Translations under genes and position numbers: made by a program | From: a virus | Lineage: Duplodnaviria; Heunggongvirae; Uroviricota; Caudoviricetes | Length of the DNA: 19,187 bases | IMG/VR virus record: IMGVR_UViG_2657244943_000004 | Reading direction: 5' to 3' (one strand) | The notes under the pieces: model-generated | What the model was told of the DNA's origin: nothing | Seen by the model: only the letters and a program-made list of their open reading frames with translations | Database searches by the model: none | Shown: piece after piece, positions 1-19,187 of the stretch | How positions within the stretch are numbered: position 1 is the stretch's first letter | Layout: every line of letters begins with the position of its first letter

Positions 1-713
1 TCCACCGGCTCGAAAATATGCAGCATGGCCGGACGCCCGGTGGGAAGTTCACGCGGGATCCGTTCCCATCGTCCACTACCAGAGAACGGAAAATCATCCT
101 CACAGATATGGTACGCGACGGCACGGCCATATCGATCGACCTCCACACCGGCCCGCAGAAAACGGTTCCCCATACCGTGTCCAGGCGTGTCCACCCGTTT
201 CGGACTCACGGCTTTAAAACGCGTACGGAATAACTGCGTGGTTTCCGTATCCCAGACCGGCTGCACAAAGATTTCGCCGTTAAACGCATGAACGCCCACA
301 CCTTCACGGATAAATTCCGTGAACGTGCGTTTTCCTTCCACGTCGATCTCGCCAAACATCCCTTCGGCGTATTCCGACCAGGCCGCCTCCACCTCATCGA
401 CAAAGCTTTTTGCTGCGGTCTCCCGCATCCCCAGCCAGCGCCAGTTCGGACGGTAGCTGATCAGAAACATATGCCCGACAATGTGATCCTTATGCAGAGC
501 CACCGCATTAGCCGCTATTCCGTTATTGCGCACCAGATCATCTGCCCGGGCATTCCCCAGACGCAACGCGGGCAGCAGGGCCGCATCGGCACTCTGCGCC
601 GGTGGCAACCACTCAGCCATTTGCCCGCCAAATCCTGCACCGCCCCCGTTGTAGCTGAGACTCTCACGAAGCGGAACGCCGTTCACATCAATCAGGACAG
701 GCGTTCGTTTCAT
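1..713 (-). CDS. B: Portal protein (lambda gpB homologue), N-terminal part; gene continues beyond the window edge
   Basis: Minus-strand translation from the ATG at 713 begins MKRTPVLIDVNGVPLRESLSYNGGGAGFGGQMAEWLPP..., matching my recollection of the lambda portal B N-terminus. The ATG overlaps the W stop codon (ATGA). Not in the ORF track because it runs off the window. Confidence 0.92.
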   Translation of the reverse strand, partial: MKRTPVLIDVNGVPLRESLSYNGGGAGFGGQMAEWLPPAQSADAALLPALRLGNARADDLVRNNGIAANAVALHKDHIVGHMFLISYRPNWRWLGMRETAAKSFVDEVEAAWSEYAEGMFGEIDVEGKRTFTEFIREGVGVHAFNGEIFVQPVWDTETTQLFRTRFKAVSPKRVDTPGHGMGNRFLRAGVEVDRYGRAVAYHICEDDFPFSGSGRWERIPRELPTGRPAMLHIFEPV

Positions 714-916
714 AACCTCACTCCCAGCGGACGACGGCGACGCCGGGTTGTCCCCAGTACCGACTCCGCATCATTGATCGCCCGGTTAAGCTCATCCAGA
801 GAAGCCGCCGTATATTCAATTCTGCGACCATCTTTCTGGACAGACACCACCCGTTTACCGGTTAATAAATCAAGGCGCGCCTGACGCAGCGCCTGCAGTT
901 CAGCGACTGTAACCAT
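710..916 (-). CDS. W: Head-tail joining / head completion protein (lambda gpW homologue), 68 aa
   Basis: 68-aa product [37 protein letters not shown]... resembles lambda gpW (same length, conserved TGKRV.TVQKDGRR core) and sits between A and B as in lambda. Confidence 0.9.
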   Translation of the reverse strand: MVTVAELQALRQARLDLLTGKRVVSVQKDGRRIEYTAASLDELNRAINDAESVLGTTRRRRRPLGVRL

Positions 917-2828
917 TCACTCCTCCGGACAGCTTCGCTGCCAGTTCTTTAAGGGTTGGCCGGGTCGTCTCTTCTTCCCGGGATTTTGCCAGTACAGCCA
1001 GATCAAGCTGCCAGCGTTGCACGGACACACGTAATGCCGCGTAGGCATACACCAGGCAGTCCAGCGCTTCGTTACGCCGCTTTTTGTTATCCCACAGCAG
1101 ACGCATCTTTCCTTTTTCCCACTTCTCCACAAGCTCTTCCGCGACCAGTTGCTGCGCCTCTGTCTGCGAAAAAATCTCCGGATCATCAGGAAAACGGATG
1201 GCATACGACGTGGCTTCATCCACAGGCGTGGGATCGGCTTTCATACGGGCATAGAGAATTTCTTTTGCGGTGTCCGTCCCCACTTCACACAGATACACGC
1301 CCCGCTGATTGCGGGTTTTTGGCATGGTGATCACCGGCTTGCCATAGACAGATGCGCCTTTTATCGGCAGCACCCGGAAAACACCGTGTTTTTTTGACCT
1401 CTGATAAACGATTTCGCCATCGATCCCCCCGATGTCCCAGCAGACACGAGAAATAGTCATTTCGGTTCCGTCTGCATGGCGGTATTTTTTGTTGATCGCC
1501 GCATCCACACGTAACAGCGTCTCTTCCTCATCGGGACGCCCCATAATGATGATTTTATCCACCAGAAAGGCTTCCTCTCCCGGAGCCCATCCCCAGACAT
1601 ACATCTCAAAACGGTTTCGCTGCGAGTCAATGCCCGCCGTCAGATAAACCACCCGGGCAGGCACCGCCGCCGTGTAACGCACAACCTTATCCATCAGTAC
1701 CTGGTGATCGAGTTTTTCGCCCACGGCCTCTTCCCAGGTCTCGCCCAGCGTGGTGTTCACAAAGGTTTTCAGGCCGTTGGGATCTTTCAGTGCATCCAGC
1801 CAGTCATAGACAATCTGTACCCATGTGGTGAACGGACTGTACGCCGTCCAGATATGGAAAGTGATGGAGCGCGGCGGCGGAATTTCATCACCCCGGGCGC
1901 TGAAAAACATCAGGCCGTCACGGGTCCACATGCCCGTGTTTTCACAGATCCACCGCCCGTTACTCTGGTCAAGCTCAGACTGATGGATCACACAGCCATG
2001 ATGCTCACAAAGGTAGAAAACACTTTCTGGCTTATTCTTCTCCCACTTAAGACCGAAAGGCGAGGCATCATCGCCAAATTTCAGATACTGCTCCTCCCCA
2101 CAGTGCGGACAGGGCACATAAAAACGCATGAAGTGTGCCGACTCGTTAGCGGCTTTTTCGATCTGGCAGGAGCCTTTGATTTTAGGCGTCGAGCCGCGAA
2201 TGGATTTTGGCCATACAGAGCCCTCAATACGTTTATCCCCCAGCAGGGTTGGCGAACCCTCTTTTTCAACATCCGGTTCGAACGAGGAAAGCTCGTCATA
2301 ACAGACCACATCCACGGATTTTTCACGGTAGTTTTTTGCTGCCGCACCACCCAGACACCAGAACCCCACACCGGAGGAAAAACGCTTCAGGGTGAGCGTA
2401 TTATCGCGGTGTTTTCTTCCGAACCATGGAGCCAGCTCCAGCAATGCAGGAACATCCCTTATCGTTGGCTCAACATGAGATTTCATAAAATCTTCAGCAG
2501 CTGAGTCCGTGGGCTGAAAAAGAAGGCTGTTGCGTGATTTATGCTCAATAAAATAAGCCTCCACTCCCAGCAACATCTTTGTATAACCAACACGGGCAGA
2601 TTTAATCAGGTTAACCGTGCGAATCAGATCGTTGCCCATACAGTTCATGATGCCAACCTGAAACGGCAGTGTTTCCCACCGCCCCGGGGTATAAGACGAC
2701 TCTTTAGGAAGGTAATAATGTTTATTGGCCCACTGAACTGTCGTCAGTGGAACAGGAATAATGAGAGATAAAAGCCCTGTAGCTATCGCACCGGCTGCAT
2801 TAGCTGCCTTCTGCGCGTCTGAAATCAT
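900..2828 (-). CDS. A: Terminase large subunit (lambda gpA homologue)
   Basis: Long ORF with strong recalled similarity to lambda gpA (e.g. [58 protein letters not shown]). The ORF track starts at 2870, but the ATG at 2828 (MISDAQKA...) gives about 642 aa and a lambda-like short overlap with Nu1, so 2828 is preferred. Confidence 0.95.
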
Positions 2829-3348
2829 CGATCCACCCGCCCACGTTTTCACCGGCCTTAGCTGCAACATTGGAGGCTTTCGCGATTTCAGTTTTCACCA
2901 CATCAAGGTGTGATGGTGAAATGTCCGGATATTTACGCTGTAATGTCAACGGCACACGCACAAGTATCCCCGAAATCTCCTGTGCCACACGTTGCAGAAT
3001 GAAGGTAAACAGTTCAGTTTCCAGCACTACTCCGTCTTCACGGGCATTTTTCAGTTCCTGCGCATCTGCCTGCGCTTTTGTGAGCCTGTAGCGTTCATAG
3101 TCAATGGTGCCGGGTTGTAAATCTGACTCCGCTGCCGCACGCAAATCGTCCAGTTCTTTGCGGAGCTTTTCGTTTTCGATATCAGTTTCCCTCTGCGCAT
3201 ACCACTGAATTGCCATGGCAGTATCAAATACAGATTCAATGCCCTTACTACCTTTGGAGGCGCAAGGGAGTCCCTGAGACTGCCAGCGTTCAATCGTCCG
3301 CGGGTCCACGTTGAAAATTTCGGCAAGCCTCTTTTTATTAACCTTCAT
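2800..3348 (-). CDS. nu1: Terminase small subunit (lambda Nu1 homologue)
   Basis: 182 aa starting [12 protein letters not shown]...; recalled homology to lambda Nu1 (N-terminal winged [34 protein letters not shown]). Lies directly downstream of the cos site. Confidence 0.93.
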
Positions 3349-3514
3349 GAAAACAACCCATTATCAAATACAAGGCCCGACATGAAAACGCCAGAAAAAG
3401 GCATTTTCGGACACTTTCATGTCGGACCTTTACGGATGAAATATTAAAAAAAACAAAAAGTTATATTCGAGAAGTACCGACACGATTTTCCCTGAAAAAT
3501 TTTCATAAATAGTG
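3349..3514 (-). promoter_or_regulatory. cosB-like terminase-binding region between cosN and nu1
   Basis: Position equivalent to lambda cosB. Contains an 11-bp inverted repeat (ccgacatgaaa ... tttcatgtcgg, about 3377-3427) analogous to the inverted repeat in lambda cosB. No binding data. Confidence 0.5.
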
Positions 3515-3545
3515 AAAAACCGCGGGGTCGCCGCCCCGTAGCCTG
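3515..3545. other. cosN cohesive-end site (lambda-like)
   Basis: Minus-strand sequence GGGGCGGCGACCCCGCGGTTTTTCACTATTTATGAAAATTTT closely matches the lambda left end (GGGCGGCGACCTCGCGGGTTTTCGCTATTTATGAAAATTTTCC), then diverges. Core at plus-strand 3526-3537. Confidence 0.85.
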
Positions 3546-4096
3546 CCGGATCACCGGAAAGGACCCGCAAAACCGAGAATAAGTATCAATACTATTTGTG
3601 ATTTGAATGATGCACATCATTGAAACGCCATTCATCCATATACCAGCAGCATTCGGTGTTGCACTTCGTAACTCTGTGACTACGGTTATAAAAGCATTGG
3701 CAACTTTTGCCACCGGCAAGTCTTCAATGGATTTCCCCTGCCGGTTTTTTATTTTCGTCGATGCATAACATTGCATTTACGTCAATAGCAGCTATTGTCA
3801 TTAGTATGTTGCATCGATGCATGGGTGGTATTGGCGGTCTTCGCCGACCGGTTCTGTGTAGCTCCCTATGACCGGTTTTTTATTTCTAAGATTACAGAAG
3901 CCCTTCACTGTATGAAGGGCTTATGTAACTCTTCTTACTTAGTAATTTTCGCACCTTCCGGTATTTCCATGCGTTGAGAAAACCTCATACTATCCGACAA
4001 TAATCATCAATATACGATAAAGACATCTGACCAGATTGCAGTATTAAAAGCACTCATGCAGACTACGCCCCTCATATCATATACAAGGGGATACTG

Positions 4097-4507
4097 ATGG
4101 CTCAGGTTGCCATTTTTAAAGAAATATTTGATCAAGTGCGGAAAGATTTAAACTGTGACCGGTTTTACTCTGAACTAAAACGCCACAATGTCTCACATTA
4201 CATTTACTATTTAGCCACAGGTAATATTCACATTGTATTTGAGAGCGATAACACGGTGTTAATAAAAGGTTTCCATGATGTTATTCATGTTAGCTTTTGC
4301 AGAGACACGCGACTTATAGAAACTTACCTTCATAAGTTGAAATCAAGAGAAATCACATTTCATGAATACAGGGTAAATCTGGCTAAAGCTGGAGTTTTCC
4401 GATGGGTTACAAATATCCACGAACACAAAAGATATTACTATACCTTTGACAACTCATTATTGTTTACCGAAAGCATCCAGAACACGACTCAAATTTTTCC
4501 ACGCTAA
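4097..4507 (+). CDS. ybcV: DUF1398-family protein, YbcV-like prophage accessory protein
   Basis: 136-aa product [20 protein letters not shown]...[27 protein letters not shown] matches my memory of E. coli DLP12 YbcV. Good SD (aagggga) before the ATG. Plus strand, opposite to the late operon. Identity recalled, not searched. Confidence 0.8.
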
Positions 4508-4731
4508 ACCATAACGTCCGGTTTGATCCGCCTCAGTAGCCGGCACTCCCACACAGGAGTTACCAGTCGGTGCTGTGGCCATAGTTAATCTGGGTATACA
4601 GTAAAGATACAGCACATCTGGCATACTTTAATAAACATTAACAATATGAGATTTCAACTCATTGTTTAGGTTTTGTTTAAATTTCCACAAATACGATGCA
4701 CCAAACTTAAAAACACAACGGGAATCACACG

Positions 4732-5025
4732 ATGAAAAAAACGCTACTCACTTTCACACTGGCGCTGCTTATCTCTGGATGTGCTCAACAGACGTTTACA
4801 GTTGAAAACAAACCTACAACAGTAACACCGAAGGAAACCATCACTCATCATTTCTTCGTTTCAGGAATTGGTCAGAAGAAAACTGTCGATGCAGCCAAAA
4901 TTTGTGGTGGCGCAGATAAAGTTGTTAAAACTGAAACCCAGCAAACATTCGTAAATGGATTGCTCGGTTTTATTACTTTAGGCATTTATACTCCGCTTGA
5001 AGCTCGGGTCTATTGCTCACAATAA
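4732..5025 (+). CDS. bor: Bor lipoprotein (serum-resistance lipoprotein of lambdoid phages)
   Basis: 97 aa MKKTLLTFTLALLISGCAQQTFTV...LGIYTPLEARVYCSQ; near-identical to recalled lambda Bor, with signal peptide and lipobox (LISGC). Encoded opposite to the late genes, as in lambda. Confidence 0.92.
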   Translation: MKKTLLTFTLALLISGCAQQTFTVENKPTTVTPKETITHHFFVSGIGQKKTVDAAKICGGADKVVKTETQQTFVNGLLGFITLGIYTPLEARVYCSQ

Positions 5026-5288
5026 TTACATGCGCTGCCCATCAATATGGGCAGTTTTATTTACACTGTTAACCCCTTGGTTGTTTCAGCCGCCGGGGTT
5101 TTACTTGTTATTCACTGGTATGAGTACGACATCTGGCCATTTCATTCCGGGCTTTACTGTCGCCGCGACAGATGCAACGCATCGTATCGCCGTTCAGCGT
5201 AGTGATATAAGCCTCATCCGTTTTCTCTACCTGCAAACATGAAATATTCCCGTTCCGGCAATACTCAATTTTTGCTGCCAGATGGGTA

Positions 5289-5390
5289 TTACGCGGGTAA
5301 AACTCCATACGATACATATCCCCCCAGGACATGCACTTCCTCAACCTGACGACCATCTTCAGTTACCGTAATCTTTTTCAGTGCGTACAT
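5289..5390 (-). CDS. Candidate small ORF (33 aa) with strong RBS downstream of the lysis cassette
   Basis: GGAGG lies 5 nt upstream of the ATG at 5390 (minus); product MYALKKITVTEDGRQVEEVHVLGGYVSYGVLPA. No homology recognised. Overlaps the 82-aa ORF 5108..5356 in another frame. Confidence 0.25.
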   Translation of the reverse strand: MYALKKITVTEDGRQVEEVHVLGGYVSYGVLPA

Positions 5391-5422
5391 ACGTACCTCC
5401 GTTCTTTCGTTTTTTGAACAAT

Positions 5423-5443
5423 AAAAAAGCCACTGAAGTGACC
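5423..5443 (-). terminator. Putative intrinsic terminator after the endolysin gene
   Basis: Minus-strand RNA ggucacuucaguggc followed by uuuuuu, about 15 nt after the endolysin stop. Short stem with one G-U pair. Confidence 0.4.
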
Positions 5444-5455
5444 TTTTCGATGAGT

Positions 5456-6010
5456 TTATAAACCAACGCGCTCTTTCATCCAGCCATAGACAAACGACTC
5501 GTTAGCCTCGCGTTTCTCTGCCAGCGCCAGATAACGCTCACCCTGCGTACAGTTCAGGGCTTTCACCAGTACCAGTTCGCCATCCCTGCCGCGATTTTTC
5601 AGATAAGAACGTAACGCATTAATGGTTCGCGGCCCGATCCCCCCGTCTGTAACTATGTCCGGATACAGCATTCCCTTCTGATTAAACACATTCAGCCAGC
5701 GCTGAAGCATTTTTGTGGCTACCGACGGCCCCATGTTTACCCCGGTATCACACAGTTCTGCAGCAATATCAGGAGACAGGTTTGCCACCTGGTCAAAACG
5801 AGGTCCATACCAATAGTCCGCCTCAAGGATTTCCAGAGCCTGCCCGCGGCTCAAATCACGCATATCACCACGGTAACCATGCGCGCGCGCCACTTTTTCA
5901 GTAATTCCCCACTTCGTCGCTCCGCCTGTATCGTCAGGATGACTGACATAACCCCCCTCTTTTCCGAGGATTTCATCAAAAATTTCATCTCTCGATTTCA
6001 TATCAGCCAC
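5456..6010 (-). CDS. Endolysin, glycoside hydrolase family 108-like with predicted peptidoglycan-binding C-terminal region
   Basis: 184 aa. The N-terminal motif EGGYVSHPDDTGGATKWGIT is characteristic of GH108 N-acetylmuramidases. Last gene of the lysis cassette; start overlaps the upstream gene by 8 nt. Confidence 0.8.
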   Translation of the reverse strand: MADMKSRDEIFDEILGKEGGYVSHPDDTGGATKWGITEKVARAHGYRGDMRDLSRGQALEILEADYWYGPRFDQVANLSPDIAAELCDTGVNMGPSVATKMLQRWLNVFNQKGMLYPDIVTDGGIGPRTINALRSYLKNRGRDGELVLVKALNCTQGERYLALAEKREANESFVYGWMKERVGL

Positions 6011-6281
6011 TCAGGAAAGCAAAAATTTTTGAAACATTACCGCGCGCACGCACTACCATGACACCAAATACCAGGTTCAGCATCACCACCAGCCAGTCTG
6101 CCGGCAACGGATGACCACAGAGATAACTTAACGGCGTTATCGCATACAACAGCATCAGACACCAGGCGCACCACGATATCAGCGGTTTGTGTCGTGACTC
6201 TTTTCTGCGGTAGAAAAAAAGCGTCAGCACGATAACCGTACATAACGCCGCATTCAGTAATCCTGGAAGATTATTTGTCAT
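6003..6281 (-). CDS. Small two-TM membrane protein in lysis cassette (holin/antiholin-like or lysis accessory)
   Basis: 92 aa from the ATG at 6281, preceded by GGAGGAGG; hydrophobic segments LLNAALCTVIVLTLFFY and LVVMLNLVFGVMVV. Overlaps the putative holin stop and the endolysin start. The ORF-track start at 6299 is a GTG. Confidence 0.55.
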   Translation of the reverse strand: MTNNLPGLLNAALCTVIVLTLFFYRRKESRHKPLISWCAWCLMLLYAITPLSYLCGHPLPADWLVVMLNLVFGVMVVRARGNVSKIFAFLSG

Positions 6282-6663
6282 TACCACCACCTCCTCCACG
6301 CTGACGGGAGAACAGACCGGATACCAGTGATGTAATCTCCTGCTGGTGGATGAATGACAGGACTTTTACTGAGAGCACCGACACCAGGACCGCACACAAC
6401 GCATCAACGGAAGCACTGTTAAACCCAATACGTTCCGCCATGTAACCGGCCACACCACGGGCCCCAAGCACACCAACAATAAAGGACACCAGAAAATGTG
6501 CAGCCACACGCCAGGCTGAAAGTGTCTGCGGCATTGTTGCCACAAATAACGCACCAGCGAACGCACCAAATACAATCCCGAAATCCGTCCCGGTAAACAG
6601 CCCGAATACCGTCGCCCCGCCGAGCGCCACAGCAGTGCCGGAACCGGATAAGGGTTCAGACAT
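6271..6663 (-). CDS. Putative holin (about three TM segments)
   Basis: 130 aa from the ATG at 6663 with an AGGAGA RBS; Gly/Ala-rich hydrophobic segments; first gene of the lysis cassette. No similarity to lambda S, so the assignment is positional and topological. Confidence 0.6.
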   Translation of the reverse strand: MSEPLSGSGTAVALGGATVFGLFTGTDFGIVFGAFAGALFVATMPQTLSAWRVAAHFLVSFIVGVLGARGVAGYMAERIGFNSASVDALCAVLVSVLSVKVLSFIHQQEITSLVSGLFSRQRGGGGGNDK

Positions 6664-6862
6664 ATTTATTCTCCTGTAAATAAAAAGGACCATCAGCGGC
6701 CCCGTAACTGACATTTTATTAACGTTTGAAGATATGGATATTTATCAGGGTTTACCGTTTTCTGAACCCTGGATATGTTAAGCATTCAGCCCGCCAGTGG
6801 TGGGACGCTGGCTCATCATAGAGAAAGAGGGATGGCTGATTACCTCTGATCAGGGAAATTAC

Positions 6863-7132
6863 ATGCAGTTTTTACATAAAAGAATGCATTTAAATGCAGG
6901 AGATACGGTAGTGGTTGACTGCTCTCATCAGTGCAATATTTTGCTGATGACAGATACAAACTTTAATAACTACCGCAACGCAAGAAGCTTTCATCATCAC
7001 GGTGGTGGCGGTTTTTTTCAGAGATTACCGGCCCACCTTCATGTACCGCATTCAGGTTACTGGAATATTACAATTGATTTAGGAGGCGGAAGTGCAGCTA
7101 TTCGGCACTCCATTTCCGTCATCCCAGCATAG
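6863..7132 (+). CDS. Hypothetical protein (about 89 aa), His/Gly-rich
   Basis: ORF track 6797..7132 starts with GTG; the in-frame ATG at 6863 has an AGGG SD. Product contains HHHGGGGFF. Antisense to the late operon. No family recognised. Confidence 0.4.
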   Translation: MQFLHKRMHLNAGDTVVVDCSHQCNILLMTDTNFNNYRNARSFHHHGGGGFFQRLPAHLHVPHSGYWNITIDLGGGSAAIRHSISVIPA

Positions 7133-7498
7133 CAACTCGCCTTTAGCCTGAGTAAATGCGTCCTCAAGGACGGCAACGAGTCGCAGTTGCGTGCCGTCCT
7201 TTACACAGCGTGTGCAGGCAATACCTTCAGAACTTTCATTATGCCGAGCTCATACAATTTCACCATTTTGTTCAACTACAACGCTCATAATTTTCTTACA
7301 CTTTTTTAATAAACCACACCAATAACAACCATCACCGATACCTTTTGTATGCTGTTATTTTGCATTACGGTGTAACGGCAAGAGCCACCTCCCCGCCCAC
7401 CAACACACCATCAGCCAGTACCGACATCAACCGCCTAGTGAAATCCACTGCCACTACCAGAAACAACAGGATGGCAGCCAGCACAAGGCCCGCACTTT

Positions 7499-7924
7499 TC
7501 ACAGATACTGCTCCAGTGGTAACTGAAGCGCCTGTGCAATTTTCTTGAGCTGCGCTTCTTCATCCGGACCAATGCCATCCTGATCAGCGATATCCAGACA
7601 GAGGCAAAGCACGTCAACCGCCTCAGTTGTCCCCGCCACATCAGCCAGCTCACGTAATGCATGCGCATTCGCACTACGCGGTGACGCTTCATAACGGGCG
7701 CGGATATTGGCGCTCATCTGGGCAATCTCACCAGAGAACGGTGCAAAAGCAGGAAGCGCAGCAATGGTTTTCTCCAGTACTGCGATTTCTTTTGCGTCGC
7801 AGGTGCCGTCGGCATATGCAATGGAATATGCGCCCCAGACGGTCGCCTCCACCGCATCACGGTTCTCCATCTTCTTCACTTCAGTGATGGCCTTGCGGGT
7901 TTTCTTTTTGAAAATACCTAACAT
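7499..7924 (-). CDS. TerB-family (tellurite-resistance TerB-like) protein
   Basis: 141 aa; N- and C-terminal acidic motifs typical of TerB (YADGTCDAKEIAVLEKTIA ... DIADQDGIGPDEEAQLKKIAQALQL). Own transcription unit, downstream of the terminator at 8059-8082. Confidence 0.7.
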   Translation of the reverse strand: MLGIFKKKTRKAITEVKKMENRDAVEATVWGAYSIAYADGTCDAKEIAVLEKTIAALPAFAPFSGEIAQMSANIRARYEASPRSANAHALRELADVAGTTEAVDVLCLCLDIADQDGIGPDEEAQLKKIAQALQLPLEQYL

Positions 7925-8058
7925 CGTGACTTTTCCTTTGCGTAGACGAGCCTGCGCCAGATGGTTACCAGCCCACAGTGAAAGTCACACTGACAATCCC
8001 GTAAGCACCTCCTGAAAGGCTCTGTGTTTTTGATGTGCGCCAGGTGTGGCTCAGATAC

Positions 8059-8082
8059 AAAAAAAGCTCGCCGTAGCGAGCT
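8059..8082 (-). terminator. Rho-independent terminator (minus strand)
   Basis: Perfect 7-bp stem agctcgc / gcgagct with 4-nt loop, followed on the minus strand by a run of 7 U (plus-strand A-run 8059-8065); 24 nt after the stop of the 8106..8384 gene. Confidence 0.65.
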
Positions 8083-8105
8083 AACAGAAAATATGAAGCA
8101 TGTTT

Positions 8106-8384
8106 TTATCCACGAAGCATGACAATGAACTCATCCATGCCTACACGGCTGGCTATCTCGTTGTATTCCTCAACAAGAGCCAGCAATTCTGAATTAGCAG
8201 CCATGAACTCATCAAAAACCTTATGGATGGCATCACTGTTTAATAAAACAATGTTCTTTCCTGAAAGGCGATCAGGGGTAGAAAATATAACTGTTAAACG
8301 ACTAAAGGCCCTGGCTCGTTCAGCATTAACATCCTCAATACGCTGCAACAAGCTGGAGCACCTGGAAATATCATCAATATTCAC
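8106..8384 (-). CDS. Hypothetical protein, 92 aa
   Basis: GTG start at 8384 preceded by AGGAG with 4-nt spacing; followed by a clean terminator. No homology recognised. Confidence 0.5.
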   Translation of the reverse strand: MNIDDISRCSSLLQRIEDVNAERARAFSRLTVIFSTPDRLSGKNIVLLNSDAIHKVFDEFMAANSELLALVEEYNEIASRVGMDEFIVMLRG

Positions 8385-8903
8385 TCTACTCCTGCCATCT
8401 GGATGATAATCATTTCACGGAGAGAAGCACTCAGAAGTACCACTGAAGTATAACTGGTGACCAGCTGCTTACACATCTGTTGCCATCCTGCTGATGATAA
8501 GTCGATATTAACCCTTCTGTCTATAAACGAAACAAAGGATAAGTTCAGGTTTTAAACACACTGCCAGGATAAAGTATTGTATACAGTATAGAAGAGCGTT
8601 ATTGAATGACATAAAAAACCAGACCTAATCCCTTATCCGGAATATATATCAAATAAACGGGGAAAATGTATTAAGATGGCGTTCCTATTCTCTCCATCCC
8701 TGATGTCCACGTAACTCGTTATAGAATCAGAACGCCATCTGAATACACACAAAAAAGCTGGCTTCACACCCTCCTGCATGTGTGAACGCAGTGCCCGACC
8801 ACGTGCTTTCGCAACCAGCGAAAATCAGTTTTAAATACCGAAAAACGATAAGAATATATCAGAACTTCCAAGCATCCTGCTTGGCTTAGATATTAATCGA
8901 AGA

Positions 8904-9989
8904 TTAGCTCCTGTTCTTATCTAATTGTGCATTTCGCAATTTATCGTTCAGCACCAATATTTCACCAACTGTTTGTTCAAAACGCCCGGACTCAAGTTCA
9001 ACCCCAATCGTGCGACGCCCCAATCCCATTGCTGCTTTTATTGTTGCCCCCGATCCCATAAAAAAATCCGCAACCACATCCCCCGGACGACTGCTGGCAG
9101 AAATTATCTGACGCAACATATCCGCCGGTTTTTCGCAGGGATGCTTACCCGGATAATACTGTACGGGCTTATGCGTCCAGACATCCGTATAAGGAACGGC
9201 GGCCGATACAGAAAAATAACGCCGCAGAGATTTGTATTCCTCAAGCAGACTGGCATATTGCCGGTTCAGTTCACTGTATGTGCTGACCAGCAGTTGGTGT
9301 GGCGTTGCCAGCTCCCCACGCTGGTGTTTTTCTTCTGCAACACGCGCGAACAGCGCCTGCAGTTTTCTGTAATCAGCTTCGTTCGGTAACTGCCACTGAC
9401 TGGTACCAAACCAGTGCGACACCATGTTTTTCTTTCCGGTGGCTTCCGCTATCTGTTTGGACGTTATTCCCAGTGATTCACGCGCATCACGAAAGTAAAA
9501 AATCAGCGGGGCCATGACGTGTTGTTTAAGCTCGCGCTCCTTTGCCGCATAGCCGGCATTTTTTGGCTGATATGGCCCCTGATAATGTTCGGCAAACAGA
9601 ATGCGCTCTGTTGCCGGGAAATACGCCCGCAGGCTTTCTTTGTTGCACCCGTTCCAGCGTCCGGACGGCTTCGCCCAGATAATGTGGTTCAGCACATTAA
9701 AGCGCTCACGCATCATGATTTCGATATCAGATGCCAGGCGATGACCACAAAACAGGTAAAGACTTCCGGCAGGCTTCAGTACCCGCCAGAACTGAGCCAG
9801 ACACTGGTCCAGCCATTTCAGGTAATCATCGTCTCCCTTCCACTGGTTATCCCAGCCCTCGGGCTTCACTTTAAAATATGGCGGGTCTGTGACTATAAGA
9901 TCGACAGAGTTTTCCGATAAGGTCTGGATAAATTCCAGGCAATCGGTGTTGATTAACTCACAACTGGATATTTTTACAGTATCAACCAT
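8904..9989 (-). CDS. DNA methyltransferase, beta-class amino-MTase (N6-adenine or N4-cytosine), probably orphan
   Basis: 361 aa; catalytic DPPY motif near the N-terminus (LIVTDPPYF) and AdoMet motif near the C-terminus (VVADFFMGSGAT), i.e. beta-class order; about 120-aa insert between them. Architecture resembles YhdJ-type MTases. No restriction endonuclease gene nearby. Confidence 0.88.
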   Translation of the reverse strand: MVDTVKISSCELINTDCLEFIQTLSENSVDLIVTDPPYFKVKPEGWDNQWKGDDDYLKWLDQCLAQFWRVLKPAGSLYLFCGHRLASDIEIMMRERFNVLNHIIWAKPSGRWNGCNKESLRAYFPATERILFAEHYQGPYQPKNAGYAAKERELKQHVMAPLIFYFRDARESLGITSKQIAEATGKKNMVSHWFGTSQWQLPNEADYRKLQALFARVAEEKHQRGELATPHQLLVSTYSELNRQYASLLEEYKSLRRYFSVSAAVPYTDVWTHKPVQYYPGKHPCEKPADMLRQIISASSRPGDVVADFFMGSGATIKAAMGLGRRTIGVELESGRFEQTVGEILVLNDKLRNAQLDKNRS

Positions 9990-10139
9990 AGATCAATAAG
10001 CACTTCTCTGATAGGCTCATACCGCTTTTGCGCAAAGCGGATGGGCCTGAGGTTTGCTTGTGACCCCGATTCATGAGCAGATGGCTGGCAGGTGCCGCTA
10101 ACACCCACCAGCCGCCCATTACCACAAAGTAAAAAGCCT

Positions 10140-10337
10140 TCACTGCGGAAGGCGTCTGTAACAACCGAACTGATAATCTGCCAGACCCGCCATAACAAGC
10201 TGGGTCAGTATTAACTGGCAGCGTTCGCGTGAAAGGTAAGTATTCTGCGCAATTTCCCCAACTGTTGCCGGTTCAGTGACGCTTAATTCATTAAACACCA
10301 CTCTGGCTGTTTCTGTCATATCCTGCTGTTTTAGCAT
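10140..10337 (-). CDS. Small putative winged-helix DNA-binding protein (65 aa)
   Basis: Product contains PATVGEIAQNTYLSRERCQLILTQLVMAGLA, which looks like an HTH/winged-helix. Purine-rich region before the ATG. Between the membrane protein and MTase genes, same strand. Confidence 0.45.
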   Translation of the reverse strand: MLKQQDMTETARVVFNELSVTEPATVGEIAQNTYLSRERCQLILTQLVMAGLADYQFGCYRRLPQ

Positions 10338-10510
10338 GTCTTTTTCTCTTTATTGGTTAACGTGACATACCAATAACTCTTGTCGAAGAAGCCAGCAAGC
10401 TGAAAGACCGGTATTAATAACCACCTGCACATTTTATGTACCGAACCATTTTTCTGGCATAAAAAACCTCTCAATGGCGGGCGGTAAAAATCTTTGTTAC
10501 TCAAGAAATT

Positions 10511-11224
10511 TTAACGCACTCTGACTGTATTAATTTCAAAATCATTAATATTTCCGCTATTAAATATAACGAATTTCTTACCCCCACTCCTGTATGATTT
10601 CGATAACACCAGACGATCATCATAACGCGCAATAATGTAATACCATACATTCTCATAGTGGATCGCCTGATATTCCCTCTTAAACTGTGGTTTGTACCAA
10701 CCGGCAATAAGAGAGAATGCCCAGAAATAAATCATAAACCCAGCCATCATGAACTCAATTCGGTGATGGCGAATAAAAGACATTTCCGAAAAACATTTGA
10801 CTGAAACAAGTCTTCTTCCAGACCTGACAAAAAGCGTGATTGTAAAGGCAGCAAGAATGCAGAAAATCAGTACATCTGGCTCAACATGCTGATGAATTAC
10901 CGAAAACTCCAGAACAGGTGGAATAAAAAGCAGCAATATCGCGAGAAAAAGCCGGATAAAACTCAAATTTTGTATATTGCGCTTTTGTTTTATGCCCAAA
11001 AAGAAAACAATACCAACTCCCCATCCAATAAGGAATATAACGATAACTGTCACAGCATAAAACAAACTTCGTGCAACATCATCGACACCAGCCCCGACAA
11101 CCCACCATGGAAAGCCATAGTAAAATGAAGTACCCCATCCATAGAAATAAGCGCTTCCCCATCCTAGACAGCCCATATAAGCAACAAAAAGTGAAGAGTT
11201 TCTGAGCAGAGCACTGTCATTCAT
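10511..11224 (-). CDS. Multi-pass membrane protein of unknown function (237 aa), AT-rich accessory gene
   Basis: Several hydrophobic segments rich in aromatic/Gly residues; C-terminal soluble tail of about 60 aa. Visibly more AT-rich than flanking phage genes. First gene after the tR'-like terminator. Confidence 0.6.
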   Translation of the reverse strand: MNDSALLRNSSLFVAYMGCLGWGSAYFYGWGTSFYYGFPWWVVGAGVDDVARSLFYAVTVIVIFLIGWGVGIVFFLGIKQKRNIQNLSFIRLFLAILLLFIPPVLEFSVIHQHVEPDVLIFCILAAFTITLFVRSGRRLVSVKCFSEMSFIRHHRIEFMMAGFMIYFWAFSLIAGWYKPQFKREYQAIHYENVWYYIIARYDDRLVLSKSYRSGGKKFVIFNSGNINDFEINTVRVR

Positions 11225-11366
11225 AGTAACACCATTAACAACTCAAAAATATCAACACATATTACATAACAAATTGGATTCCATGCAGTCAAGGGGCGTC
11301 ATTGATGGAGAAAGTATTGGCACAATCGTCATCACGTTTAATGTCTATGCCATTTTTTGGGGGGAT

Positions 11367-11392
11367 AAAAAACCCGCTCGGTCGCGGGTTTT
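11367..11392 (-). terminator. tR'-like intrinsic terminator downstream of Q
   Basis: Minus-strand RNA CCCGC-GACCGA-GCGGG followed by UUUUUU; about 90 nt downstream of the Q stop and about 45 nt downstream of the candidate promoter start. Confidence 0.6.
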
Positions 11393-11442
11393 ACTAGCTT
11401 TGCCATCACGTATAAAAACGGCAAAATATCAGATTTACACGA

Positions 11443-11471
11443 AATATATGCGTTTTAATCTACTTTTGCAA
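11443..11471 (-). promoter_or_regulatory. Candidate late promoter (pR'-like), minus strand
   Basis: Minus strand TTGCAA (11471..11466), 17-nt spacer, TATATT (11448..11443), overlapping the 3' end of Q; predicted start near 11436. Sequence inference only. Confidence 0.45.
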
Positions 11472-11478
11472 TACTTTG

Positions 11479-12144
11479 CTATGAAAATGCCGCCTTTTGT
11501 TTTGAACGTGTTCTCTCCACTAACAATAAAGCTTCACTATCCAGCCGATGAAAAATGTGTTTCATTGCAACCCAGTGACCAGTAAATGTCTTGGACCAGT
11601 TTTTGGTTGTTACTCCCACCAGTAACGCCAGTTCCTGGTATTCGTAACCTTCCCCACCAAAAAGCTCAGCTTTTACCGCCTGCGCCACCAACCAGATCAA
11701 CGTCTTCAGGCGCACCAGAGTTTTTCCTGCAATTTTTCTGGTACCGGATTGAGCATTAAATTCAGTCCACGCCCACTGCGTTATCGCGATCTGATGCTCC
11801 CAGCAAATGCTACCGCTGTAACACCACAGCAGCCAGGCTTTATGATGTTCTTCAAGAGACAGAACGGCGCGTCGCCATGATGATGTCGAAAACTCAACCG
11901 GACTGACCAGGGCAATTGATGAACCTTTCGCCAGCGATTGCTTTCCCGGGATCGGTGGATTATCCAGCGTTACTATTTTTCCAGTGACCTTATCGCGGTA
12001 CCGGATTTTTTTACGTCTGTAACGCCCTGTATTGAACATGGCATTCTCCTGCCAGGCTTCAAGCTGACCTTTTGTTGCTCCACTCAAATCAGCGGTGGCG
12101 ATCGTGAGCTGCTCACGCACAAACTGTAAATACTGGTTATTCAT
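11479..12144 (-). CDS. Putative late-gene antiterminator (Q-like), 221 aa
   Basis: Called mainly by synteny: directly downstream of rusA (ATG overlaps the rusA stop as ATGA) and directly upstream of the promoter/terminator pair and lysis genes. No Cys zinc-finger as in lambda Q. The family is not confirmed. Confidence 0.55.
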   Translation of the reverse strand: MNNQYLQFVREQLTIATADLSGATKGQLEAWQENAMFNTGRYRRKKIRYRDKVTGKIVTLDNPPIPGKQSLAKGSSIALVSPVEFSTSSWRRAVLSLEEHHKAWLLWCYSGSICWEHQIAITQWAWTEFNAQSGTRKIAGKTLVRLKTLIWLVAQAVKAELFGGEGYEYQELALLVGVTTKNWSKTFTGHWVAMKHIFHRLDSEALLLVERTRSKQKAAFS

Positions 12145-12500
12145 GCGCACTCCAGTTCTGTGATTTTTATCCCCAGCCGACCACCGGGAACAACCTGACC
12201 GCGCATAATATTAACTTCATCAAACTGCTCGTCGTCGATAAGCAGTCCCGCATGTGTCAGTGCATCCAGTGGTGCTTTCAGAATATTGTCCAGGTCACGA
12301 CGGCGCTTATCCGGTGGCTCTGCAATAATTTTTATTGCCAGCCTTCCGGACAGATTTAATTTCAGCCGCTGCTGGCGAACAATAAGCGCCACATCCCGGC
12401 GATAACGCTCCCCTGCTTTTGATACAAAATATGTGCTGCCACGACGACGCCAGTAGGTATTTACCGTCGGCGGGTAAGGCAAAACAAATTCTATCCCCAT
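12141..12500 (-). CDS. rusA: Holliday-junction resolvase RusA
   Basis: 119 aa from the ATG at 12500; RRDLDN motif (PPDKRRRDLDNILKAPLDALTHAGLLIDD) and overall resemblance to E. coli RusA. Typical nin-region position. Confidence 0.9.
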   Translation of the reverse strand: MGIEFVLPYPPTVNTYWRRRGSTYFVSKAGERYRRDVALIVRQQRLKLNLSGRLAIKIIAEPPDKRRRDLDNILKAPLDALTHAGLLIDDEQFDEVNIMRGQVVPGGRLGIKITELECA

Positions 12501-12512
12501 CAATAACCTCTT

Positions 12513-13490
12513 TTATCCGAGCACGCCGGTTGCAAAGGCGTGATCAAGAAAACGAAAAATTAAATCAACCTGAGAACCATGCTTTTCTTCGAACGCCAAC
12601 GGATCTGCATGAAGCTCGTTATGATGTTTACGACACAACGGTAACGTGAAAATATCGTGGGCCTTTGTTCCCATTCCGCCCTGACCATGACCTATCAGGT
12701 GATGGGGATCGTCAGCTGGCTTACCACAGCACGCACACGACTGTGTCTTTACCCAGCGTGTGTATTTCTCATTTACCCAACGGCGACGTTTAGGTCGCTT
12801 CATGAAAGATTCCGGGGACTCAGGATCAACGGCGATGCTTACCACCGCCTTTTCCTGTGGTGAGTTTTGTTGCTGGTGGACGTGAGGCGGTAGCGCAATA
12901 TTTTTTGTGCGCTGCTTCAGTATGCTGGTGGCTGTCTGTTCTCCCGGTACGATGTCGCTCTCGCGATACACAGAGAGGATTTTTTCCACCGGTAATCCCA
13001 ACGAACGACGTGATACTGCCTCAGGTAGAGCATCCACCACCTGATTGCAAACCGCCCACCAGGATAATTCAGCCAGCGATAATTCCCGCTCCTGCGTGCC
13101 ATTCATTGCGTGACGTATAACCTCAAGCATCCAGGCTGTCAGATTTTGTTGAGCAAGTTGCTCGAGTGATTCCGATGTCTGGTCGCGCAGCTGGTTGTCG
13201 CAGTGCCAGCACAATACCATCGCGCCGGTACCGTAACGGTGAATAACGGTTTCACTATGGTGGTAATCACCATGAGGCCACTGGCAGGATTTGACATGGC
13301 GCAGTAACCAGTCAGACAGTGCACCAGCGCCGCCAGCAGCACGAATCACTCGTTTGTTACTGAAAAACGGCAGTAATGATTTATCCTCCGCCAGCGGCTG
13401 GCGAACGGTAGGGACGACTCCGGACGGCAGACCGCGCATGCTTTTTGGTTCCGGCTCCACCAGTACTCTGTCGTTATGGAATACCGACAT
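12513..13490 (-). CDS. DUF968-family prophage protein with HNH-like Cys/His motif
   Basis: C-terminal CACCGKPADDPHHLIGHGQGGMGTKAHD...LCRKHHNELH resembles the DUF968/YdfU-type nin-region protein. ORF track start 13562 is a GTG; the ATG at 13490 is an alternative, so the N-terminus is uncertain. Confidence 0.7.
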   Translation of the reverse strand: MSVFHNDRVLVEPEPKSMRGLPSGVVPTVRQPLAEDKSLLPFFSNKRVIRAAGGAGALSDWLLRHVKSCQWPHGDYHHSETVIHRYGTGAMVLCWHCDNQLRDQTSESLEQLAQQNLTAWMLEVIRHAMNGTQERELSLAELSWWAVCNQVVDALPEAVSRRSLGLPVEKILSVYRESDIVPGEQTATSILKQRTKNIALPPHVHQQQNSPQEKAVVSIAVDPESPESFMKRPKRRRWVNEKYTRWVKTQSCACCGKPADDPHHLIGHGQGGMGTKAHDIFTLPLCRKHHNELHADPLAFEEKHGSQVDLIFRFLDHAFATGVLG

Positions 13491-13563
13491 TGATTCACGG
13501 CCTGGCTTAACGATAACCACCCCGAGTTCCGGTACCGGTACAGGTCGAAGTAATACCCGCACG

Positions 13564-13842
13564 TTACCTCCAGATCCGTTGCTGGAATGTGCGGGACTGA
13601 CGCGGTGGGCGTTCGGAATAAGGAAGCCTGACGTAGATTATCCAGTGACGATAATCGGGGCTGAGGGCTTTCTTAATCTCGTATCCGCGTCTGCGGTAGC
13701 AATGAATTAACCATTCAGCCTGTTCTTCAGTGCATGGAGAATGCTGGAACCAGTCCGATTTGAATGCGTGAAAACGCCGTCCGCACCTGCTGGCAAAGAC
13801 GGCAGAATCATCAGAATTGTGTAATTTGGTATCGTGCGCCAT
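13564..13842 (-). CDS. Hypothetical nin-region protein (about 92 aa from the ATG at 13842)
   Basis: Basic, Trp/Arg-rich product (MAHDTKLHNSDDSAVFASRCGRRFHAF...). The upstream part of the ORF-track ORF (to 13974) is AT-rich and probably not coding. No family recognised. Confidence 0.4.
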   Translation of the reverse strand: MAHDTKLHNSDDSAVFASRCGRRFHAFKSDWFQHSPCTEEQAEWLIHCYRRRGYEIKKALSPDYRHWIIYVRLPYSERPPRQSRTFQQRIWR

Positions 13843-14108
13843 CGGTTGTCTCTGCTGGCGCAGCAGGTGCCAGTTGTTCAGGCTGGCGTATAAAGTATAA
13901 ATAAACTGGTTCCAGTGTAAAGCCCCTACATTAATGAAATAAAAATCAAACAACAGATTGCTGGGATAAAACACAACGCTTATTATTAAAAGCGATTAGA
14001 TAAATTAAATTTTAATGTTATGCAAATTTGCCAGATCACCATAATATCTCGTTTGAAACCACCGAAATAACAACCATATCAATATTGATTATGTTAAAGC
14101 GAGTAAAT

Positions 14109-14195
14109 ATGGAAAACAACAAATCTGCACATTACGCTCCTTTTTTATCTGTGATACTTTTTGTTTTATGCTGTGTGTGGGCATTATTTTTATAA
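14109..14195 (+). CDS. Candidate small hydrophobic peptide (28 aa)
   Basis: MENNKSAHYAPFLSVILFVLCCVWALFL: polar N-terminus plus one predicted TM helix; weak SD. In AT-rich intergenic DNA, convergent with hok. Could be chance. Confidence 0.25.
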   Translation: MENNKSAHYAPFLSVILFVLCCVWALFL

Positions 14196-14226
14196 AAATA
14201 TTTACAGATAAAATAAACCCGCCGAA

Positions 14227-14457
14227 TCAAGTTAAGTGTGGGTGCATTGAGGATGCCTGACTCATCAGAGGTGGCGAGGGATTTCTCCCTCGCCTGGTCT
14301 CTAACTCCTCAGGTTCGTAAGCTGTGAAGACAGCGACCTCCGTTTGGCTGGTTCGGATTCGTACCTCACAGAGATCTTTCCTCGTTACCAGTGCCGTCAC
14401 AATGACAGTTAAACAGATGACAATCAGGGCGATTAACATCGCCTTATGCTGCTTCAT
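14227..14457 (-). CDS. hok: Hok/Gef-family type I toxin gene with C-terminal read-through extension (or pseudogene)
   Basis: From the ATG at 14457: MKQHKAMLIALIVICLTVIVTALVTRKDLCEVRIRTSQTEVAVFTAYEPEE, a near match to chromosomal Hok/Gef toxins (about 50 aa). The codon at 14302-14304, where the stop is expected, is TTA, so the frame continues 26 codons to TGA at 14227-14229. Which hok paralogue this is remains uncertain. Confidence 0.85.
   Translation of the reverse strand: MKQHKAMLIALIVICLTVIVTALVTRKDLCEVRIRTSQTEVAVFTAYEPEELETRRGRNPSPPLMSQASSMHPHLT
14273..14294 (-). other. Perfect 9-bp hairpin in the hok 3' region
   Basis: ggcgaggga-tttc-tccctcgcc; position corresponds to the 3' stem-loop of hok-family mRNAs. 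It lies inside the extended reading frame. Confidence 0.6.
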
Positions 14458-15084
14458 AGCCTGCTTCTCCTTGCCTTTCGGCACGTAAGAGGCTAACCTA
14501 CGTGTGCAAGTCATAGATATGGCCTCAGATTAATGTTAGGCGTCTTGCAGGACGCGTAATGTTAACTGGGGCTTTTCTCTATCTGCCGTTGGTATTCATG
14601 CCTGAGACAGATAGCCTCAAGCACCCGCAGCAATCCTACTTAACTCCCGTCACCTCGCCAATATAAAATCAATCAGAAAGGCGATCCATAAGAACAACAG
14701 CAAGACAATAAATTGCCATTACAGCCGCAATAGCGAGCGCACATTTGAGAACCAGCACGACAACCTCCTGTATTGGACGTACACCAGTCCTGATAAATAT
14801 GAGGCTGTCTCATCATTGATTCAATAAAACTATTGGGAATAGTTTCTGTGATTTTGTTCTGTAGAAATGGAACACAACAACCAGTCACCACCAGCACTTC
14901 TTTAAAAACGCCAAGTCCGACGCAAGCTAACCTTCTAGTCCGCTTTGAACGATGAGCGGAAATTGACATATCTGTTAAAGTGAATGGTTCGTTTTGCAGG
15001 GATACTTACACTGCCCCCTGTCAAAATGATATACCGAAGAATAAGAGTTCTTCTTCAAGAACAACAAAAAGAGATCATTCCAGC

Positions 15085-15318
15085 ATGCTGGAAACGCAGC
15101 GTGTAATGATGACGGATAAGACTCTGGCGCATTCCATGACAGCGGCAAAGGCCATAGCAGCCAATCAGATAGCTAGAATAGCCGCGAGGAAGGAAAGCCA
15201 CCAGCAAAATGAAGCCATCGAGCGCTTGCGCGTAAATACGCGAATCTTAAACGGCGCAGAGATGCAGATTTACCCGCAACTGGCGACTTCAGCAATGAAC
15301 CGCATACAGACCGAGTAA
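15085..15318 (+). CDS. Hypothetical small protein (about 77 aa), predicted helical
   Basis: ORF track 14980..15318; the in-frame ATG at 15085 has a weak SD. Ala/Gln-rich helical-looking product (TAAKAIAANQIARIAARKESHQQNEAIERLRVN). Plus strand, 165 nt upstream of the kinase gene. Confidence 0.4.
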   Translation: MLETQRVMMTDKTLAHSMTAAKAIAANQIARIAARKESHQQNEAIERLRVNTRILNGAEMQIYPQLATSAMNRIQTE

Positions 15319-15482
15319 GTGATGCGCTGGATGCCGTATTGAAAAGACAGCCAGAAAAGCGGTATTGGGTTCCAGAGGGTTTTAGAGGTTAAAGCGCTCA
15401 CAAATCTAGCTAATTTGTAACCATCTTTAAACGTTTATGATATTGTTAAATAAAACTAAAACTACCACGGCATGATTTACCG

Positions 15483-16181
15483 ATGAAAAAAGAACTTGAA
15501 ACCATACTGCCTGAGTTTGGTGAGGCAATTCGCCCTTACGTTTATAGTTACGTAACAGCAAACAAAAATGCCAATGCCAAGCACGTCCTGTTTATGGCTG
15601 GTTCGCCTGCTGCAGGTAAAACCGAGCTCTTAAATCGTCTTTTAGAACAACATGGCATCACAAACATTGTTCGAATTGATGCTGATGATTTTCGCTGGTG
15701 GTTCCCCTACTACAATGAAGAGAACTCTGTGGACTATCAGAGACCTGCCTCCAGAATGGTCGATTTTATCTACAAAAAAGCGCTATCTGAAGGCTATCCC
15801 ATTGTTATGGACTCTACTTTCTCCAGTATAGGTATTGCGGAGAGAAACTTTGATCTGGCCCTGAAGGCTGGTTATCAGGTAGCACTGAATTACGTCTATT
15901 TTGATCCGGCTTACGCGTGGGTTTTTGCCCAAGCCCGCTCTCGTAAGGTTCCGTTAGAGGTTCTTAAAGCGAACTTTTTCAAGAGCAGAGAGACCATTGA
16001 ACATATGCTCGCGAAATATGCAGGCCTATTTACACTCAATGTTTATCATCGACGGGAAGATCCTGAAAATGATGGTCAGTTCGTGGTCGACTATACTCCT
16101 AACGTGACCCTTGAAAACTGGACTACCTCCCATAGCTGCCCATATTCAGACGTTAGCGATCTAGCGCATTTAGGTGTATAA
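15483..16181 (+). CDS. Zeta-toxin-like P-loop kinase (AAA-like NTP-binding domain)
   Basis: Walker A GSPAAGKTE at residues 40-48, followed by VRIDADDFRWWFP, resembling the catalytic Asp region of zeta/PezT-type kinases; 232 aa. Family assignment from motifs only. Confidence 0.7.
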   Translation: MKKELETILPEFGEAIRPYVYSYVTANKNANAKHVLFMAGSPAAGKTELLNRLLEQHGITNIVRIDADDFRWWFPYYNEENSVDYQRPASRMVDFIYKKALSEGYPIVMDSTFSSIGIAERNFDLALKAGYQVALNYVYFDPAYAWVFAQARSRKVPLEVLKANFFKSRETIEHMLAKYAGLFTLNVYHRREDPENDGQFVVDYTPNVTLENWTTSHSCPYSDVSDLAHLGV

Positions 16182-16200
16182 TAAGTGTCCTATCTAAGGA

Positions 16201-16833
16201 GTGTATATGTCTGTTAAAACTGAAGCCATTAAACCAGTTGCTGAAATTTCGTTGTTCGATGCATTCGGACCTAACGTGAGCGAGCGGGTACAAGCCATCA
16301 ACCGGAAGGCCGCTGAGCTTTCTATGGCTGATATGGCTCAGGTAATGGACGTGACATTATCGTCTAGGAAGAAACTGGAAGTAACTGCTGAGAGCAAATA
16401 TATTCTCGATTTTCCTCAATGGCTAGAAGTCAATGCACGGAAACCTGGAGTTTCTTTTGACATGAAAGCATACACTTCTGTTGAAGTTAAAAAGATGCAT
16501 GTTCCTGACTTTCGCCAGTTCCTTCCTGTAGGTGCAAATATGTTGCATACCTATTCACCAATCGGTAAAACGGGCCTGCAAGGAATTCATGATTATTTAA
16601 TCGGTGCTGTTTCATCTAAACTTCATCACTTGCAAGGTGTCGGAGTTGATGAGGGCACGTTTAAAATACTTATCCGCTATGAAGATGCTAAAACGGGTGC
16701 TCCCCGCAATGATATAGTTGAAGCTGAGTCGACAATTAGCCCAAGTTCTTTCACTAGGCTCAAGCCCCGTGTGAAAAAACTTCGCAGAAAAGGTCATGAA
16801 ATGGCGATGCATGCACTAATTGCCAAAAAATAG
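16201..16833 (+). CDS. Hypothetical protein (210 aa), translationally coupled partner of the zeta-like kinase
   Basis: Starts 20 nt after the kinase stop with a strong SD (AAGGAG); followed by a terminator. No motif recognised; basic C-terminal tail (KPRVKKLRRKGH). Confidence 0.6.
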   Translation: MYMSVKTEAIKPVAEISLFDAFGPNVSERVQAINRKAAELSMADMAQVMDVTLSSRKKLEVTAESKYILDFPQWLEVNARKPGVSFDMKAYTSVEVKKMHVPDFRQFLPVGANMLHTYSPIGKTGLQGIHDYLIGAVSSKLHHLQGVGVDEGTFKILIRYEDAKTGAPRNDIVEAESTISPSSFTRLKPRVKKLRRKGHEMAMHALIAKK

Positions 16834-16846
16834 TAAGCCCTTAACA

Positions 16847-16876
16847 AAACCTCACTCGATTGTGAGGTTTTTGCTT
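16847..16876 (+). terminator. Rho-independent terminator ending the kinase operon
   Basis: Perfect 9-bp stem aaacctcac / gtgaggttt with 6-nt loop, followed by a T-rich tract (ttgctttct). Confidence 0.65.
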
Positions 16877-17371
16877 TCTGGCGTTCTAAAAGTCAATCAC
16901 TCCAGCTCACCAGCGCGGTTAATCTCTAAAACCGATTTAGTTTTCGGCATAGTGCCCTTCGTCGTCTCTTTCTGCGTACATCAAACAACATCTACGGCCC
17001 ATAGCGGATCACCATCAGCATGCAGCCACTGACTGGTTAAAGTCTCCTTTTCGTTTATCTTAGCAAGCTGGTACTGCGTGTGGATCCCGCCCATTTCTGC
17101 ATACTGTCGAAAATCGATGAGATGGCCAGTCGTGTTTGTTATTGGTCTATTTTTGAAAACAACTATCAATGCTATTGGTCTGTTCTTCGTTAATTAATAT
17201 GCAATCCTTTCATGACACAGGGCTACTGTTACAGCCCTGACAACCTTAGACTTCAATCGATTCAGAGATCTCTAACGCATCATCGCCCCGTTGAACTCAC
17301 AGCGATAAGTAGACGCTGGCGGCAATAACACAGAAGTATAGCGGGAATTTGAACCACATAATTTATGTTTG

Positions 17372-17824
17372 TTAGATGGCTTTGCTTCGATATTCAATTT
17401 CTAAAATCGCCTTTGTCATTGCCGCAATAGTTATAGCTTCTACCATAGTTAATTCAGGCCTGTTCAAGCTTCCGTGTCCAGCAGTAGGTAGTTTGTTGCG
17501 TAAATCATAAATATCTTTAACAACATCAATAAGATTCTTAGGTAATTTTGACATTTTTTCGAACTGTTTAAAAAAACCACCCAATGACTCATTTGCCACA
17601 TTCGGGTTTTGAGTGATTTCCTTCGCCATAGTTTCTAGAATATTAGAGGCTGCGTGCAGTGCACCCGCCGGGTCATTATTATCCAAGCAATTATTCATTC
17701 TATCTATTTGCTGAATGATATTTGGATGCAATCTCTTTAAGTAATCACTAGCCAATTCTTCATTGAAGTTTTTGACACTTTCAAAAACATCGCAATCTAA
17801 ATAAAATTTAGGATTGACTGACAT
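17372..17824 (-). CDS. Hypothetical protein (150 aa), AT-rich accessory gene
   Basis: Clean ORF in strongly AT-rich DNA; helical-looking, no recognised motif. Downstream partner of 17894..18238. Confidence 0.5.
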   Translation of the reverse strand: MSVNPKFYLDCDVFESVKNFNEELASDYLKRLHPNIIQQIDRMNNCLDNNDPAGALHAASNILETMAKEITQNPNVANESLGGFFKQFEKMSKLPKNLIDVVKDIYDLRNKLPTAGHGSLNRPELTMVEAITIAAMTKAILEIEYRSKAI

Positions 17825-17893
17825 CCATGTATATTTCCAATCATTTTCTAAATTATCTTTTTCCGCACTACGCCTGCCAGTATCCTGATCTAT

Positions 17894-18238
17894 CTAATCA
17901 ACATATTTACACATATAATCGGCGTAATAGTGTAAATATCTAAATGATATTTCTGGGCAAAAATTACTAACTGATGCAAGGCCGCCATATTCTTTTGTAG
18001 TAACTGTTGGGACTTCTTCATCACATAAATATGAGAAACTAGTTCTTTCCCAAAATTCGCCCAACTCTTTTTCTTTCCTAGTTGCCATACCAGCTATCAT
18101 ATTGATGCTTGAGAGCAAAACTACACTCTGATAGTACTGAGGACATCTGTATGAACTAGCATATGGGCATTTTGATGATGCTTTACGATTAATACGCTCT
18201 TTTTCCCACCAATTTTTATCAGGAATAATTCTTTGCAT
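17894..18238 (-). CDS. Hypothetical Cys-rich protein (114 aa), AT-rich accessory gene
   Basis: Contains CPYASSYRCPQYY and several further Cys (possible metal-binding); weak RBS. Preceded by a 460-bp AT-rich region with repeats. Confidence 0.45.
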   Translation of the reverse strand: MQRIIPDKNWWEKERINRKASSKCPYASSYRCPQYYQSVVLLSSINMIAGMATRKEKELGEFWERTSFSYLCDEEVPTVTTKEYGGLASVSNFCPEISFRYLHYYADYMCKYVD

Positions 18239-18702
18239 AATTTATGCTACTATCTCACGAGTGAATGAATGTTTAGCCTTCTGCACAGTTTATCAGTTCC
18301 GGCATACCTACTGCTACCCCACTGATTCAACTTTAAGTTATGGATTAAAGCGATTCGGTTTCGCTAGATGACACACTAGTGTTAACTTATGGATAAAAAT
18401 TTATCACTTAAAATTAACTAATGACTGTAGCGACCAAAAGTGTGCCAGAATGTTATTTTCGTCTGGCCTATTATCAATCTAATTACCCAAATTAAAGTTA
18501 CTCTCCTTCATCAGCAAAAAATAAATACGCCTGTTCACTTTCTCAAAGTGTTCCTGTGTTATTTTTAAAGTTAACAACGCCGTCTATTCGTCCAAATGTA
18601 CAACAAACATCAGACTCTGGCACAACGCTGACAATGAGAATAGTTCTAGCCCTGTGCCACAGAAATGTCAATTCACATATGTATTAATGCTCTTTAATCT
18701 CG

Positions 18703-19125
18703 TCACTTCAATAAATAGCGAACATTTCCCTGATAAAATGCCAACACTCGCTGCATTACTTCACTTTCCAGACACTCGCGACAAACCATGTTATGGCGAC
18801 TATCGTAGCGACGAATTTCTCCGTCAGGTAATGACCAGATAAGGTCCGGATCAACCATAGACGGTTTCTTCCCCTTTGCCCTCGATAGTTTTTTGCGGGC
18901 GTTTTGCCAGTCCTTACGAGCCTGTTCTGACGGGAATAACCCATAGCCAGAGTTGTATACATCGCCACTGGCAACCAGCTCCTTGGCAAGAACGCTAATC
19001 AGATATCTTGTCGCACCTGTTTTAGCTTCCAGCTGTCGTAACGTCTCGCGCCCACTCTGGCGTACGAGTGCAACAACCTGTCCCTTAATTTTTTCCCGCT
19101 CTTCTTGTGTGTAAGCGTGCAGCAA
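18703..19125 (-). CDS. Hypothetical protein, possibly DNA-binding (140 aa)
   Basis: Phage-like GC content; HTH-like segment (TGATRYLISVLAKELVASGD) and basic stretch (ARKDWQNARKKLSRAKGKK). No family recognised. Confidence 0.45.
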   Translation of the reverse strand: MLHAYTQEEREKIKGQVVALVRQSGRETLRQLEAKTGATRYLISVLAKELVASGDVYNSGYGLFPSEQARKDWQNARKKLSRAKGKKPSMVDPDLIWSLPDGEIRRYDSRHNMVCRECLESEVMQRVLAFYQGNVRYLLK

Positions 19126-19187
19126 GAACCGTATTGACGGGGATGTGTTATTCAGTCGGCAGTGCTACGCGCCAGGGGAGCAGTTCG

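Follow-up and report, generated by a model that had tools for sequence, protein, structure and literature searches.

In lambda and DLP12, the lysis region stands between Q and the terminase genes in the late operon and consists of S/essD, R/rrrD and Rz/rzpD with embedded Rz1/rzoD, followed by bor on the opposite strand and by ybcV. The spanin-null phenotype has been described for lambda Rz/Rz1 (Kongari et al. 2018, PMC6139136). In Shewanella LambdaSo, nested Rz/Rz1 genes are situated between the holin and the endolysin. The spanin-less phages collected in Table 10 of Kongari et al. (2018), as well as phiKT with its gp28 disruptin, have a holin and an endolysin and no cassette-linked lipoprotein or type II membrane protein, an arrangement shared with the locus described below; no lambdoid coliphage is found in that table (PMC6139136).

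Two groups of cassettes are closer in gene content. Yersinia phage vB_YpM_41, Escherichia phage SaltyDalty and the 47-kb plasmid-prophage pECO-b75 have the same gene order and sizes as our locus (holin_8-like, holin_3_7-like, GH108) and an endolysin 81% identical to ours, followed by overlapped i/o-spanins (phrog_1026, 92 aa, and phrog_1275, 69 aa, the latter with a LIASC lipobox). In these, the i-spanin start overlaps the endolysin stop, whereas homology to our locus ends at the endolysin stop codon. The phiP27-type cassettes (Stx2e phage phiP27, phiSTEC1575-Stx2k and many E. coli prophages) contain a holin pair about 79% identical to ours at the nucleotide level. Features missing from our locus but found in theirs are a 60-aa lipoprotein, phrog_7528, which may be accompanied by the small TM proteins phrog_1115 and phrog_4906, and in many cases an M15 endolysin.

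We analyzed a window of 19,187 nucleotides, the whole stretch of DNA available from IMG/VR record IMGVR_UViG_2657244943_000004. The sequence comparisons indicate that, of the three steps by which Gram-negative cells are lysed, its lysis cassette probably accomplishes two, and that the outer-membrane step was lost through overwriting of the slot behind the endolysin.

Lysis genes of the Qin-site prophage

The cassette resides in a 46-kb lambdoid E. coli prophage at the Qin/ydfJ site, flanked by Q (11479..12150) and the terminase genes, which is the late-operon position seen in lambda and DLP12. The integrase, repressor, head and tail genes are still in the prophage. A first-pass annotation had placed the cassette at 5026-6663; all of its coordinates were correct, and the coding strand is the minus strand. 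The features are as follows.

6271..6663, minus strand: holin, Phage_holin_8, 130 aa (PF16931, E 2.3e-22, full length; phrog_198 'holin', E 1.7e-39)
6003..6281, minus strand: second holin-family membrane protein, Phage_holin_3_7, 92 aa (PF05449, E 3.5e-21; phrog_217 'holin', E 1.9e-35)
5456..6001, minus strand: GH108 muramidase endolysin, 181 aa (PF05838 Glyco_hydro_108, E 1.9e-25; PF09374 PG_binding_3, E 9e-25)
5423..5448, minus strand: terminator-like hairpin, then a U-run, directly 3' of the endolysin stop (fold -11.5 kcal/mol, z = -3.28 against shuffles)

The PF16931 and PF05449 matches both exceed the curated cut-offs. Together with phrog_198, PF16931 confirmed the putative holin at 6663..6271, which PGAP also names 'putative holin'. 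Its gene is preceded by an AGGAGA Shine-Dalgarno sequence 7 nt 5' of the ATG at 6663, and the hydropathy scan yielded three to four hydrophobic segments. The following gene had been described as coding for a small two-TM protein. A second membrane gene is indeed there, but the PF05449 family is described as 3-TM, and a crude hydropathy scan of 6281..6003 detected two strong segments and one weaker one. Starts and stops had been reported to overlap; this applies to the two holin genes, which share 11 nt, but the second holin and the endolysin are 1 nt apart (TGAtATG) and overlap only if GTG at 6010 is taken as the start. As in a canonical holin-endolysin cassette, a holin-family small membrane protein is encoded immediately upstream of the endolysin in a late operon.

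The endolysin (6001..5456) contains the Glyco_hydro_108 and PG_binding_3 domains expected from its GH108-type assignment and an EGGY motif. It has a net charge of -2 and lacks a TM, signal or SAR segment, being a peptidoglycan hydrolase without a secretion signal. We infer from these sequence properties that it is soluble, cytoplasmic and holin-dependent. Its identity is 81% to the endolysin of vB_YpM_41 and 84% over 178 residues to Sen1395 (PDB 6V3Z), the muramidase activity of which was shown biochemically (PMC6996933). Sen1395 and TtsA (PDB 6V3Z, 6V40; Salmonella) have the same two-domain layout. TtsA acts in toxin secretion on LD-cross-linked peptidoglycan, whereas the gene of the window enzyme follows two holin genes in the late operon of a prophage, and the groove residues of this enzyme are mixed (V117, G121, E165, N167). 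The terminator-like hairpin noted behind the endolysin proved real by RNA folding (5448..5423), while it was missing from the output of a simple consensus terminator scan.

The window has a 100% identical counterpart in the genome of ARS-C301. At its DLP12 site, this host carries a full lambda-like prophage with essD-rrrD-rzpD, an intact Rz (153 aa, N-terminal TM) and an embedded Rz1 (60 aa, VVGC lipobox). This resident canonical Rz/Rz1 belongs to a prophage different from the one at the Qin site.

Spanin candidates

An Rz-like gene, an embedded Rz1 frame and a unimolecular spanin had not been found on inspection of the sequence, with a dedicated prediction in all frames, the endolysin gene included, named as the check. 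We carried out this prediction by scanning for lipoboxes from every start codon in all six frames, with strict and relaxed rules. Only one ORF of the window qualified:

4732..5025, plus strand: bor, Bor/Iss outer-membrane lipoprotein (phrog_260, E 6.4e-56; PGAP 'Bor family protein'; lipobox scans)

Between 3300 and 7200, the relaxed lipobox and i-spanin-like scans returned nothing besides bor, and no ORF of at least 55 aa combined a TM in the first 30 residues with a hydrophilic tail. Near the lysis genes, 12 nt of the Rz 3' end are what is left of an i-spanin with an N-terminal TM and a periplasmic domain. The only credible lipobox for an o-spanin is that of bor, a member of the Bor family on the opposite strand, and this sole lipobox ORF has no C-terminal TM, as a unimolecular spanin of the T1 gp11 type would. 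The strict and relaxed scans revealed no embedded lipobox frame in 6003..6281 and excluded a spanin inside the endolysin or holin genes or, in LambdaSo style, between holin and endolysin. In a PHROG scan of the 41 ORFs of at least 30 aa at 3350-7200, no spanin family was matched except over 28 residues of ORF 4460..4624(-) (phrog_6954 'Rz-like spanin', E 0.002, 19 bits). We rejected this match as chance; the ORF has neither TM nor lipobox and sits within the bor-ybcV spacer conserved with DLP12. Elsewhere in the 46-kb prophage, neither a spanin annotation nor a credible ORF with a lipobox was found.

The earlier observation was thus borne out by the lipobox, i-spanin and PHROG scans. Of the three fates considered for the missing spanin, namely divergence, a location elsewhere and loss, the evidence from the sequence supports loss. 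No frame scan speaks for a divergent gene, and annotation and lipobox scans of the whole element exclude a location elsewhere in the prophage. The absence is defined by sequence rules (lipobox, N-terminal TM), which an outer-membrane disruptor of a novel type would escape. As for bor, PGAP and phrog_260 agree with its first identification on the opposite strand behind the hairpin. It is a moron expressed in lysogeny and not a lysis gene, and it is the only lipoprotein that the lipobox scans found in the prophage.

The slot behind the endolysin

The region between the endolysin and the ybcV-like gene is composed of the following elements, in addition to bor.

5108..5390, minus strand: broken phrog_33497 gene (PGAP 'frameshifted'; the reconstruction of about 93-94 aa matches phrog_33497 end to end, E 1.2e-48)
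5070..5102, minus strand: hairpin 3' of the pseudogene, last stretch common to the related loci L005, L037 and L112 and left edge of the swapped segment (alignment, fold, blastn breakpoints 5082-5092)
5057..5068, minus strand: scar of the Rz (rzpD) 3' end, CAGTGTAAATAA (Q-C-K-stop) versus DLP12 CAGTGCAGATAG (Q-C-R-stop)
5034..5055, no strand assigned: hairpin between the convergent bor and lysis operon, conserved with DLP12 (terminator-like scan, 9 pairs; fold; alignment)
4097..4507, plus strand: DUF1398 (ybcV-like) gene, part of the DLP12-like block 5068..3978 (PGAP; blastn to DLP12)

The 82-aa ORF 5108..5356 and the 33-aa ORF 5289..5390, originally read as separate, turned out to be the halves of one frameshifted gene, each matching phrog_33497. 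The frameshift is caused by one additional G in the G-run 5320..5325, which is G6 here and G5 in intact copies. The G6 run is common to eight near-identical loci, while phrog_33497 is intact in seven others and in Ceylon31. Sequencing error as the source was rejected on account of the same G6 in eight independent assemblies. The phrog_33497 product is a protein without assigned function; NCBIfam provided no name for it, for the holins or for the 60-aa lipoprotein.

By blastn, window 5068..3978 is 82.7-85.7% identical to the rzpD tip, bor and ybcV of DLP12. With stop codons aligned, the Rz scar shows 9 identities in 12 positions. In megablast, the rzpD-bor homology in about 3500 E. coli genomes begins at query position 133, i.e. 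window 5068, under the rzpD annotation; in DLP12 (L097), the match begins at 1801 and rzpD ends at 1812. The left end of the block thus lies 12 nt before the Rz stop, and the block therefore retained bor and ybcV without the body of Rz/Rz1. The description of the cassette as non-lambda applies to the holins and the endolysin, where lambda and DLP12 have unrelated families, the S/EssD holin and R/RrrD lysozymes, in place of Phage_holin_8, Phage_holin_3_7 and GH108. It does not apply to the bor side, which is lambda/DLP12-like in the bor-ybcV block, the inter-gene hairpin and the last 12 nt of Rz. Relative to lambda and DLP12, the window lacks the Rz/Rz1 body and has an extra phrog_33497 (pseudogene) between the endolysin and the scar.

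Taken alone, the short 12-nt scar shows only that the imported block starts at the very end of Rz, and says nothing on an earlier presence of Rz/Rz1 in this prophage. An ancestor with the order phrog_33497, Rz/Rz1, bor was not found among 30 phrog_33497 loci in IMG/VR. Rz/Rz1 may have been deleted in place or may never have arrived with the bor block.

Comparison with related prophages, which had been proposed as a check, revealed that the siblings keep the flanks and differ in the contents of the slot. L112 matches window 5446..5082 (82.6%) and 3970..2503 (85.2%); between these flanks it has tm1115, tm4906 and the lipoprotein, where the window has the DLP12-like 5068..3978. In L037, a lambda-type Rz/Rz1 (phrog_13/3198) comes after phrog_33497. 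phiSTEC1575-Stx2k shares phrog_33497 with the window, and in phiP27-type cassettes conservation extends to the flanks left and right of the variable slot. Overall, the siblings contain small membrane proteins with the 60-aa lipoprotein, or lambda-type Rz/Rz1, or toxin genes. Since both flanks are kept in siblings and relatives carry spanins, the spanin function appears to have been lost by module replacement. This scar, the flanks and the spanin-bearing relatives constitute positive evidence for secondary loss, which distinguishes the window from the spanin-less phages of Table 10 (Kongari et al. 2018).

The sister prophage of Ceylon31, 94-96% identical, has the same junction together with an unbroken phrog_33497 and another terminase module. 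This arrangement without a spanin is therefore older than the frameshift and persistent, and its association with two packaging modules suggests that the junction travelled in recombining phages. Twelve of the 5426 complete genomes carry it, in two head-module backgrounds; the defect could accordingly be tolerated or compensated.

The outer-membrane step and its alternatives

According to the reading we favor, one or both holin-family proteins (Phage_holin_8, Phage_holin_3_7) would permeabilize the inner membrane, and the GH108 muramidase released from the cytoplasm would degrade the peptidoglycan. No gene would provide for outer-membrane disruption, recombination with a DLP12/lambda-like block having presumably overwritten the slot 3' of the endolysin and phrog_33497. 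By analogy with lambda Rz/Rz1 nulls, induced cells would be expected to become fragile spheres with the outer membrane as their boundary. Virion release would then need shear, low divalent cations, or a co-induced resident prophage that provides Rz/Rz1 in trans.

Complete compensation along the last route is possible, although we doubt it: SOS would co-induce a second lambdoid prophage, the Rz/Rz1 of which would act on any peptidoglycan-degraded cell. The DLP12-site prophage of ARS-C301 has the intact Rz and Rz1 for this, and LexA-like repressors are found in both prophages, but the helper rzpD cassette is under its own QuuD antiterminator, and such a supply accounts for compensation and not for the encoded content. 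We are equally hesitant about domestication, in which spanin loss would be one neutral lesion of several and the cassette would no longer serve phage release. Cryptic prophages are classically found at the Qin site, and the phrog_33497 frameshift is present in the whole near-identical lineage, along with a truncated tail-fiber gene, a partial hokD and an IS66 adjoining the integrase. On the other hand, the lysis genes (holins, endolysin), Q, the packaging and virion genes (terminase, portal, capsid, tail) and the integrase, excisionase and repressor genes are annotated as intact, the junction without a spanin is older than the frameshift and is found with two packaging modules, and laboratory lambda tolerates a broken side tail fiber.

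Other explanations would make a spanin superfluous or leave it hidden. It is improbable that a component of the cassette disrupts the outer membrane, whether the endolysin through membrane activity or the second holin-family protein, in the manner of the phiKT gp28 'disruptin' or of cationic-tailed endolysins. About 13-15% of the phages of Gram-negative hosts have no spanins (PMC6139136), alternatives to spanins exist (bioRxiv 10.1101/515445), and most members of the E. coli chromosomal lineage of this cassette lack a canonical i/o pair. Yet the endolysin is acidic and has no cationic or amphipathic tail, and vB_YpM_41, SaltyDalty and pECO-b75 combine canonical spanins with much the same holin pair and endolysin; the holin pair and endolysin are therefore no substitute for a spanin. 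From Q to terminase, no small protein in the annotation is both cationic and soluble, and the annotated window proteins include no cationic peptide candidate, unlike phiKT with gp28. It is very improbable that the cassette is a holin/muramidase secretion device (TtsA or type 10 secretion-like) that does not need a spanin. The endolysin is close to Sen1395 and TtsA, N167 is the equivalent of the critical TtsA N166 (PMC6996933), the residues at 117 and 121 are uncharged when read against the same paper, and AB5 toxin genes flank the same cassette in relatives. Against this, no secreted cargo is encoded next to the cassette, which is part of a late operon, and the surrounding prophage has a complete virion gene set; N167 also occurs in the endolysins of spanin-bearing phages, and the two holin genes are of the kind usual in phage cassettes. 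It is hardly credible that a spanin escaped notice because its lipobox is atypical, its start codon non-canonical or its reading frame buried within an endolysin or holin gene. It is true that no phage genes are overlooked more often than o-spanins, with 196 unannotated (Kongari et al. 2018), that LambdaSo offers a nested precedent and that ORF 4460..4624(-) gave its weak match, but the six-frame, all-start scans and the 41 ORFs produced no candidate with the required features.

A further proposal concerns the lipoprotein phrog_7528, which was found in 52 of 80 related IMG/VR loci and is absent from the window (60-aa, LVGC; PHROG scan of ORFs and lipobox scan). Its mature part comprises about 30 residues, is helical and has two conserved Cys; the gene is often directly behind the endolysin without an inner-membrane partner, and homologues are named only 'hypothetical' or 'lipoprotein'. 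Kongari et al. (2018, PMC6139136) assigned to phiP27 a 'separated' two-component spanin of the shortest periplasmic length (62 residues), with the 60-aa lipoprotein as "o-spanin". The published i-spanin starts with TTG and runs antisense to an ORF of 90 aa. Its role as a conserved partner is not supported, since it occurs only in phiP27 and identical contigs, and the phrog_7528 module is therefore no more than a putative spanin. It is conceivable, if rather unlikely, that in the holin_8/holin_3_7 lineage (phiP27, Stx2k, LT-II prophages) phrog_7528, and not a spanin, carries out the outer-membrane step, and that window-type prophages are natural nulls borrowing co-resident Rz/Rz1. If this is true, these prophages, in which bor-ybcV replaced phrog_7528, would be natural nulls for a novel type of outer-membrane disruptor. 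The sole published spanin assignment for this cassette type, that of phiP27, leans on a non-conserved partner ORF.

Loss by slot overwriting, which remains our preferred reading, predicts a lysis defect with outer-membrane-bounded spheres, and release through shear, low divalent cations or a helper prophage. In this lineage, the slot has held spanins, bor, LT-II toxins, an MscS-like channel and small lipoproteins. The window would represent a clean natural case of slot trading after the endolysin in lambdoid phages; because the slot is traded among modules, a lysis function can vanish while the module still circulates.

The lysis cassette and the search for a spanin

The region is a late-operon lysis cassette on the minus strand. 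Family matches bore out the holin and the GH108 endolysin of the first-pass annotation and placed its small two-TM protein in a holin family, and the terminator-like hairpin and the opposite-strand bor gene described after the endolysin were both found.

Features of the lysis region (window positions)
6663..6271 (-): Phage_holin_8 protein, 130 aa (family match)
6281..6003 (-): Phage_holin_3_7 protein, 92 aa (family match)
6001..5456 (-): GH108 + PG_binding_3 muramidase, 181 aa (domain matches)
5448..5423 (-): hairpin + U-run after the endolysin stop codon (z = -3.3)
5108..5390 (-): frameshifted CDS, phrog_33497 (PGAP annotation)
4732..5025 (+): bor (Bor family)

For the inner-membrane and peptidoglycan steps of lysis, the cassette has intact genes from known families. 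Its muramidase shares 84% identity with Sen1395 (PDB 6V3Z), for which ordinary peptidoglycan is a demonstrated substrate (PMC6996933). The enzyme lacks hydrophobic segments and is weakly acidic; it is therefore a soluble endolysin, and would depend on a holin. Another relative is TtsA (6V40), the muramidase that serves typhoid-toxin secretion. At the four groove positions separating Sen1395 from TtsA the window enzyme carries V117, G121, E165, and N167, three of them uncharged or TtsA-like; N167, the equivalent of the critical TtsA N166, also occurs in endolysin homologues of spanin-bearing phages. A G+C-rich hairpin followed by a T-run (6686..6703, minus strand) lies ~20 nt 5' of the holin start codon, and, unless Q has modified the RNA polymerase, may terminate transcription of the preceding moron genes (TerB, DUF3927).

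The earlier statement that no spanin gene is recognisable held up in lipobox, TM, and PHROG scans. A strict lipobox scan of every ATG/GTG/TTG start in six frames of the whole window, requiring an uncharged h-region and a basic n-region, returned bor alone. In the relaxed scan of 3300-7200 (any [LVIAFMT][ASTVIGLC][GAS]C, whatever the start codon), a hydrophobic leader was again found only in bor, and no ORF in this interval combined an N-terminal TM segment with a hydrophilic tail. The interval 3350-7200 has 41 ORFs that reach 30 aa. Their PHROG matches were to phrog_33497 and to holin, endolysin, Bor, and DUF1398 families; none was to a spanin family, with one weak exception. This was a 55-aa ORF in the bor-ybcV spacer (4460..4624, minus strand), with a 28-residue match to the phrog_6954 'Rz-like spanin' (E 0.002); lacking both a TM segment and a lipobox, it was judged a chance match. 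Used on relatives as a positive control, the same approach readily detected spanins.

The interval downstream of the endolysin

The 33-aa and 82-aa ORFs previously listed as separate turned out to be one frameshifted gene. Both halves match phrog_33497 on their own, and with one G taken out of the G6 run (5320..5325) the 94-aa translation matches the family over its full length (E 1e-48). The extra G is common to 8/8 near-identical loci compared; strain Ceylon31 and seven less closely related loci have an intact 93-aa gene. The frameshift is therefore an inherited lesion and not a sequencing error. In IMG/VR, phrog_33497 is located solely in the position directly behind endolysins (GH108 or M15) of this cassette type; a role as an accessory or regulator of lysis is possible. 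The intact protein is Cys-rich without a TM segment, with copies in related loci L014, L037, L099, and L100-L129.

The same three-gene cassette, with an 81% identical endolysin, is present in Yersinia phage vB_YpM_41, Escherichia phage SaltyDalty, and the 47-kb plasmid pECO-b75. Unlike the window, these carry an overlapped two-component spanin immediately after the endolysin: a 92-aa i-spanin (phrog_1026) with its ATG overlapping the stop codon of the endolysin, and a 69-76-aa o-spanin with an LIASC lipobox (phrog_1275), both families being labelled 'Rz-like spanin'. This type of pair occurred in none of 80 IMG/VR loci with a holin at least 82% identical to that of the window. A lambda-type Rz with embedded Rz1 followed phrog_33497 in three of the 80. 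The window-type order (GH108, phrog_33497, bor, DUF1398, terminase) was found in ~9, never with the phrog_7528 lipoprotein that follows the endolysin in many of the others. Among complete E. coli genomes, 79/5426 contain the endolysin. Five of these matches were sampled: the plasmid prophage (pECO-b75) has the i/o-spanin pair, and the four chromosomal prophages have LT-II toxin genes, an MscS-like channel, or phrog_33497 then terminase after the endolysin, and no spanin there (0/4).

The slot directly after the endolysin is a cargo hot spot, occupied by LT-IIa/LT-II enterotoxin genes, an MscS-like channel, or bor in prophages L003 (Rac-SA53), L013 (STEC719), L015 (SA31-1), L012 (ETEC1730), and L004 (phiP27). 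No canonical spanin was seen in these toxin prophages, and several relatives carry AB5 toxin genes (EplAB/pertussis-like, Stx2e) just upstream of the holin.

Comparison with the sibling prophage L112 pointed to a module swap. L112 is 82.6% identical to window 5446..5082 (phrog_33497 and its hairpin) and 85.2% identical to 3970..2503 (pre-terminase region and terminase), but between these flanks it carries small TM proteins and a lipoprotein. The pattern in phiSTEC1575-Stx2k is the same. In the window, 5068..3978 fills this interval with a DLP12 block (rzpD 3' end, bor, ybcV) at 83-86% identity. In ~3500 E. coli genomes the megablast match starts exactly at 5068, under the rzpD annotation. Since the corresponding DLP12 point lies 12 nt before the rzpD stop (window CAGTGTAAATAA, Q-C-K-stop; DLP12 CAGTGCAGATAG, Q-C-R-stop), the recombination joint lies at the very 3' end of Rz. 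A lambda/DLP12-like phage was the source of the bor side, without the Rz/Rz1 body, which may have been deleted in place or may never have come in. The intermediate phrog_33497 - Rz/Rz1 - bor was not found among 30 phrog_33497 loci in IMG/VR. The Ceylon31 prophage has the identical joint, a 94-96% identical module, an intact phrog_33497, and a different terminase module; the spanin-less arrangement is thus older than the frameshift and has passed into different phage backbones. It is rare (12/5426 complete genomes). Of the options raised initially, loss of the spanin is supported, with the flanks kept in siblings and the slot replaced by a DLP12-like block with an Rz scar.

Consequences for lysis

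The window is 100% identical to the E. coli ARS-C301 chromosome (2.6 kb tested), where it is part of a ~46 kb lambdoid prophage inserted in ydfJ (the Qin site) with integrase, excisionase, LexA-like repressor, Q, terminase, portal, capsid, and tail genes. The rest of this prophage contains no annotated spanin and no credible lipobox ORF, and we infer that the prophage lacks the outer-membrane step. Q (11479..12150) and the holin are separated by about 5 kb of cargo (window 7365..11224 and L001/L010/L011), comprising a 237-aa multi-TM protein, a DNA methyltransferase, a TerB-family protein, and DUF3927; DUF1883 is encoded on the other strand. One tail-fibre gene of the prophage is truncated and hokD is partial; it also has a zeta-toxin gene and, adjoining the integrase, an IS66.

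By analogy, the phenotype of lambda Rz/Rz1 knockouts would be expected. Knocking out either gene leaves fragile spheres with the outer membrane as their boundary; in shaken flasks these lyse through shear alone, and not if millimolar divalent cations keep the outer membrane stable (PMC6139136). An intrinsic substitute within the cassette is unlikely, because phage relatives have these same holins and this endolysin alongside spanins, and because the endolysin lacks a cationic tail. Spanins could plausibly be supplied in trans through co-induction: ARS-C301 also harbours, at the DLP12 site, a lambda-like prophage that is complete (NZ_CP132983.1 4494201..4495371; L132 2202..3372), with essD-rrrD-rzpD, an embedded lambda-like Rz1 (60 aa), and iss/bor, making it a candidate helper. 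Lambdoid phages normally show mosaic exchange where the lysis cassette ends. Spanin-less phages are a recognised class (~13% of genomes surveyed; PMC6139136), and the phiKT disruptin is at least one known alternative to spanins (bioRxiv 10.1101/515445). On these grounds the window prophage belongs to a known class, as a lambdoid prophage that became spanin-less secondarily and still shows a scar.

The phrog_7528 lipoprotein of relatives

The 60-aa phrog_7528 lipoprotein (LVGC lipobox) follows the endolysin in 52/80 of the IMG/VR loci (L017-L096).

Other phrog_7528 copies
L004 (phiP27) 5558..5746
L005 (sibling prophage) 5195..5377
L002 (related locus) 5324..5506 (-)

Its mature part has ~30 residues with two conserved Cys, and its homologues are all unnamed and restricted to Enterobacteriaceae. 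For phiP27, Kongari et al. (2018) list a two-component spanin of the 'separated' kind; its combined periplasmic length, 62 residues, is the shortest of all (PMC6139136). Their o-spanin is the phrog_7528 lipoprotein; their i-spanin is an ORF (20348-20542) that starts with TTG, runs antisense to one of 90 aa, and is confined to phiP27 itself. In 26 loci phrog_7528 lies directly after an M15 endolysin, and the five of these with ORFs listed had no N-terminal-TM partner before terminase. The lipoprotein may be a partnerless outer-membrane disruptor, could possibly work with the C-terminal-TM protein phrog_1115, or may be just another moron. In these relatives phrog_7528 is a more interesting lead than the spanin loss in the window.

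Follow-up and report, generated by a model that had tools for sequence, protein, structure and literature searches.

A TerB-fold gene in the late region of a lambdoid Escherichia coli prophage, preceded by a terminator and a putative Shine-Dalgarno-masking leader RNA

Morons, as conceived for phages HK97 and HK022, are units of promoter, gene and terminator inserted between conserved genes, and the boundaries of lambdoid phage modules are known as recombination points. RNA polymerase modified by the antiterminator Q ignores downstream intrinsic terminators. Phage genes may also be locked in cis or post-transcriptionally, as with the hairpins of T4 I-TevI and Aeh1 mobE, the RNase III site of the lambda N leader, and the sar/ant and c4/ant systems of P22 and P1, respectively. 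RNase III cuts long irregular duplexes in lambda and T7 mRNAs, and antirepressors influence prophage induction. TerB belongs to the ter operon (terZABCDE) of IncHI2 plasmids and O157 islands, which is associated with tellurite resistance, phage inhibition and colicin resistance. Taken by itself the TerB-like gene described below is ordinary, being a copy of tciA of phage P1, which has been annotated for twenty years with no demonstrated function, and an experimental report on TciA function was not found in the literature searched. The P1 record lists tciA-tciB-tciC, all three non-essential by CRISPRi (PMC10695390), and a lone phage terB has been argued to be unable to confer tellurite resistance (PMC8421299).

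The DNA analysed here, called the window, is the whole 19,187-nucleotide stretch of IMG/VR record IMGVR_UViG_2657244943_000004, a Q-type lambdoid E. coli prophage. A preliminary description had regarded a 92-aa gene and a TerB-domain gene in its late region as two separate morons, each independently transcribed because a strong terminator separates them. Both genes and the terminator lie on the minus strand (Table 1). We think it probable that two accessory units, not related to each other, are embedded here in a Q-dependent late operon, one being the 92-aa gene and the other the TerB gene (tciA) with its partner tciB, placed behind a terminator, a small GC hairpin (H0) and a leader RNA which masks the Shine-Dalgarno (SD) sequence.

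Gene content and module boundaries of the late region

Table 1 Features of the late region, in the coordinates of the window
Feature	Position	Strand	Basis or remark
Antiterminator Q, upstream of the 92-aa gene	12150..11479		a DNA methyltransferase gene also lies upstream
Candidate sigma-70-like site, the best one in the AT-rich gap of 519 nt that precedes the 92-aa gene	8494..8523	(-)	TAGACA-18-TATCAT, 10/12
92-aa gene	8106..8384	(-)	GTG start; PHROG 2873
Rho-independent terminator, 5' component of the tciA regulatory module	8055..8082	(-)	AGCUCGC-UACG-GCGAGCU + U-run
H0, small GC hairpin between terminator and leader	8037..8052	(-)	GAGCC-ACACCU-GGCGC, read from alignments
Pseudoknotted 5' leader	7925..8026	(-)	covariance model R1
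Segment of 612 bp missing from sister prophages (most of the leader, tciA, most of tciB)	7399..8010	(-)	BLAST junctions
tciA, 141-aa TerB-fold protein, P1 TciA orthologue	7499..7924	(-)	profiles, fold, 87 % identity
tciB, 45-aa hydrophobic DUF3927 protein	7365..7502	(-)	Pfam DUF3927, PHROG 1470
Second terminator-like hairpin, directly before the first holin gene	6676..6703	(-)	downstream bound of the region
Two holin-family genes, downstream of tciAB	6714..6271 and 6299..6003	(-)	
GH108 endolysin, downstream of tciAB	6010..5456	(-)	

TciA of the window is 87.2 % identical to that of phage P1 across 141 aa, and it matches the Pfam TerB family PF05099 with an E value of 3.6e-7 (30.9 bits, cutoff 24.4), the match being limited to residues 11-57 (47 of 141) and profile positions 60-106. 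Over its full length the protein falls into PHROG 632, 'tellurite resistance' (E 2.5e-65), and its RefSeq name is 'tellurite resistance TerB family protein'. The predicted fold is an all-helical bundle, with 2h5n and 2ou3 as the nearest TerB-like structures; by sequence, the TciA family profile found no TerB and nothing meaningful among solved structures at E <= 1. An acidic (A)DG...E motif is duplicated, as AYADGTCDAKE (36-46) and ADQDGIGPDEE (113-123), and across 21 homologues D43, D111 and D114 are invariant, with D39, E46, D116 and E122 nearly so. The acidic motifs fit TerB, and motifs of this type are proposed to bind metal. The Pfam match, the predicted fold and the motifs all agree with the TerB identity given in the preliminary description.

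Neither tellurite resistance nor a known defence system could be linked to the gene: no Ter protein occurs among the 27 annotated features in 19.4 kb of the identical RefSeq locus, and TciA, TciB, the 92-aa protein and the DUF1883 protein matched no defence-system model in PADLOC. None of six proteins tested matched NCBIfam. According to a preprint, it is common in EPEC and EHEC for TerB genes to be found no more than 10 kb from the prophage sRNAs PasA and PasC. With probe sequences taken from the supplement of PMC8550237 and up to 3 mismatches allowed, neither sRNA was present in the window.

The partner gene, tciB, had been overlooked in the preliminary description. Its GTG start overlaps the stop codon of tciA (GTGA, 7502..7499), and its product matches DUF3927 (E 9.5e-10) and the 'TciB-like' PHROG 1470 (E 8.3e-16), P1 TciB likewise being a DUF3927 protein (E 7e-31). 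A tciB-like ORF directly follows tciA in 53 of 63 loci, and a fused TerB and DUF3927 protein exists. As to tciC, no minus-strand ORF of at least 20 aa lies between 7365 and 7275, P1 TciC having no Pfam family usable for searching. PHROGs places the TciA and TciB families in its category 'moron, auxiliary metabolic gene and host takeover'. The window has no tRNA genes, although such genes flank tciAB in P1 and in other prophages. A frameshifted pseudogene and a truncated hokD are neighbours of tciAB in the window, and opposite-strand genes (DUF1883 or iraM) are found in the same neighbourhood.

The 92-aa gene is a real conserved gene, matching PHROG 2873 (E 1.8e-46) and showing a pattern of conserved columns over 14 homologues, and its GC content is approximately 0.42 compared to 0.52-0.54 for tciA. 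The protein has no match in Pfam, NCBIfam or PADLOC. Its AF2 model (pLDDT 91.9) predicts a coiled-coil hairpin of helix, beta-hairpin and helix. A fold search with this model gave prefoldin beta as the best PDB match (E 1e-2, TM 0.7), and a function could not be derived from it, the matches being generic helical hairpins only (prefoldin beta, TraM-like proteins and designed coiled coils). The family is rare: a search of 5.8e9 proteins gave no more than 4 clusters and one of 1.84e9 proteins gave 18 representatives, and it occurs in a handful of prophages.

The 92-aa gene and tciAB behave as separate modules in related phages. Some related prophages have kept the 92-aa gene and are missing tciAB, other phages have tciAB without the 92-aa gene, and phage mEp460 has a homologue of the 92-aa gene without tciAB. 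Homology with mEp460 comprises the ORF and about 35 nt upstream and stops at the end of the ORF, and the tciAB cassettes of other prophages, including unrelated ones, share 8081/8097..7337/7386 with the window (BLAST), terminator included. Thus, the terminator travels with tciA and not with the 92-aa gene; it begins at most 24 nt after the latter, yet evolutionarily it belongs to the tciA module. In prophages of the type found in strain TK3896, which are otherwise 98-99 % identical to that of the window, the 612-bp segment is absent, and what remains of the cassette is its terminator, 16 nt from the 5' end of the leader and 34 nt from the 3' end of tciB. The same two-piece match was seen in seven records among the matches listed. 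A 7-nt GGAGGTG repeat was considered as deletion microhomology and ruled out, the overlap at the junction being only 2 nt. These comparisons support two evolutionarily separate modules.

The strong terminator noted earlier is present and rho-independent, and it is the best terminator-like site on the minus strand of the late region, with a 7-bp stem containing 5 GC pairs and a 4-nt loop (stem 8082..8065, T-run to 8059). Between it and tciA (8064 to 7925) a consensus scan, which weak, non-consensus or activated promoters may escape, found no sigma-70-like site, and with the same scan 0 sites were found in 1.75 kb of the canonical copy in Stx2e prophage L005. For this reason we favour tciAB as a cassette of the late operon, transcribed by Q-modified polymerase, over an independent moron expressed in the lysogen. 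Upstream of the 92-aa gene the scan gave candidate sites including the one in Table 1 and another at 8612..8585, with 4 sites observed in the region against 4.3 expected from shuffled sequences, and the former site is not within the stretch shared with the mEp460 homologue. The claim of two separate morons thus stands in so far as the units are separately gained and lost among relatives. The inference that the terminator makes their transcription independent is not borne out, the terminator being part of tciA's own element and, in the consensus scan, being followed by no promoter-like site. With respect to co-transcription with the late operon only, the evidence read from the sequence leans against a moron reading of tciA.

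Structure, covariation and distribution of the leader

The leader comprises approximately 105 nt, in which CACAGAG (the 5' strand of a pseudoknot) is followed by CCUUUCAGG (anti-SD), the helices H2 and H3, the 3' strand of H2, the SD (AAAGG) and the AUG. The loop of H3 pairs with CACAGAG to form the pseudoknot, and the closing helix pairs CCUUU with AAAGG, the 3' end of the fold being where the SD and start codon are invariably placed. The same fold was predicted independently for 7 divergent members. With single members the folding z-scores were modest (-1.2 to -3.8). In a plain MAFFT alignment 88 % of cells pair, compared to 36-56 % with the partners slid, eleven pairs have changed on both sides, and 0 of 500 shuffles reached the observed score. 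In alignments based on the covariance model 91-93 % of cells pair and both sides have changed in 18-19 of the 32 pairs. The pseudoknot helix is 96 % paired though it lies outside the covariance model, with CG, UA, AU and GC all found at one position and a further variant, CGAGAG:CUCUCG, in HK106. The G.U pairs fit the tciA-sense strand only. The CCUUU:AAAGG pairs are kept in 96-100 % across members and the SD is sequestered in the minimum free energy (MFE) folds of canonical members, so that thermodynamic prediction and covariation both point to an SD hidden by the leader helix.

Of the 59 distinct contexts, 55 have a hairpin with a T-run within 110 nt (33-76, mostly 35-49) upstream of the leader, and the stems differ in sequence. 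H0, as read from the alignments, has the family variants GCGCC-N6-GGCGC, CGCGC-N7-GCGCG and GCGUC-N6-GACGC, the window copy containing one A.G mismatch. Rfam 15 gave no match at the gathering thresholds and only chance-level matches at E <= 10, for both the window copy and the canonical copy of VT1-Sakai. A full-text literature search for the invariant 16-mer and its variants returned no relevant paper, and nothing relevant came from keyword searching on antirepressor leaders or pseudoknots. The leader appears to be an unrecorded family of structured RNA, with unusually clear covariation that includes the pseudoknot.

The leader precedes not only tciA but also genes for antirepressors of the KilA-N, Rha and P22 (P22_AR_N) types and for HNH and GIY-YIG proteins in lambdoid late operons, and every annotated context examined had a late-operon setting. 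Sequenced phages that carry it number in the hundreds, and many are Stx1- or Stx2-converting phages, in which it precedes ant. In Stx phage VT1-Sakai the element and ant lie between R and Rz, in HK106 the element follows Rz, in phage Fostie it comes directly after a pR'-like promoter downstream of Q, and in prophages L005 and L006 it lies between stx/tRNA genes and the holin gene. Because of its positions in VT1-Sakai and Fostie, late transcription by Q-modified polymerase must read through the element. In the window the element is approximately 3.4 kb downstream of Q, with four other genes between. The next terminator-like hairpin after tciAB is the one attached to the holin gene, and L005 has a homologous hairpin between tciB and the holin gene at 4785-4800.

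The covariance model finds one copy in the window (7922..8026, 65.6 bits, E 1e-16), which is the lowest-scoring of the full-length, non-fragmentary matches. It has mismatches in H0, in the pseudoknot (CUCUGUG changed to CACUGUG) and in H2, and its MFE fold leaves the SD unpaired, unlike those of canonical members. The lock of this particular copy looks damaged and the copy degenerate.

Possible function of the element and alternative readings

If tciAB is indeed a cassette of the late operon, transcription arriving from the upstream morons would, without Q, stop at the terminator, and after induction Q-modified polymerase would pass it. The folded leader would then restrict the access of ribosomes, so that a small or gated yield of TciA and TciB would be made from abundant late mRNA. 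TciA would be a cytoplasmic TerB-fold protein and TciB, with its overlapping start codon, a membrane protein of about 50 aa. In the lytic cycle the two probably work jointly at the inner membrane, the basis for such a complex being gene coupling, one fusion protein and hydrophobicity. Leaky expression of the antirepressor, HNH and GIY-YIG genes found under the same lock would be harmful, and the sharing of this lock with antirepressor and nuclease genes argues that tciA serves the lytic cycle rather than lysogenic conversion. The wiring of tciA would then point to a lytic-cycle and possibly toxic role, as opposed to the benefit to the lysogen that the terms 'tellurite resistance' and 'moron' imply. 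Against this reading, the terminator-like hairpin before the holin gene would suit a self-contained tciAB unit.

It is also possible, although we hold it only tentatively, that the leader is a true switch or processing site, i.e. a riboswitch, a binding site for a protein or sRNA of phage or host, a self-cleaving RNA, or a site at which RNase III cuts and thereby exposes the SD. CACAGAGCCUUUCAGG, CUCUGUGGG and CACUAAAAGG are nearly invariant beyond structural need, a C.A mismatch within the SD helix and unpaired G residues are conserved, the pseudoknot architecture is typical of ligand-binding RNAs, and the duplex of H1 and H2, irregular and some 20 bp long, resembles those cut by RNase III. 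As the SD is transcribed last, the default state should be OFF, which would fit a switch. No known riboswitch or ribozyme model matches the leader, however, the downstream genes have no common metabolic theme that would point to a ligand, and the present data indicate no trans-acting factor. With similar reserve we suggest that the terminator, GC hairpin and leader may constitute an undescribed class of phage riboregulator, a genuine switch over the translation of antirepressor genes (ant of Stx phages included), nuclease genes and tciA in the Q-dependent late operons of Enterobacterales. If this is true, prophage induction and the dosage of late genes would have a new point of post-transcriptional control, and tciA would be marked as a lytic-cycle effector. 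As antirepressors affect induction, a conserved cis-acting RNA over antirepressor translation would be directly testable and of practical interest.

Somewhat less likely, in our opinion, is that tciAB in the window is in decay, a remnant that retains little function if any. The low score and the mismatches of the leader copy would agree with decay, as would a 5-nt deletion in tciB relative to other copies in the alignment, which causes a frameshift and an altered, shorter C-terminus, the outright loss of the cassette from sister prophages, the adjoining pseudogene and truncated hokD, and the dispensability of the P1 genes by CRISPRi. TciA itself is intact, however, with 96-97 % identity to the commonest E. 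coli clusters and every family-invariant residue kept, the terminator is intact, and a free SD could equally mean de-repression.

The view of the preliminary description, that the 92-aa and TerB genes are classic morons with a promoter and terminator of their own, expressed in the lysogen and giving a stress, tellurite or phage-resistance phenotype, we regard as unlikely. Their separate mobility, the terminator-like hairpins on both sides of tciAB, the low GC of the 92-aa gene and the promoter-like hexamers in the AT-rich gap upstream of it, the PHROGs category of TciA and TciB, and the presence of opposite-strand DUF1883 or iraM in the same neighbourhood would all agree with it. However, neither the window nor the canonical copies have a promoter-like site between terminator and tciA, the 102 nt before tciA are given over to an RNA structure, supported by covariation, in which the SD is hidden, and the same element is found within lysis cassettes and directly after pR'. 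Moreover, phages with a strictly lytic life (among them Erwinia jumbo, N4-like and Pseudomonas phages) also carry homologues of tciA, the annotation shows no further ter gene in the vicinity, PADLOC gave no match, and the promoter-like sites before the 92-aa gene are no commoner than in shuffled sequences.

It is highly improbable that the conservation upstream of tciA reflects a function of the DNA itself, for example as a linker for recombination between modules or as a site for protein binding, and not an RNA structure: the TK3896-type deletion has its break precisely where the invariant 16-mer ends, four partial leader copies stop part-way, after the same 16-mer, before unrelated sequence, and lambdoid module boundaries do recombine, but the compensatory double changes together with a pseudoknot that the model did not impose, the tolerance of G.U pairs on one strand only, and the constant placing of the SD and start codon where the fold ends 3' all speak for RNA.

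Comparison with described systems

TciA passes PF05099 as does TerB of the ter operon, and it shares the TerB-like all-helical fold and the duplicated acidic motif. In contrast to the ter operon, no terZ, terA, terC, terD or terE is annotated within 19 kb of tciA, and the conserved partner of tciA is a DUF3927 gene and not terC. The cassette is closest to tciABC of P1, in which the gene for a DUF3927 TciB likewise follows tciA with overlapping stop and start codons, and tRNA genes are nearby both in P1 and in several lambdoid copies. The function of the P1 genes has been assigned by homology only. The window cassette has no tciC, and its TciB has 45 aa compared to 54 aa in P1. A search upstream of P1 tciA found no terminator/leader element, and the P1 genes are located downstream of the C1-controlled ban promoters and not in a Q-dependent late operon; regulation thus differs between the phage types.

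As with lambdoid morons, tciAB is present or absent between near-identical prophages, and it occupies the hot spot between Q and the lysis genes that also holds stx, with terminator-like hairpins on its flanks. Its order differs from theirs, being terminator, structured leader and genes with no detectable promoter, and the masked SD of tciA would suit a gene that is kept silent in the lysogen and not one expressed on its own. Compared to the pR'/tR'/Q system of lambda, the terminator in phage Fostie lies about 100 nt downstream of the pR'-like promoter after Q, i.e. in the position of tR'. The window copy is far from Q and the copies of other phages lie within or after the lysis cassette, so the element is not simply tR'.

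Among SD-sequestering leaders and antirepressor locks, such as those of T4 I-TevI and Aeh1 mobE, neither an antisense RNA nor an internal late promoter is evident for the present leader, and it differs from them in having no Rfam model. Like them, it would occlude the ribosome binding site of a potentially harmful mobile gene embedded in an operon, but it is larger and distinct, consisting of three helices and a pseudoknot with an obligatory terminator and hairpin upstream.

The tciAB cassette and its module boundaries

The window corresponds to the right arm of an E. coli prophage of the Qin/lambdoid type, and the locus of strain ARS-C301 is 100 % identical to it. As the preliminary description held, its late region encodes a TerB-domain protein upstream of the lysis genes: the 141-aa product passes the Pfam threshold (30.9 vs 24.4 bits, E 3.6e-7), and the genes downstream of tciB encode, in order, DUF1883 (opposite strand), two holin-family proteins, a GH108 endolysin and the terminase. 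The Pfam alignment is limited to residues 11-57, and the TerB-fold assignment is sound because the TciA family shares two conserved acidic motifs, AYADGTCDAKE and ADQDGIGPDEE.

In a tblastn search of phage genomes, TciA of phage P1 was 87.2 % identical to this protein over its full length. The 45-aa gene (tciB), overlooked in the preliminary description, encodes a DUF3927 protein and has a GTG start that overlaps the TerB-gene stop codon (GTGA). P1 TciB is the DUF3927 archetype (E 7e-31). The P1 gene order is tciA, tciB, tciC; TciB is adjacent to TciA in 53 of 63 loci, and the two also occur fused in one protein. The pair is a P1-type cassette, itself already known, and the TerB call is correct at the fold and family level. 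A ter-operon TerB was rejected, as the surrounding 19 kb contain no ter gene and TciB is the constant partner. A TciA family profile search found none of the solved TerB structures by sequence.

Both families (PHROGs 632 and 1470) are categorised as 'moron, auxiliary metabolic gene and host takeover'. CRISPRi showed tciA, tciB and tciC to be non-essential in P1 (PMC10695390), and P1 virion preparations contained TciA peptides, set aside as non-structural (PMC9024508); our literature search found no report of a TciA phenotype. At the DNA level, tciA homologues are carried by 237 of the 5426 complete E. coli genomes, and they are also found in P1-like phage-plasmids. Their presence in strictly lytic phages (such as Erwinia jumbo, N4-like and Pseudomonas phages) argues for a lytic-cycle role. 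Transfer RNA genes repeatedly adjoin tciAB: Asn/Thr and Ile in P1 (L002 2116-2269, 3701-3776), and Thr/Gly or Ile/Thr/Gly in the lambdoid Stx2e and 08-00022 prophages (L005 3435-3588; L006 3398-3707). The window has none.

Features of the prophage right arm, with positions in the window
Feature	Position	Strand	Basis or remark
Zeta-toxin family gene	15483-16181	+	
210-aa hypothetical gene	16201-16833	+	follows zeta-toxin gene
sok antisense RNA	14452-14626	-	Rfam RF01794, 108 bits
Antiterminator Q	12150..11479	-	Pfam Phage_antiter_Q, E 2e-89
pR'-like promoter	11471..11443	-	directly 3' of Q
237-aa multi-pass membrane protein	10511-11224	-	PHROG 1521, unknown function; GC low
65-aa protein	10140-10337	-	weak winged-helix (TrmB) match
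Terminator-like hairpin	10153..10136		overlaps 3' end of 65-aa protein gene
Orphan N6/N4 DNA methyltransferase	8904-9989	-	Pfam E 7e-43; PADLOC MTase_II E 3.5e-152
Non-coding gap	8385-8903		519 nt, AT-rich (GC 0.38-0.42)
92-aa gene	8384..8106	-	PHROG 2873, E 1.8e-46
Intergenic terminator stem	8082..8065	-	7 bp, 5 GC pairs, then T-run
Pseudoknotted leader	7925..8026	-	5' of tciA
tciA	7924..7499	-	Pfam TerB
tciB	7502..7365	-	DUF3927
DUF1883 gene	6797-7132	+	Pfam E 3e-26
Terminator-like hairpin	6676-6703	-	15-25 nt upstream of first holin gene

The 92-aa ORF likewise proved to be a real gene, with its PHROG match, residue conservation that is consistent across 14 homologues and a confident structure model (pLDDT 91.9). 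The model predicts a coiled-coil hairpin (helix / beta-hairpin / helix), whose best structural neighbours, prefoldin beta (E 1e-2), are generic. The family is very small, with 4 clusters in a set of 5.8 billion proteins and 18 representatives in one of 1.84 billion; the gene has a GC content of about 0.42 vs 0.52-0.54 for tciA. The only homologue in the phage collection, from mEp460_ev081, is likewise placed between Q and the lysis genes, where it adjoins the 3' end of an upstream tRNA gene and is found without tciAB. The gap between the methyltransferase and 92-aa genes holds only short ORFs, with no tRNA and no Rfam match.

The 92-aa gene and tciAB are separate units. The earlier proposal of two independent morons parted by a terminator therefore stands as to the two modules, but the terminator is part of the second. 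The homology between the window and mEp460_ev081 covers the 92-aa ORF and ~35 nt upstream, and ends before the terminator. Conversely, tciAB occurs without the 92-aa gene in the Stx2e prophage, the prophage of strain 08-00022 and phage Fostie. Homology to the window begins at 8081-8097 in the two prophages and at 8050 in Fostie, a more divergent phage with a hairpin of its own at that site; as homology starts at or before the terminator, the latter is the first element of the tciA unit. Prophages of the strain TK3896 type, 98-99 % identical in the flanks, have lost exactly 8010..7399 by a deletion whose junction shows a 2-nt overlap; they keep the 92-aa gene and the terminator, together with 16 nt at the 5' end of the leader and the final 34 nt of tciB.

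The slot between tciB and the holin holds the DUF1883 gene, antisense to the late operon, and in the 08-00022 prophage an opposite-strand iraM anti-adaptor gene (L006 5023-5358); reverse-oriented genes, presumably expressed in the lysogen, may have a hot spot here. The late operon also carries the methyltransferase gene, without a restriction partner nearby. Elsewhere in the window, sok adjoins a hokD marked truncated in RefSeq, and the zeta-toxin family and 210-aa genes are on the strand opposite to the phage early and late genes.

A pseudoknotted leader shared with other genes

The regulatory RNA element is the unexpected result. In four distant cassettes, the 130 nt from the terminator to the tciA start are as conserved as coding sequence. 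A scan of IMG/VR with the invariant 16-mer CACAGAGCCTTTCAGG gave at least 120 loci, with tciA downstream in fewer than half of the matches listed. A second scan with a different anchor, followed by parsing, gave 123 leader copies (64 distinct sequences). By Pfam assignment, 33 distinct leaders precede antirepressor-type genes (KilA-N, Rha, KilA-N+P63C, many with an ORF11CD3 tail), 23 tciA, 5 P22_AR_N antirepressors, 2 an HNH_3 endonuclease and 1 a T5orf172/GIY-YIG-like gene. The element was found in 298 phage records, more than half of them Stx-converting phages, and in Salmonella, Erwinia, Pantoea, Mixta, Rosenbergiella, Sodalis, Edwardsiella and other genomes. Some phage contigs carry two or three leader copies before different genes, e.g. 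tciA and an antirepressor (L161 627-739, 1994-2103; L128 2146-2250, 7117-7226; L201; L147; L003 6504-6594); these contigs include weak, divergent copies of ~32-34 bits, which hint at a wider family.

Independent folding of seven members (<90 % alike) predicted the same shape. From 5' to 3', the leader consists of CACAGAG (the pseudoknot 5' strand), CCUUUCAGG (the anti-SD), the H2 5' strand, the hairpin H3 with CUCUGUG in its loop, the H2 3' strand, CUAAAAGG with the Shine-Dalgarno sequence (SD), and 6-10 nt before the AUG. Since CCUUU pairs with AAAGG, the SD lies inside the closing helix, and CACAGAG pairs with the H3 loop to form the pseudoknot.

Pairing was compared with that obtained when partners were slid by 1-3 columns, and covariation with 500 shuffles, none of which reached the observed score in any alignment. 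In the MAFFT-only alignment (18 distinct sequences) 88 % of cells were paired vs 36-56 % when slid, and 11 pairs had changed on both sides. The model-based alignments gave 93 % vs 29-52 % with 19 of 32 pairs changed (A5, 45 distinct sequences) and 91 % vs 34-53 % with 18 of 32 (A7, 28 distinct sequences). The pseudoknot is the cleanest test, being absent from the covariance model: its helix is 96 % paired, with CG, UA, AU and GC all found at one position, and complementary variants include CAUAGAG:CUCUAUG, CAGAGAG:CUCUCUG, CCAAGA:UCUUGG, CAUCGAA:UUCGAUG and CGAGAG:CUCUCG. The frequent G.U pairs are compatible with the tciA-sense strand only. The putative regulatory RNA element is thus well supported by covariation. 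It appears undescribed: no Rfam 15 family matches the window leader or a canonical copy, and a full-text literature search did not find the motif in print. A conserved C opposite A in the SD/anti-SD helix (at least 95 % of members; A7 columns 15/110, window ~8012/7939) and an invariant unpaired G 3' of the pseudoknot 3' strand (A7 column 67) may be recognition or tertiary-contact positions.

Terminators and late transcription

The strong terminator reported between the 92-aa and TerB genes is present and ranks first among those on that strand of the late region. The terminator belongs to the element: a GC-rich hairpin with a T-run lies within 110 nt upstream of CACAGAG in 55 of 59 distinct upstream regions, at 33-76 nt (mostly 35-49). 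The terminator stem sequences differ between contexts, and the small GC hairpin between terminator and leader varies by compensatory changes.

The terminator and the covarying, pseudoknotted, SD-containing leader head tciAB; antirepressor and nuclease genes have the same element in front. Every annotated context is a late-operon position, and all copies examined lie within late operons. In VT1-Sakai the element is between endolysin R and Rz, where the gene is annotated as 933W L0109; in HK106 it is 3' of Rz and 5' of a GIY-YIG gene, with the hairpin annotated as a rho-independent terminator. In Fostie it lies ~100 nt downstream of a pR'-like promoter following Q, the position of tR', and in the Stx2e and 08-00022 prophages between the stx/tRNA genes and the holin. 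As Rz and holins need late expression, the late transcript must pass these terminators; in lambdoid Q antitermination, Q-modified polymerase does so.

Independent transcription of tciA, as first suggested, now looks less likely. A search for sigma-70-like promoters found none from the window's terminator to tciA, nor any within 1.75 kb spanning the canonical copy of the Stx2e prophage, and the tciAB module is probably transcribed with the rest of the late operon. The first genes downstream of the window's pR'-like promoter, for the 237-aa and 65-aa proteins, have a GC content of 0.36-0.40. The hairpin before the first holin gene is conserved (L005 4785-4800), so the late operon of these phages has terminators before several successive modules.

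State of the window copy and proposed function

The window leader is the weakest full-length model match (65.6 bits vs 72-111 for most others). Its GC hairpin has an A.G mismatch, CACUGUG replaces CUCUGUG in the pseudoknot strand, H2 has several mismatches, and CGCAAAGG replaces CACUAAAAGG. In its predicted minimum-energy fold the SD is unpaired, unlike in five canonical members. Compared with other copies, such as L005 4584-4736, tciB has a 5-nt deletion that shifts the frame, giving a TciB of 45 aa vs 50-54 aa elsewhere, which lacks the usual basic C-terminal tail. Together with the loss of the cassette in sister prophages, the weak leader, free predicted SD and tciB deletion suggest possible de-repression or decay of the locus in this lineage.

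Stray transcription arriving from upstream morons in a lysogen would be stopped at the terminator. After induction, Q-modified polymerase would read through, and the leader fold would then restrict ribosome loading, giving little TciA and TciB, or giving them only once something opens the fold; the leader could be a constant attenuator or a true switch. TciB may be a membrane partner of TciA. A lock common to genes that are harmful when leaky suggests that TciA has a lytic-phase function and is possibly toxic, with which the old label 'inhibition of cell division / colicin resistance' agrees only loosely.

Follow-up and report, generated by a model that had tools for sequence, protein, structure and literature searches.

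M.EcoGII is a characterized non-specific adenine methyltransferase of Escherichia coli O104:H4 C227-11 prophages, and phage 1720a-02 has been named as a carrier of a close homolog (Murray et al. 2018, PMC5778455). Methylation without site specificity has likewise been reported for M.EcoGI, for the reconstructed ancestor Anc291, and for SUPREM. The central region of M.EcoGII has been described from an AlphaFold model as a helix-turn-helix four-helix bundle (residues 160 to 237) with a charged linker, and the enzyme is active when cloned alone.

The locus considered here lies on 19,187 nucleotides of a caudoviricete virus record (IMGVR_UViG_2657244943_000004; hereafter the window), part of a lambdoid prophage of E. 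coli ARS-C301 for which RefSeq annotates integrase, repressor, replication, Q, lysis, and head genes. The methylase gene is preceded by a structured leader and a 65-amino-acid (aa) open reading frame (ORF), and the Stx-converting phages phiP27 (L24), Stx2a_WGPS2 (gp29), and 1720a-02 carry the same cassette downstream of Q, with 83 to 91% nucleotide identity to positions 8977 to 10468 of the window (83% for the methylase gene in 1720a-02). There, ileZ/argN/argO tRNA genes and stx2AB come after the cassette, whereas no tRNA or toxin genes are present here.

A comparable arrangement is found in phage Mu, where a small ORF and an mRNA structure at the translation start precede a toxic DNA-modification gene (com-mom). 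The layout here is analogous in that a small ORF is followed by a structured leader and a start codon without a Shine-Dalgarno sequence, and M.EcoGII-family methylases resemble mom in being toxic DNA-modification genes that are silent in lysogens. There is, however, no sequence relationship between com-mom and this cassette, and Com is a zinc-finger protein, whereas the 65-aa protein contains no more than two invariant cysteines and resembles a three-helix or winged-helix protein.

Table 1. Features of the methylase locus and its surroundings (positions in the window)
Feature	Position	Strand	Evidence
Antiterminator Q	11479..12150	(-)	Pfam PF06323 E=2e-89, PHROG 304, RefSeq
Candidate late promoter pR', sigma-70-like, TTGCAA-17-TATATT, directly after Q	11443..11471	(-)	Consensus scan, 9/12
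Candidate tR', intrinsic terminator AAAACCCGC-GACCGA-GCGGGUUUUUU	11367..11392	(-)	Fold
237-aa multi-pass membrane protein, PHROG 1521, GC 0.36-0.41	10511..11224	(-)	ORF, PHROGs
Small conserved ORF, 65 aa, PHROG 331	10140..10337	(-)	ORF, synteny
P0 hairpin GCCUUC-CGCAGU-GAAGGC then UUUUU, terminator-like	10136..10153	(-)	Terminator scan
Structured 5' leader of methylase mRNA, conserved	9990..10130	(-)	Alignments A2/A4, RNAalifold, covariation, covariance model
Leader helix P1	10118-10114 with 10046-10042	(-)	
Leader helix P2, holding a Chi octamer (10112-10105)	10113-10102 with 10094-10083	(-)	
Leader helix P3	10081-10076 with 10058-10053	(-)	
P3 loop GGUCA, complementary to UGAUC (9995-9991) directly 5' of AUG	10065-10061	(-)	
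Leader hairpin P4	10040-10034 with 10028-10022	(-)	
Methyltransferase coding sequence, 361 aa, M.EcoGII family	8904..9989	(-)	ORF, Pfam, identity to M.EcoGII/Anc291, RefSeq
DPPY, catalytic motif IV, residues 35-38	9876..9887	(-)	Invariant in 30 family members
Predicted helix-turn-helix four-helix bundle; flanking linker helices ~135-159 and ~238-259	9279..9512	(-)	Published M.EcoGII model
FFMGSGAT, AdoMet-binding motif I, residues 309-316	9042..9065	(-)	Family alignment
Divergent 3' end of methylase gene, last ~24 codons, mosaic junction	8904..8977	(-)	Megablast, family alignment

Relationship of the methylase to the M.EcoGII family

The methylase (RefSeq counterpart, WP_047671474.1) is a beta-class N6-adenine methyltransferase. 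A sequence-only reading of the window had recognized a beta-class amino-methyltransferase from two motifs, DPPY and FFMGSGAT, and profile, motif order, and solved-enzyme comparisons all bear this out. The protein matches Pfam N6_N4_Mtase (PF01555) at E=7e-43 (147.5 bits; gathering cutoff, 26.7), and its motifs follow the beta-class order, with DPPY N-terminal, the recognition region central, and FxGxG (FFMGSG, residues 309 to 314) C-terminal. CcrM, M.BceJIV, M.RsrI, and M1.MboII share the Rossmann core and this motif order (Foldseek E of ~1e-9, sequence E of 1e-15 to 1e-23), but they are less than 22% identical to it and site-specific, with other and mostly shorter recognition regions. The catalytic and AdoMet motifs are all intact and invariant across 30 relatives, and in the 30-member alignment the protein departs from the family at three near-invariant positions (H232Q, A327T, and S315A, the last next to motif I). 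A structure predicted from the alignment of 30 close relatives has moderate confidence (pLDDT, 67.5); its top Foldseek matches are CcrM, M.BceJIV, MboIIA, and RsrI (E of 2e-9 to 1e-6), with CcrM the best match to the core fold. This model recovered the beta-class core but is too poor to show how the recognition domain packs.

Between the two motif regions the sequence-only reading had seen a large internal insert and proposed that it might be a target-recognition domain. Measured against generic models the middle of the protein is indeed long: the PF01555 match covers residues 29 to 340 on a profile of 221 positions, so about 90 mid-protein residues are extra, and compact solved beta-class enzymes align only at residues 8 to 114 and 281 to 333. 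These two blocks, obtained as split alignments to M.BceJIV, RsrI, and CcrM, are separated by ~167 residues in the methylase versus ~74 in M.BceJIV. The central region nevertheless aligns ungapped to M.EcoGII, since gaps occur only after residue 270, and the peptide quoted in the earlier reading (KQIAEATG...EEKH; residues 178 to 222, nucleotides 9458 to 9324) falls in the recognition region modeled for M.EcoGII. The proposed domain stands, but as an insert it is no anomaly, because it is the standard target-recognition region of the M.EcoGII family. In our model, helices at residues 146 to 173, 177 to 184, 190 to 194, 204 to 223, and 231 to 255 (pLDDT there, 66 to 85) give a helical recognition region consistent with the published M.EcoGII model.

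Over residues 1 to 344 the methylase and M.EcoGII are identical at 294 of 345 positions (85.2%), a value that may be slightly underestimated because the M.EcoGII sequence was read by machine from a supplementary PDF. Against Anc291 the identity is 85.8%, and against SUPREM it is 69%; as M.EcoGII and Anc291 are 83% identical, the methylase is about as close to each of these as they are to each other. [quoted passage not shown] Judged by this similarity, it is an intact prophage copy of a known family and an ordinary member of it. At 85% identity to M.EcoGII no sequence specificity is expected, and the enzyme is predicted to act on adenines in essentially any sequence context; a REBASE-style homology search, suggested earlier as a route to a recognition site, would return simply "A."

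Site specificity is the rule among beta-class Type II methyltransferases, the recognition domain of the related M.PflMI is predicted to fold similarly, and residues 146 to 255 (recognition region plus linkers; 79% identical) differ from M.EcoGII at 21% of positions. The methylase could on these grounds be a sequence-specific orphan whose central domain reads a defined site, either protecting against one restriction system or marking sites. We regard this as unlikely: M.PflMI, the nearest site-specific relative, has no charged linker and is only 27% identical to M.EcoGII, whereas the methylase here is 85% identical and keeps the linker, and its equal closeness to two enzymes reported as non-specific argues the same way. 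The "site-specific methyltransferase" labels found in databases are automatic names only. The nature of the substrate can be questioned as well, as M.EcoGII methylates rA in RNA and DNA:RNA hybrids in vitro. That RNA or single-stranded DNA (host or phage transcripts, or replication intermediates) is the physiological substrate, with DNA protection secondary, is nonetheless very improbable given an initial rate of M.EcoGII ~100-fold lower on RNA than on DNA (11.1 versus 0.12 in the published table) and the presence here, as in M.EcoGII, of Q179, a position at which the published change E179Q reduced RNA methylation by SUPREM.

After E343 the C-terminal tail varies across the family. Nucleotide similarity to the Stx-phage homologs ends at the 3' end of the methylase gene (megablast matches start at query base 74), this end and 520 bp downstream of it are unrelated to their Stx-phage counterparts, and the downstream region from 8050 to 8990 is nearly without relatives in sequenced phages. 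A recombinant 3' end, together with the three substituted near-invariant positions and the deletion derivatives of the gene known elsewhere (e.g., L102), would fit a decaying, inactive prophage remnant (a functional pseudogene). We give that explanation almost no weight, as the frame is full-length, all motif residues are intact, the annotated prophage retains genes from integrase to head, and leader and gene are conserved together. The enzyme itself adds little beyond another allele in a family whose founder is a commercial reagent for chromatin and RNA footprinting.

Late-operon position and proposed role

The genes of the late operon run in the order Q, pR'-like promoter, tR', variable cargo, 65-aa gene, P0, leader, methylase, and lysis genes. 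The promoter and terminator assignments rest on consensus matches and folds, and pR' is a candidate placed by analogy with its position in lambdoid phages. The cargo here is the 237-aa membrane protein gene, which is outside the conserved cassette; its slot between tR' and the cassette is variable, because other phages have different genes there. Of complete E. coli genomes, ~35% carry the cassette. Its place in Stx phages is between Q and stx2, and since it occupies the Q-to-stx interval of many Stx2 phages, control of read-through or translation at the cassette would be on the path to toxin expression.

An adjacent cognate endonuclease gene, as expected in a Type II restriction-modification system, is absent. 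No neighboring ORF matched an endonuclease model (Pfam, NCBIfam, PHROGs, and PADLOC), the flanking ORFs encoding the 65-aa helix-turn-helix-like protein, the 237-aa membrane protein, a 92-aa protein of PHROG 2873, and a TerB protein, and RefSeq annotates no restriction endonuclease anywhere in the prophage. The earlier description of a phage-borne orphan without a partner endonuclease therefore holds for the neighboring ORFs and across the annotated prophage.

We consider it likely that the gene encodes an orphan, non-specific N6-adenine methylase of the M.EcoGII type that a lambdoid prophage expresses late for anti-restriction. The central helix-turn-helix bundle and charged linkers would bind nucleic acid non-specifically, as in M.EcoGII. 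From the gene order between Q and the methylase, with the gene in the late operon behind two terminator-like hairpins and the structured leader, the enzyme would be expected to be silent in the lysogen. After induction, Q-modified RNA polymerase would read through and the methylase would be made; it could then heavily methylate phage DNA as this replicates, which might protect the progeny against adenine-sensitive restriction systems when they enter the next host. Protection against host restriction, already put forward by the sequence-only reading, matches the role that the literature proposes for the M.EcoGII family, and we infer it here on that basis; in the family literature we found no in vivo demonstration of this role and no worked-out account of how phages silence and then deploy a genome-wide adenine methylase.

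Orphan methyltransferases may also act as epigenetic regulators, as Dam and CcrM do, and CcrM is the solved enzyme closest in core fold. A Dam- or CcrM-like enzyme active in the lysogen, methylating host or prophage DNA and so controlling gene expression or the lysis-lysogeny switch, is nevertheless highly unlikely here. Between Q and the gene lie a strong terminator, a second, terminator-like hairpin, and a structured leader without a Shine-Dalgarno sequence. For family members, no methylation is detected in the native lysogens, and expression slows growth.

The 65-aa gene

The product of the 65-aa gene carries the NCBI names TrmB-family or DprA-like winged-helix protein, and the gene accompanies the methylase at 58 of 79 genome loci and 103 of 110 viral loci (~73 to 94%), while the leader occurs without it at ~25% of genome loci. 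A small winged-helix gene beside the methylase, perhaps acting as its controller, was part of the sequence-only reading; the adjoining position and frequent partnership are confirmed, but the winged-helix match is only sub-threshold (Pfam TrmB, E=0.0026; 18 bits versus a cutoff of 25.6). Like Type II C proteins, it is small and DNA-binding-like, and its gene directly precedes a modification gene. It differs from them in matching neither HTH_3/Xre in Pfam nor a solved C protein (a PDB profile search returned nothing relevant), and there is no endonuclease to time. A Foldseek search with its predicted structure gave no match below E=3 and is uninformative because the model is poor (pLDDT, 65). 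The 65-aa product is not a classical controller protein, and a controller role is speculative given the missing HTH_3/Xre signature, the absence of an endonuclease to control, the roughly one-quarter of genome loci without the gene, and the activity of M.EcoGII cloned by itself.

A conserved leader RNA upstream of the methylase

The only new element at this locus is the conserved folded leader upstream of the methylase, which may keep the toxic enzyme off. It occupies ~125 nucleotides (nt) between the 65-aa gene and the methylase, where P1 to P3 form a three-way junction supported by covariation. A covariance model of the leader matches positions 9984 to 10130 with 143 bits, and the fold has a z score of -4.5. 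The methylase start codon has no Shine-Dalgarno sequence. Among 120 matches on viral contigs, 117 have the methylase initiation codon 52 to 53 nt downstream. Shorter variants of the leader occur in Xenorhabdus/Photorhabdus. The P3 loop is invariant (GGUCACAAGC), and its GGUCA can pair with UGAUC in the start region (97% paired), an interaction that is unproven because it shows no compensatory change.

Several other structures and functions for this region were considered and set aside. Two helices compete with P3: GCUCAU/GUGAGC shows no double changes, and AAGCG/CGCUU is unpaired in 18 of the 47 sequences that have letters at its sole variable position; P3 is preferred over both. A 12-codon mini-ORF (MSLSEKCLLIYG) overlaps the methylase start, but alignments A2 and A4 show no conservation of its own start codon, and a protein-coding leader is ruled out by 1-nt indels between relatives and by strand-specific G:U pairs. 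The leader junctions of 0 to 5 nt, the absence of hammerhead core motifs, and the lack of an Rfam match argue against a hammerhead or other junction ribozyme. Nor is this a StxS or lambda 6S-type pR'-tR' leader: it lies ~1.3 kb downstream of the pR' and tR' candidates, and StxS is tied to a short 144-aa Q allele, whereas the methylase leader travels with the methylase rather than with Q.

Against Rfam 15 the leader gave nothing at gathering thresholds, and a permissive search of positions 9900 to 10500 (E up to 10) returned only chance-level matches with E at or above 0.5. ARAGORN found no tRNA in the leader, and full-text literature searches by topic or by sequence strings yielded nothing relevant. 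The leader thus appears to be undescribed and is possibly a novel cis-regulatory RNA. Its structure is supported by covariation, and from its place before a start codon without a Shine-Dalgarno sequence it likely adds a further layer of control to methylase expression. More tentatively, it might represent an undescribed class of cis-regulatory RNA dedicated to M.EcoGII-type genes, in which pairing between the P3 loop and UGAUC would gate translation of the toxic methylase until late lytic growth; we offer this as a possibility that could well prove wrong. Possible signals for such an RNA would be a ligand such as SAM or SAH, the methylase, or, in a com/mom-like circuit, the 65-aa protein. Together, the leader RNA, the P0 hairpin, and the small partner protein make up a concrete, testable regulatory module.

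P0 itself overlaps the stop codon of the 65-aa ORF, immediately 5' to the leader. An uncontrolled scan found a hairpin with 5 bp or more here in 48 of 49 loci, ~30 of them having clearly the same hairpin by sequence, and a T-run of at least 5 follows the hairpin in 19 of the 49.

An M.EcoGII-family methyltransferase and its recognition region

The sequence-only reading had placed an orphan beta-class amino-methyltransferase gene at 8904-9989. We recovered exactly this ORF (the methylase), with both of the motifs named there, and a Pfam N6_N4_Mtase match (E = 7e-43, residues 29-340, model of 221 positions) confirms the class. Orphan status also held: no endonuclease was matched among the methylase neighbors with Pfam, NCBIfam, PHROGs, or PADLOC, and none is annotated in the corresponding prophage of Escherichia coli ARS-C301. 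A protein search returned 3,023 homologues (E ≤ 0.001), abundant in Enterobacteriaceae prophages; the best 120 of these share 75 to 91% identity and are mostly 348 to 352 aa long. Compared with tested enzymes, the methylase has 85.2% identity to M.EcoGII (residues 1-344), 85.8% to the reconstructed ancestor Anc291, and 69% to SUPREM (Anc284). M.EcoGII and Anc291 are 83% identical; the M.EcoGII sequence was machine-read from the PDF supplement of the SUPREM paper (PMC11551740) and contains a few reading errors. All three enzymes are reported to be non-site-specific; among site-specific relatives the nearest is M.PflMI, which shares only 27% identity with M.EcoGII. Because the methylase is, in sequence, about as close to M.EcoGII and Anc291 as these are to each other, and far from M.PflMI, it is predicted to methylate adenine non-specifically.

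M.EcoGII, a beta-class enzyme of 349 aa from an E. coli O104:H4 prophage, methylates adenine in any context, is unexpressed in its native lysogen, and slows growth on expression; phage 1720a-02, also present among the nucleotide matches of the window, carries a close homologue (Murray et al., PMC5778455). In the family alignment every motif residue of the methylase is intact. It departs from near-invariant positions at S315A, H232Q, and A327T and to a lesser degree at A15T and P25S, and its C-terminal tail, a part that varies across the family, differs after E343. These comparisons indicate a new allele of the well-characterized M.EcoGII family.

A large internal insert had also been described and tentatively read as a target-recognition domain. 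Measured against generic models, the methylase does have a long central segment, and the solved beta-class enzymes M.BceJIV, RsrI, CcrM, and MboIIA align to the methylase only at approximately 8-114 and 281-340. In beta-class enzymes, the central position is where the target-recognition region always sits. [quoted passage not shown] Our model of the methylase, whose mean pLDDT is just 67.5 because the alignment is shallow, has helices at 146-173, 177-184, 190-194, 204-223, and 231-255, and in a fold search its core retrieves CcrM, M.BceJIV, MboIIA, and RsrI. Since the published model has a domain in this position and ours is helical there, the segment is the ordinary, previously described recognition region of the family and not an added domain. 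The earlier observation was correct and its interpretation partly so.

Features of the methylase region and its late-operon context
Feature	Position	Strand	Remarks
DUF968 and RusA			before Q in late-direction order
Q	11479-12150	minus	
Sigma-70-like promoter, TTGCAA-17-TATATT	11471-11443		directly after Q; candidate pR'
Strong intrinsic terminator	11392-11367		~50 nt past promoter; candidate tR'
Membrane protein	10511-11224	minus	237 aa, multi-pass, PHROG 1521; low GC (0.36-0.41)
Small ORF	10140-10337	minus	65 aa; followed by methylase
P0 (terminator-like hairpin)	10153-10136	minus	directly 5' of leader; U5 after it in E. coli
Leader helix P1			UGGGC : GCCCA
Leader helix P2			12-bp hairpin
Leader helix P3			UUNGCU : AGCN'AA
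Leader helix P4			GCUUU : AAAGC
Loop-to-start-region pairing			GGUCA : UGAUC
Methylase	8904-9989	minus	361 aa
DPPY	residues 35-38		methylase
FFMGSGAT	residues 309-316		methylase
Peptide quoted in sequence-only reading	residues 178-222		methylase
92-aa ORF			downstream of methylase; then TerB and DUF3927
Intrinsic terminator	8082-8065		after 92-aa ORF
TerB-domain protein (141 aa) and small DUF3927 protein	7345-7924	minus	late operon, between methylase and lysis genes
Holins, endolysin, terminase			after TerB and DUF3927 in late direction
Chi octamers	6086, 6342, 10105, 12872, 12924, 14888, 15198, 15694		

A conserved, methylase-specific RNA leader

The ~150 nt that separate the small ORF from the methylase start show nucleotide-level conservation, even in loci where the small ORF is missing. 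Leader and preceding P0 together occupy 9990-10153 (minus strand). Protein coding was ruled out, since 1-nt indels separate relatives. RNAalifold on 49 distinct sequences yields a three-way junction (P1-P3), supported by compensatory changes in 11 of 18 pairs. In a MAFFT alignment the fuller structure, which adds hairpin P4 and the loop-to-start-region pairing, is paired in 93% of cells, and both sides have changed in 14 pairs. Shuffles give 4.1 ± 1.3 such pairs, none of 500 being as high as the observed count, and sliding the partners gives 2 to 6. At one P3 pair, 23 sequences have C-G, 10 A-U, 10 U-A, and 5 U-G, and none is unpaired; in P2, 9 of 12 pairs covary. G:U pairs are frequent and assign the structure to the sense strand of the methylase; the leader of the window folds with z = -4.5. 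One Chi octamer (10105-10112, minus strand) makes up the 5' strand of P2 and may add to the sequence conservation of this helix in enterobacteria.

From 97 distinct sequences we derived a covariance model and searched it against 81 sources (the window and 80 genome loci, 818 kb). In 50 of these it gave exactly one significant match per locus, adjoining the methylase start each time; no further significant copies occur in the 818 kb, where the only other hits were two chance-level reverse-strand matches (E ≥ 0.1). Double changes affect 17 of 29 pairs in the model's own alignment (4.9 ± 1.4 in shuffles), which is fitted to the model and leans towards structure. Among viral contigs, an 18-base core pattern was found in 120 places, with a methylase start 52 to 53 nt downstream in 117. 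Two of the others lie at contig ends, and the third (contig L102, 2096-2458), the only copy without an intact methylase start, has an internal deletion joining the leader region directly to the final ~80 codons of the methylase. Xenorhabdus and Photorhabdus loci (L053-L084; methylase 64 to 68% identical) keep the small ORF, ~150 nt upstream, and a P2-like hairpin; the remainder of their leader differs, is shorter, and goes undetected by the covariance model. The leader matches nothing in Rfam 15, and no account of it came up in full-text literature searches; it appears to be undescribed. It merits further study; the methylase protein, as an allele of a known family, is of low interest.

Direct reading of the sequence before the methylase AUG shows no Shine-Dalgarno sequence from -5 to -12 and, two codons before the AUG, an in-frame UGA. 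The invariant leader loop is complementary to positions -7 to -3 of the AUG, a pairing kept in 97% of cells with zero compensatory changes. In an uncontrolled scan, 48 of 49 loci have a hairpin of at least 5 bp where P0 lies; in ~30 of them its sequence clearly identifies it as the P0 hairpin, and only 19 of the 49 loci continue with a T-run of at least 5. We infer that the leader restrains translation or read-through of the toxic methylase gene.

The small upstream ORF and spread of the cassette

The small ORF belongs to PHROG 331, is named by NCBI a TrmB-family or DprA-like winged-helix protein, has ~334 detectable relatives, and is conserved at the protein level. Its structure model has three helices at low confidence, and neither fold nor PDB searches gave anything informative. 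Of 79 genome loci, drawn from many genera, 58 have it ~150 nt before the methylase, and 103 of 110 viral contigs contain it, a frequent but non-obligatory association. The two proteins co-diverge, the small ORF falling to 37 to 41% identity where the methylase is at 65 to 69% (37 to 39% in Rosenbergiella, 39 to 41% in Xenorhabdus and Photorhabdus). The sequence-only reading suggested that this gene might act as a controller. It is not a classical controller protein: a profile search gave no HTH_3 match, an endonuclease gene whose timing it could set is absent, and M.EcoGII needs no partner to work (Murray et al., PMC5778455).

The cassette of small ORF, leader, and methylase (8904-10340) is present at ≥80% coverage in 1,877 of 5,426 complete E. 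coli genomes, in up to seven places in one genome. The nucleotide block common to the window and Stx phages, 8977-10468, comprises small ORF, spacer, and methylase. In Stx phages, tRNA genes (ileZ/argN/argO) and stx2AB come after the cassette; no tRNA or toxin genes were found after the methylase in the window. Similarity to the Stx-phage methylase genes stops within the last ~24 codons, marking a mosaic junction inside the 3' end of the gene. The 520 bp downstream of the methylase are gene-poor, with almost no relatives among sequenced phages; together with the junction they cover 8385-8977. What lies between Q and the cassette varies by phage: phiP27 has a GIY-YIG nuclease there, Stx2a_WGPS2 has two opposite-strand ORFs, and the window has the low-GC membrane protein, as variable cargo between tR' and the cassette.

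Late-operon context and proposed expression

A lambdoid prophage in the E. coli ARS-C301 chromosome matches the window at 100% identity, and the minus strand of the window is the phage late direction. The promoter and terminator after Q are candidates for pR' and tR' by position. Beyond the placement of an M.EcoGII homologue in a late operon, we infer a mechanism in which, in the lysogen, transcription from the pR'-like promoter would end at tR', transcription entering from the cargo gene or small ORF would end at P0, and the leader would hold the methylase start codon inaccessible or unused. After induction, read-through by Q-modified polymerase would allow the methylase to be made late and to methylate adenines across replicating phage DNA, which could shield progeny from adenine-sensitive restriction of Types I, II, and III but would leave them sensitive to m6A-dependent enzymes. 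The scheme fits the view of M.EcoGII as a toxic enzyme that, like Mom of phage Mu, is kept silent in lysogens (Murray et al., PMC5778455; 2025 review).

Elsewhere in the window, a hok/sok-type toxin-antitoxin remnant lies at 14227-14626, with a sok antisense RNA match (108 bits, 14452-14626, minus strand) and a hokD that is an incomplete pseudogene in RefSeq. Opposite to the phage genes, 15483-16833 (plus strand) encodes a zeta-toxin-family protein of 232 aa and a hypothetical protein of 210 aa, neither of which matched PADLOC defense models. The 19-kb window also holds eight Chi octamers (GCTGGTGG), four per strand, where shuffles predict ~0.5 and 0 of 200 reach eight.

Follow-up and report, generated by a model that had tools for sequence, protein, structure and literature searches.

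Named relatives of the gene reported here include tfpB of Moraxella and STM1630 (SL1344_1560) of Salmonella. To our knowledge, the older literature assigned no function to the Moraxella tfpB open reading frame. STM1630 is AT-rich, horizontally acquired and bound by H-NS, a -10 element of its own has been mapped, and expression is seen in macrophages and in SPI-2-inducing medium, the gene belonging to a cluster co-regulated with SPI-2. Mutants of STM1630 were reported to be attenuated in calves and chicks, a deletion mutant of strain 4/74 replicated more in macrophages, and a deletion was hypermotile in a deletion screen; once clean mutants had been re-constructed, hypermotility was not one of the phenotypes that were followed up. 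These phenotypes are mild and come partly from screens.

Classical prophage morons and exclusion proteins, among them bor and lom of lambda, gp15 of HK97, SieA of P22 and Imm of T4, are non-essential, differ in composition from their surroundings, have their own promoter, lie between conserved genes and act on the envelope of the lysogen. A further point of comparison is provided by the TfpY-like proteins, which interact with pilins and contain three transmembrane (TM) helices and a mixed β-α-β domain with a three-stranded antiparallel sheet (PMC11841053). No source that we found makes the link between Moraxella tfpB, Salmonella STM1630 and a moron in the late operon of a lambdoid phage.

The gene and its position in the late operon

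The window, by which we mean the whole 19,187-nt stretch of viral DNA that was analyzed (IMG/VR record IMGVR_UViG_2657244943_000004), has the following features in and around the gene.

11479-12150, minus strand: late antiterminator gene Q (phrog_304, "anti-termination protein Q-like", E=1.8e-104).
11443-11471, minus strand: putative PR'-like late promoter, TTGCAA-17 nt-TATATT, from a consensus scan.
11367-11392, minus strand: tR'-like intrinsic terminator with a 9-bp stem, a 6-nt loop and a U run, read from the sequence.
11263-11292, minus strand: promoter-like box of the cassette, TTGACT (11292-11287), an 18-nt spacer and TG-n-TATGTA (11271-11263), recognized by comparison.
10511-11224, minus strand: TfpB/STM1630-family gene for a predicted 237-aa inner-membrane protein (open reading frame, phrog_1521, homologs and model).
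10140-10337, minus strand: 65-aa winged-helix-like open reading frame (phrog_331, E=1.4e-37).
10153-10136, minus strand: terminator-like hairpin after the 65-aa frame, from a terminator scan.

The open reading frame at 10511-11224 begins with ATG and is annotated as a coding sequence (WP_057108854.1) in E. coli ARS-C301, with 100% identity to the window. A word-indexed search returned 104 homologs of the protein at E≤1e-3, its residues 17-237 match phrog_1521 in PHROGs with E=6.7e-86, and from the sequence comparisons we take the gene to be real and not a chance frame. It has a GC content of 39.1% (GC3 36.6%) compared with 46.3% for the whole window and about 50% for the neighboring Q/RusA region, and it lies in a trough of low GC that extends from about 10200 to 11600. 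Phe, Trp and Tyr together make up 19.8% of the residues of the protein.

In the identical prophage of E. coli ARS-C301, Q, which defines the late operon, carries the annotation "bacteriophage antitermination protein Q". The PR'-like site aligns with the DNA that follows Q in phage 434 and in O157 prophages, and the tR'-like hairpin, which reads AAAACCCGC-GACCGA-GCGGGUUUU from 11392 to 11367 and is followed by a U run, aligns with, and is a homolog of, the terminator annotated in phage 434. The 86 nt around the hairpin have a predicted folding energy of -24.1 kcal/mol (z = -3.43; none of 200 shuffled sequences was as stable); the hairpin was missing from the output of a simple terminator scan. 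No open reading frame lies between it and the start codon of the 237-aa gene. The initial annotation had described an aromatic-rich membrane protein, encoded by AT-rich DNA of atypical composition directly behind a tR'-like terminator, in the slot before the lysis genes that holds conversion genes in lambdoid phages, and in all of these respects our analysis agrees with it. The genes for Shiga toxin are among the conversion genes of lambdoid phages that lie in this slot between Q and the lysis genes.

On the other side of the gene are the 65-aa open reading frame and then a DNA methyltransferase gene. The hairpin at 10153-10136 may end the transcript of the TfpB-like gene. Both the 65-aa frame and this hairpin (10136-10337) are, by sequence comparison, outside the mobile cassette, because homology between the contexts in which TfpB-like genes occur stops at the stop codon of the gene. 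The holin genes (6003-6714) and the GH108 endolysin gene (5456-6010) are about 3.8 kb downstream, separated from the TfpB-like gene by unrelated genes that include the methyltransferase and TerB-like genes, so that the gene is not adjacent to the endolysin.

Membership of the TfpB/STM1630 family

Sequence comparison strongly supports the conclusion that the protein is a member of the TfpB/STM1630 family, which is catalogued as "TfpB" (PF27470) in Pfam, as the "STM1630 family" by NCBI and as phrog_1521. All 104 homologs, one of them 95% identical, bear a precomputed PF27470 assignment; the Pfam-A version that we scanned predates this entry, and the assignment of the window protein therefore goes through its homologs and phrog_1521. 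An E. coli gene with 89.5% identical DNA carries the NCBI name "STM1630 family protein", and the window protein shares 48% identity with the product (P0069) of the gene adjoining sseJ, which is STM1630. A BLASTP comparison with intact TfpB of M. bovis aligned 233 aa at 29% identity (E=1e-26), and this homology is end to end. The statement in the initial annotation that nothing in the sequence identifies the family thus does not hold.

The window protein contains the family motif, A-x9-AY-x-YGWG-x3-YYG-x-PWW followed by ARSL and, in the C-terminal region, YF...G..KP...Y...YY.L...L, as well as every invariant or near-invariant column of three alignments (A2, A4, and A5), and its 237 aa, with five helices and five strands in the model, conform to the length (230-262 aa) and architecture of the members. 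Scans of the protein against Pfam-A, NCBIfam and PADLOC gave no match, including none of the families in PADLOC-DB v2 even at E≤1, so that it does not belong to a defense family of that database; its PHROGs matches are to families of unknown function only, and a profile search of PDB sequences with the protein family was likewise negative. Homology to a known transporter was sought in Pfam-A, NCBIfam and the PDB, and none was significant.

In a profile search of 1.84 billion representative sequences, no more than 71 proteins reached E≤0.001, each of them within the family length range or a shorter fragment, and no functional name was found among the ten clusters that were looked up. The word-indexed profile search missed the members from Neisseria, the Pasteurellaceae and Moraxella, which came from an exhaustive search of representatives and a genome scan. 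A literature search for PF27470 found nothing, and the matches to "TfpB" were unrelated, namely chemistry and anesthesia papers and a PilB-like motor of Acinetobacter. Because it belongs to a catalogued family, the gene is an ordinary if unexplained passenger gene and not a new kind of system.

Predicted structure and topology

An AlphaFold2 model of the protein (m705f42e7c0ca), built from a 53-sequence alignment, has a pLDDT of 79 and a pTM of 0.72; an earlier run on 32 close homologs was poor (pLDDT 60.8). The model has five long helices (residues 10-36, 47-78, 89-111, 116-135, and 155-181) followed by five strands (184-190, 193-201, 204-208, 218-222, and 231-235) with a pLDDT of about 79-88, and hydropathy reveals four clear TM segments together with a weakly hydrophobic, aromatic- and Gly-rich N-terminal segment. 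The protein had been described beforehand as polytopic with a soluble C-terminal tail, which hydropathy and the model bear out, with the refinement that the tail (strands within 184-235) is predicted to be a folded β domain rather than a loose extension. Two segments of the gene are referred to below.

10991-11197, minus strand: codons 10-78, TM1, the first periplasmic loop and TM2, with the motif AY.YGWG...YYGFPWW...ARSL, the most conserved part of the protein.
10514-10681, minus strand: codons 182-237, the C-terminal five-stranded β domain of about 55 aa, predicted to be periplasmic (AlphaFold2 model).

The predicted cytoplasmic segments contain 1, 3, and 6 Lys and Arg residues and the predicted periplasmic loops contain 0 and 0, and this positive-inside count is what places the β domain outside the cytoplasm. 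The protein is thus predicted to be a five-TM inner-membrane protein with a cytoplasmic N-terminus and a periplasmic C-terminal β domain, the topology being assigned from the positive-inside rule and the predicted model only. A lipoprotein reading was rejected, as the sequence MGC does not constitute a lipobox and homologs do not conserve its Cys.

Within the Enterobacterales, mean pairwise identity is 0.85 in TM1 and 0.81 in loop 1 compared with 0.31-0.33 in TM4 and the cytoplasmic loop, and the variable parts of the protein are TM3-TM4 and the end of the β domain. The conserved aromatic- and glycine-rich hairpin of TM1, loop and TM2 is predicted to face the periplasm. In a comparison of 53 diverse members, Gly, Ala, Pro, Tyr, and Phe are the only residues at invariant or near-invariant positions, and the absence of a conserved polar residue from the wider family argues against an enzyme or a transporter. 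Foldseek searches gave no significant match in the PDB, where the best hits were to MscS channels and to SH3- or Sm-like small barrels (best E of 0.8), and no fold match in BFVD (best E of 0.06).

A promoter-like box that travels with a dispensable gene

The window, phage 434 and the O157 prophages, and one ETEC plasmid that encodes LT all have CTTGAC and TTTGTTATG without a change and in register, and the plasmid DNA further upstream of the box is unrelated to the window. In an ungapped, in-register comparison of the 74 nt before the start codon, 47 of the 74 positions are identical in the ETEC plasmid and 39 of the 74 in phage 434, values reached by none of 5000 shuffled sequences; a gapped global identity of the upstream region is uninformative, since shuffled sequences scored similarly. 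The -10 hexamer of the box, TATGTA, is weak and the consensus scan passed over it because the final T is missing. From its conservation we infer that the box has promoter activity. At the other end, DNA homology between the contexts of the TfpB-like gene ends at its stop codon, directly after which there is no conserved terminator (fold z = -1.16).

Phage 434, which carries a TfpB-like gene, and phage 434B, which does not, differ in this region. In 434B it has been replaced by DLP12 DNA without the gene, the slot being filled by nmpC, and the phage is nevertheless viable, plaques and lyses cells, which strongly supports the conclusion that the gene is dispensable for phage growth. The same slot is filled in phage 434 and in the O157 prophages behind a different type of Q. 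The promoter-like box that travels with the gene and the plaque formation by 434B, together with the deviant composition described above, argue that the gene is a non-essential and probably self-promoted moron, a term that we use in the sense of Hendrix and Juhala.

Distribution and neighbors of the family

Related DNA is present in 1197 of the 5426 complete E. coli genomes, of which 460 have at least 80% of the gene, and occurs at up to four places per genome. Copies are also found on 157 plasmid records, on the invasion plasmids (pINV) of Shigella, next to the LT toxin genes eltAB of porcine ETEC plasmids, in O157:H7 prophages and near the iro island. Hitch-hiking could account for this association with virulence islands and plasmids. 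Only three of 50,697 phage records have a family member, and the majority of the family lies outside phages. The chromosomal copies in the Salmonella subspecies and in Citrobacter are stable and syntenic and lie at fixed sites.

In the Pasteurellaceae and Neisseriaceae, the family gene is solitary and has no conserved neighbor, and the adjacent genes, judged by eye from their sequences, look like housekeeping genes. Aggregatibacter has several paralogs per genome. Clustering of the neighbors of 25 loci did not yield a conserved partner gene, and no toxin gene was linked to a family member in the approximately 35 contexts examined. A functional pairing of lpxR with tfpB was rejected, as the left-hand neighbor in Salmonella is sseJ instead. 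In Moraxella, the gene sits between pilin segments and beside piv; among 27 loci, all from genomes other than that of the window, pilin motifs flank the family gene in Moraxella only, and tfpB is frameshifted in M. lacunata, M. equi, and M. oblonga.

A proposed role and the alternatives to it

We propose, with a probability of about one half for the explanation as a whole, that the gene is a self-promoted moron encoding a non-catalytic, partner-binding lysogenic-conversion factor of the TfpB/STM1630 family. The cassette would consist of the σ70-like promoter box and the open reading frame, forming a one-gene, self-contained, AT-rich and horizontally mobile unit that entered a lambdoid E. coli prophage directly behind PR'/tR'. 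It would be transcribed as part of the Q-antiterminated late transcript and, in the lysogen, also from its own promoter, for which silencing by H-NS and induction under particular conditions are probable. The protein would act without catalysis, in that its conserved periplasm-facing surface would bind a partner on the periplasmic side of the inner membrane, and this binding would alter the envelope or surface of the lysogen, for example its filament or secretion machinery, its motility or its colonization of the host. A change of this kind would make the protein a lysogenic-conversion factor rather than a protein of phage replication, lysis or transport.

The initial annotation pointed to another role that membrane proteins in this slot often have, namely superinfection exclusion or abortive infection. 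In this role, the protein would block entry of a phage genome at the periplasmic face or cause membrane failure upon infection. Such a role fits a gene that occupies a prophage moron slot behind what appears to be its own promoter, that is a solitary and patchily distributed cassette, and whose product has variable regions and a conserved surface predicted to lie in the periplasm, where the DNA-entry machinery of phages is located. We nevertheless consider it unlikely, in view of the empty PADLOC result, the lack of a fold match in BFVD or the PDB, the stable syntenic copies on Salmonella and Citrobacter chromosomes, the housekeeping surroundings in the Pasteurellaceae and the rarity of the family in phage records, and we found no positive support for exclusion. 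Moreover, the only experimental data on a homolog concern host colonization, macrophage replication and motility, so are host-related rather than phage-related, and the H-NS binding, SPI-2 induction and colonization phenotypes of STM1630 favor lysogenic conversion over superinfection exclusion. A literature search found no published phage-challenge test on any homolog of the family.

The location of the name-giving member within the pilin inversion cassette of Moraxella raises the alternative that the protein is an accessory of pilins or pseudopilins like TfpY or FimB, tuning type IV pili or the pseudopili of type II secretion in the lysogen. LT is a substrate of type II secretion, and one ETEC copy lies beside eltAB. 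The general outline is also similar to that of TfpY, with a length of about 235-245 aa, TM helices at the N-terminal end and a C-terminal domain in the periplasm (PMC11841053). This role is clearly improbable, however, as the adjacency to pilin genes is confined to Moraxella, where three species have frameshifts in tfpB, the predicted fold of five TM helices and an all-β domain differs from the three TM helices and β-α-β domain of TfpY, and the window contains no pilin gene.

We give still less credence to an orphan immunity protein directed against a membrane-targeting bacteriocin or against a contact-dependent or type VI effector delivered to the periplasm. A solitary mobile gene of host-associated bacteria from dense communities, with several paralogs in Aggregatibacter, a conserved face that is predicted to be periplasmic and no conserved catalytic residues, would suit such a protein, but there is no linked toxin gene in the contexts examined and no similarity to immunity families in Pfam-A or NCBIfam. 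Finally, a role as a transporter, as a channel or as an enzyme of the membrane, or in lysis as a holin or antiholin, as might be suggested by a polytopic protein whose gene precedes the lysis genes in the late operon and by weak Foldseek matches to MscS-type channels, is scarcely tenable given that those matches have E≥0.8 and a probability of about 0.1, no polar residue is kept across the family, the Pfam-A, NCBIfam and PDB searches were negative, the holin genes are distant, most of the family is outside phages, and phage 434B lyses cells without the gene.

Beyond the lysogenic-conversion role that we prefer for this gene, there is the broader and rather doubtful idea that TfpB/STM1630 proteins are an unrecognized class of mobile single-gene inner-membrane factors whose conserved aromatic hairpin and β domain bind, from the periplasmic side, pilin-like or other envelope-spanning machinery or the DNA-entry apparatus of phages. 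If it were true, the gene of the window, of phage 434, of the O157 prophages and of the Shigella and ETEC plasmids would be a new one-protein system for superinfection exclusion or for modulating surface machinery, with related DNA in about one-fifth of complete E. coli genomes, and the tfpB open reading frame of the Moraxella pilin switch would also be explained. The linkage of the Moraxella, Salmonella and phage genes offers tractable models in phage 434 versus 434B and in K-12 lysogens. Should the protein turn out to exclude phages or to modulate surface machinery, it would be a useful addition; otherwise, it would be one more uncharacterized moron.

Comparison with known systems

The TfpY, TfpZ, TfpX, and FimB-like proteins of P. 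aeruginosa and D. nodosus are comparable with the window protein in size, in having a helix bundle and in having a periplasmic C-terminal domain, and they are non-enzymatic inner-membrane adaptors (PMC11841053), so the resemblance, which is by description, is in a possible mode of action only. They are always encoded beside pilA, whereas the window gene has Q and a 65-aa open reading frame as its neighbors, and the five-stranded all-β domain in the window model has no counterpart in the TfpY architecture given above. With the classical morons and exclusion proteins (bor, lom, HK97 gp15, SieA, and Imm), the TfpB-like gene has in common its dispensability, its atypical composition and its place between phage genes, and probably a promoter of its own and an action on the envelope, but no relationship in sequence or fold was detected and, unlike them, the family is found mostly outside phages.

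TfpB of M. bovis shares with the window protein an N-terminal motif, AY.YGWG...YHGYPWW...ARSL, and the C-terminal YYIL β region, and has in addition a C-terminal extension of about 20 aa. Its gene differs from that of the window in being chromosomal and flanked by pilin segments and the piv invertase gene. The similarity to STM1630 extends over the full length of the protein (238 aa compared with 237 aa), and both genes are AT-rich and horizontally acquired, with STM1630 adjoining the virulence gene sseJ. Unlike the window gene, however, STM1630 occupies a fixed chromosomal site that is common to S. arizonae, S. diarizonae, and C. rodentium, and its upstream region is unrelated to the promoter-like box of the window.

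The corresponding phage gene encodes gp68 of phage 434 (CPT_434_68, "putative membrane protein"), which is identical to the O157:H7 prophage protein WP_001302581.1 and is 56% identical to the window protein. The 434 and O157 copies differ from that of the window in following a Q82-like antiterminator and an LpxR-YlcG module and in preceding a DUF3927 gene and a NanS-type esterase gene, where the window has the winged-helix frame and the DNA methyltransferase, and their annotated start is nine codons further upstream. Nevertheless, the promoter-like box is held in common and the position is the same, with Q, the terminator and then the TfpB-like gene, which comes first in the late transcript.

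Layout of the prophage around the gene

The window is a lambdoid prophage segment that reads from immunity to terminase on the minus strand, with the terminase placed after the lysis genes, and it is matched at 100% identity by a prophage of E. coli ARS-C301.

Features of the prophage segment, in minus-strand order
12513-13562, minus: DUF968 gene
12141-12503, minus: RusA gene
11479-12150, minus: Q
11471-11443: promoter-like site TTGCAA-17-TATATT, between Q and the TfpB-like ORF
11392-11367: hairpin, 9-bp GC-rich stem and U run, between Q and the TfpB-like ORF
10511-11224, minus: TfpB-like ORF, ATG start, 237 aa
10140-10337, minus: 65-aa ORF directly downstream of the TfpB-like ORF (phrog_331, E=1.4e-37)
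8904-9989, minus: DNA methyltransferase, 361 aa (PADLOC MTase_II, E=3.5e-152)
7499-7924, minus: TerB-family gene, paired with the DUF3927 gene, upstream of the holins
7365-7502, minus: DUF3927 mini-gene, paired with the TerB-family gene
6271-6714 and 6003-6299, minus: two holin-family genes of the lysis cassette
5456-6010, minus: GH108 endolysin of the lysis cassette

The 86 nt spanning the hairpin fold at -24.1 kcal/mol (z = -3.43) and the hairpin lines up with a terminator annotated in phage 434. The ORF encodes 237 residues, of which 19.8% are F, W or Y, at a GC content of 39.1% versus 46.3% for the window, in agreement with the initial annotation of an AT-rich, aromatic-rich protein encoded by the first gene past a tR'-like terminator.

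Several neighbors deserve mention in their own right. The 65-aa ORF, closed by a terminator-like GC hairpin with a T run (10153-10136), matches winged-helix proteins weakly (Lrs14-type, E=0.12) and corresponds to a phiP27 gene annotated as a TrmB-family regulator, making it a candidate small DNA-binding protein between the moron and the late-region methyltransferase. The latter lies in the late operon, in the Q-to-lysis interval, has no restriction partner annotated nearby, and is probably an orphan methylase of the anti-restriction type. The TfpB-like gene of phage 434 and of O157 prophages is followed immediately by a DUF3927 gene that bears the annotation 'TciB', and thus small membrane morons recur jointly in the Q-to-lysis slot. 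A frameshifted hypothetical gene (about 5108-5390) follows the endolysin where spanins are expected. On the strand opposite to the prophage early genes, a zeta-toxin-family gene (15483-16181, plus) and then a 210-aa hypothetical gene (16201-16833, plus) may form a toxin-antitoxin or defence pair. The annotation of the identical prophage in ARS-C301 includes a truncated hokD (Hok/Gef family) pseudogene (14305-14457, minus).

Family identity

Local scans of the window protein against Pfam-A (a copy older than PF27470), NCBIfam and PADLOC gave zero matches. The family is nevertheless catalogued, contrary to the initial view that nothing in the sequence identifies it: the protein matches phrog_1521 in PHROGs (E=6.7e-86), all 104 of 104 homologues in a large protein collection carry a precomputed match to PF27470, whose short name in the locus tables is TfpB, and RefSeq gives one E. 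coli copy the name 'STM1630 family protein'. A Salmonella enterica protein (P0069), 48% identical to the window protein, adjoins sseJ, which is the position of STM1630 (PMC6785131 supplement). The window protein is therefore a clear member of the TfpB/STM1630 family.

Homologues from Moraxella bovis, M. lacunata, M. equi and M. oblonga came out of a genome scan, and the window protein is 29% identical to the intact M. bovis protein over 233 residues (E=1e-26). In M. lacunata, tfpB is flanked by a pilin segment without a promoter on one side and the expressed pilin gene on the other, and adjoins the piv invertase, which is the published tfpB arrangement. While M. bovis tfpB is intact (258 aa), the gene has a frameshift near codon 195 in the type-strain assemblies of both M. 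lacunata and M. equi, and several frameshifts in M. oblonga, reflecting either gene decay or assembly errors. Also adjoining piv in M. lacunata (locus L010, 2794-4269, minus) is a gene for a 491-aa polytopic protein with a C-terminus that by eye resembles sulfatases or phosphoethanolamine transferases, and which might be a pilin-modifying enzyme.

Predicted structure and topology

An AlphaFold2 model built from an alignment of 53 diverse sequences is usable (mean pLDDT 79, pTM 0.72) and bears out the polytopic membrane protein with a soluble C-terminal tail that had been anticipated. Five long helices (residues 10-36, 47-78, 89-111, which is kinked, 116-135 and 155-181) and short amphipathic helices (143-153) precede five beta strands between residues 184 and 235. 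Lysine and arginine number one at the N-terminus, three in loop 78-90 and six in loop 134-156, with none in loops 32-51 and 109-117, and so by the positive-inside rule the N-terminus is predicted to be cytoplasmic and the beta domain periplasmic. Within the Enterobacterales, TM1 (0.85) and the first periplasmic loop (0.81) have the highest mean pairwise identity, and TM4 and cytoplasmic loop 2 the lowest (0.31-0.33). Across the wider family, every invariant or near-invariant position is a Gly, Ala, Pro, Tyr or Phe, and the alignment contains no acidic or basic residue, His, Ser or Cys that is conserved and could form an active site or ion path. We read the protein as a non-enzymatic one that would act through a surface at the periplasmic face of the inner membrane.

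Distribution and genomic contexts

Searched exhaustively with a family profile, 1.84 billion representative proteins yielded just 71 matches at E<=0.001, and those with a traceable organism come from Neisseria, Pasteurellaceae (Actinobacillus, Gallibacterium, Avibacterium, Pasteurella) and Klebsiella. Further searches added Moraxella, Conchiformibius and more Pasteurellaceae, together with a more distant second enterobacterial subfamily in Klebsiella, Raoultella and Enterobacter; the named organisms are animal-associated taxa. By blastn, 1197 of 5426 complete E. coli genomes contain related DNA, at up to four places per genome, with at least 80% of the gene covered in 460 of the 1197.

The gene occupies the same post-Q slot in phages 434 and 2B8 (56% identity) and is also post-Q in O157:H7 and other prophages; an LpxR-YlcG-Q82-like module precedes the slot in 434 and two chromosomal prophages. 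It also occurs on 157 plasmid records (106 Shigella, 37 Escherichia, 13 Klebsiella, 1 Salmonella). The copy on a Shigella sonnei invasion plasmid is surrounded by IS elements, that of a porcine ETEC plasmid (pUMNK88_Ent, locus L036, 2987-5714) lies about 0.9 kb from eltAB in divergent orientation, and an IncFII Salmonella plasmid has a copy. The ETEC protein is 75% identical, with the estB and astA toxin genes close by. A decayed copy lies beside the iro island, and a fixed chromosomal site is common to S. enterica, S. arizonae, S. diarizonae and C. rodentium. In Pasteurellaceae and Neisseriaceae the gene is solitary, with no conserved neighbor and with flanks that by eye resemble housekeeping genes. 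Individual Aggregatibacter actinomycetemcomitans genomes contain two paralogues at distinct chromosomal sites (loci L015 and L017 in DSM 8324, L019 and L029 in HK_961), both of which recur across strains.

In phage 434 (L005, 2166-3125), O157-type prophages (L037, 1667-2626) and the C. rodentium chromosome (L002, 4863-5823), the TfpB-like gene has lpxR, which encodes a lipid A deacylase, close upstream in divergent orientation, and in Salmonella sseJ occupies this place. The position beside the TfpB-like gene looks like a hotspot at which virulence genes insert.

A mobile cassette

A box consisting of CTTGAC(T/G), an 18-nt spacer and TG-T-TATG(T/A)(A/G) is in register in the window, phage 434/O157 and the ETEC plasmid, although further upstream the plasmid DNA is unrelated to the phages. 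Over the 74 nt before the start codon, aligned ungapped, the window shares 47/74 positions with the ETEC plasmid and 39/74 with 434, values reached by 0 of 5000 shuffles. A consensus promoter scan did not report the box, because its -10 hexamer lacks the final T, and we therefore infer a putative promoter from its conservation. Salmonella STM1630 has an experimentally mapped start site and its own -10 element (PMC6785131 S1 Text), but its upstream sequence is unrelated to the box. At the other end, the contexts share homology only as far as the stop codon, directly after which a fold check found no stable terminator.

The phage 434 annotation flags the gene region as the part replaced in 434B, which has the syntenic stretch of DLP12 in its place and has been grown as a phage (PMC9119081). 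DLP12 has nmpC in the slot and no TfpB-like gene, which is therefore unnecessary for lytic growth. With its putative promoter, the cassette fits the definition of a moron, minus a dedicated terminator.

Proposed role

The direct data are those of the Salmonella homologue only. STM1630 is bound by H-NS, expressed in SPI-2-inducing medium and inside macrophages, and dispensable for growth in LB; its promoter is inactivated in every ST313 strain examined, colonisation screens in calves and chicks reported attenuation on its loss, and strain 4/74 replicated more in macrophages once the gene was deleted (PMC6785131 S1 Text). It belongs to a SPI-2 co-regulated gene cluster (PMC2639726), its deletion was hypermotile in one screen (PMC4219756), and the mutant is absent from a set characterised further after clean re-construction (PMC4534456). 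Based on these data and the recurrence of the gene in virulence-linked mobile DNA, the best-supported reading is that it would serve lysogenic conversion, in envelope or host-interaction biology. We give this whole statement a probability of about 0.5; we are far surer of family membership and of moron status, and far less sure of the mode of action.

The window protein falls outside every described defence, holin or pilin-accessory family that could be tested. Superinfection exclusion, first among the rivals, is made plausible by position and topology but fits poorly with the stable chromosomal orthologues, and we regard it as unlikely. A TfpY-like pilin or pseudopilin adaptor is more doubtful still: it draws on the Moraxella pilin linkage and a loosely similar architecture, and nothing else, whereas TfpY as described (PMC11841053) differs from our model in TM count and domain fold. 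An orphan immunity protein, ranked third, is improbable, and a transporter, enzyme or lysis function, ranked last, highly so.

The analysis identifies the family of the window gene as TfpB/STM1630 and connects tfpB of Moraxella and STM1630 of Salmonella with the moron that follows Q in phage 434 and numerous E. coli prophages. It adds a predicted topology with a conserved, putatively periplasmic face and a promoter-like box that appears to move together with the gene. A phage biologist would find nothing surprising here, since morons without assigned function are the rule in the post-Q slot.

Follow-up and report, generated by a model that had tools for sequence, protein, structure and literature searches.

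The hok locus described here lies in the nin region of an Escherichia coli lambdoid prophage, between the replication genes and ydfU-rusA-Q, and is contained in a stretch of viral DNA of 19,187 nucleotides, referred to below as the window. On the minus strand, translation of the open reading frame 14457..14227 (ATG at 14457, TGA at 14229..14227) yields a protein of 76 amino acids. Residues 1-51 of this protein (MKQHKAMLIALIVICLTVIVTALVTRKDLCEVRIRTSQTEVAVFTAYEPEE, codons 14457..14305) are those of a Hok/Gef toxin, as the original prediction for this DNA had it: residues 6-47 match the Pfam family HOK_GEF (PF01848; 75.7 bits, E 2e-21, cut-off 22), and 49 of the 51 residues are identical to those of K-12 HokD, the differences being Q4H and G37S only. 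The codon that follows is TTA (Leu, 14304..14302), found here, again as predicted, in place of the family stop TAA, which alignment places at this position in E. coli 357900, 503025 and K-12 and in phage 933W. After residue 51 the frame runs on through 25 sense codons including the TTA (LETRRGRNPSPPLMSQASSMHPHLT), adding a tail with three arginines and four prolines, and ends at a TGA that lies 3′ of both the conserved hairpin (which ends at 14273) and the fbi element (which ends at 14240). The predicted read-through is borne out, but the figure of 26 further codons given for it takes in the stop.

Judged by these alignments, a single A-to-T change has converted the shared hok/mok stop TAA into TTA, and TTA is the derived state. 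Where the family has a toxin frame of about 50 codons with a conserved stop just 5′ of the 3′ hairpin, the frame here has 76 codons. The locus belongs to the hok/sok family, as one of the hokW-sokW or full-length hokD type, and the conserved stop is the sole defining feature that it lacks. In the identical sequence of E. coli ARS-C301, PGAP annotates the gene as a hokD pseudogene (‘missing C-terminus’), and an NCBIfam search with the extended protein returned Hok matches below threshold only. The features of the locus, in positions of the window, are the following.

14656..14661, minus strand: hok promoter −35, TTGGCG, 17 nt 5′ of the −10; putative, placed by mRNA 5′-end spacing and conservation in related loci
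14633..14638, minus strand: hok promoter −10, TAGGAT; putative placement, TAGAAT in nearly all relatives
14452..14626, minus strand: hok mRNA leader, with tac, ucb, Sok target, mok start and hok Shine-Dalgarno sequence; Rfam RF01794
14615..14626, minus strand: predicted hok mRNA 5′ end and tac element, GGGUGCUUGAGG; first position of RF01794, alignment to R1, pairing with fbi in the minimum free energy (MFE) fold
14506..14576, plus strand: Sok-like antisense RNA, 71 nt, predicted from its alignment with SokW, annotated as misc_RNA in phage 933W (AF125520)
14471..14499, plus strand: putative Sok promoter, −35 TTGCCT (14471-14476), 17-nt spacer, −10 TAACCT (14494-14499); homology
14458..14514, minus strand: mok leader reading frame, ATG at 14514..14512, Shine-Dalgarno sequence GAGG, in frame with hok; alignment to the annotated mokW start
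14305..14457, minus strand: hok toxin coding sequence, 51 codons; Pfam PF01848 and identity to HokD
14302..14304, minus strand: TTA replacing the stop TAA; alignments, codon counts and a 61-nt probe
14227..14301, minus strand: read-through extension, 24 further sense codons and TGA, 3′ UTR in relatives; translation
14273..14294, minus strand: conserved 3′ stem-loop, counterpart of the stem that ends the processed (Tr) hok mRNA; folds and alignment to R1
14240..14252, minus strand: fbi element, CCUCAAUGCACCC, pairing with tac in MFE and centroid folds
14208..14233, minus strand: degenerate intrinsic terminator, AACTTGATTCGGCGGGTTTATTTTAT; comparison with the canonical form

Leader, antisense RNA and 3′ structures

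Upstream of the toxin gene we identified, by homology, a complete hok/mok/sok arrangement with a predicted Sok RNA, contrary to the original prediction, in which no mok/sok arrangement was evident. The Rfam model RF01794 (sok), derived from the hok leader and extending as far as the hok AUG, has a full-length match at 14626..14452 of the minus strand (model positions 1-157 of 157; 108.1 bits, gathering score 59, E 2.5e-25), and it is joined by the mok start at 14514, the Sok RNA and its promoter, and the pairing of tac with fbi. Weak Rfam matches to ceN48 and Fungi_SRP were far below their gathering scores and were set aside. The predicted first nucleotide of the hok mRNA, G 14626, aligns with the 5′ end of the R1 hok mRNA (GGCGCUUGAGG). 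Read from the mok start through hok, the frame encodes 95 amino acids, and we take the N-terminus of mok to resemble that of K-12 MokC.

The plus-strand Sok-like promoter and terminator, for which a search had been advised, correspond to the candidate RNA at 14506..14576 and the promoter at 14471..14499. This RNA is predicted to fold into a single-stranded 5′ end of 15 nt, a long terminator hairpin and a CUUUU tail, at −31.3 kcal/mol compared with −29.9 kcal/mol for SokW. Its putative promoter is invariant across the aligned TAA and TTA alleles, and has the same layout as the R1 Sok promoter. A consensus scan for promoters and terminators missed the hok promoter, the Sok promoter and the hok terminator alike; the Sok promoter escaped it because its hexamers are weak. 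Those of the hok promoter are weak too, and both promoters were placed by homology.

In a comparison of the window with 357900, 503025 and 933W, about 25 nt around the mok start (14490..14525), where the single-stranded 5′ end of Sok pairs, proved hypervariable between otherwise near-identical alleles. Some genomes hold up to 8-9 hok copies, and the hypervariability is consistent with a diversification of antisense specificity among co-resident copies.

At the 3′ end, the perfect 9-bp hairpin that had been predicted is present as GGCGAGGGA-GAAA-TCCCTCGCC (14294..14273, minus strand), with nine perfect pairs, and is conserved across the family; by our estimate, a stretch of 231 nt would contain about 0.001 perfect 9-bp hairpins with a 4-nt loop by chance alone. 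It aligns with the R1 hairpin GGCGGGC-GCAG-GCCCGCC, and mutations in the terminal stem of R1 abolish the Tr-hok mRNA (PMC9841398). In the MFE and centroid folds predicted for RNAs of 422 nt and 390 nt, the 5′ and 3′ ends close through tac and fbi, with a fold z-score of −6.47 against 100 shuffles.

The terminator and the promoter of the window depart from the usual form, and both changes are degenerative. IMG/VR loci were retrieved by a pattern in which the codon after residue 51 was left free, and the 120 loci counted here are a sample, among the matches listed. Within it, the canonical terminator AACCCGCTTCGGCGGGTTTT (AACCCGC-TTCG-GCGGGTTTT) was found in 99 loci and the variant AACTTGATTCGGCGGG, with CTTGA, in four, including all three TTA loci; the CTTGA terminator also occurs in strain 357900, which has TAA. 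It is the change from CCCGC to CTTGA in the terminator arm that creates the TGA of the extension. The hairpin energy is −3.0 kcal/mol with CTTGA versus −11.8 kcal/mol for the canonical form, and the failure of the scan to report the terminator fits this degenerate stem. The −10 sequence TAGGAT is confined to the three window-type TTA loci among the 101 listed IMG/VR loci that include the leader, and matches TATAAT at 4/6 positions, versus 5/6 for TAGAAT.

Distribution of the TTA allele

The nearest relative of the locus, that of strain 357900, is 97% identical and has TAA. That TTA differs from the nearest relatives by a single base is the one point in favour of a sequencing or assembly error, which the original prediction had allowed for and by which the true codon would be TAA and the gene an ordinary 51-codon hok. 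Several independent sources speak against this. A lambdoid prophage of E. coli ARS-C301 matches the window over its whole length at 100% identity, and 601 nt around hok are 100% identical also in the complete genomes of MB07081, MFDS1022581 and MFDS1019527, which come from unrelated sources, so that four complete genomes carry the allele: one comes from Texas cattle, one from seawater, and two are Korean isolates. Exact matches to a 61-nt probe with the codon at its centre were limited to 4 of 4878 E. coli records, almost all of the rest being 1-3 bases off, and among the 120 listed IMG/VR loci the codon is TAA in 113, TGA in four and TTA in three. In a 15-billion-protein collection, the exact 95-aa product read from the mok start was present on 53 contigs and the 76-aa product on seven; the same protein ending at residue 51 was present on 16. 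Moreover, a Logan contig (L127) joins the TTA/CTTGA 3′ half to a consensus 5′ half with TAGAAT, which indicates that the TTA allele has undergone recombination and that its linkage to the −10 change is not strict. The codon, finally, lies outside any homopolymer.

Because these independent assemblies agree, we regard TTA as real, and an error is almost certainly not the explanation. Taken together, the sequence comparisons mark TTA as a genuine, derived and rare allele, with a frequency of 0.1-2.5%.

Stop loss has also occurred by other routes. An independent change from TAA to GAA is found on a 109-kb metagenome scaffold (L128:1501-1845) in a background with the canonical terminator, and a variant with a Tyr codon is present in metagenome assemblies. 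On backgrounds other than that of the window, the read-through products (among them the metagenomic proteins P0003, P0007 and P0008) have 114 to 141 amino acids, and the extension has 44 or more.

A family of functional longer proteins sharing the same sense codon, the finding that would have spoken for a normal long Hok, did not emerge from these searches; the longer forms are a few near-identical E. coli alleles. A conserved longer-Hok family was rejected on the same grounds, since the 90%-identity cluster consists of 10 near-identical E. coli alleles whose length is set by unrelated downstream mutations.

Probable consequences of the stop loss

We think it likely that the window carries a complete hok/mok/sok locus with a real stop-loss allele, its toxin being inactivated or strongly attenuated. 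An ‘inactivating or modifying mutation’ had been among the possibilities first named, and it is the best reading in light of experiments on stop loss and C-terminal tagging in the hok/sok system of plasmid R1. In R1, the full-length hok mRNA is translationally inert through pairing of tac with fbi; slow 3′ trimming then gives a truncated mRNA that refolds, from which mok and hok are translated, except where binding of Sok leads to destruction of the duplex by RNase III (PMC9841398). A saturating suppressor screen of R1 hok/Sok by FASTBAC-Seq recovered, among loss-of-toxicity mutants, six stop-abolishing substitutions that extend the protein by 17 amino acids, and an 8-aa C-terminal FLAG tag abolishes R1 Hok toxicity (PMC9841398). 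Because stop substitutions and a C-terminal tag both suppress toxicity in R1, the allele in the window is likely to be inactivated or attenuated, and loss of toxicity is, by analogy with these experiments, the most likely outcome. When we translated an R1-type sequence past its TAG, we obtained exactly 17 residues, with a TGA beyond the terminal stem; this reproduces the extension of the screen and validates the transfer of coordinates from R1. The weakened terminator and −10 sequence on the same allele, the independent stop losses in metagenomes and the PGAP pseudogene call also speak for this reading.

By this analogy, a stable hok mRNA would start at 14626 and be locked by pairing of tac with fbi (14252..14240), until slow 3′ trimming to the hairpin at 14294..14273 opened it. 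Translation of mok (ATG 14514) and then of hok (ATG 14457) would follow, and binding of the Sok RNA (14506..14576, plus strand) would block it and trigger decay. With TTA, both Hok and Mok would acquire the Arg/Pro-rich C-terminal tail of 25 residues, and such a tail on a C-terminus that is normally short and periplasmic would probably inactivate the toxin in the manner of the FLAG tag and the R1 extensions. On the 3′-trimmed mRNA the frame would have no stop at all, and ribosomes may run off after about 11 residues of the extension, to be rescued by tmRNA. The two outcomes are not mutually exclusive. The predicted non-stop fate depends on the position of the R1 processing site, which is transferred here by homology; for the truncated RNAs of hokW, the authors of that study call for further investigation (PMC8621323).

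Several observations weigh against inactivation. The promoter core, mok, the Sok promoter, the Sok hairpin, tac, fbi and the 3′ hairpin are all intact, although decay would be expected if the gene had been dead for long, and the TTA allele has lasted long enough for recombination with a second 5′ half (L127) to occur. In addition, the R1 Hok used in the experiments is only distantly similar to HokD. The intact RNA elements and the recombined allele would fit a 76-aa Hok that is a functional variant, still toxic or modified, in a working toxin-antitoxin system under Sok control, a reading that would also accord with the spread of the allele and with the unchanged N-terminal transmembrane part of Hok. 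HokW carrying a C-terminal 3xFLAG tag still reaches the inner membrane (PMC8621323), so that a C-terminal tail does not prevent membrane insertion. However, we consider a functional long variant rather unlikely, as the stop-loss and C-terminally tagged variants of R1 Hok are non-toxic (PMC9841398). The tail is moreover read from sequence that is conserved for RNA structure (the hairpin and fbi), not for coding, and its length is an accident of the terminator mutation (25 residues here, at least 44 in other alleles); the allele is rare, and its frame lacks a stop on the 3′-trimmed mRNA.

The substitution also has a predicted effect at the level of RNA. In the folds, the change from A to U replaces an A.G mismatch by a U.G pair within the helix that flanks the 3′ hairpin, which stabilises the local 3′ structure by 4.2 kcal/mol (from −30.7 to −34.9) and the full-length folds as well. 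Since the strength of the 3′ stem controls the abundance of Tr-hok mRNA in R1 (PMC9841398), the change might have been selected for mRNA stability or 3′ processing, with stop loss as a side effect. We regard this as very unlikely. The partner base varies in the family, being G, T or C in CTCTGATG, CTCTTATG and CTCTCATG, which argues that the outer helix is not tightly constrained and leads us to regard the stabilisation as incidental; furthermore, in the GAA and Tyr-codon alleles the stop was lost through changes elsewhere in the codon, pointing to the stop and not to a base pair as the common target, and the stop is abolished whatever the effect on the RNA. Editing of the codon by a TadA-type enzyme was dismissed, as UUA is not known as an editing context for TadA.

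It is conceivable, but extremely improbable, that the stop-less allele is kept not as a dead gene but as a sensor of failing ribosome rescue. Its product would then normally be tagged by tmRNA and destroyed, and toxin would accumulate only if trans-translation or rescue were compromised, as under phage attack or stress.

Under the preferred reading of an inactivated or attenuated toxin, the locus is a natural case of the class of stop-loss mutation already found by the deep mutational screen of R1 hok. That stop loss disarms Hok is already known experimentally, and the allele has already been captured by annotation. The case illustrates how prophage hok/sok loci decay in small steps while their RNA control elements stay intact; beyond annotation its significance is small, and the locus is otherwise an ordinary prophage-borne hok/mok/sok.

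Related hok loci and neighbouring sequence

The closest characterised relative is hokW-mokW-sokW of Stx phage 933W and Sakai prophage 5 (AF125520; Takada et al. 2021, PMC8621323). The two loci share about 90% identical DNA across leader, coding region and 3′ UTR, the order tac, Sok, mok, hok, 3′ hairpin and fbi, and a location in a lambdoid prophage. They differ in that hokW has TAA after 51 codons where the window has TTA, and in the modules upstream of the promoter and downstream of fbi. The 5′ end of Sok and its target region also differ in sequence, from which it follows that the window and 933W alleles differ in antisense specificity. Experimentally, hokW-sokW is a toxin-antitoxin pair of type I, in which HokW is induced after mitomycin C and approximately doubles phage release (PMC8621323); by analogy, the prophage of the window would lose this roughly two-fold boost.

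The stop-suppressor mutants of R1 hok (Le Rhun et al. 2022, NAR, PMC9841398) belong to the same class of mutation, reading through the 3′ stem-loop and ending beyond it. They are, however, laboratory mutants of a distantly related plasmid hok, whereas the allele in the window is natural, and R1 has an out-of-frame mok and an extension of 17 residues, whereas here mok is in frame and the extension has 25. The hok/sok (parB) locus of plasmid R1 itself shares the tac/fbi fold-back, 3′ processing and mok-coupled translation, presumably by the same mechanism, and an antisense Sok with a single-stranded 5′ end and a terminator hairpin; it differs in its low nucleotide identity outside the conserved boxes, its mok frame and its plasmid location.

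In hokD (relF) of the K-12 Qin prophage, the likeness extends from the 49 identical residues to the same 3′ UTR hairpin and fbi and the same downstream neighbours, a hypothetical gene and ydfU (DUF968). K-12 hokD has, however, lost everything upstream of the hok Shine-Dalgarno sequence (tac, ucb, the mok start and sok) and has relBE there, whereas in the window the leader is complete and relBE absent, and it is the stop codon that is missing. Homology between K-12 and the locus begins only at the hok Shine-Dalgarno sequence (14471 in the window), relE replacing the whole leader, and at least 80% of a 601-nt probe of leader plus gene is matched in 2181 complete E. coli genomes. In the identical region of ARS-C301 we found no relBE upstream of hok; what lies there are hypothetical proteins and a zeta-toxin family protein. 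The absence of relBE reported in the original prediction is therefore correct, but by this comparison it is the normal condition and no anomaly: the relBE-hokD arrangement of K-12 is a truncated exception, and most E. coli prophage copies keep the full mok/sok leader.

Further upstream, a 98-aa reading frame (14969..14673, minus strand) has no Pfam match and no PGAP call, and is broken by 1-nt deletions in three related loci (L022, L063 and L064). It had been judged non-coding, with which we agree, and its candidacy as a real gene (mok, relE or other) was rejected on these grounds. Inside it, just 5′ of the hok promoter, is a hydrophobic 29-aa reading frame, MLVLKCALAIAAVMAIYCLAVVLMDRLSD (14669..14769, minus strand; GTG at 14758, stop at 14671..14669), with a strong Shine-Dalgarno sequence, AGGAGG (14769..14764). 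Of 14 distinct related sequences, 12 keep this frame intact; it is frameshifted in 357900 (L002), and L122 has no match to the Shine-Dalgarno and start. About six of its ten variable sites are synonymous, a suggestive but weak sign. It occurs on 146 and 62 contigs and is not annotated by PGAP, although some GenBank records list a 34-aa version as ‘membrane protein’; NCBIfam and Pfam searches gave no match. The frame may encode a small membrane protein or another small toxin besides Hok.

Upstream of the hok mRNA start (approximately 14627..14960 in the window), a module of about 330 bp is 89-97% identical in about 30 fetched prophage loci and in phages Tritos, Evi and mEp460; other hok loci, that of 933W among them, differ upstream, and an Rfam search of the module gave no match. 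On the opposite strand, adjoining hok in the accessory region, are the zeta-toxin family protein (232 aa; 15483..16181, plus strand) and an adjacent 208-aa hypothetical protein, a pair that may be another toxin or defence module. At the far end of the window, several related prophages match only to 19110, leaving the end segment 19111..19187, and the match to ARS-C301 falls into two pieces across 28 kb of the record for the 19-kb query, which points to either a short repeat or the border of a module at the end of the window.

Follow-up and report, generated by a model that had tools for sequence, protein, structure and literature searches.

A zeta/PezT-family kinase and a modular partner protein in a lambdoid E. 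coli prophage: a probable new variant of toxin–antitoxin or phage-defence module

The epsilon/zeta and PezAT systems (PF06414; structures 1gvn, 3q8x and 2p5t) are two-gene operons found on mobile elements. Their kinases contain a P-loop, a catalytic aspartate (D67 in zeta, D66 in PezT) which acts as the base that deprotonates the substrate, and a GTXR motif which binds UDP-GlcNAc (UNAG) (PMC6362051). Orphan pezT and zeta toxins without a recognisable antitoxin have been noted in reviews (PMC10532202). AvrRxo1:Arc1 is a validated, toxin-first pair of zeta-like toxin and antitoxin, with the antitoxin gene directly downstream (PMC4938570). The PezT-like system Rv0366c-Rv0367c of M. tuberculosis has the P-loop and catalytic Asp without GTXR, and a different substrate has been proposed for it (PMC6362051). 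EzeT is a zeta toxin of E. coli with non-canonical neutralisation (PMC4826407).

The window analysed here, a stretch of 19,187 nucleotides, comes from a lambdoid E. coli prophage. A variable slot in this prophage carries two genes, a kinase and a partner, both on the + strand. All of the prophage genes on either side lie on the minus strand, and the cassette is therefore antisense to its surroundings. This agrees with a previous sequence-only reading of the same DNA, which had described a self-contained operon of kinase and partner running against the direction of prophage transcription. Like epsilon/zeta and PezAT, the locus is a two-gene operon on a mobile element; unlike them, it has the kinase gene first and contains no omega or HTH regulator. 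Both genes are under purifying selection (dN/dS for the kinase, 0.05–0.12), which indicates that they are real genes and not chance open reading frames.

The extent of the transferable cassette was taken from comparison with a Klebsiella pneumoniae prophage (L023). The block at 15257–17109 (+ strand) is at least 90% identical between the two prophages, and in a sliding-window pairwise alignment identity dropped to about 50% outside it on both sides. Homology to other E. coli prophages ends near 14960, on the hokD side. The slot is flanked by the replication genes and by the DUF968/Q genes, and PARIS occupies it in Klebsiella; the slot is therefore a place to mine for further systems.

The first gene (15483–16181, + strand) encodes a P-loop kinase of the zeta/PezT superfamily, 232 amino acids long and a presumed toxin. 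Residues 28–181 matched the Pfam family Zeta_toxin (PF06414) with E = 7e-29 and 101.1 bits, the gathering cut-off being 22.3 bits. When PDB sequences were searched with phmmer, only PezT and zeta were matched (PezT 2p5t, E = 1.4e-10), and AvrRxo1 gave no sequence-level match. The AF2 model of the kinase had a pLDDT of 91. Foldseek ranked zeta first (1gvn_B, E = 1.1e-10, TMq 0.67, with 3q8x also among the best), followed by PezT (2p5t_B, E = 2.3e-9, TM about 0.67). AvrRxo1 formed the second-best structural group, weaker than zeta/PezT (E = 2.4e-7, TMq 0.57) and ahead of polynucleotide and other kinases. The protein is thus a clear member of the zeta family by Pfam and by fold, as had been proposed. 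The alternative assignment, to a housekeeping or phage polynucleotide or nucleotide kinase, was rejected because the matches to such enzymes were clearly poorer than those to zeta and PezT (Foldseek E about 2e-6 versus 1e-10); the match to the PHROG polynucleotide kinase had E = 1e-4. The best matches in PADLOC-DB v2.0.0, DndF (E = 0.041) and PDC-S41 (E = 0.06), are both P-loop noise.

The fold, family, P-loop, catalytic Asp and lid arginines are shared with epsilon/zeta and PezAT. Alignment to PezT placed the Walker A P-loop GSPAAGKT at residues 40–47 (15600–15623, + strand), with K46 opposite PezT K45; G40, P42, G45, K46 and T47 are invariant in 25 members of the kinase family. The sequence IDADDFR occupies residues 65–71 (15675–15695, + strand); an aromatic stretch specific to the family, WWFPYYN, comes next. 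D68 of IDADDFR, which takes the position of PezT D66 and zeta D67, is invariant in the family, as are K46, D110, R152, R154 and R169. Both motifs had been recognised in the sequence-only reading, and the alignment bears them out.

The UNAG-binding motif of epsilon/zeta and PezAT is replaced in this kinase. The PezT alignment, together with conservation in the family, showed that the E-GTXR position is taken by DSTFSS at residues 110–115 (15810–15827, + strand). PezT G116-T117-L118-R119 aligns with S111-T112-F113-S114, so that the threonine (T112) is kept and the Gly and Arg are replaced. The family consensus at this position is S-T-F-(S/A), and GTXR was found neither in the kinase nor in that consensus. 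Because the motif is lost, the substrate may be something other than UNAG, and the known toxic mechanism cannot simply be carried over to this enzyme. Rv0366c-Rv0367c resembles the present kinase in having lost the UNAG motif while keeping the P-loop and catalytic Asp; its antitoxin lies upstream and has an RHH domain, whereas the partner described here lies downstream and belongs to an unrelated family. The loss also has a parallel in AvrRxo1, a zeta-like NAD kinase whose substrate is not UNAG. AvrRxo1 is a protein of 414–421 amino acids with a type III secretion N-terminus, compared with 232 amino acids for the kinase here. EzeT, like the present protein, is a zeta-family kinase of E. coli, and carries an antitoxin domain that is fused to its N-terminus and acts in cis. 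Since the kinase here is only 232 amino acids long and its kinase domain starts at about residue 28, it has no such fused domain; its candidate neutraliser is encoded by a gene of its own downstream.

The partner gene (16207–16833, + strand) encodes 208 amino acids, belongs to no known family and is a presumed antitoxin and/or sensor. It had been read as a protein of 210 amino acids starting at GTG 16201, 20 nt after the kinase gene, and this needed correction. The GTG overlaps the Shine-Dalgarno sequence AAGGAG, whereas the RefSeq annotation starts at ATG 16207 and homologues all start at ATG, opening with MSVKTEA or MSFE. We therefore take ATG 16207 as the true start, which makes the intergenic gap 25 nt and not 20 nt. 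The Shine-Dalgarno sequence, as read from the DNA, lies 5 nt 5′ of this ATG (16196–16201, + strand) and is kept as AAGGAG, GAGGAG or TAGGAG in every locus examined. Conservation of the operon DNA peaks at the junction between the two genes (16140–16260), where mean pairwise identity is 0.84–0.91.

An intrinsic terminator follows the partner gene (16846–16876, + strand), as had been noted previously. It consists of a hairpin at 16846–16871 with a 10-bp stem, AAAACCTCAC/GTGAGGTTTT, and a T-run; its folding z-score was −4.1, and 0 of 200 shuffled sequences folded as well. Most homologous loci also have a hairpin beyond the stop codon of the partner. With an A-run flanking its opposite side, the terminator could be bidirectional. 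The 5′ signals are weaker. Promoter-like hexamers, TTGTAA at 15415–15420 and TATGAT at 15436–15441 (15415–15441, + strand), are present as previously claimed, but the spacer is 15 nt, a consensus promoter scan did not call the pair, and shuffled sequences contain promoter-like sites at least as often as this region does; the pair is a weak candidate. TTGTAA is common to a Pectobacterium locus (L003), and the −10 region differs by a 17-nt indel from L003 and L005. Alignment of the upstream regions across loci showed no clear common promoter. A TATAAT at 16177–16182 might give rise to a transcript of the partner alone.

Searches with the partner gave nothing significant in Pfam, NCBIfam, PHROGs, PADLOC or the PDB (the last by sequence and by profile), and in the PDB neither the single sequence nor the profile showed detectable similarity to epsilon, PezA or Arc1. 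Relatives of the partner comprised 23 clusters among 5.8 billion sequences, and only 34 representatives among 1.84 billion representative proteins. Structure prediction, suggested earlier for both proteins, was informative for the kinase, with its zeta/PezT fold, but the AF2 model of the partner is mostly disordered (pLDDT 51). Two giant proteins from the profile search (P0070 and P0076), each with nine stretches matching the C-terminal hairpin of the partner, were set aside as spurious, Pfam showing Ig/CUB repeats or low-complexity sequence in them. A polymorphic toxin/immunity reading was also rejected, the partner having no toxin-like C-terminal domain, secretion domain or downstream immunity gene.

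Comparison between loci divides the partner into three parts. The N-module (codons 1–48; 16207–16350, + strand), with the consensus SLFDxFGPxxSxxxxAxNxRAAELSMxDMA, is about 48 amino acids long and is the only one of the three that every locus contains; its serines S15, S25 and S39 are invariant or nearly so. Kinase identity and N-module identity are correlated with r = 0.94 over 55 pairs, as for co-inherited sequences. The middle segment (codons 49–124; 16351–16578, + strand) is hypervariable, of varying length and predicted to be disordered (pLDDT below 50). Its nucleotide identity is about 0.3, so that it is barely alignable between loci, it evolves almost neutrally (dN/dS 0.7–1.0), and the 58-aa and 125-aa forms of the partner lack it. 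The C-terminal region (codons 125–208; 16579–16830, + strand) is predicted to form a helix, a beta-hairpin with the motif GVDxxxxxIxIxYxDPxTG, and a basic tail with KK at its end. This region shows moderate conservation (dN/dS 0.3–0.6) and is missing from the Pluralibacter (L018) and P. versatile (L019) loci, the 58-aa Pluralibacter partner being the N-module alone. A recombination breakpoint falls directly after the N-module in the comparison of L005 with L027. The partner is thus a mosaic, in which sequence outside the N-module is variable, recombined or absent.

The earlier reading had regarded kinase-first order as one that could not be assigned to a described family. This does not hold, because AvrRxo1:Arc1 (4z8v), in which Arc1 is an antitoxin/chaperone, has the same order, and more distant relatives of the kinase also have a small open reading frame downstream; a homologue search with the 54-aa frame of the outgroup returned only two clusters. 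The present cassette shares the toxin-first operon layout of AvrRxo1:Arc1: its partner gene begins 25 nt after the kinase gene behind a conserved Shine-Dalgarno sequence, and the terminator comes last. Arc1 is 81–121 amino acids long (PMC4938570), compared with 208 for the partner, and the Arc1 motif KExFD(x25-27)(Y/L)ExxYY (from PMC4938570) does not occur in the partner family alignment. With respect to epsilon and PezA, the partner is dissimilar, larger and modular.

The two genes are conserved together. In each of the 11 distinct loci whose kinase is intact, an N-module reading frame follows 25–26 nt downstream, preceded by a conserved Shine-Dalgarno sequence; these loci come from E. coli, Klebsiella, Enterobacter (three loci), Pectobacterium (three), Serratia, Pluralibacter and Pantoea; the pairing thus extends across genera and genomic contexts, in a small sample of about a dozen independent loci. 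The N-module was also found with the kinase deleted (the second copy in L030) or disrupted as a split reading frame (L040 and L041). The sole kinase without a partner (L038) is truncated, and no intact kinase without an N-module was found among the distinct loci examined. This asymmetry, in which the module occurs without a working kinase and the reverse was not seen, is the pattern that a toxin–antitoxin pair would be expected to leave.

The cassette is rare and patchy, occurring in 8 of 5426 complete E. coli genomes, and is carried by prophages, plasmids and islands. Plasmid copies adjoin partition or leading-region genes (ParB, PsiA/B, hok, RepL), and some copies are isolated islets between core genes. 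Neighbours in individual loci, which are anecdotal cases, include hok/sok, RelE/HTH, PARIS AriA/AriB, PD-Lambda-1 and ShosA; PARIS directly adjoins the cassette in Klebsiella, and PD-Lambda-1 lies near it in Enterobacter. The moron-like placement suggested before is consistent with this variable prophage slot among toxin–antitoxin and defence genes. Neither protein significantly matched a defence model in PADLOC-DB v2.0.0, which covers systems described up to 2023, and literature searches (by accession, PF06414, zeta toxin with defence, and NetFlax) yielded no description of the kinase and partner pair.

Free-standing homologues of the N-module are encoded by lytic T5-like phages of Pantoea and Erwinia (AAS21 gp168 and KEY gp151). 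AAS21 gp168 matched the Pantoea partner with a pairwise E of 7e-11, and hhalign gave a probability of 93.7%; a tblastn search of the whole phage collection gave E = 2e-4. Pantoea is a host genus of both the cassette and a phage bearing the N-module.

Taken together, the evidence makes the pair a probable new variety of toxin–antitoxin or phage-defence module. With moderate confidence, we interpret it as a mobile, two-gene, toxin-first module of zeta/PezT toxin–antitoxin type with a new modular antitoxin, possibly with a defensive role; toxicity, neutralisation by way of the N-module, substrate and defence role are inferred. By homology, the kinase is predicted to be an active P-loop phosphotransferase, toxic to the cell because it would phosphorylate a small molecule that the cell needs. 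With GTXR gone, its target is possibly not UDP-GlcNAc but, as in AvrRxo1, an NAD-type or other nucleotide. Translation of the partner would start at its strong and conserved ribosome-binding site, on a transcript shared with the kinase. The partner most likely neutralises the kinase, and it would do so through binding of the N-module. The linker, small C-terminal domain and basic tail would then be accessory, acting in stability control, in DNA binding for autoregulation, or in sensing of a trigger. Such a module would probably serve maintenance of the element and/or phage defence of the abortive-infection type, with the free N-module copies of T5-like phages as a counter-measure. A more specific version can be put forward only tentatively: that this is an undescribed abortive-infection system, in which a non-UNAG zeta-like kinase is held in check by the modular antitoxin and freed on infection through the variable or degradable region of the partner, the N-module having been captured by the T5-like Pantoea and Erwinia phages as an antitoxin-mimicking anti-defence protein.

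Several other interpretations were weighed against this toxin–antitoxin reading. The cassette might be a purely selfish addiction module acting by post-segregational killing, with no part in phage defence, and the phage N-modules might be functionally unrelated or chance acquisitions. The copies beside plasmid partition and leading-region genes and the isolated islets between core genes would suit such a role, and classical epsilon/zeta itself serves to maintain plasmids, according to the title of PDB entry 1gvn. We nevertheless think it unlikely, because free N-modules in lytic phages are most easily explained by conflict between phage and module, because PARIS and PD-Lambda-1 occur beside or near the cassette, and because a swappable variable region in the partner would be superfluous for simple addiction. 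Somewhat more doubtful is a non-toxic kinase, for which the partner would be a substrate, scaffold or regulator; for example, the N-module serines, or a metabolite whose modification benefits the lysogen, would be phosphorylated. Loss of GTXR, the near-invariance of S15, S25 and S39, and a kinase-first order that is unusual for toxin–antitoxin pairs are all compatible with this. Against it, the nearest relatives in sequence and structure (zeta, PezT and AvrRxo1) are all toxins, the distribution is rare, patchy and bound to mobile elements, the neighbours include toxin–antitoxin and defence genes, and the asymmetric presence of module and kinase fits a toxin–antitoxin pair.

The partner could also be an activator, sensor or adaptor of a two-component abortive-infection system, the kinase being inert alone and switched on once the variable region of the partner has recognised some part of a phage. 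In their variability and recombination, the middle and C-terminal regions do resemble a specificity domain, and the N-module travels with the kinase like a docking unit. We regard this as improbable, however, since in some loci an intact kinase stands beside a 58-aa N-module with no sensor left, orphan partners exist without any kinase, and a near-neutral, predicted disordered middle segment is more in keeping with a linker than with a folded sensor. Finally, the claim that no small antitoxin lies upstream requires qualification. A 77-aa reading frame of antitoxin-like size (15085–15318) is annotated by RefSeq on the same strand, 165 nt 5′ of the kinase, and could in principle be the true antitoxin in the canonical epsilon/zeta order, with the 208-aa protein as a third component. 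It has no family match, the block common to Klebsiella includes only about 60 nt at its end, and in Klebsiella an unrelated DUF1737 frame takes its place. Nor does it precede the pair in Pectobacterium, Enterobacter, Pantoea, Serratia or Pluralibacter. Conservation of the DNA across loci starts only about 45 nt 5′ of the kinase ATG, and no conserved upstream frame, and hence no antitoxin of epsilon/PezA type directly upstream of the kinase, was found across the loci examined. As it is not conserved with the pair, we reject the 77-aa frame as the antitoxin and consider this arrangement highly improbable.

If the toxin–antitoxin reading is confirmed, the N-module protein would be a third kind of partner for zeta-type toxins, after epsilon/PezA and Arc1, consisting of a docking module of about 48 amino acids fused to swappable sequence, and the kinases would form an Enterobacterales branch of the zeta family without the UNAG motif. 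Modules of this kind may account for some of the orphan pezT and zeta toxins. The N-module copies in T5-like phages would make a defence and counter-defence relation directly testable with known phages and cloned genes. One further relative of the partner (P0079), on a contig of 643 nt, contains two N-modules.

The window is a section of a lambdoid (Rac/Qin-like) E. coli prophage whose genes lie on the minus strand, among them the large terminase (900-2870), the lysis genes, Q, RusA and DUF968 (11479-13562), and DUF977 (18703-19125). The same strand carries an orphan-looking type II DNA methyltransferase (8904-9989; PADLOC MTase_II, E 3.5e-152) and, as other cargo, a TerB-domain protein (7499-7924) and a 237-aa multi-pass membrane protein of no family (10511-11224). 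Between hokD and DUF977, and against the prophage direction as the sequence-only reading had noted, lie two plus-strand ORFs, encoding a 232-aa kinase (15483-16181) and its 208-aa partner (16207-16833). The partner had been read as 210 aa from a GTG at 16201, but this codon overlaps the AAGGAG ribosome-binding site (16196-16201), and the start used in RefSeq and by all homologues is the ATG at 16207; the intergenic gap is therefore 25 nt, not 20 nt. The clean terminator reported downstream was found again, as a 10-bp GC-containing hairpin with a T-run at 16846-16876 (folding z-score -4.1). The proposed promoter elements, TTGTAA (15415-15420) and TATGAT (15436-15441), are present, but their spacer is 15 nt, a consensus scan made no call, and promoter-like sites in this region are no more frequent than in shuffled sequence. 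Apart from the small corrections to partner start and gap, the observation as a whole was confirmed.

The description of the first gene as a zeta-toxin-like kinase was upheld by a profile match to Pfam Zeta_toxin (E 7e-29, far over the cut-off), and PezT and zeta were its sole matches by sequence among solved structures. An AlphaFold model made with 25 relatives as input was confident (pLDDT 91). Its top structural matches were zeta (1gvn, 3q8x) and PezT (2p5t), with a TM of about 0.67, followed by AvrRxo1 and then by PSTK, PFK-2 and polynucleotide kinases. Since zeta, PezT and AvrRxo1 outrank such enzymes, identity as a housekeeping or phage nucleotide kinase is unsupported and was set aside. 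In the alignment with PezT, K46 corresponds to K45, D68 to the catalytic base D66, D94 to E99 and D110 to E115; the kinase family keeps K46, D68, D110, R152, R154 and R169 without exception, but not D94. The kinase looks catalytically competent, and its dN/dS of 0.05-0.12 is consistent with this. The GTXR motif is required for binding of UDP-GlcNAc (UNAG) in zeta and PezT (PMC6362051). Its position is occupied here by S111-T112-F113-S114 (family consensus STF(S/A)), so UNAG should not be assumed to be the substrate.

The pair is conserved elsewhere. Intact kinases were found at 11 distinct loci, in E. coli, a Klebsiella prophage, Serratia, Pluralibacter, Pantoea, Enterobacter (three, all in plasmid contexts) and Pectobacterium (three). 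At all 11, an ORF beginning with the N-module (partner codons 1-48, 16207-16350) starts 25-26 nt after the kinase stop, preceded by a conserved Shine-Dalgarno sequence, and in most a hairpin lies 3′ of the partner. Since the genes on either side are wholly different between loci, kinase and partner move together as a cassette; the block common to E. coli and Klebsiella spans 15257-17109. This cassette is rare: it occurs in 8 of 5426 complete E. coli genomes and at only five loci among 185,579 species (one genome per species); as a whole it was absent from every record of the phage collection searched.

Searches of Pfam, NCBIfam, PHROGs, PADLOC and the PDB found nothing significant for the partner. 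Homologues formed 23 clusters among 5.8 billion sequences and 34 representatives among 1.84 billion, two of the latter being repeat proteins that were rejected as spurious matches. The family is tiny, and its named members are all from Enterobacterales. The partner is a mosaic of three segments. Its N-module of about 48 residues is strongly conserved (SLFDxFGPxxSxxxxAxNxRAAELSMxDMA), with two short predicted helices and a dN/dS of about 0.2-0.3 in most pairs. The middle segment (codons 49-124) is variable in length, hardly alignable and predicted to be disordered (dN/dS 0.7-1.0), and the C-terminal region (codons 125-208), comprising a helix, a beta-hairpin and a basic tail with terminal KK, is moderately conserved (dN/dS 0.3-0.6). 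The motif (I/L)SLFD (residues 14-18, ISLFD, 16246-16260), the N-module's invariant core, is similar to QL(S/D)LF, the pentapeptide that binds the bacterial beta-clamp; the likeness may be coincidence.

Kinase identity tracks N-module identity closely (r = 0.94, 55 pairs) and identity over the rest of the partner much more poorly (r = 0.72). Two Enterobacter plasmids, L005 (partner at 6001-6648) and L027 (8001-8645), show a sharp change inside the partner gene: identity is 97-100% over a stretch that begins at least 600 nt upstream, takes in the kinase and reaches partner codon ~45, and about 50% beyond it, downstream flank included. This fall indicates a recombination breakpoint exactly at the end of the N-module. 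The Pluralibacter partner, beside an intact kinase, is 58 aa long and consists of the N-module alone, and that of P. versatile (125 aa) lacks the helix-hairpin region. Taken together, these comparisons argue that the conserved functional unit is kinase plus N-module, and that the remainder of the partner is accessory and exchangeable. The most conserved DNA of the operon (16140-16350) runs from the 3′ end of the kinase gene across the intergenic gap into the partner, where it takes in the first ~48 codons, and dS in the N-module (0.3-0.6) is far below that in the kinase (1.2-2.0). An internal promoter, RNA structure or recombinational homogenisation could account for this. As a perfect TATAAT overlaps the kinase stop codon (16177-16182) within this highly conserved junction, a partner-only transcript is a possibility.

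Presence and absence of the two genes are asymmetric. About 6 kb from an intact pair, Enterobacter plasmid L030 (GCA_048685015.1) carries a second, orphan partner of 226 aa (14597-15277), 81% identical to the paired copy. Upstream of it remain only the last ~15 nt of a kinase and the intergenic Shine-Dalgarno region, indicating that the kinase was deleted and the partner kept. In L040/L041 the kinase reading frame is broken, leaving two ORFs, and only 57 aa of the partner remain. The sole partnerless kinase found (L038) is truncated at about residue 133, and in the small sample of loci examined no intact kinase was seen without an N-module. Thus the N-module occurs without a working kinase but not the reverse, as expected if the kinase is harmful without it.

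Free copies of the N-module are found in phages. In metagenomic phage contigs, copies lie at L033 765-1070 and L034 1382-1687; the 101-aa product (P0084), whose neighbours all match PHROGs (E 1e-20 to 1e-93), has two tandem N-module-like motifs. Among cultured phages, two of the T5-like group (Demerecviridae) have a small protein that starts ...ELDFLDIFGPTPTERGESLLNKAAKDSMDQMAEVINS: gp168 in Pantoea phage vB_PagS_AAS21 (MK770119.1 98743-99024; L035 2489-2770) and key_151 in Erwinia phage KEY (MZ616364.1 98520-98837; L036 1453-1770). Three separate comparisons gave significant similarity to the N-module. The AAS21 protein is 42% identical and 70% similar to the Pantoea partner over 43 residues (pairwise E 7e-11), and profile-profile comparison with the N-module gave a probability of 93.7% (E 1.9e-7). 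When the Pantoea N-module was run by tblastn against the whole phage collection, only AAS21 and KEY were found (E 2e-4). Neither phage has a related kinase, and no kinase lies near the free N-module genes of the T5-like and metagenomic phages. We infer that the N-module is an autonomous unit. It may serve lytic phages of Pantoea, a host genus of the cassette, and of the related genus Erwinia by mimicking the antitoxin; the phage genes for these proteins are candidate anti-defence genes.

The cassette shares the kinase fold and catalytic core with epsilon/zeta and PezAT but lacks GTXR, has the reverse gene order and encodes an unrelated partner. It resembles AvrRxo1:Arc1, a toxin-first zeta-like pair (PMC4938570), in gene order and possibly in non-UNAG chemistry; its partner, however, is not Arc1-like, and its kinase is nearer to zeta and PezT. 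The interpretation given in the sequence-only reading is partly supported: it was sound as to a zeta-type kinase and a self-contained operon, but overstated the case in calling the architecture undescribed, as AvrRxo1:Arc1 is a kinase-first precedent. Downstream of distant kinase relatives (33-36% identity; one metagenome and one Enterococcus record) there is likewise a conserved ORF of 54-55 aa (L013 5695-5859, L037 2636-2803) with a common NRKQRE motif (pairwise E 8e-7). Kinase-first order thus seems to belong to this branch of the zeta family as a whole, and a small gene after the kinase may be general in it. The pair itself was not described in the literature searched; a 2023 review reports orphan pezT/zeta toxins without cognate antitoxin (PMC10532202).

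On the best-supported reading, which we hold to be somewhat more probable than not, the cassette is a zeta-type toxin-antitoxin module in which the toxin gene comes first, with the kinase as the presumed toxin and the N-module as the element presumed to neutralise it. In toxin-first systems such as MqsRA, the toxin-binding and DNA-binding halves of the antitoxin are separate; by analogy with such systems, the rest of the partner (variable linker, C-terminal domain, basic tail) might, speculatively, have a part in stability, in binding DNA or in sensing a trigger. We consider it less likely than not that the cassette truly acts against phages and that phages encode a counter-measure to it; the phage-borne N-modules are the strongest hint at a defence role. 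Read as a toxin-antitoxin module, the cassette is unsurprising in kind, because morons of this type are common in prophage hotspots. It is not a categorically new system, though its modular partner is unusual; with this partner and a candidate anti-defence gene, it gives a specific lead that could be tested at little cost.

In E. coli the cassette adjoins hok/sok and lies within a variable island of about 3.5 kb, of lower GC than its surroundings (0.42-0.45 in the cassette, ~0.34 in the neighbouring minus-strand genes). Homology of the window to other prophages ends near 14960. Directly beside the island are the minus-strand hokD/mok type I toxin gene (14227-14626; Pfam HOK_GEF, E 3e-21) and the sok antitoxin RNA (14452-14626; full-length Rfam match, 108 bits); in strain ARS-C301, hokD is listed by RefSeq as partial. 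A plus-strand 77-aa ORF (15085-15318; WP_000894818.1 in RefSeq) has no family match, shares only its last ~60 nt with the Klebsiella-common block and is not conserved with the pair elsewhere. Two very AT-rich minus-strand genes also belong to the island and occur in the eight E. coli genomes that carry the cassette. One (17372-17824; 150 aa) matches Abi_C below threshold (E 1.2e-4; 22.6 bits, cut-off 24), and the product of the other (17894-18238; 114 aa) is Cys-rich and of no family; neither has a PADLOC match. The two may form another small defence-type moron.

Surroundings at the other loci are typical of toxin-antitoxin and defence genes. In the Klebsiella pneumoniae prophage (L023, CP021955.1), PARIS-like AriA/AriB (9232-11136; E 1e-32 and 2e-10) lie directly downstream of the cassette. 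The slot, which is also the one occupied in E. coli, falls between replication genes and DinI/DUF968/Q and has the look of a defence hotspot; HicAB and an AAA_15/methylase pair are present in this prophage too. A Pectobacterium locus is an integrase island with RelE/HTH. Among the Enterobacter plasmid loci, one carries PD-Lambda-1 (E 8e-232) and one hok, psiAB and parB; there is also a ShosA-like gene (E 7e-102). This gene, of DprA fold, lies ~640 nt upstream of the kinase (L005 3745-4638; L027 6090-6650, truncated to 186 aa), and no ShosT was seen near it on these two plasmids. Either the gene is an antitoxin-like orphan, or it is somehow tied to the cassette.

Follow-up and report, generated by a model that had tools for sequence, protein, structure and literature searches.

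Introduction

AbiJ (Abi-859), an abortive-infection protein of Lactococcus, is a single polypeptide of about 280 amino acids (aa) that ends in a HEPN domain with an R-N...H motif. This C-terminal HEPN domain is known as Abi_C (Pfam PF14355; 10.1101/2024.07.02.601686) and is preceded by one of several N-terminal domains, AbiJ-NTD1-5 (PMC3710099). It has been proposed that the N-terminal domain of AbiJ-type proteins engages phage components and that the HEPN RNase shuts down the cell (Anantharaman et al. 2013, PMC3710099). The N-terminal domains recur in combination with TIR, REase, PLD, and kinase effectors, and the catalytic motif of HEPN domains has been described as Rx4-6H with a polar residue after the arginine (PMC3710099). 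The mechanism of AbiJ itself has been reported as unknown (PMC13064643). Taranis, from the V. cholerae superintegron, is a recently validated single-gene defense system that also contains Abi_C (preprint 10.1101/2024.07.02.601686).

Here, a locus in a window of 19,187 nt (the whole stretch of viral DNA that was analyzed) is compared with these systems. A sequence-only reading had described the locus as a cassette of two genes behind an operator-type control region. We arrive at a different view, to which we assign a probability of about 80%: the locus is a single accessory gene on a mobile segment of 1.5 kb, the intact form of the gene is Abi-like, and the copy in the window is dead. The features of the locus are as follows:

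17134..18625, no strand: mobile low-GC segment, consisting of the gene, 238 nt downstream, and 387 nt upstream (blastn against the P2-like prophage, GC content)
17372..18238, minus strand: one gene of 288 codons, most likely a pseudogene here (single-frame translation with one internal stop, intact orthologues, dN/dS)
17894..17896, minus strand: in-frame amber codon TAG, codon 115 (codon table of 11 copies)
17774..18238, minus strand: N-terminal alpha/beta module, codons 1-155, cut by the stop (invariant C24, C32, C94, and C149)
17375..17761, minus strand: HEPN domain (AbiJ/Abi_C-like), codons ~160-288
17474..17500, minus strand: predicted catalytic motif R247-N-K-L-P-T-A-G-H255 (conservation in 58 HEPN-type members)
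18239..18317, minus strand: about 80 nt before the ATG, conserved with the 80%-identical island copy (blastn boundary, alignment)
18333..18398, no strand: direct repeats and 10-bp palindrome, real and not conserved, the palindrome at chance level

Results

One gene interrupted by an amber codon

The two minus-strand ORFs that had been described, 17372..17824 (150 aa) and 17894..18238 (114 aa), are present in the window. They share one reading frame: minus-strand positions 17372-18238 (867 nt) encode a protein of 288 aa with one internal TAG, and the start of the 150-aa ORF is the internal Met139 of this frame. In a P2-like prophage, the same DNA is annotated as a single gene of 867 nt, with 97% nucleotide identity over the gene, and an island copy with 80% identity is also one uninterrupted gene. 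The 8 split copies from lambdoid prophages were all retrieved and compared codon by codon. In the resulting table of 11 copies, codon 115 is TAG in every one of the 8 lambdoid copies, GAG (Glu) in the P2-like copies, and GAA in the island copy. Among the 25 E. coli records, 17 have both parts joined as a single 288-aa protein, and the same holds for every other genus examined. The break at codon 115 falls inside one compact, confidently modelled domain; the 114-aa piece ends within this domain, with D117, W138, and C149, all invariant, located beyond the stop. The claim of two genes was thus not upheld, and the two ORFs are halves of one gene with one stop.

In each of the 8 genomes (NZ_CP132983 and 7 others), the RefSeq/PGAP annotation has two hypothetical CDS (e.g., WP_000115768 and WP_137530583) and not a pseudogene. 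Only one near-identical protein appeared to be intact, namely P0001, which has Gln115 and represents a cluster of 141 member sequences. As an intact ancestor it would have suggested a one-step origin of the stop from CAG to TAG, but this was rejected because its metagenome contig also has TAG. The metagenome gene call reads this codon as Gln, and the intact protein is a gene-calling artefact.

A search with ARAGORN found no tRNA in the prophage, so that the element itself offers no suppressor of the amber codon. The window copy is almost certainly unable to make the full-length protein. Most likely, the window allele is a nonsense-inactivated (Glu115 to TAG), decaying pseudogene, as in all 8 lambdoid copies.

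The gene is located on a mobile segment of low GC content

A windowed GC calculation agreed with the earlier impression that the locus is more AT-rich than the surrounding phage genes. The GC content is 0.352 for 17372-18238, the most AT-rich stretch of the window, and 0.361 for 17134-18625, compared with 0.471 in the rest of the window. Horizontal acquisition of AT-rich accessory DNA, which had been suspected on these grounds, was supported by blastn: a 1.49-kb segment (17134-18625, 1,492 nt) is shared with P2-like prophages at 95.9% identity, and its flanks are unrelated. A further point raised had been whether the gene pair moves as a unit. The segment does move, but what is transferred is a single gene together with its flanks.

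Candidates for a partner gene were rejected. The convergent neighbor at 16201..16833 is unrelated to the neighbor of the P2-like copy, and the small upstream genes of three other contexts are mutually unrelated and have no remnant in the window. Because the neighbors are unrelated between contexts, the unit is one gene. The convergent neighbor (plus strand, a hypothetical gene of 210 aa) follows, after 20 nt, a gene for a zeta-toxin-family P-loop kinase at 15483..16181 (plus strand). Both genes lie in the same variable slot, between a DUF977 gene and a hokD remnant, no PADLOC system was matched by either, and the two may form a further accessory or toxin module.

The slot of the locus is found directly after the DUF977 gene of the replication module in a Qin/Rac-type lambdoid prophage. 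The accessory status of the locus was corroborated by sister lambdoid prophages, which hold other cargo at the same slot. In E. coli strain 41 (L006, 1903-5536), the cargo consists of an AAA ATPase, a 'retron system putative HNH', and a PLD-family protein, and in strain H7 (L007, 2100-5380), it consists of other hypothetical genes and IS1. Due to this differing cargo after the DUF977 gene, the site looks like a lambdoid cargo hotspot.

Several side observations were made in and around the window. A 13-nt imperfect inverted repeat (12/13; 17213-17225 TGACACAGGGCTA and 18647-18659 TAGCCCTGTGCCA) roughly brackets the cassette; its right arm is just beyond the segment common to the P2-like copy, and it could be a chance occurrence or a recombination scar. 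Beyond the window, IS66 (tnpA, tnpB, tnpC) is present between the prophage integrase and the host gene rspB (L001, 28748-31060), in a strain that carries an identical prophage. Other patches of low GC content (about 0.39-0.40) occur in the window at 3401-5000, 10201-11600, and 13801-14400. They cover DUF1398/Bor genes, a hypothetical gene of 237 aa (10511..11224), and the region near the hokD remnant, and are probably further morons. An Rfam search of 16800-19187 yielded two sub-threshold chance matches only, both outside the cassette, and neither megablast nor tblastn returned a match to phage DNA or protein in 50,697 sequenced phage records.

Intact copies reside beside defense systems

A survey of 5,426 complete E. 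coli genomes revealed the gene in 24 genomes (25 records). The 8 split records all belong to this lambdoid prophage. Intact copies were found in P2-like prophages (10 records), in an island (1 record), and on plasmids (6 records), including one conjugative plasmid and one P1-like phage-plasmid.

The intact copies have defense-system neighbors. The copy in the P2-like prophage is situated between the replication endonuclease/DinI side and the portal gene. This position is the gpA-gpQ defense hotspot as defined in PMC9122126; in P2, this hotspot carries old and tin (PMC9122126). The P2-like copy adjoins the Septu genes PtuA/PtuB (PADLOC profiles, E=1e-121 and 4e-81), and the island copy is flanked by Gabija GajA/GajB and Lamassu LmuA/LmuB. 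In a Salmonella prophage, the gene comes after a GT4-conflict glycosyltransferase gene and a DUF4145 HEPN gene; in a Pseudomonas island with an Mrr gene, it adjoins an integrase; and a TIR-fused relative is located on a conjugative element among HNH, NERD, and NucS-like genes. Placement beside validated defense systems was thus found repeatedly and in unrelated mobile elements. The copies on the conjugative and P1-like plasmids are near type I toxins and dar genes.

In V. cholerae (L023/L024; gene at L023:5001-5861), the family member is part of a run of small single-gene cassettes, which include acetyltransferases, glyoxalases, and HNH genes. Judged by its gene layout, this run looks like the superintegron. 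Integron cassettes may therefore be another vehicle of the family. The V. cholerae member is rare (3 contigs), and a pattern-based scan of species representatives gave no match in a V. cholerae genome.

The upstream repeats are not a conserved control element

The intergenic region upstream of the gene spans 464 bp (18239-18702), in line with the earlier estimate of about 460 bp. The direct repeats TTAAGTTATGGATTAAA (18333-18349) and TTAACTTATGGATAAAA (18382-18398), which match at 15 of 17 positions, and the perfect 10-bp palindrome ACACTAGTGT (18373-18382) are real. However, the operator-type control region that had been built on them did not hold up. Of the dinucleotide-shuffled versions of the intergenic region, 47% contained a perfect palindrome of at least 10 bp, which is the level of chance. 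A 15/17 direct repeat occurred in 3% of the shuffles and is nominally unusual, but the same 1.6 kb yielded 16 comparable two-copy repeat families in a repeat search. The repeat units of the 96%-identical P2-like copy have 4 substitutions in 34 nt, about threefold the regional divergence, and their mutual match is 12/17. With the island copy, homology reaches only as far as 18317 (79 nt ahead of the ATG) and does not include the repeats, and the plasmid and P1-like copies share only the coding sequence, with zero upstream homology.

The absence of the repeats from near-identical cassettes had been named as a finding that would speak against a control region. The repeats are diverged in the P2-like copy and absent from the island, plasmid, and P1-like copies. 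The upstream repeats are not conserved across these copies; repeats and palindrome showed no sign of function and are not a conserved control element. The number of promoter-like sites also equaled the chance rate (6 found versus 6.1 expected), and no terminator was predicted. The only upstream stretch conserved across the diverged copies is the segment of about 80 nt beside the start codon, and 18239..18317 is probably the 5'-UTR together with the promoter-proximal region.

Purifying selection on intact copies and decay of split copies

The lack of a coding signal in related prophages had been named as a second possible refutation. Between intact copies, dN/dS over the whole frame is 0.15-0.36. 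This shows that the intact orthologues are under purifying selection. For the window copy versus the P2-like copy, dN/dS is 0.15, which makes the stop young in comparison with the 3-4% by which these two alleles diverge.

The changes in the split clade are mostly nonsynonymous (E12K, R34Q, W63G, R123L, and V239I versus two synonymous changes), with counts too few for a statistical test of relaxed selection. W63 is invariant across the family and R34 is near-invariant; both are mutated in split copies, R34Q being found in the window copy alone. These changes are consistent with a decaying pseudogene. The divergence among the 8 split copies is 0.3-0.5%.

The C-terminal half has a HEPN fold

It had been stated that neither ORF product resembles a known protein. 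This is correct at the level of sequence, but the C-terminal half of the 288-aa protein has the HEPN fold, with four helices in an up-and-down arrangement. Among HEPN-type family members, R247, H255, and G256 are conserved in 58 of 58 sequences and N248 in 52 of 58. In the motif R-N-K-L-P-T-A-G-H, the spacer between R and H comprises 7 residues, one above the canonical Rx4-6H (PMC3710099). The match to Abi_C is weak: the P2-type protein scored 18.9 bits (E=0.0017), the island protein 13.7, and P0034 13.0, so that the E. coli copies are below the Pfam gathering score of 24 bits. PF14355 hits are on record for P0001 ('faint'), P0047, and P0057, and one relative that shares the N-terminal module reaches Abi_C at E=2e-14. 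Taken together, the C-terminal half carries the HEPN fold and a HEPN-type motif with a longer spacer, and by analogy the domain is predicted to act as an RNase.

The N-terminal module is combined with various immune effectors

The N-terminal module (N-module), a compact alpha/beta domain, spans residues 1 to about 155 and has four invariant cysteines, C24, C32, C94, and C149. A profile search of 1.84 billion representative proteins retrieved 659 representative clusters. Nearly all of them match the N-module alone, which is usually N-terminal in proteins of 150-819 aa. Fusion partners were identified by Pfam scans of 80 N-module proteins. TIR or TIR_2 domains were found in at least 20 cases, Pycsar-type TIR in 5, DpnII/MboI REase in 3, and PLD in 2; protein kinase, Schlafen/AlbA_2, SEFIR, GGDEF, TPR, and Abi_C were found once each. 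According to these domain assignments, the N-module is fused to alternative immune effectors. Three short members (P0082, P0083, and P0086) consist of the Cys-rich N-module and a single C-terminal TM helix (WWRKHLVELIVGLLVTV...), which suggests a membrane-acting effector variant.

No Pfam family was found at E<=10 for nine N-module sequences, AbiJ_NTD families included, and AbiJ-NTD1-5 were absent from the 80 N-module relatives scanned. Searches of Pfam, NCBIfam, PADLOC, and PDB revealed no relative of the N-module. The PADLOC matches of the relatives (PDC-S66, PDC-S35, PDC-S05, ThsB, and bSEFIR) are confined to the effector halves, and PDC-S66, PDC-S35, and bSEFIR were rejected as the identity of the family because the alignments cover effector domains only.

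Comparison with described systems

Like AbiJ, the intact protein is a single polypeptide with a C-terminal HEPN domain, and the family also occurs on mobile elements. The logic of the AbiJ N-terminal domains is repeated as well, as an alpha+beta N-terminal domain of about 150 aa is also found fused to TIR, REase, PLD, and kinase. In contrast to AbiJ, the E. coli proteins have Abi_C scores below the gathering cut-off, the R-H spacer has 7 residues instead of 4-6, and the N-module lies outside AbiJ-NTD1-5, has four invariant cysteines, and has no structural relative in the PDB. With Taranis, the family shares an Abi_C-type HEPN C-terminus, a variable N-terminus, the single-gene organization, and a location in integron cassettes or near integrases; the V. 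cholerae member also resides in a superintegron-like run of cassettes. The N-terminus of Taranis has been reported to be distantly related to AbiJ_NTD5, whereas the N-module has no such match, a comparison made by description only. The closest known kind is thus the AbiJ/Abi_C family together with Taranis, while the Abi_C score and the N-terminal domain place the proteins outside AbiJ in the strict sense.

RnlA/LsoA, AbiV, and HepS (Gifsy-1 prophage; PMC13043305) are other one-protein HEPN defense RNases with sensor domains. Shared features are the encoding on a prophage and an expected abortive-infection logic. However, no sequence homology exists outside the HEPN core, and the parts for sensing or regulation are not alike. 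Antitoxin partners are known for RnlA, LsoA, and AbiV, whereas the family described here has no conserved partner gene. The PADLOC candidates PDC-S32, PDC-S66, PDC-S35, and PDC-S05 are likewise single genes. The effector halves of N-module relatives match PDC-S66 (1.5e-63), PDC-S35 (6e-67), and PDC-S05 (6e-20), but these matches leave the N-module uncovered. For the intact protein itself, PADLOC-DB 2.0.0 gave no significant full-length match, only PDC-S32 with E=0.008 over 65 residues. A literature search by protein accession retrieved no citing paper.

Discussion

The intact protein follows the AbiJ plan (PMC3710099) with a different N-module, from which we infer a role in abortive infection; it is rather probable that it is a one-component system of this kind. 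The protein of 288 aa would combine the Cys-rich N-module (about 155 aa) with a HEPN domain that has an R-N-x6-H-G motif. By analogy, the N-module would sense a phage cue or hold the enzyme off. Upon infection, the HEPN domain, probably as a dimer, would cleave RNA via R247 and H255, the growth of the infected cell would stop, and the lysogen population and the prophage would be protected.

Two alternatives concern the split itself. Two separate functional genes, organized in an operon with the direct repeats and the palindrome as operator, would fit the two RefSeq CDS in all 8 genomes and the low frequency of the repeat pair in shuffles (3%). This is nevertheless very improbable, given one frame with one stop, a fused 288-aa protein in the other 17 E. 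coli copies on four other element types, and a break inside one compact, confidently modelled domain; in addition, the proposed operator is diverged in the 96% copy and absent elsewhere, with the palindrome at chance level. A sequencing or assembly error, with an intact gene in vivo, is a general possibility, but its probability is negligible, as 8 complete genomes that were sequenced independently all have this TAG and an independent metagenome contig shows it as well.

Two further alternatives concern function. The split gene could still be active and the TAG maintained, either with the HEPN domain freed by translation from Met139 or with a pair of an N-fragment and a HEPN-fragment that serves as a toxin/antitoxin-like or re-wired defense. 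The TAG allele is free of further stops and frameshifts in 8 genomes from three continents, and the P0001 cluster, whose contig has TAG, comprises 141 member sequences. In addition, the 150-aa ORF keeps the entire HEPN domain, and its HEPN part was changed only by one synonymous substitution and the conservative V239I among the 8 copies, so that residual expression from Met139 is conceivable. However, the copies diverge by only 0.3-0.5%, and therefore, the absence of further damage is expected under neutrality. No Shine-Dalgarno-like sequence is located ahead of the ATG at 17824, and the fragment would start inside the N-module, to which residues 139-155, including the invariant C149, belong; for these two reasons, the likelihood that a free HEPN fragment is translated in the window copy is rated low. 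Mutation of the invariant W63 and the near-invariant R34 in split copies and the lack of a suppressor tRNA in the prophage also argue against activity, and this explanation is improbable overall. Slightly less improbable, though still unlikely, is that the intact family is not directed against phages but is a selfish toxin or addiction module, or a factor for counter-defense or competition between elements. This would agree with the occurrence of the family on diverse mobile elements, among them conjugative and P1-like plasmids with type I toxins and dar genes nearby, and with the lack of a match in defense databases. In contrast, the N-module is fused to canonical immune effectors (TIR, Pycsar-type TIR, SEFIR, REase, PLD, and Schlafen), the neighbors are Septu, Gabija, and Lamassu, one site is the P2 gpA-gpQ hotspot (PMC9122126), and no conserved partner gene could serve as antitoxin.

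The favored reading of one nonsense-inactivated, Abi-like gene has a corrective side: the two hypothetical genes of the public annotation are one gene, and the repeats are not regulatory. It also provides a concrete case of a defense-type cassette that was exchanged between P2-like and lambdoid prophages and persists as a pseudogene. In a recent survey, persistence of pseudogenes, rather than swapping, was reported to be rare in the P2 and P4 hotspots (PMC13586616).

The intact gene points to an uncharacterized AbiJ-like family with a putative sensor domain and a HEPN RNase. Because its N-module, which has no counterpart in the domain, defense, and structure libraries searched, is recombined with the majority of the well-known immune effector domains, the intact P2-prophage allele (WP_016569949; NZ_CP025916, 3557133-3557999) is a cheap and well-motivated candidate for defense screening, and the N-module is a candidate for a new phage-sensing domain. 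A wider view is tentative, with slightly less than an even chance of being right: the N-module would define an undescribed, widespread superfamily of single-chain immune proteins, in which a sensor with a new fold is combined with swappable effectors and the E. coli P2-type alleles are active. The N-module spans about 650 clusters at 50% identity, from lineages that include Gamma- and Betaproteobacteria, Desulfobacterota, Nitrospirae, and Acidobacteria, and it possibly binds a metal or an Fe-S cluster. If this view is true, HEPN, TIR, Pycsar-type TIR, SEFIR, REase, PLD, kinase, and TM helix effectors are all wired to the N-module. The window would then show an abortive-infection gene caught during its loss.
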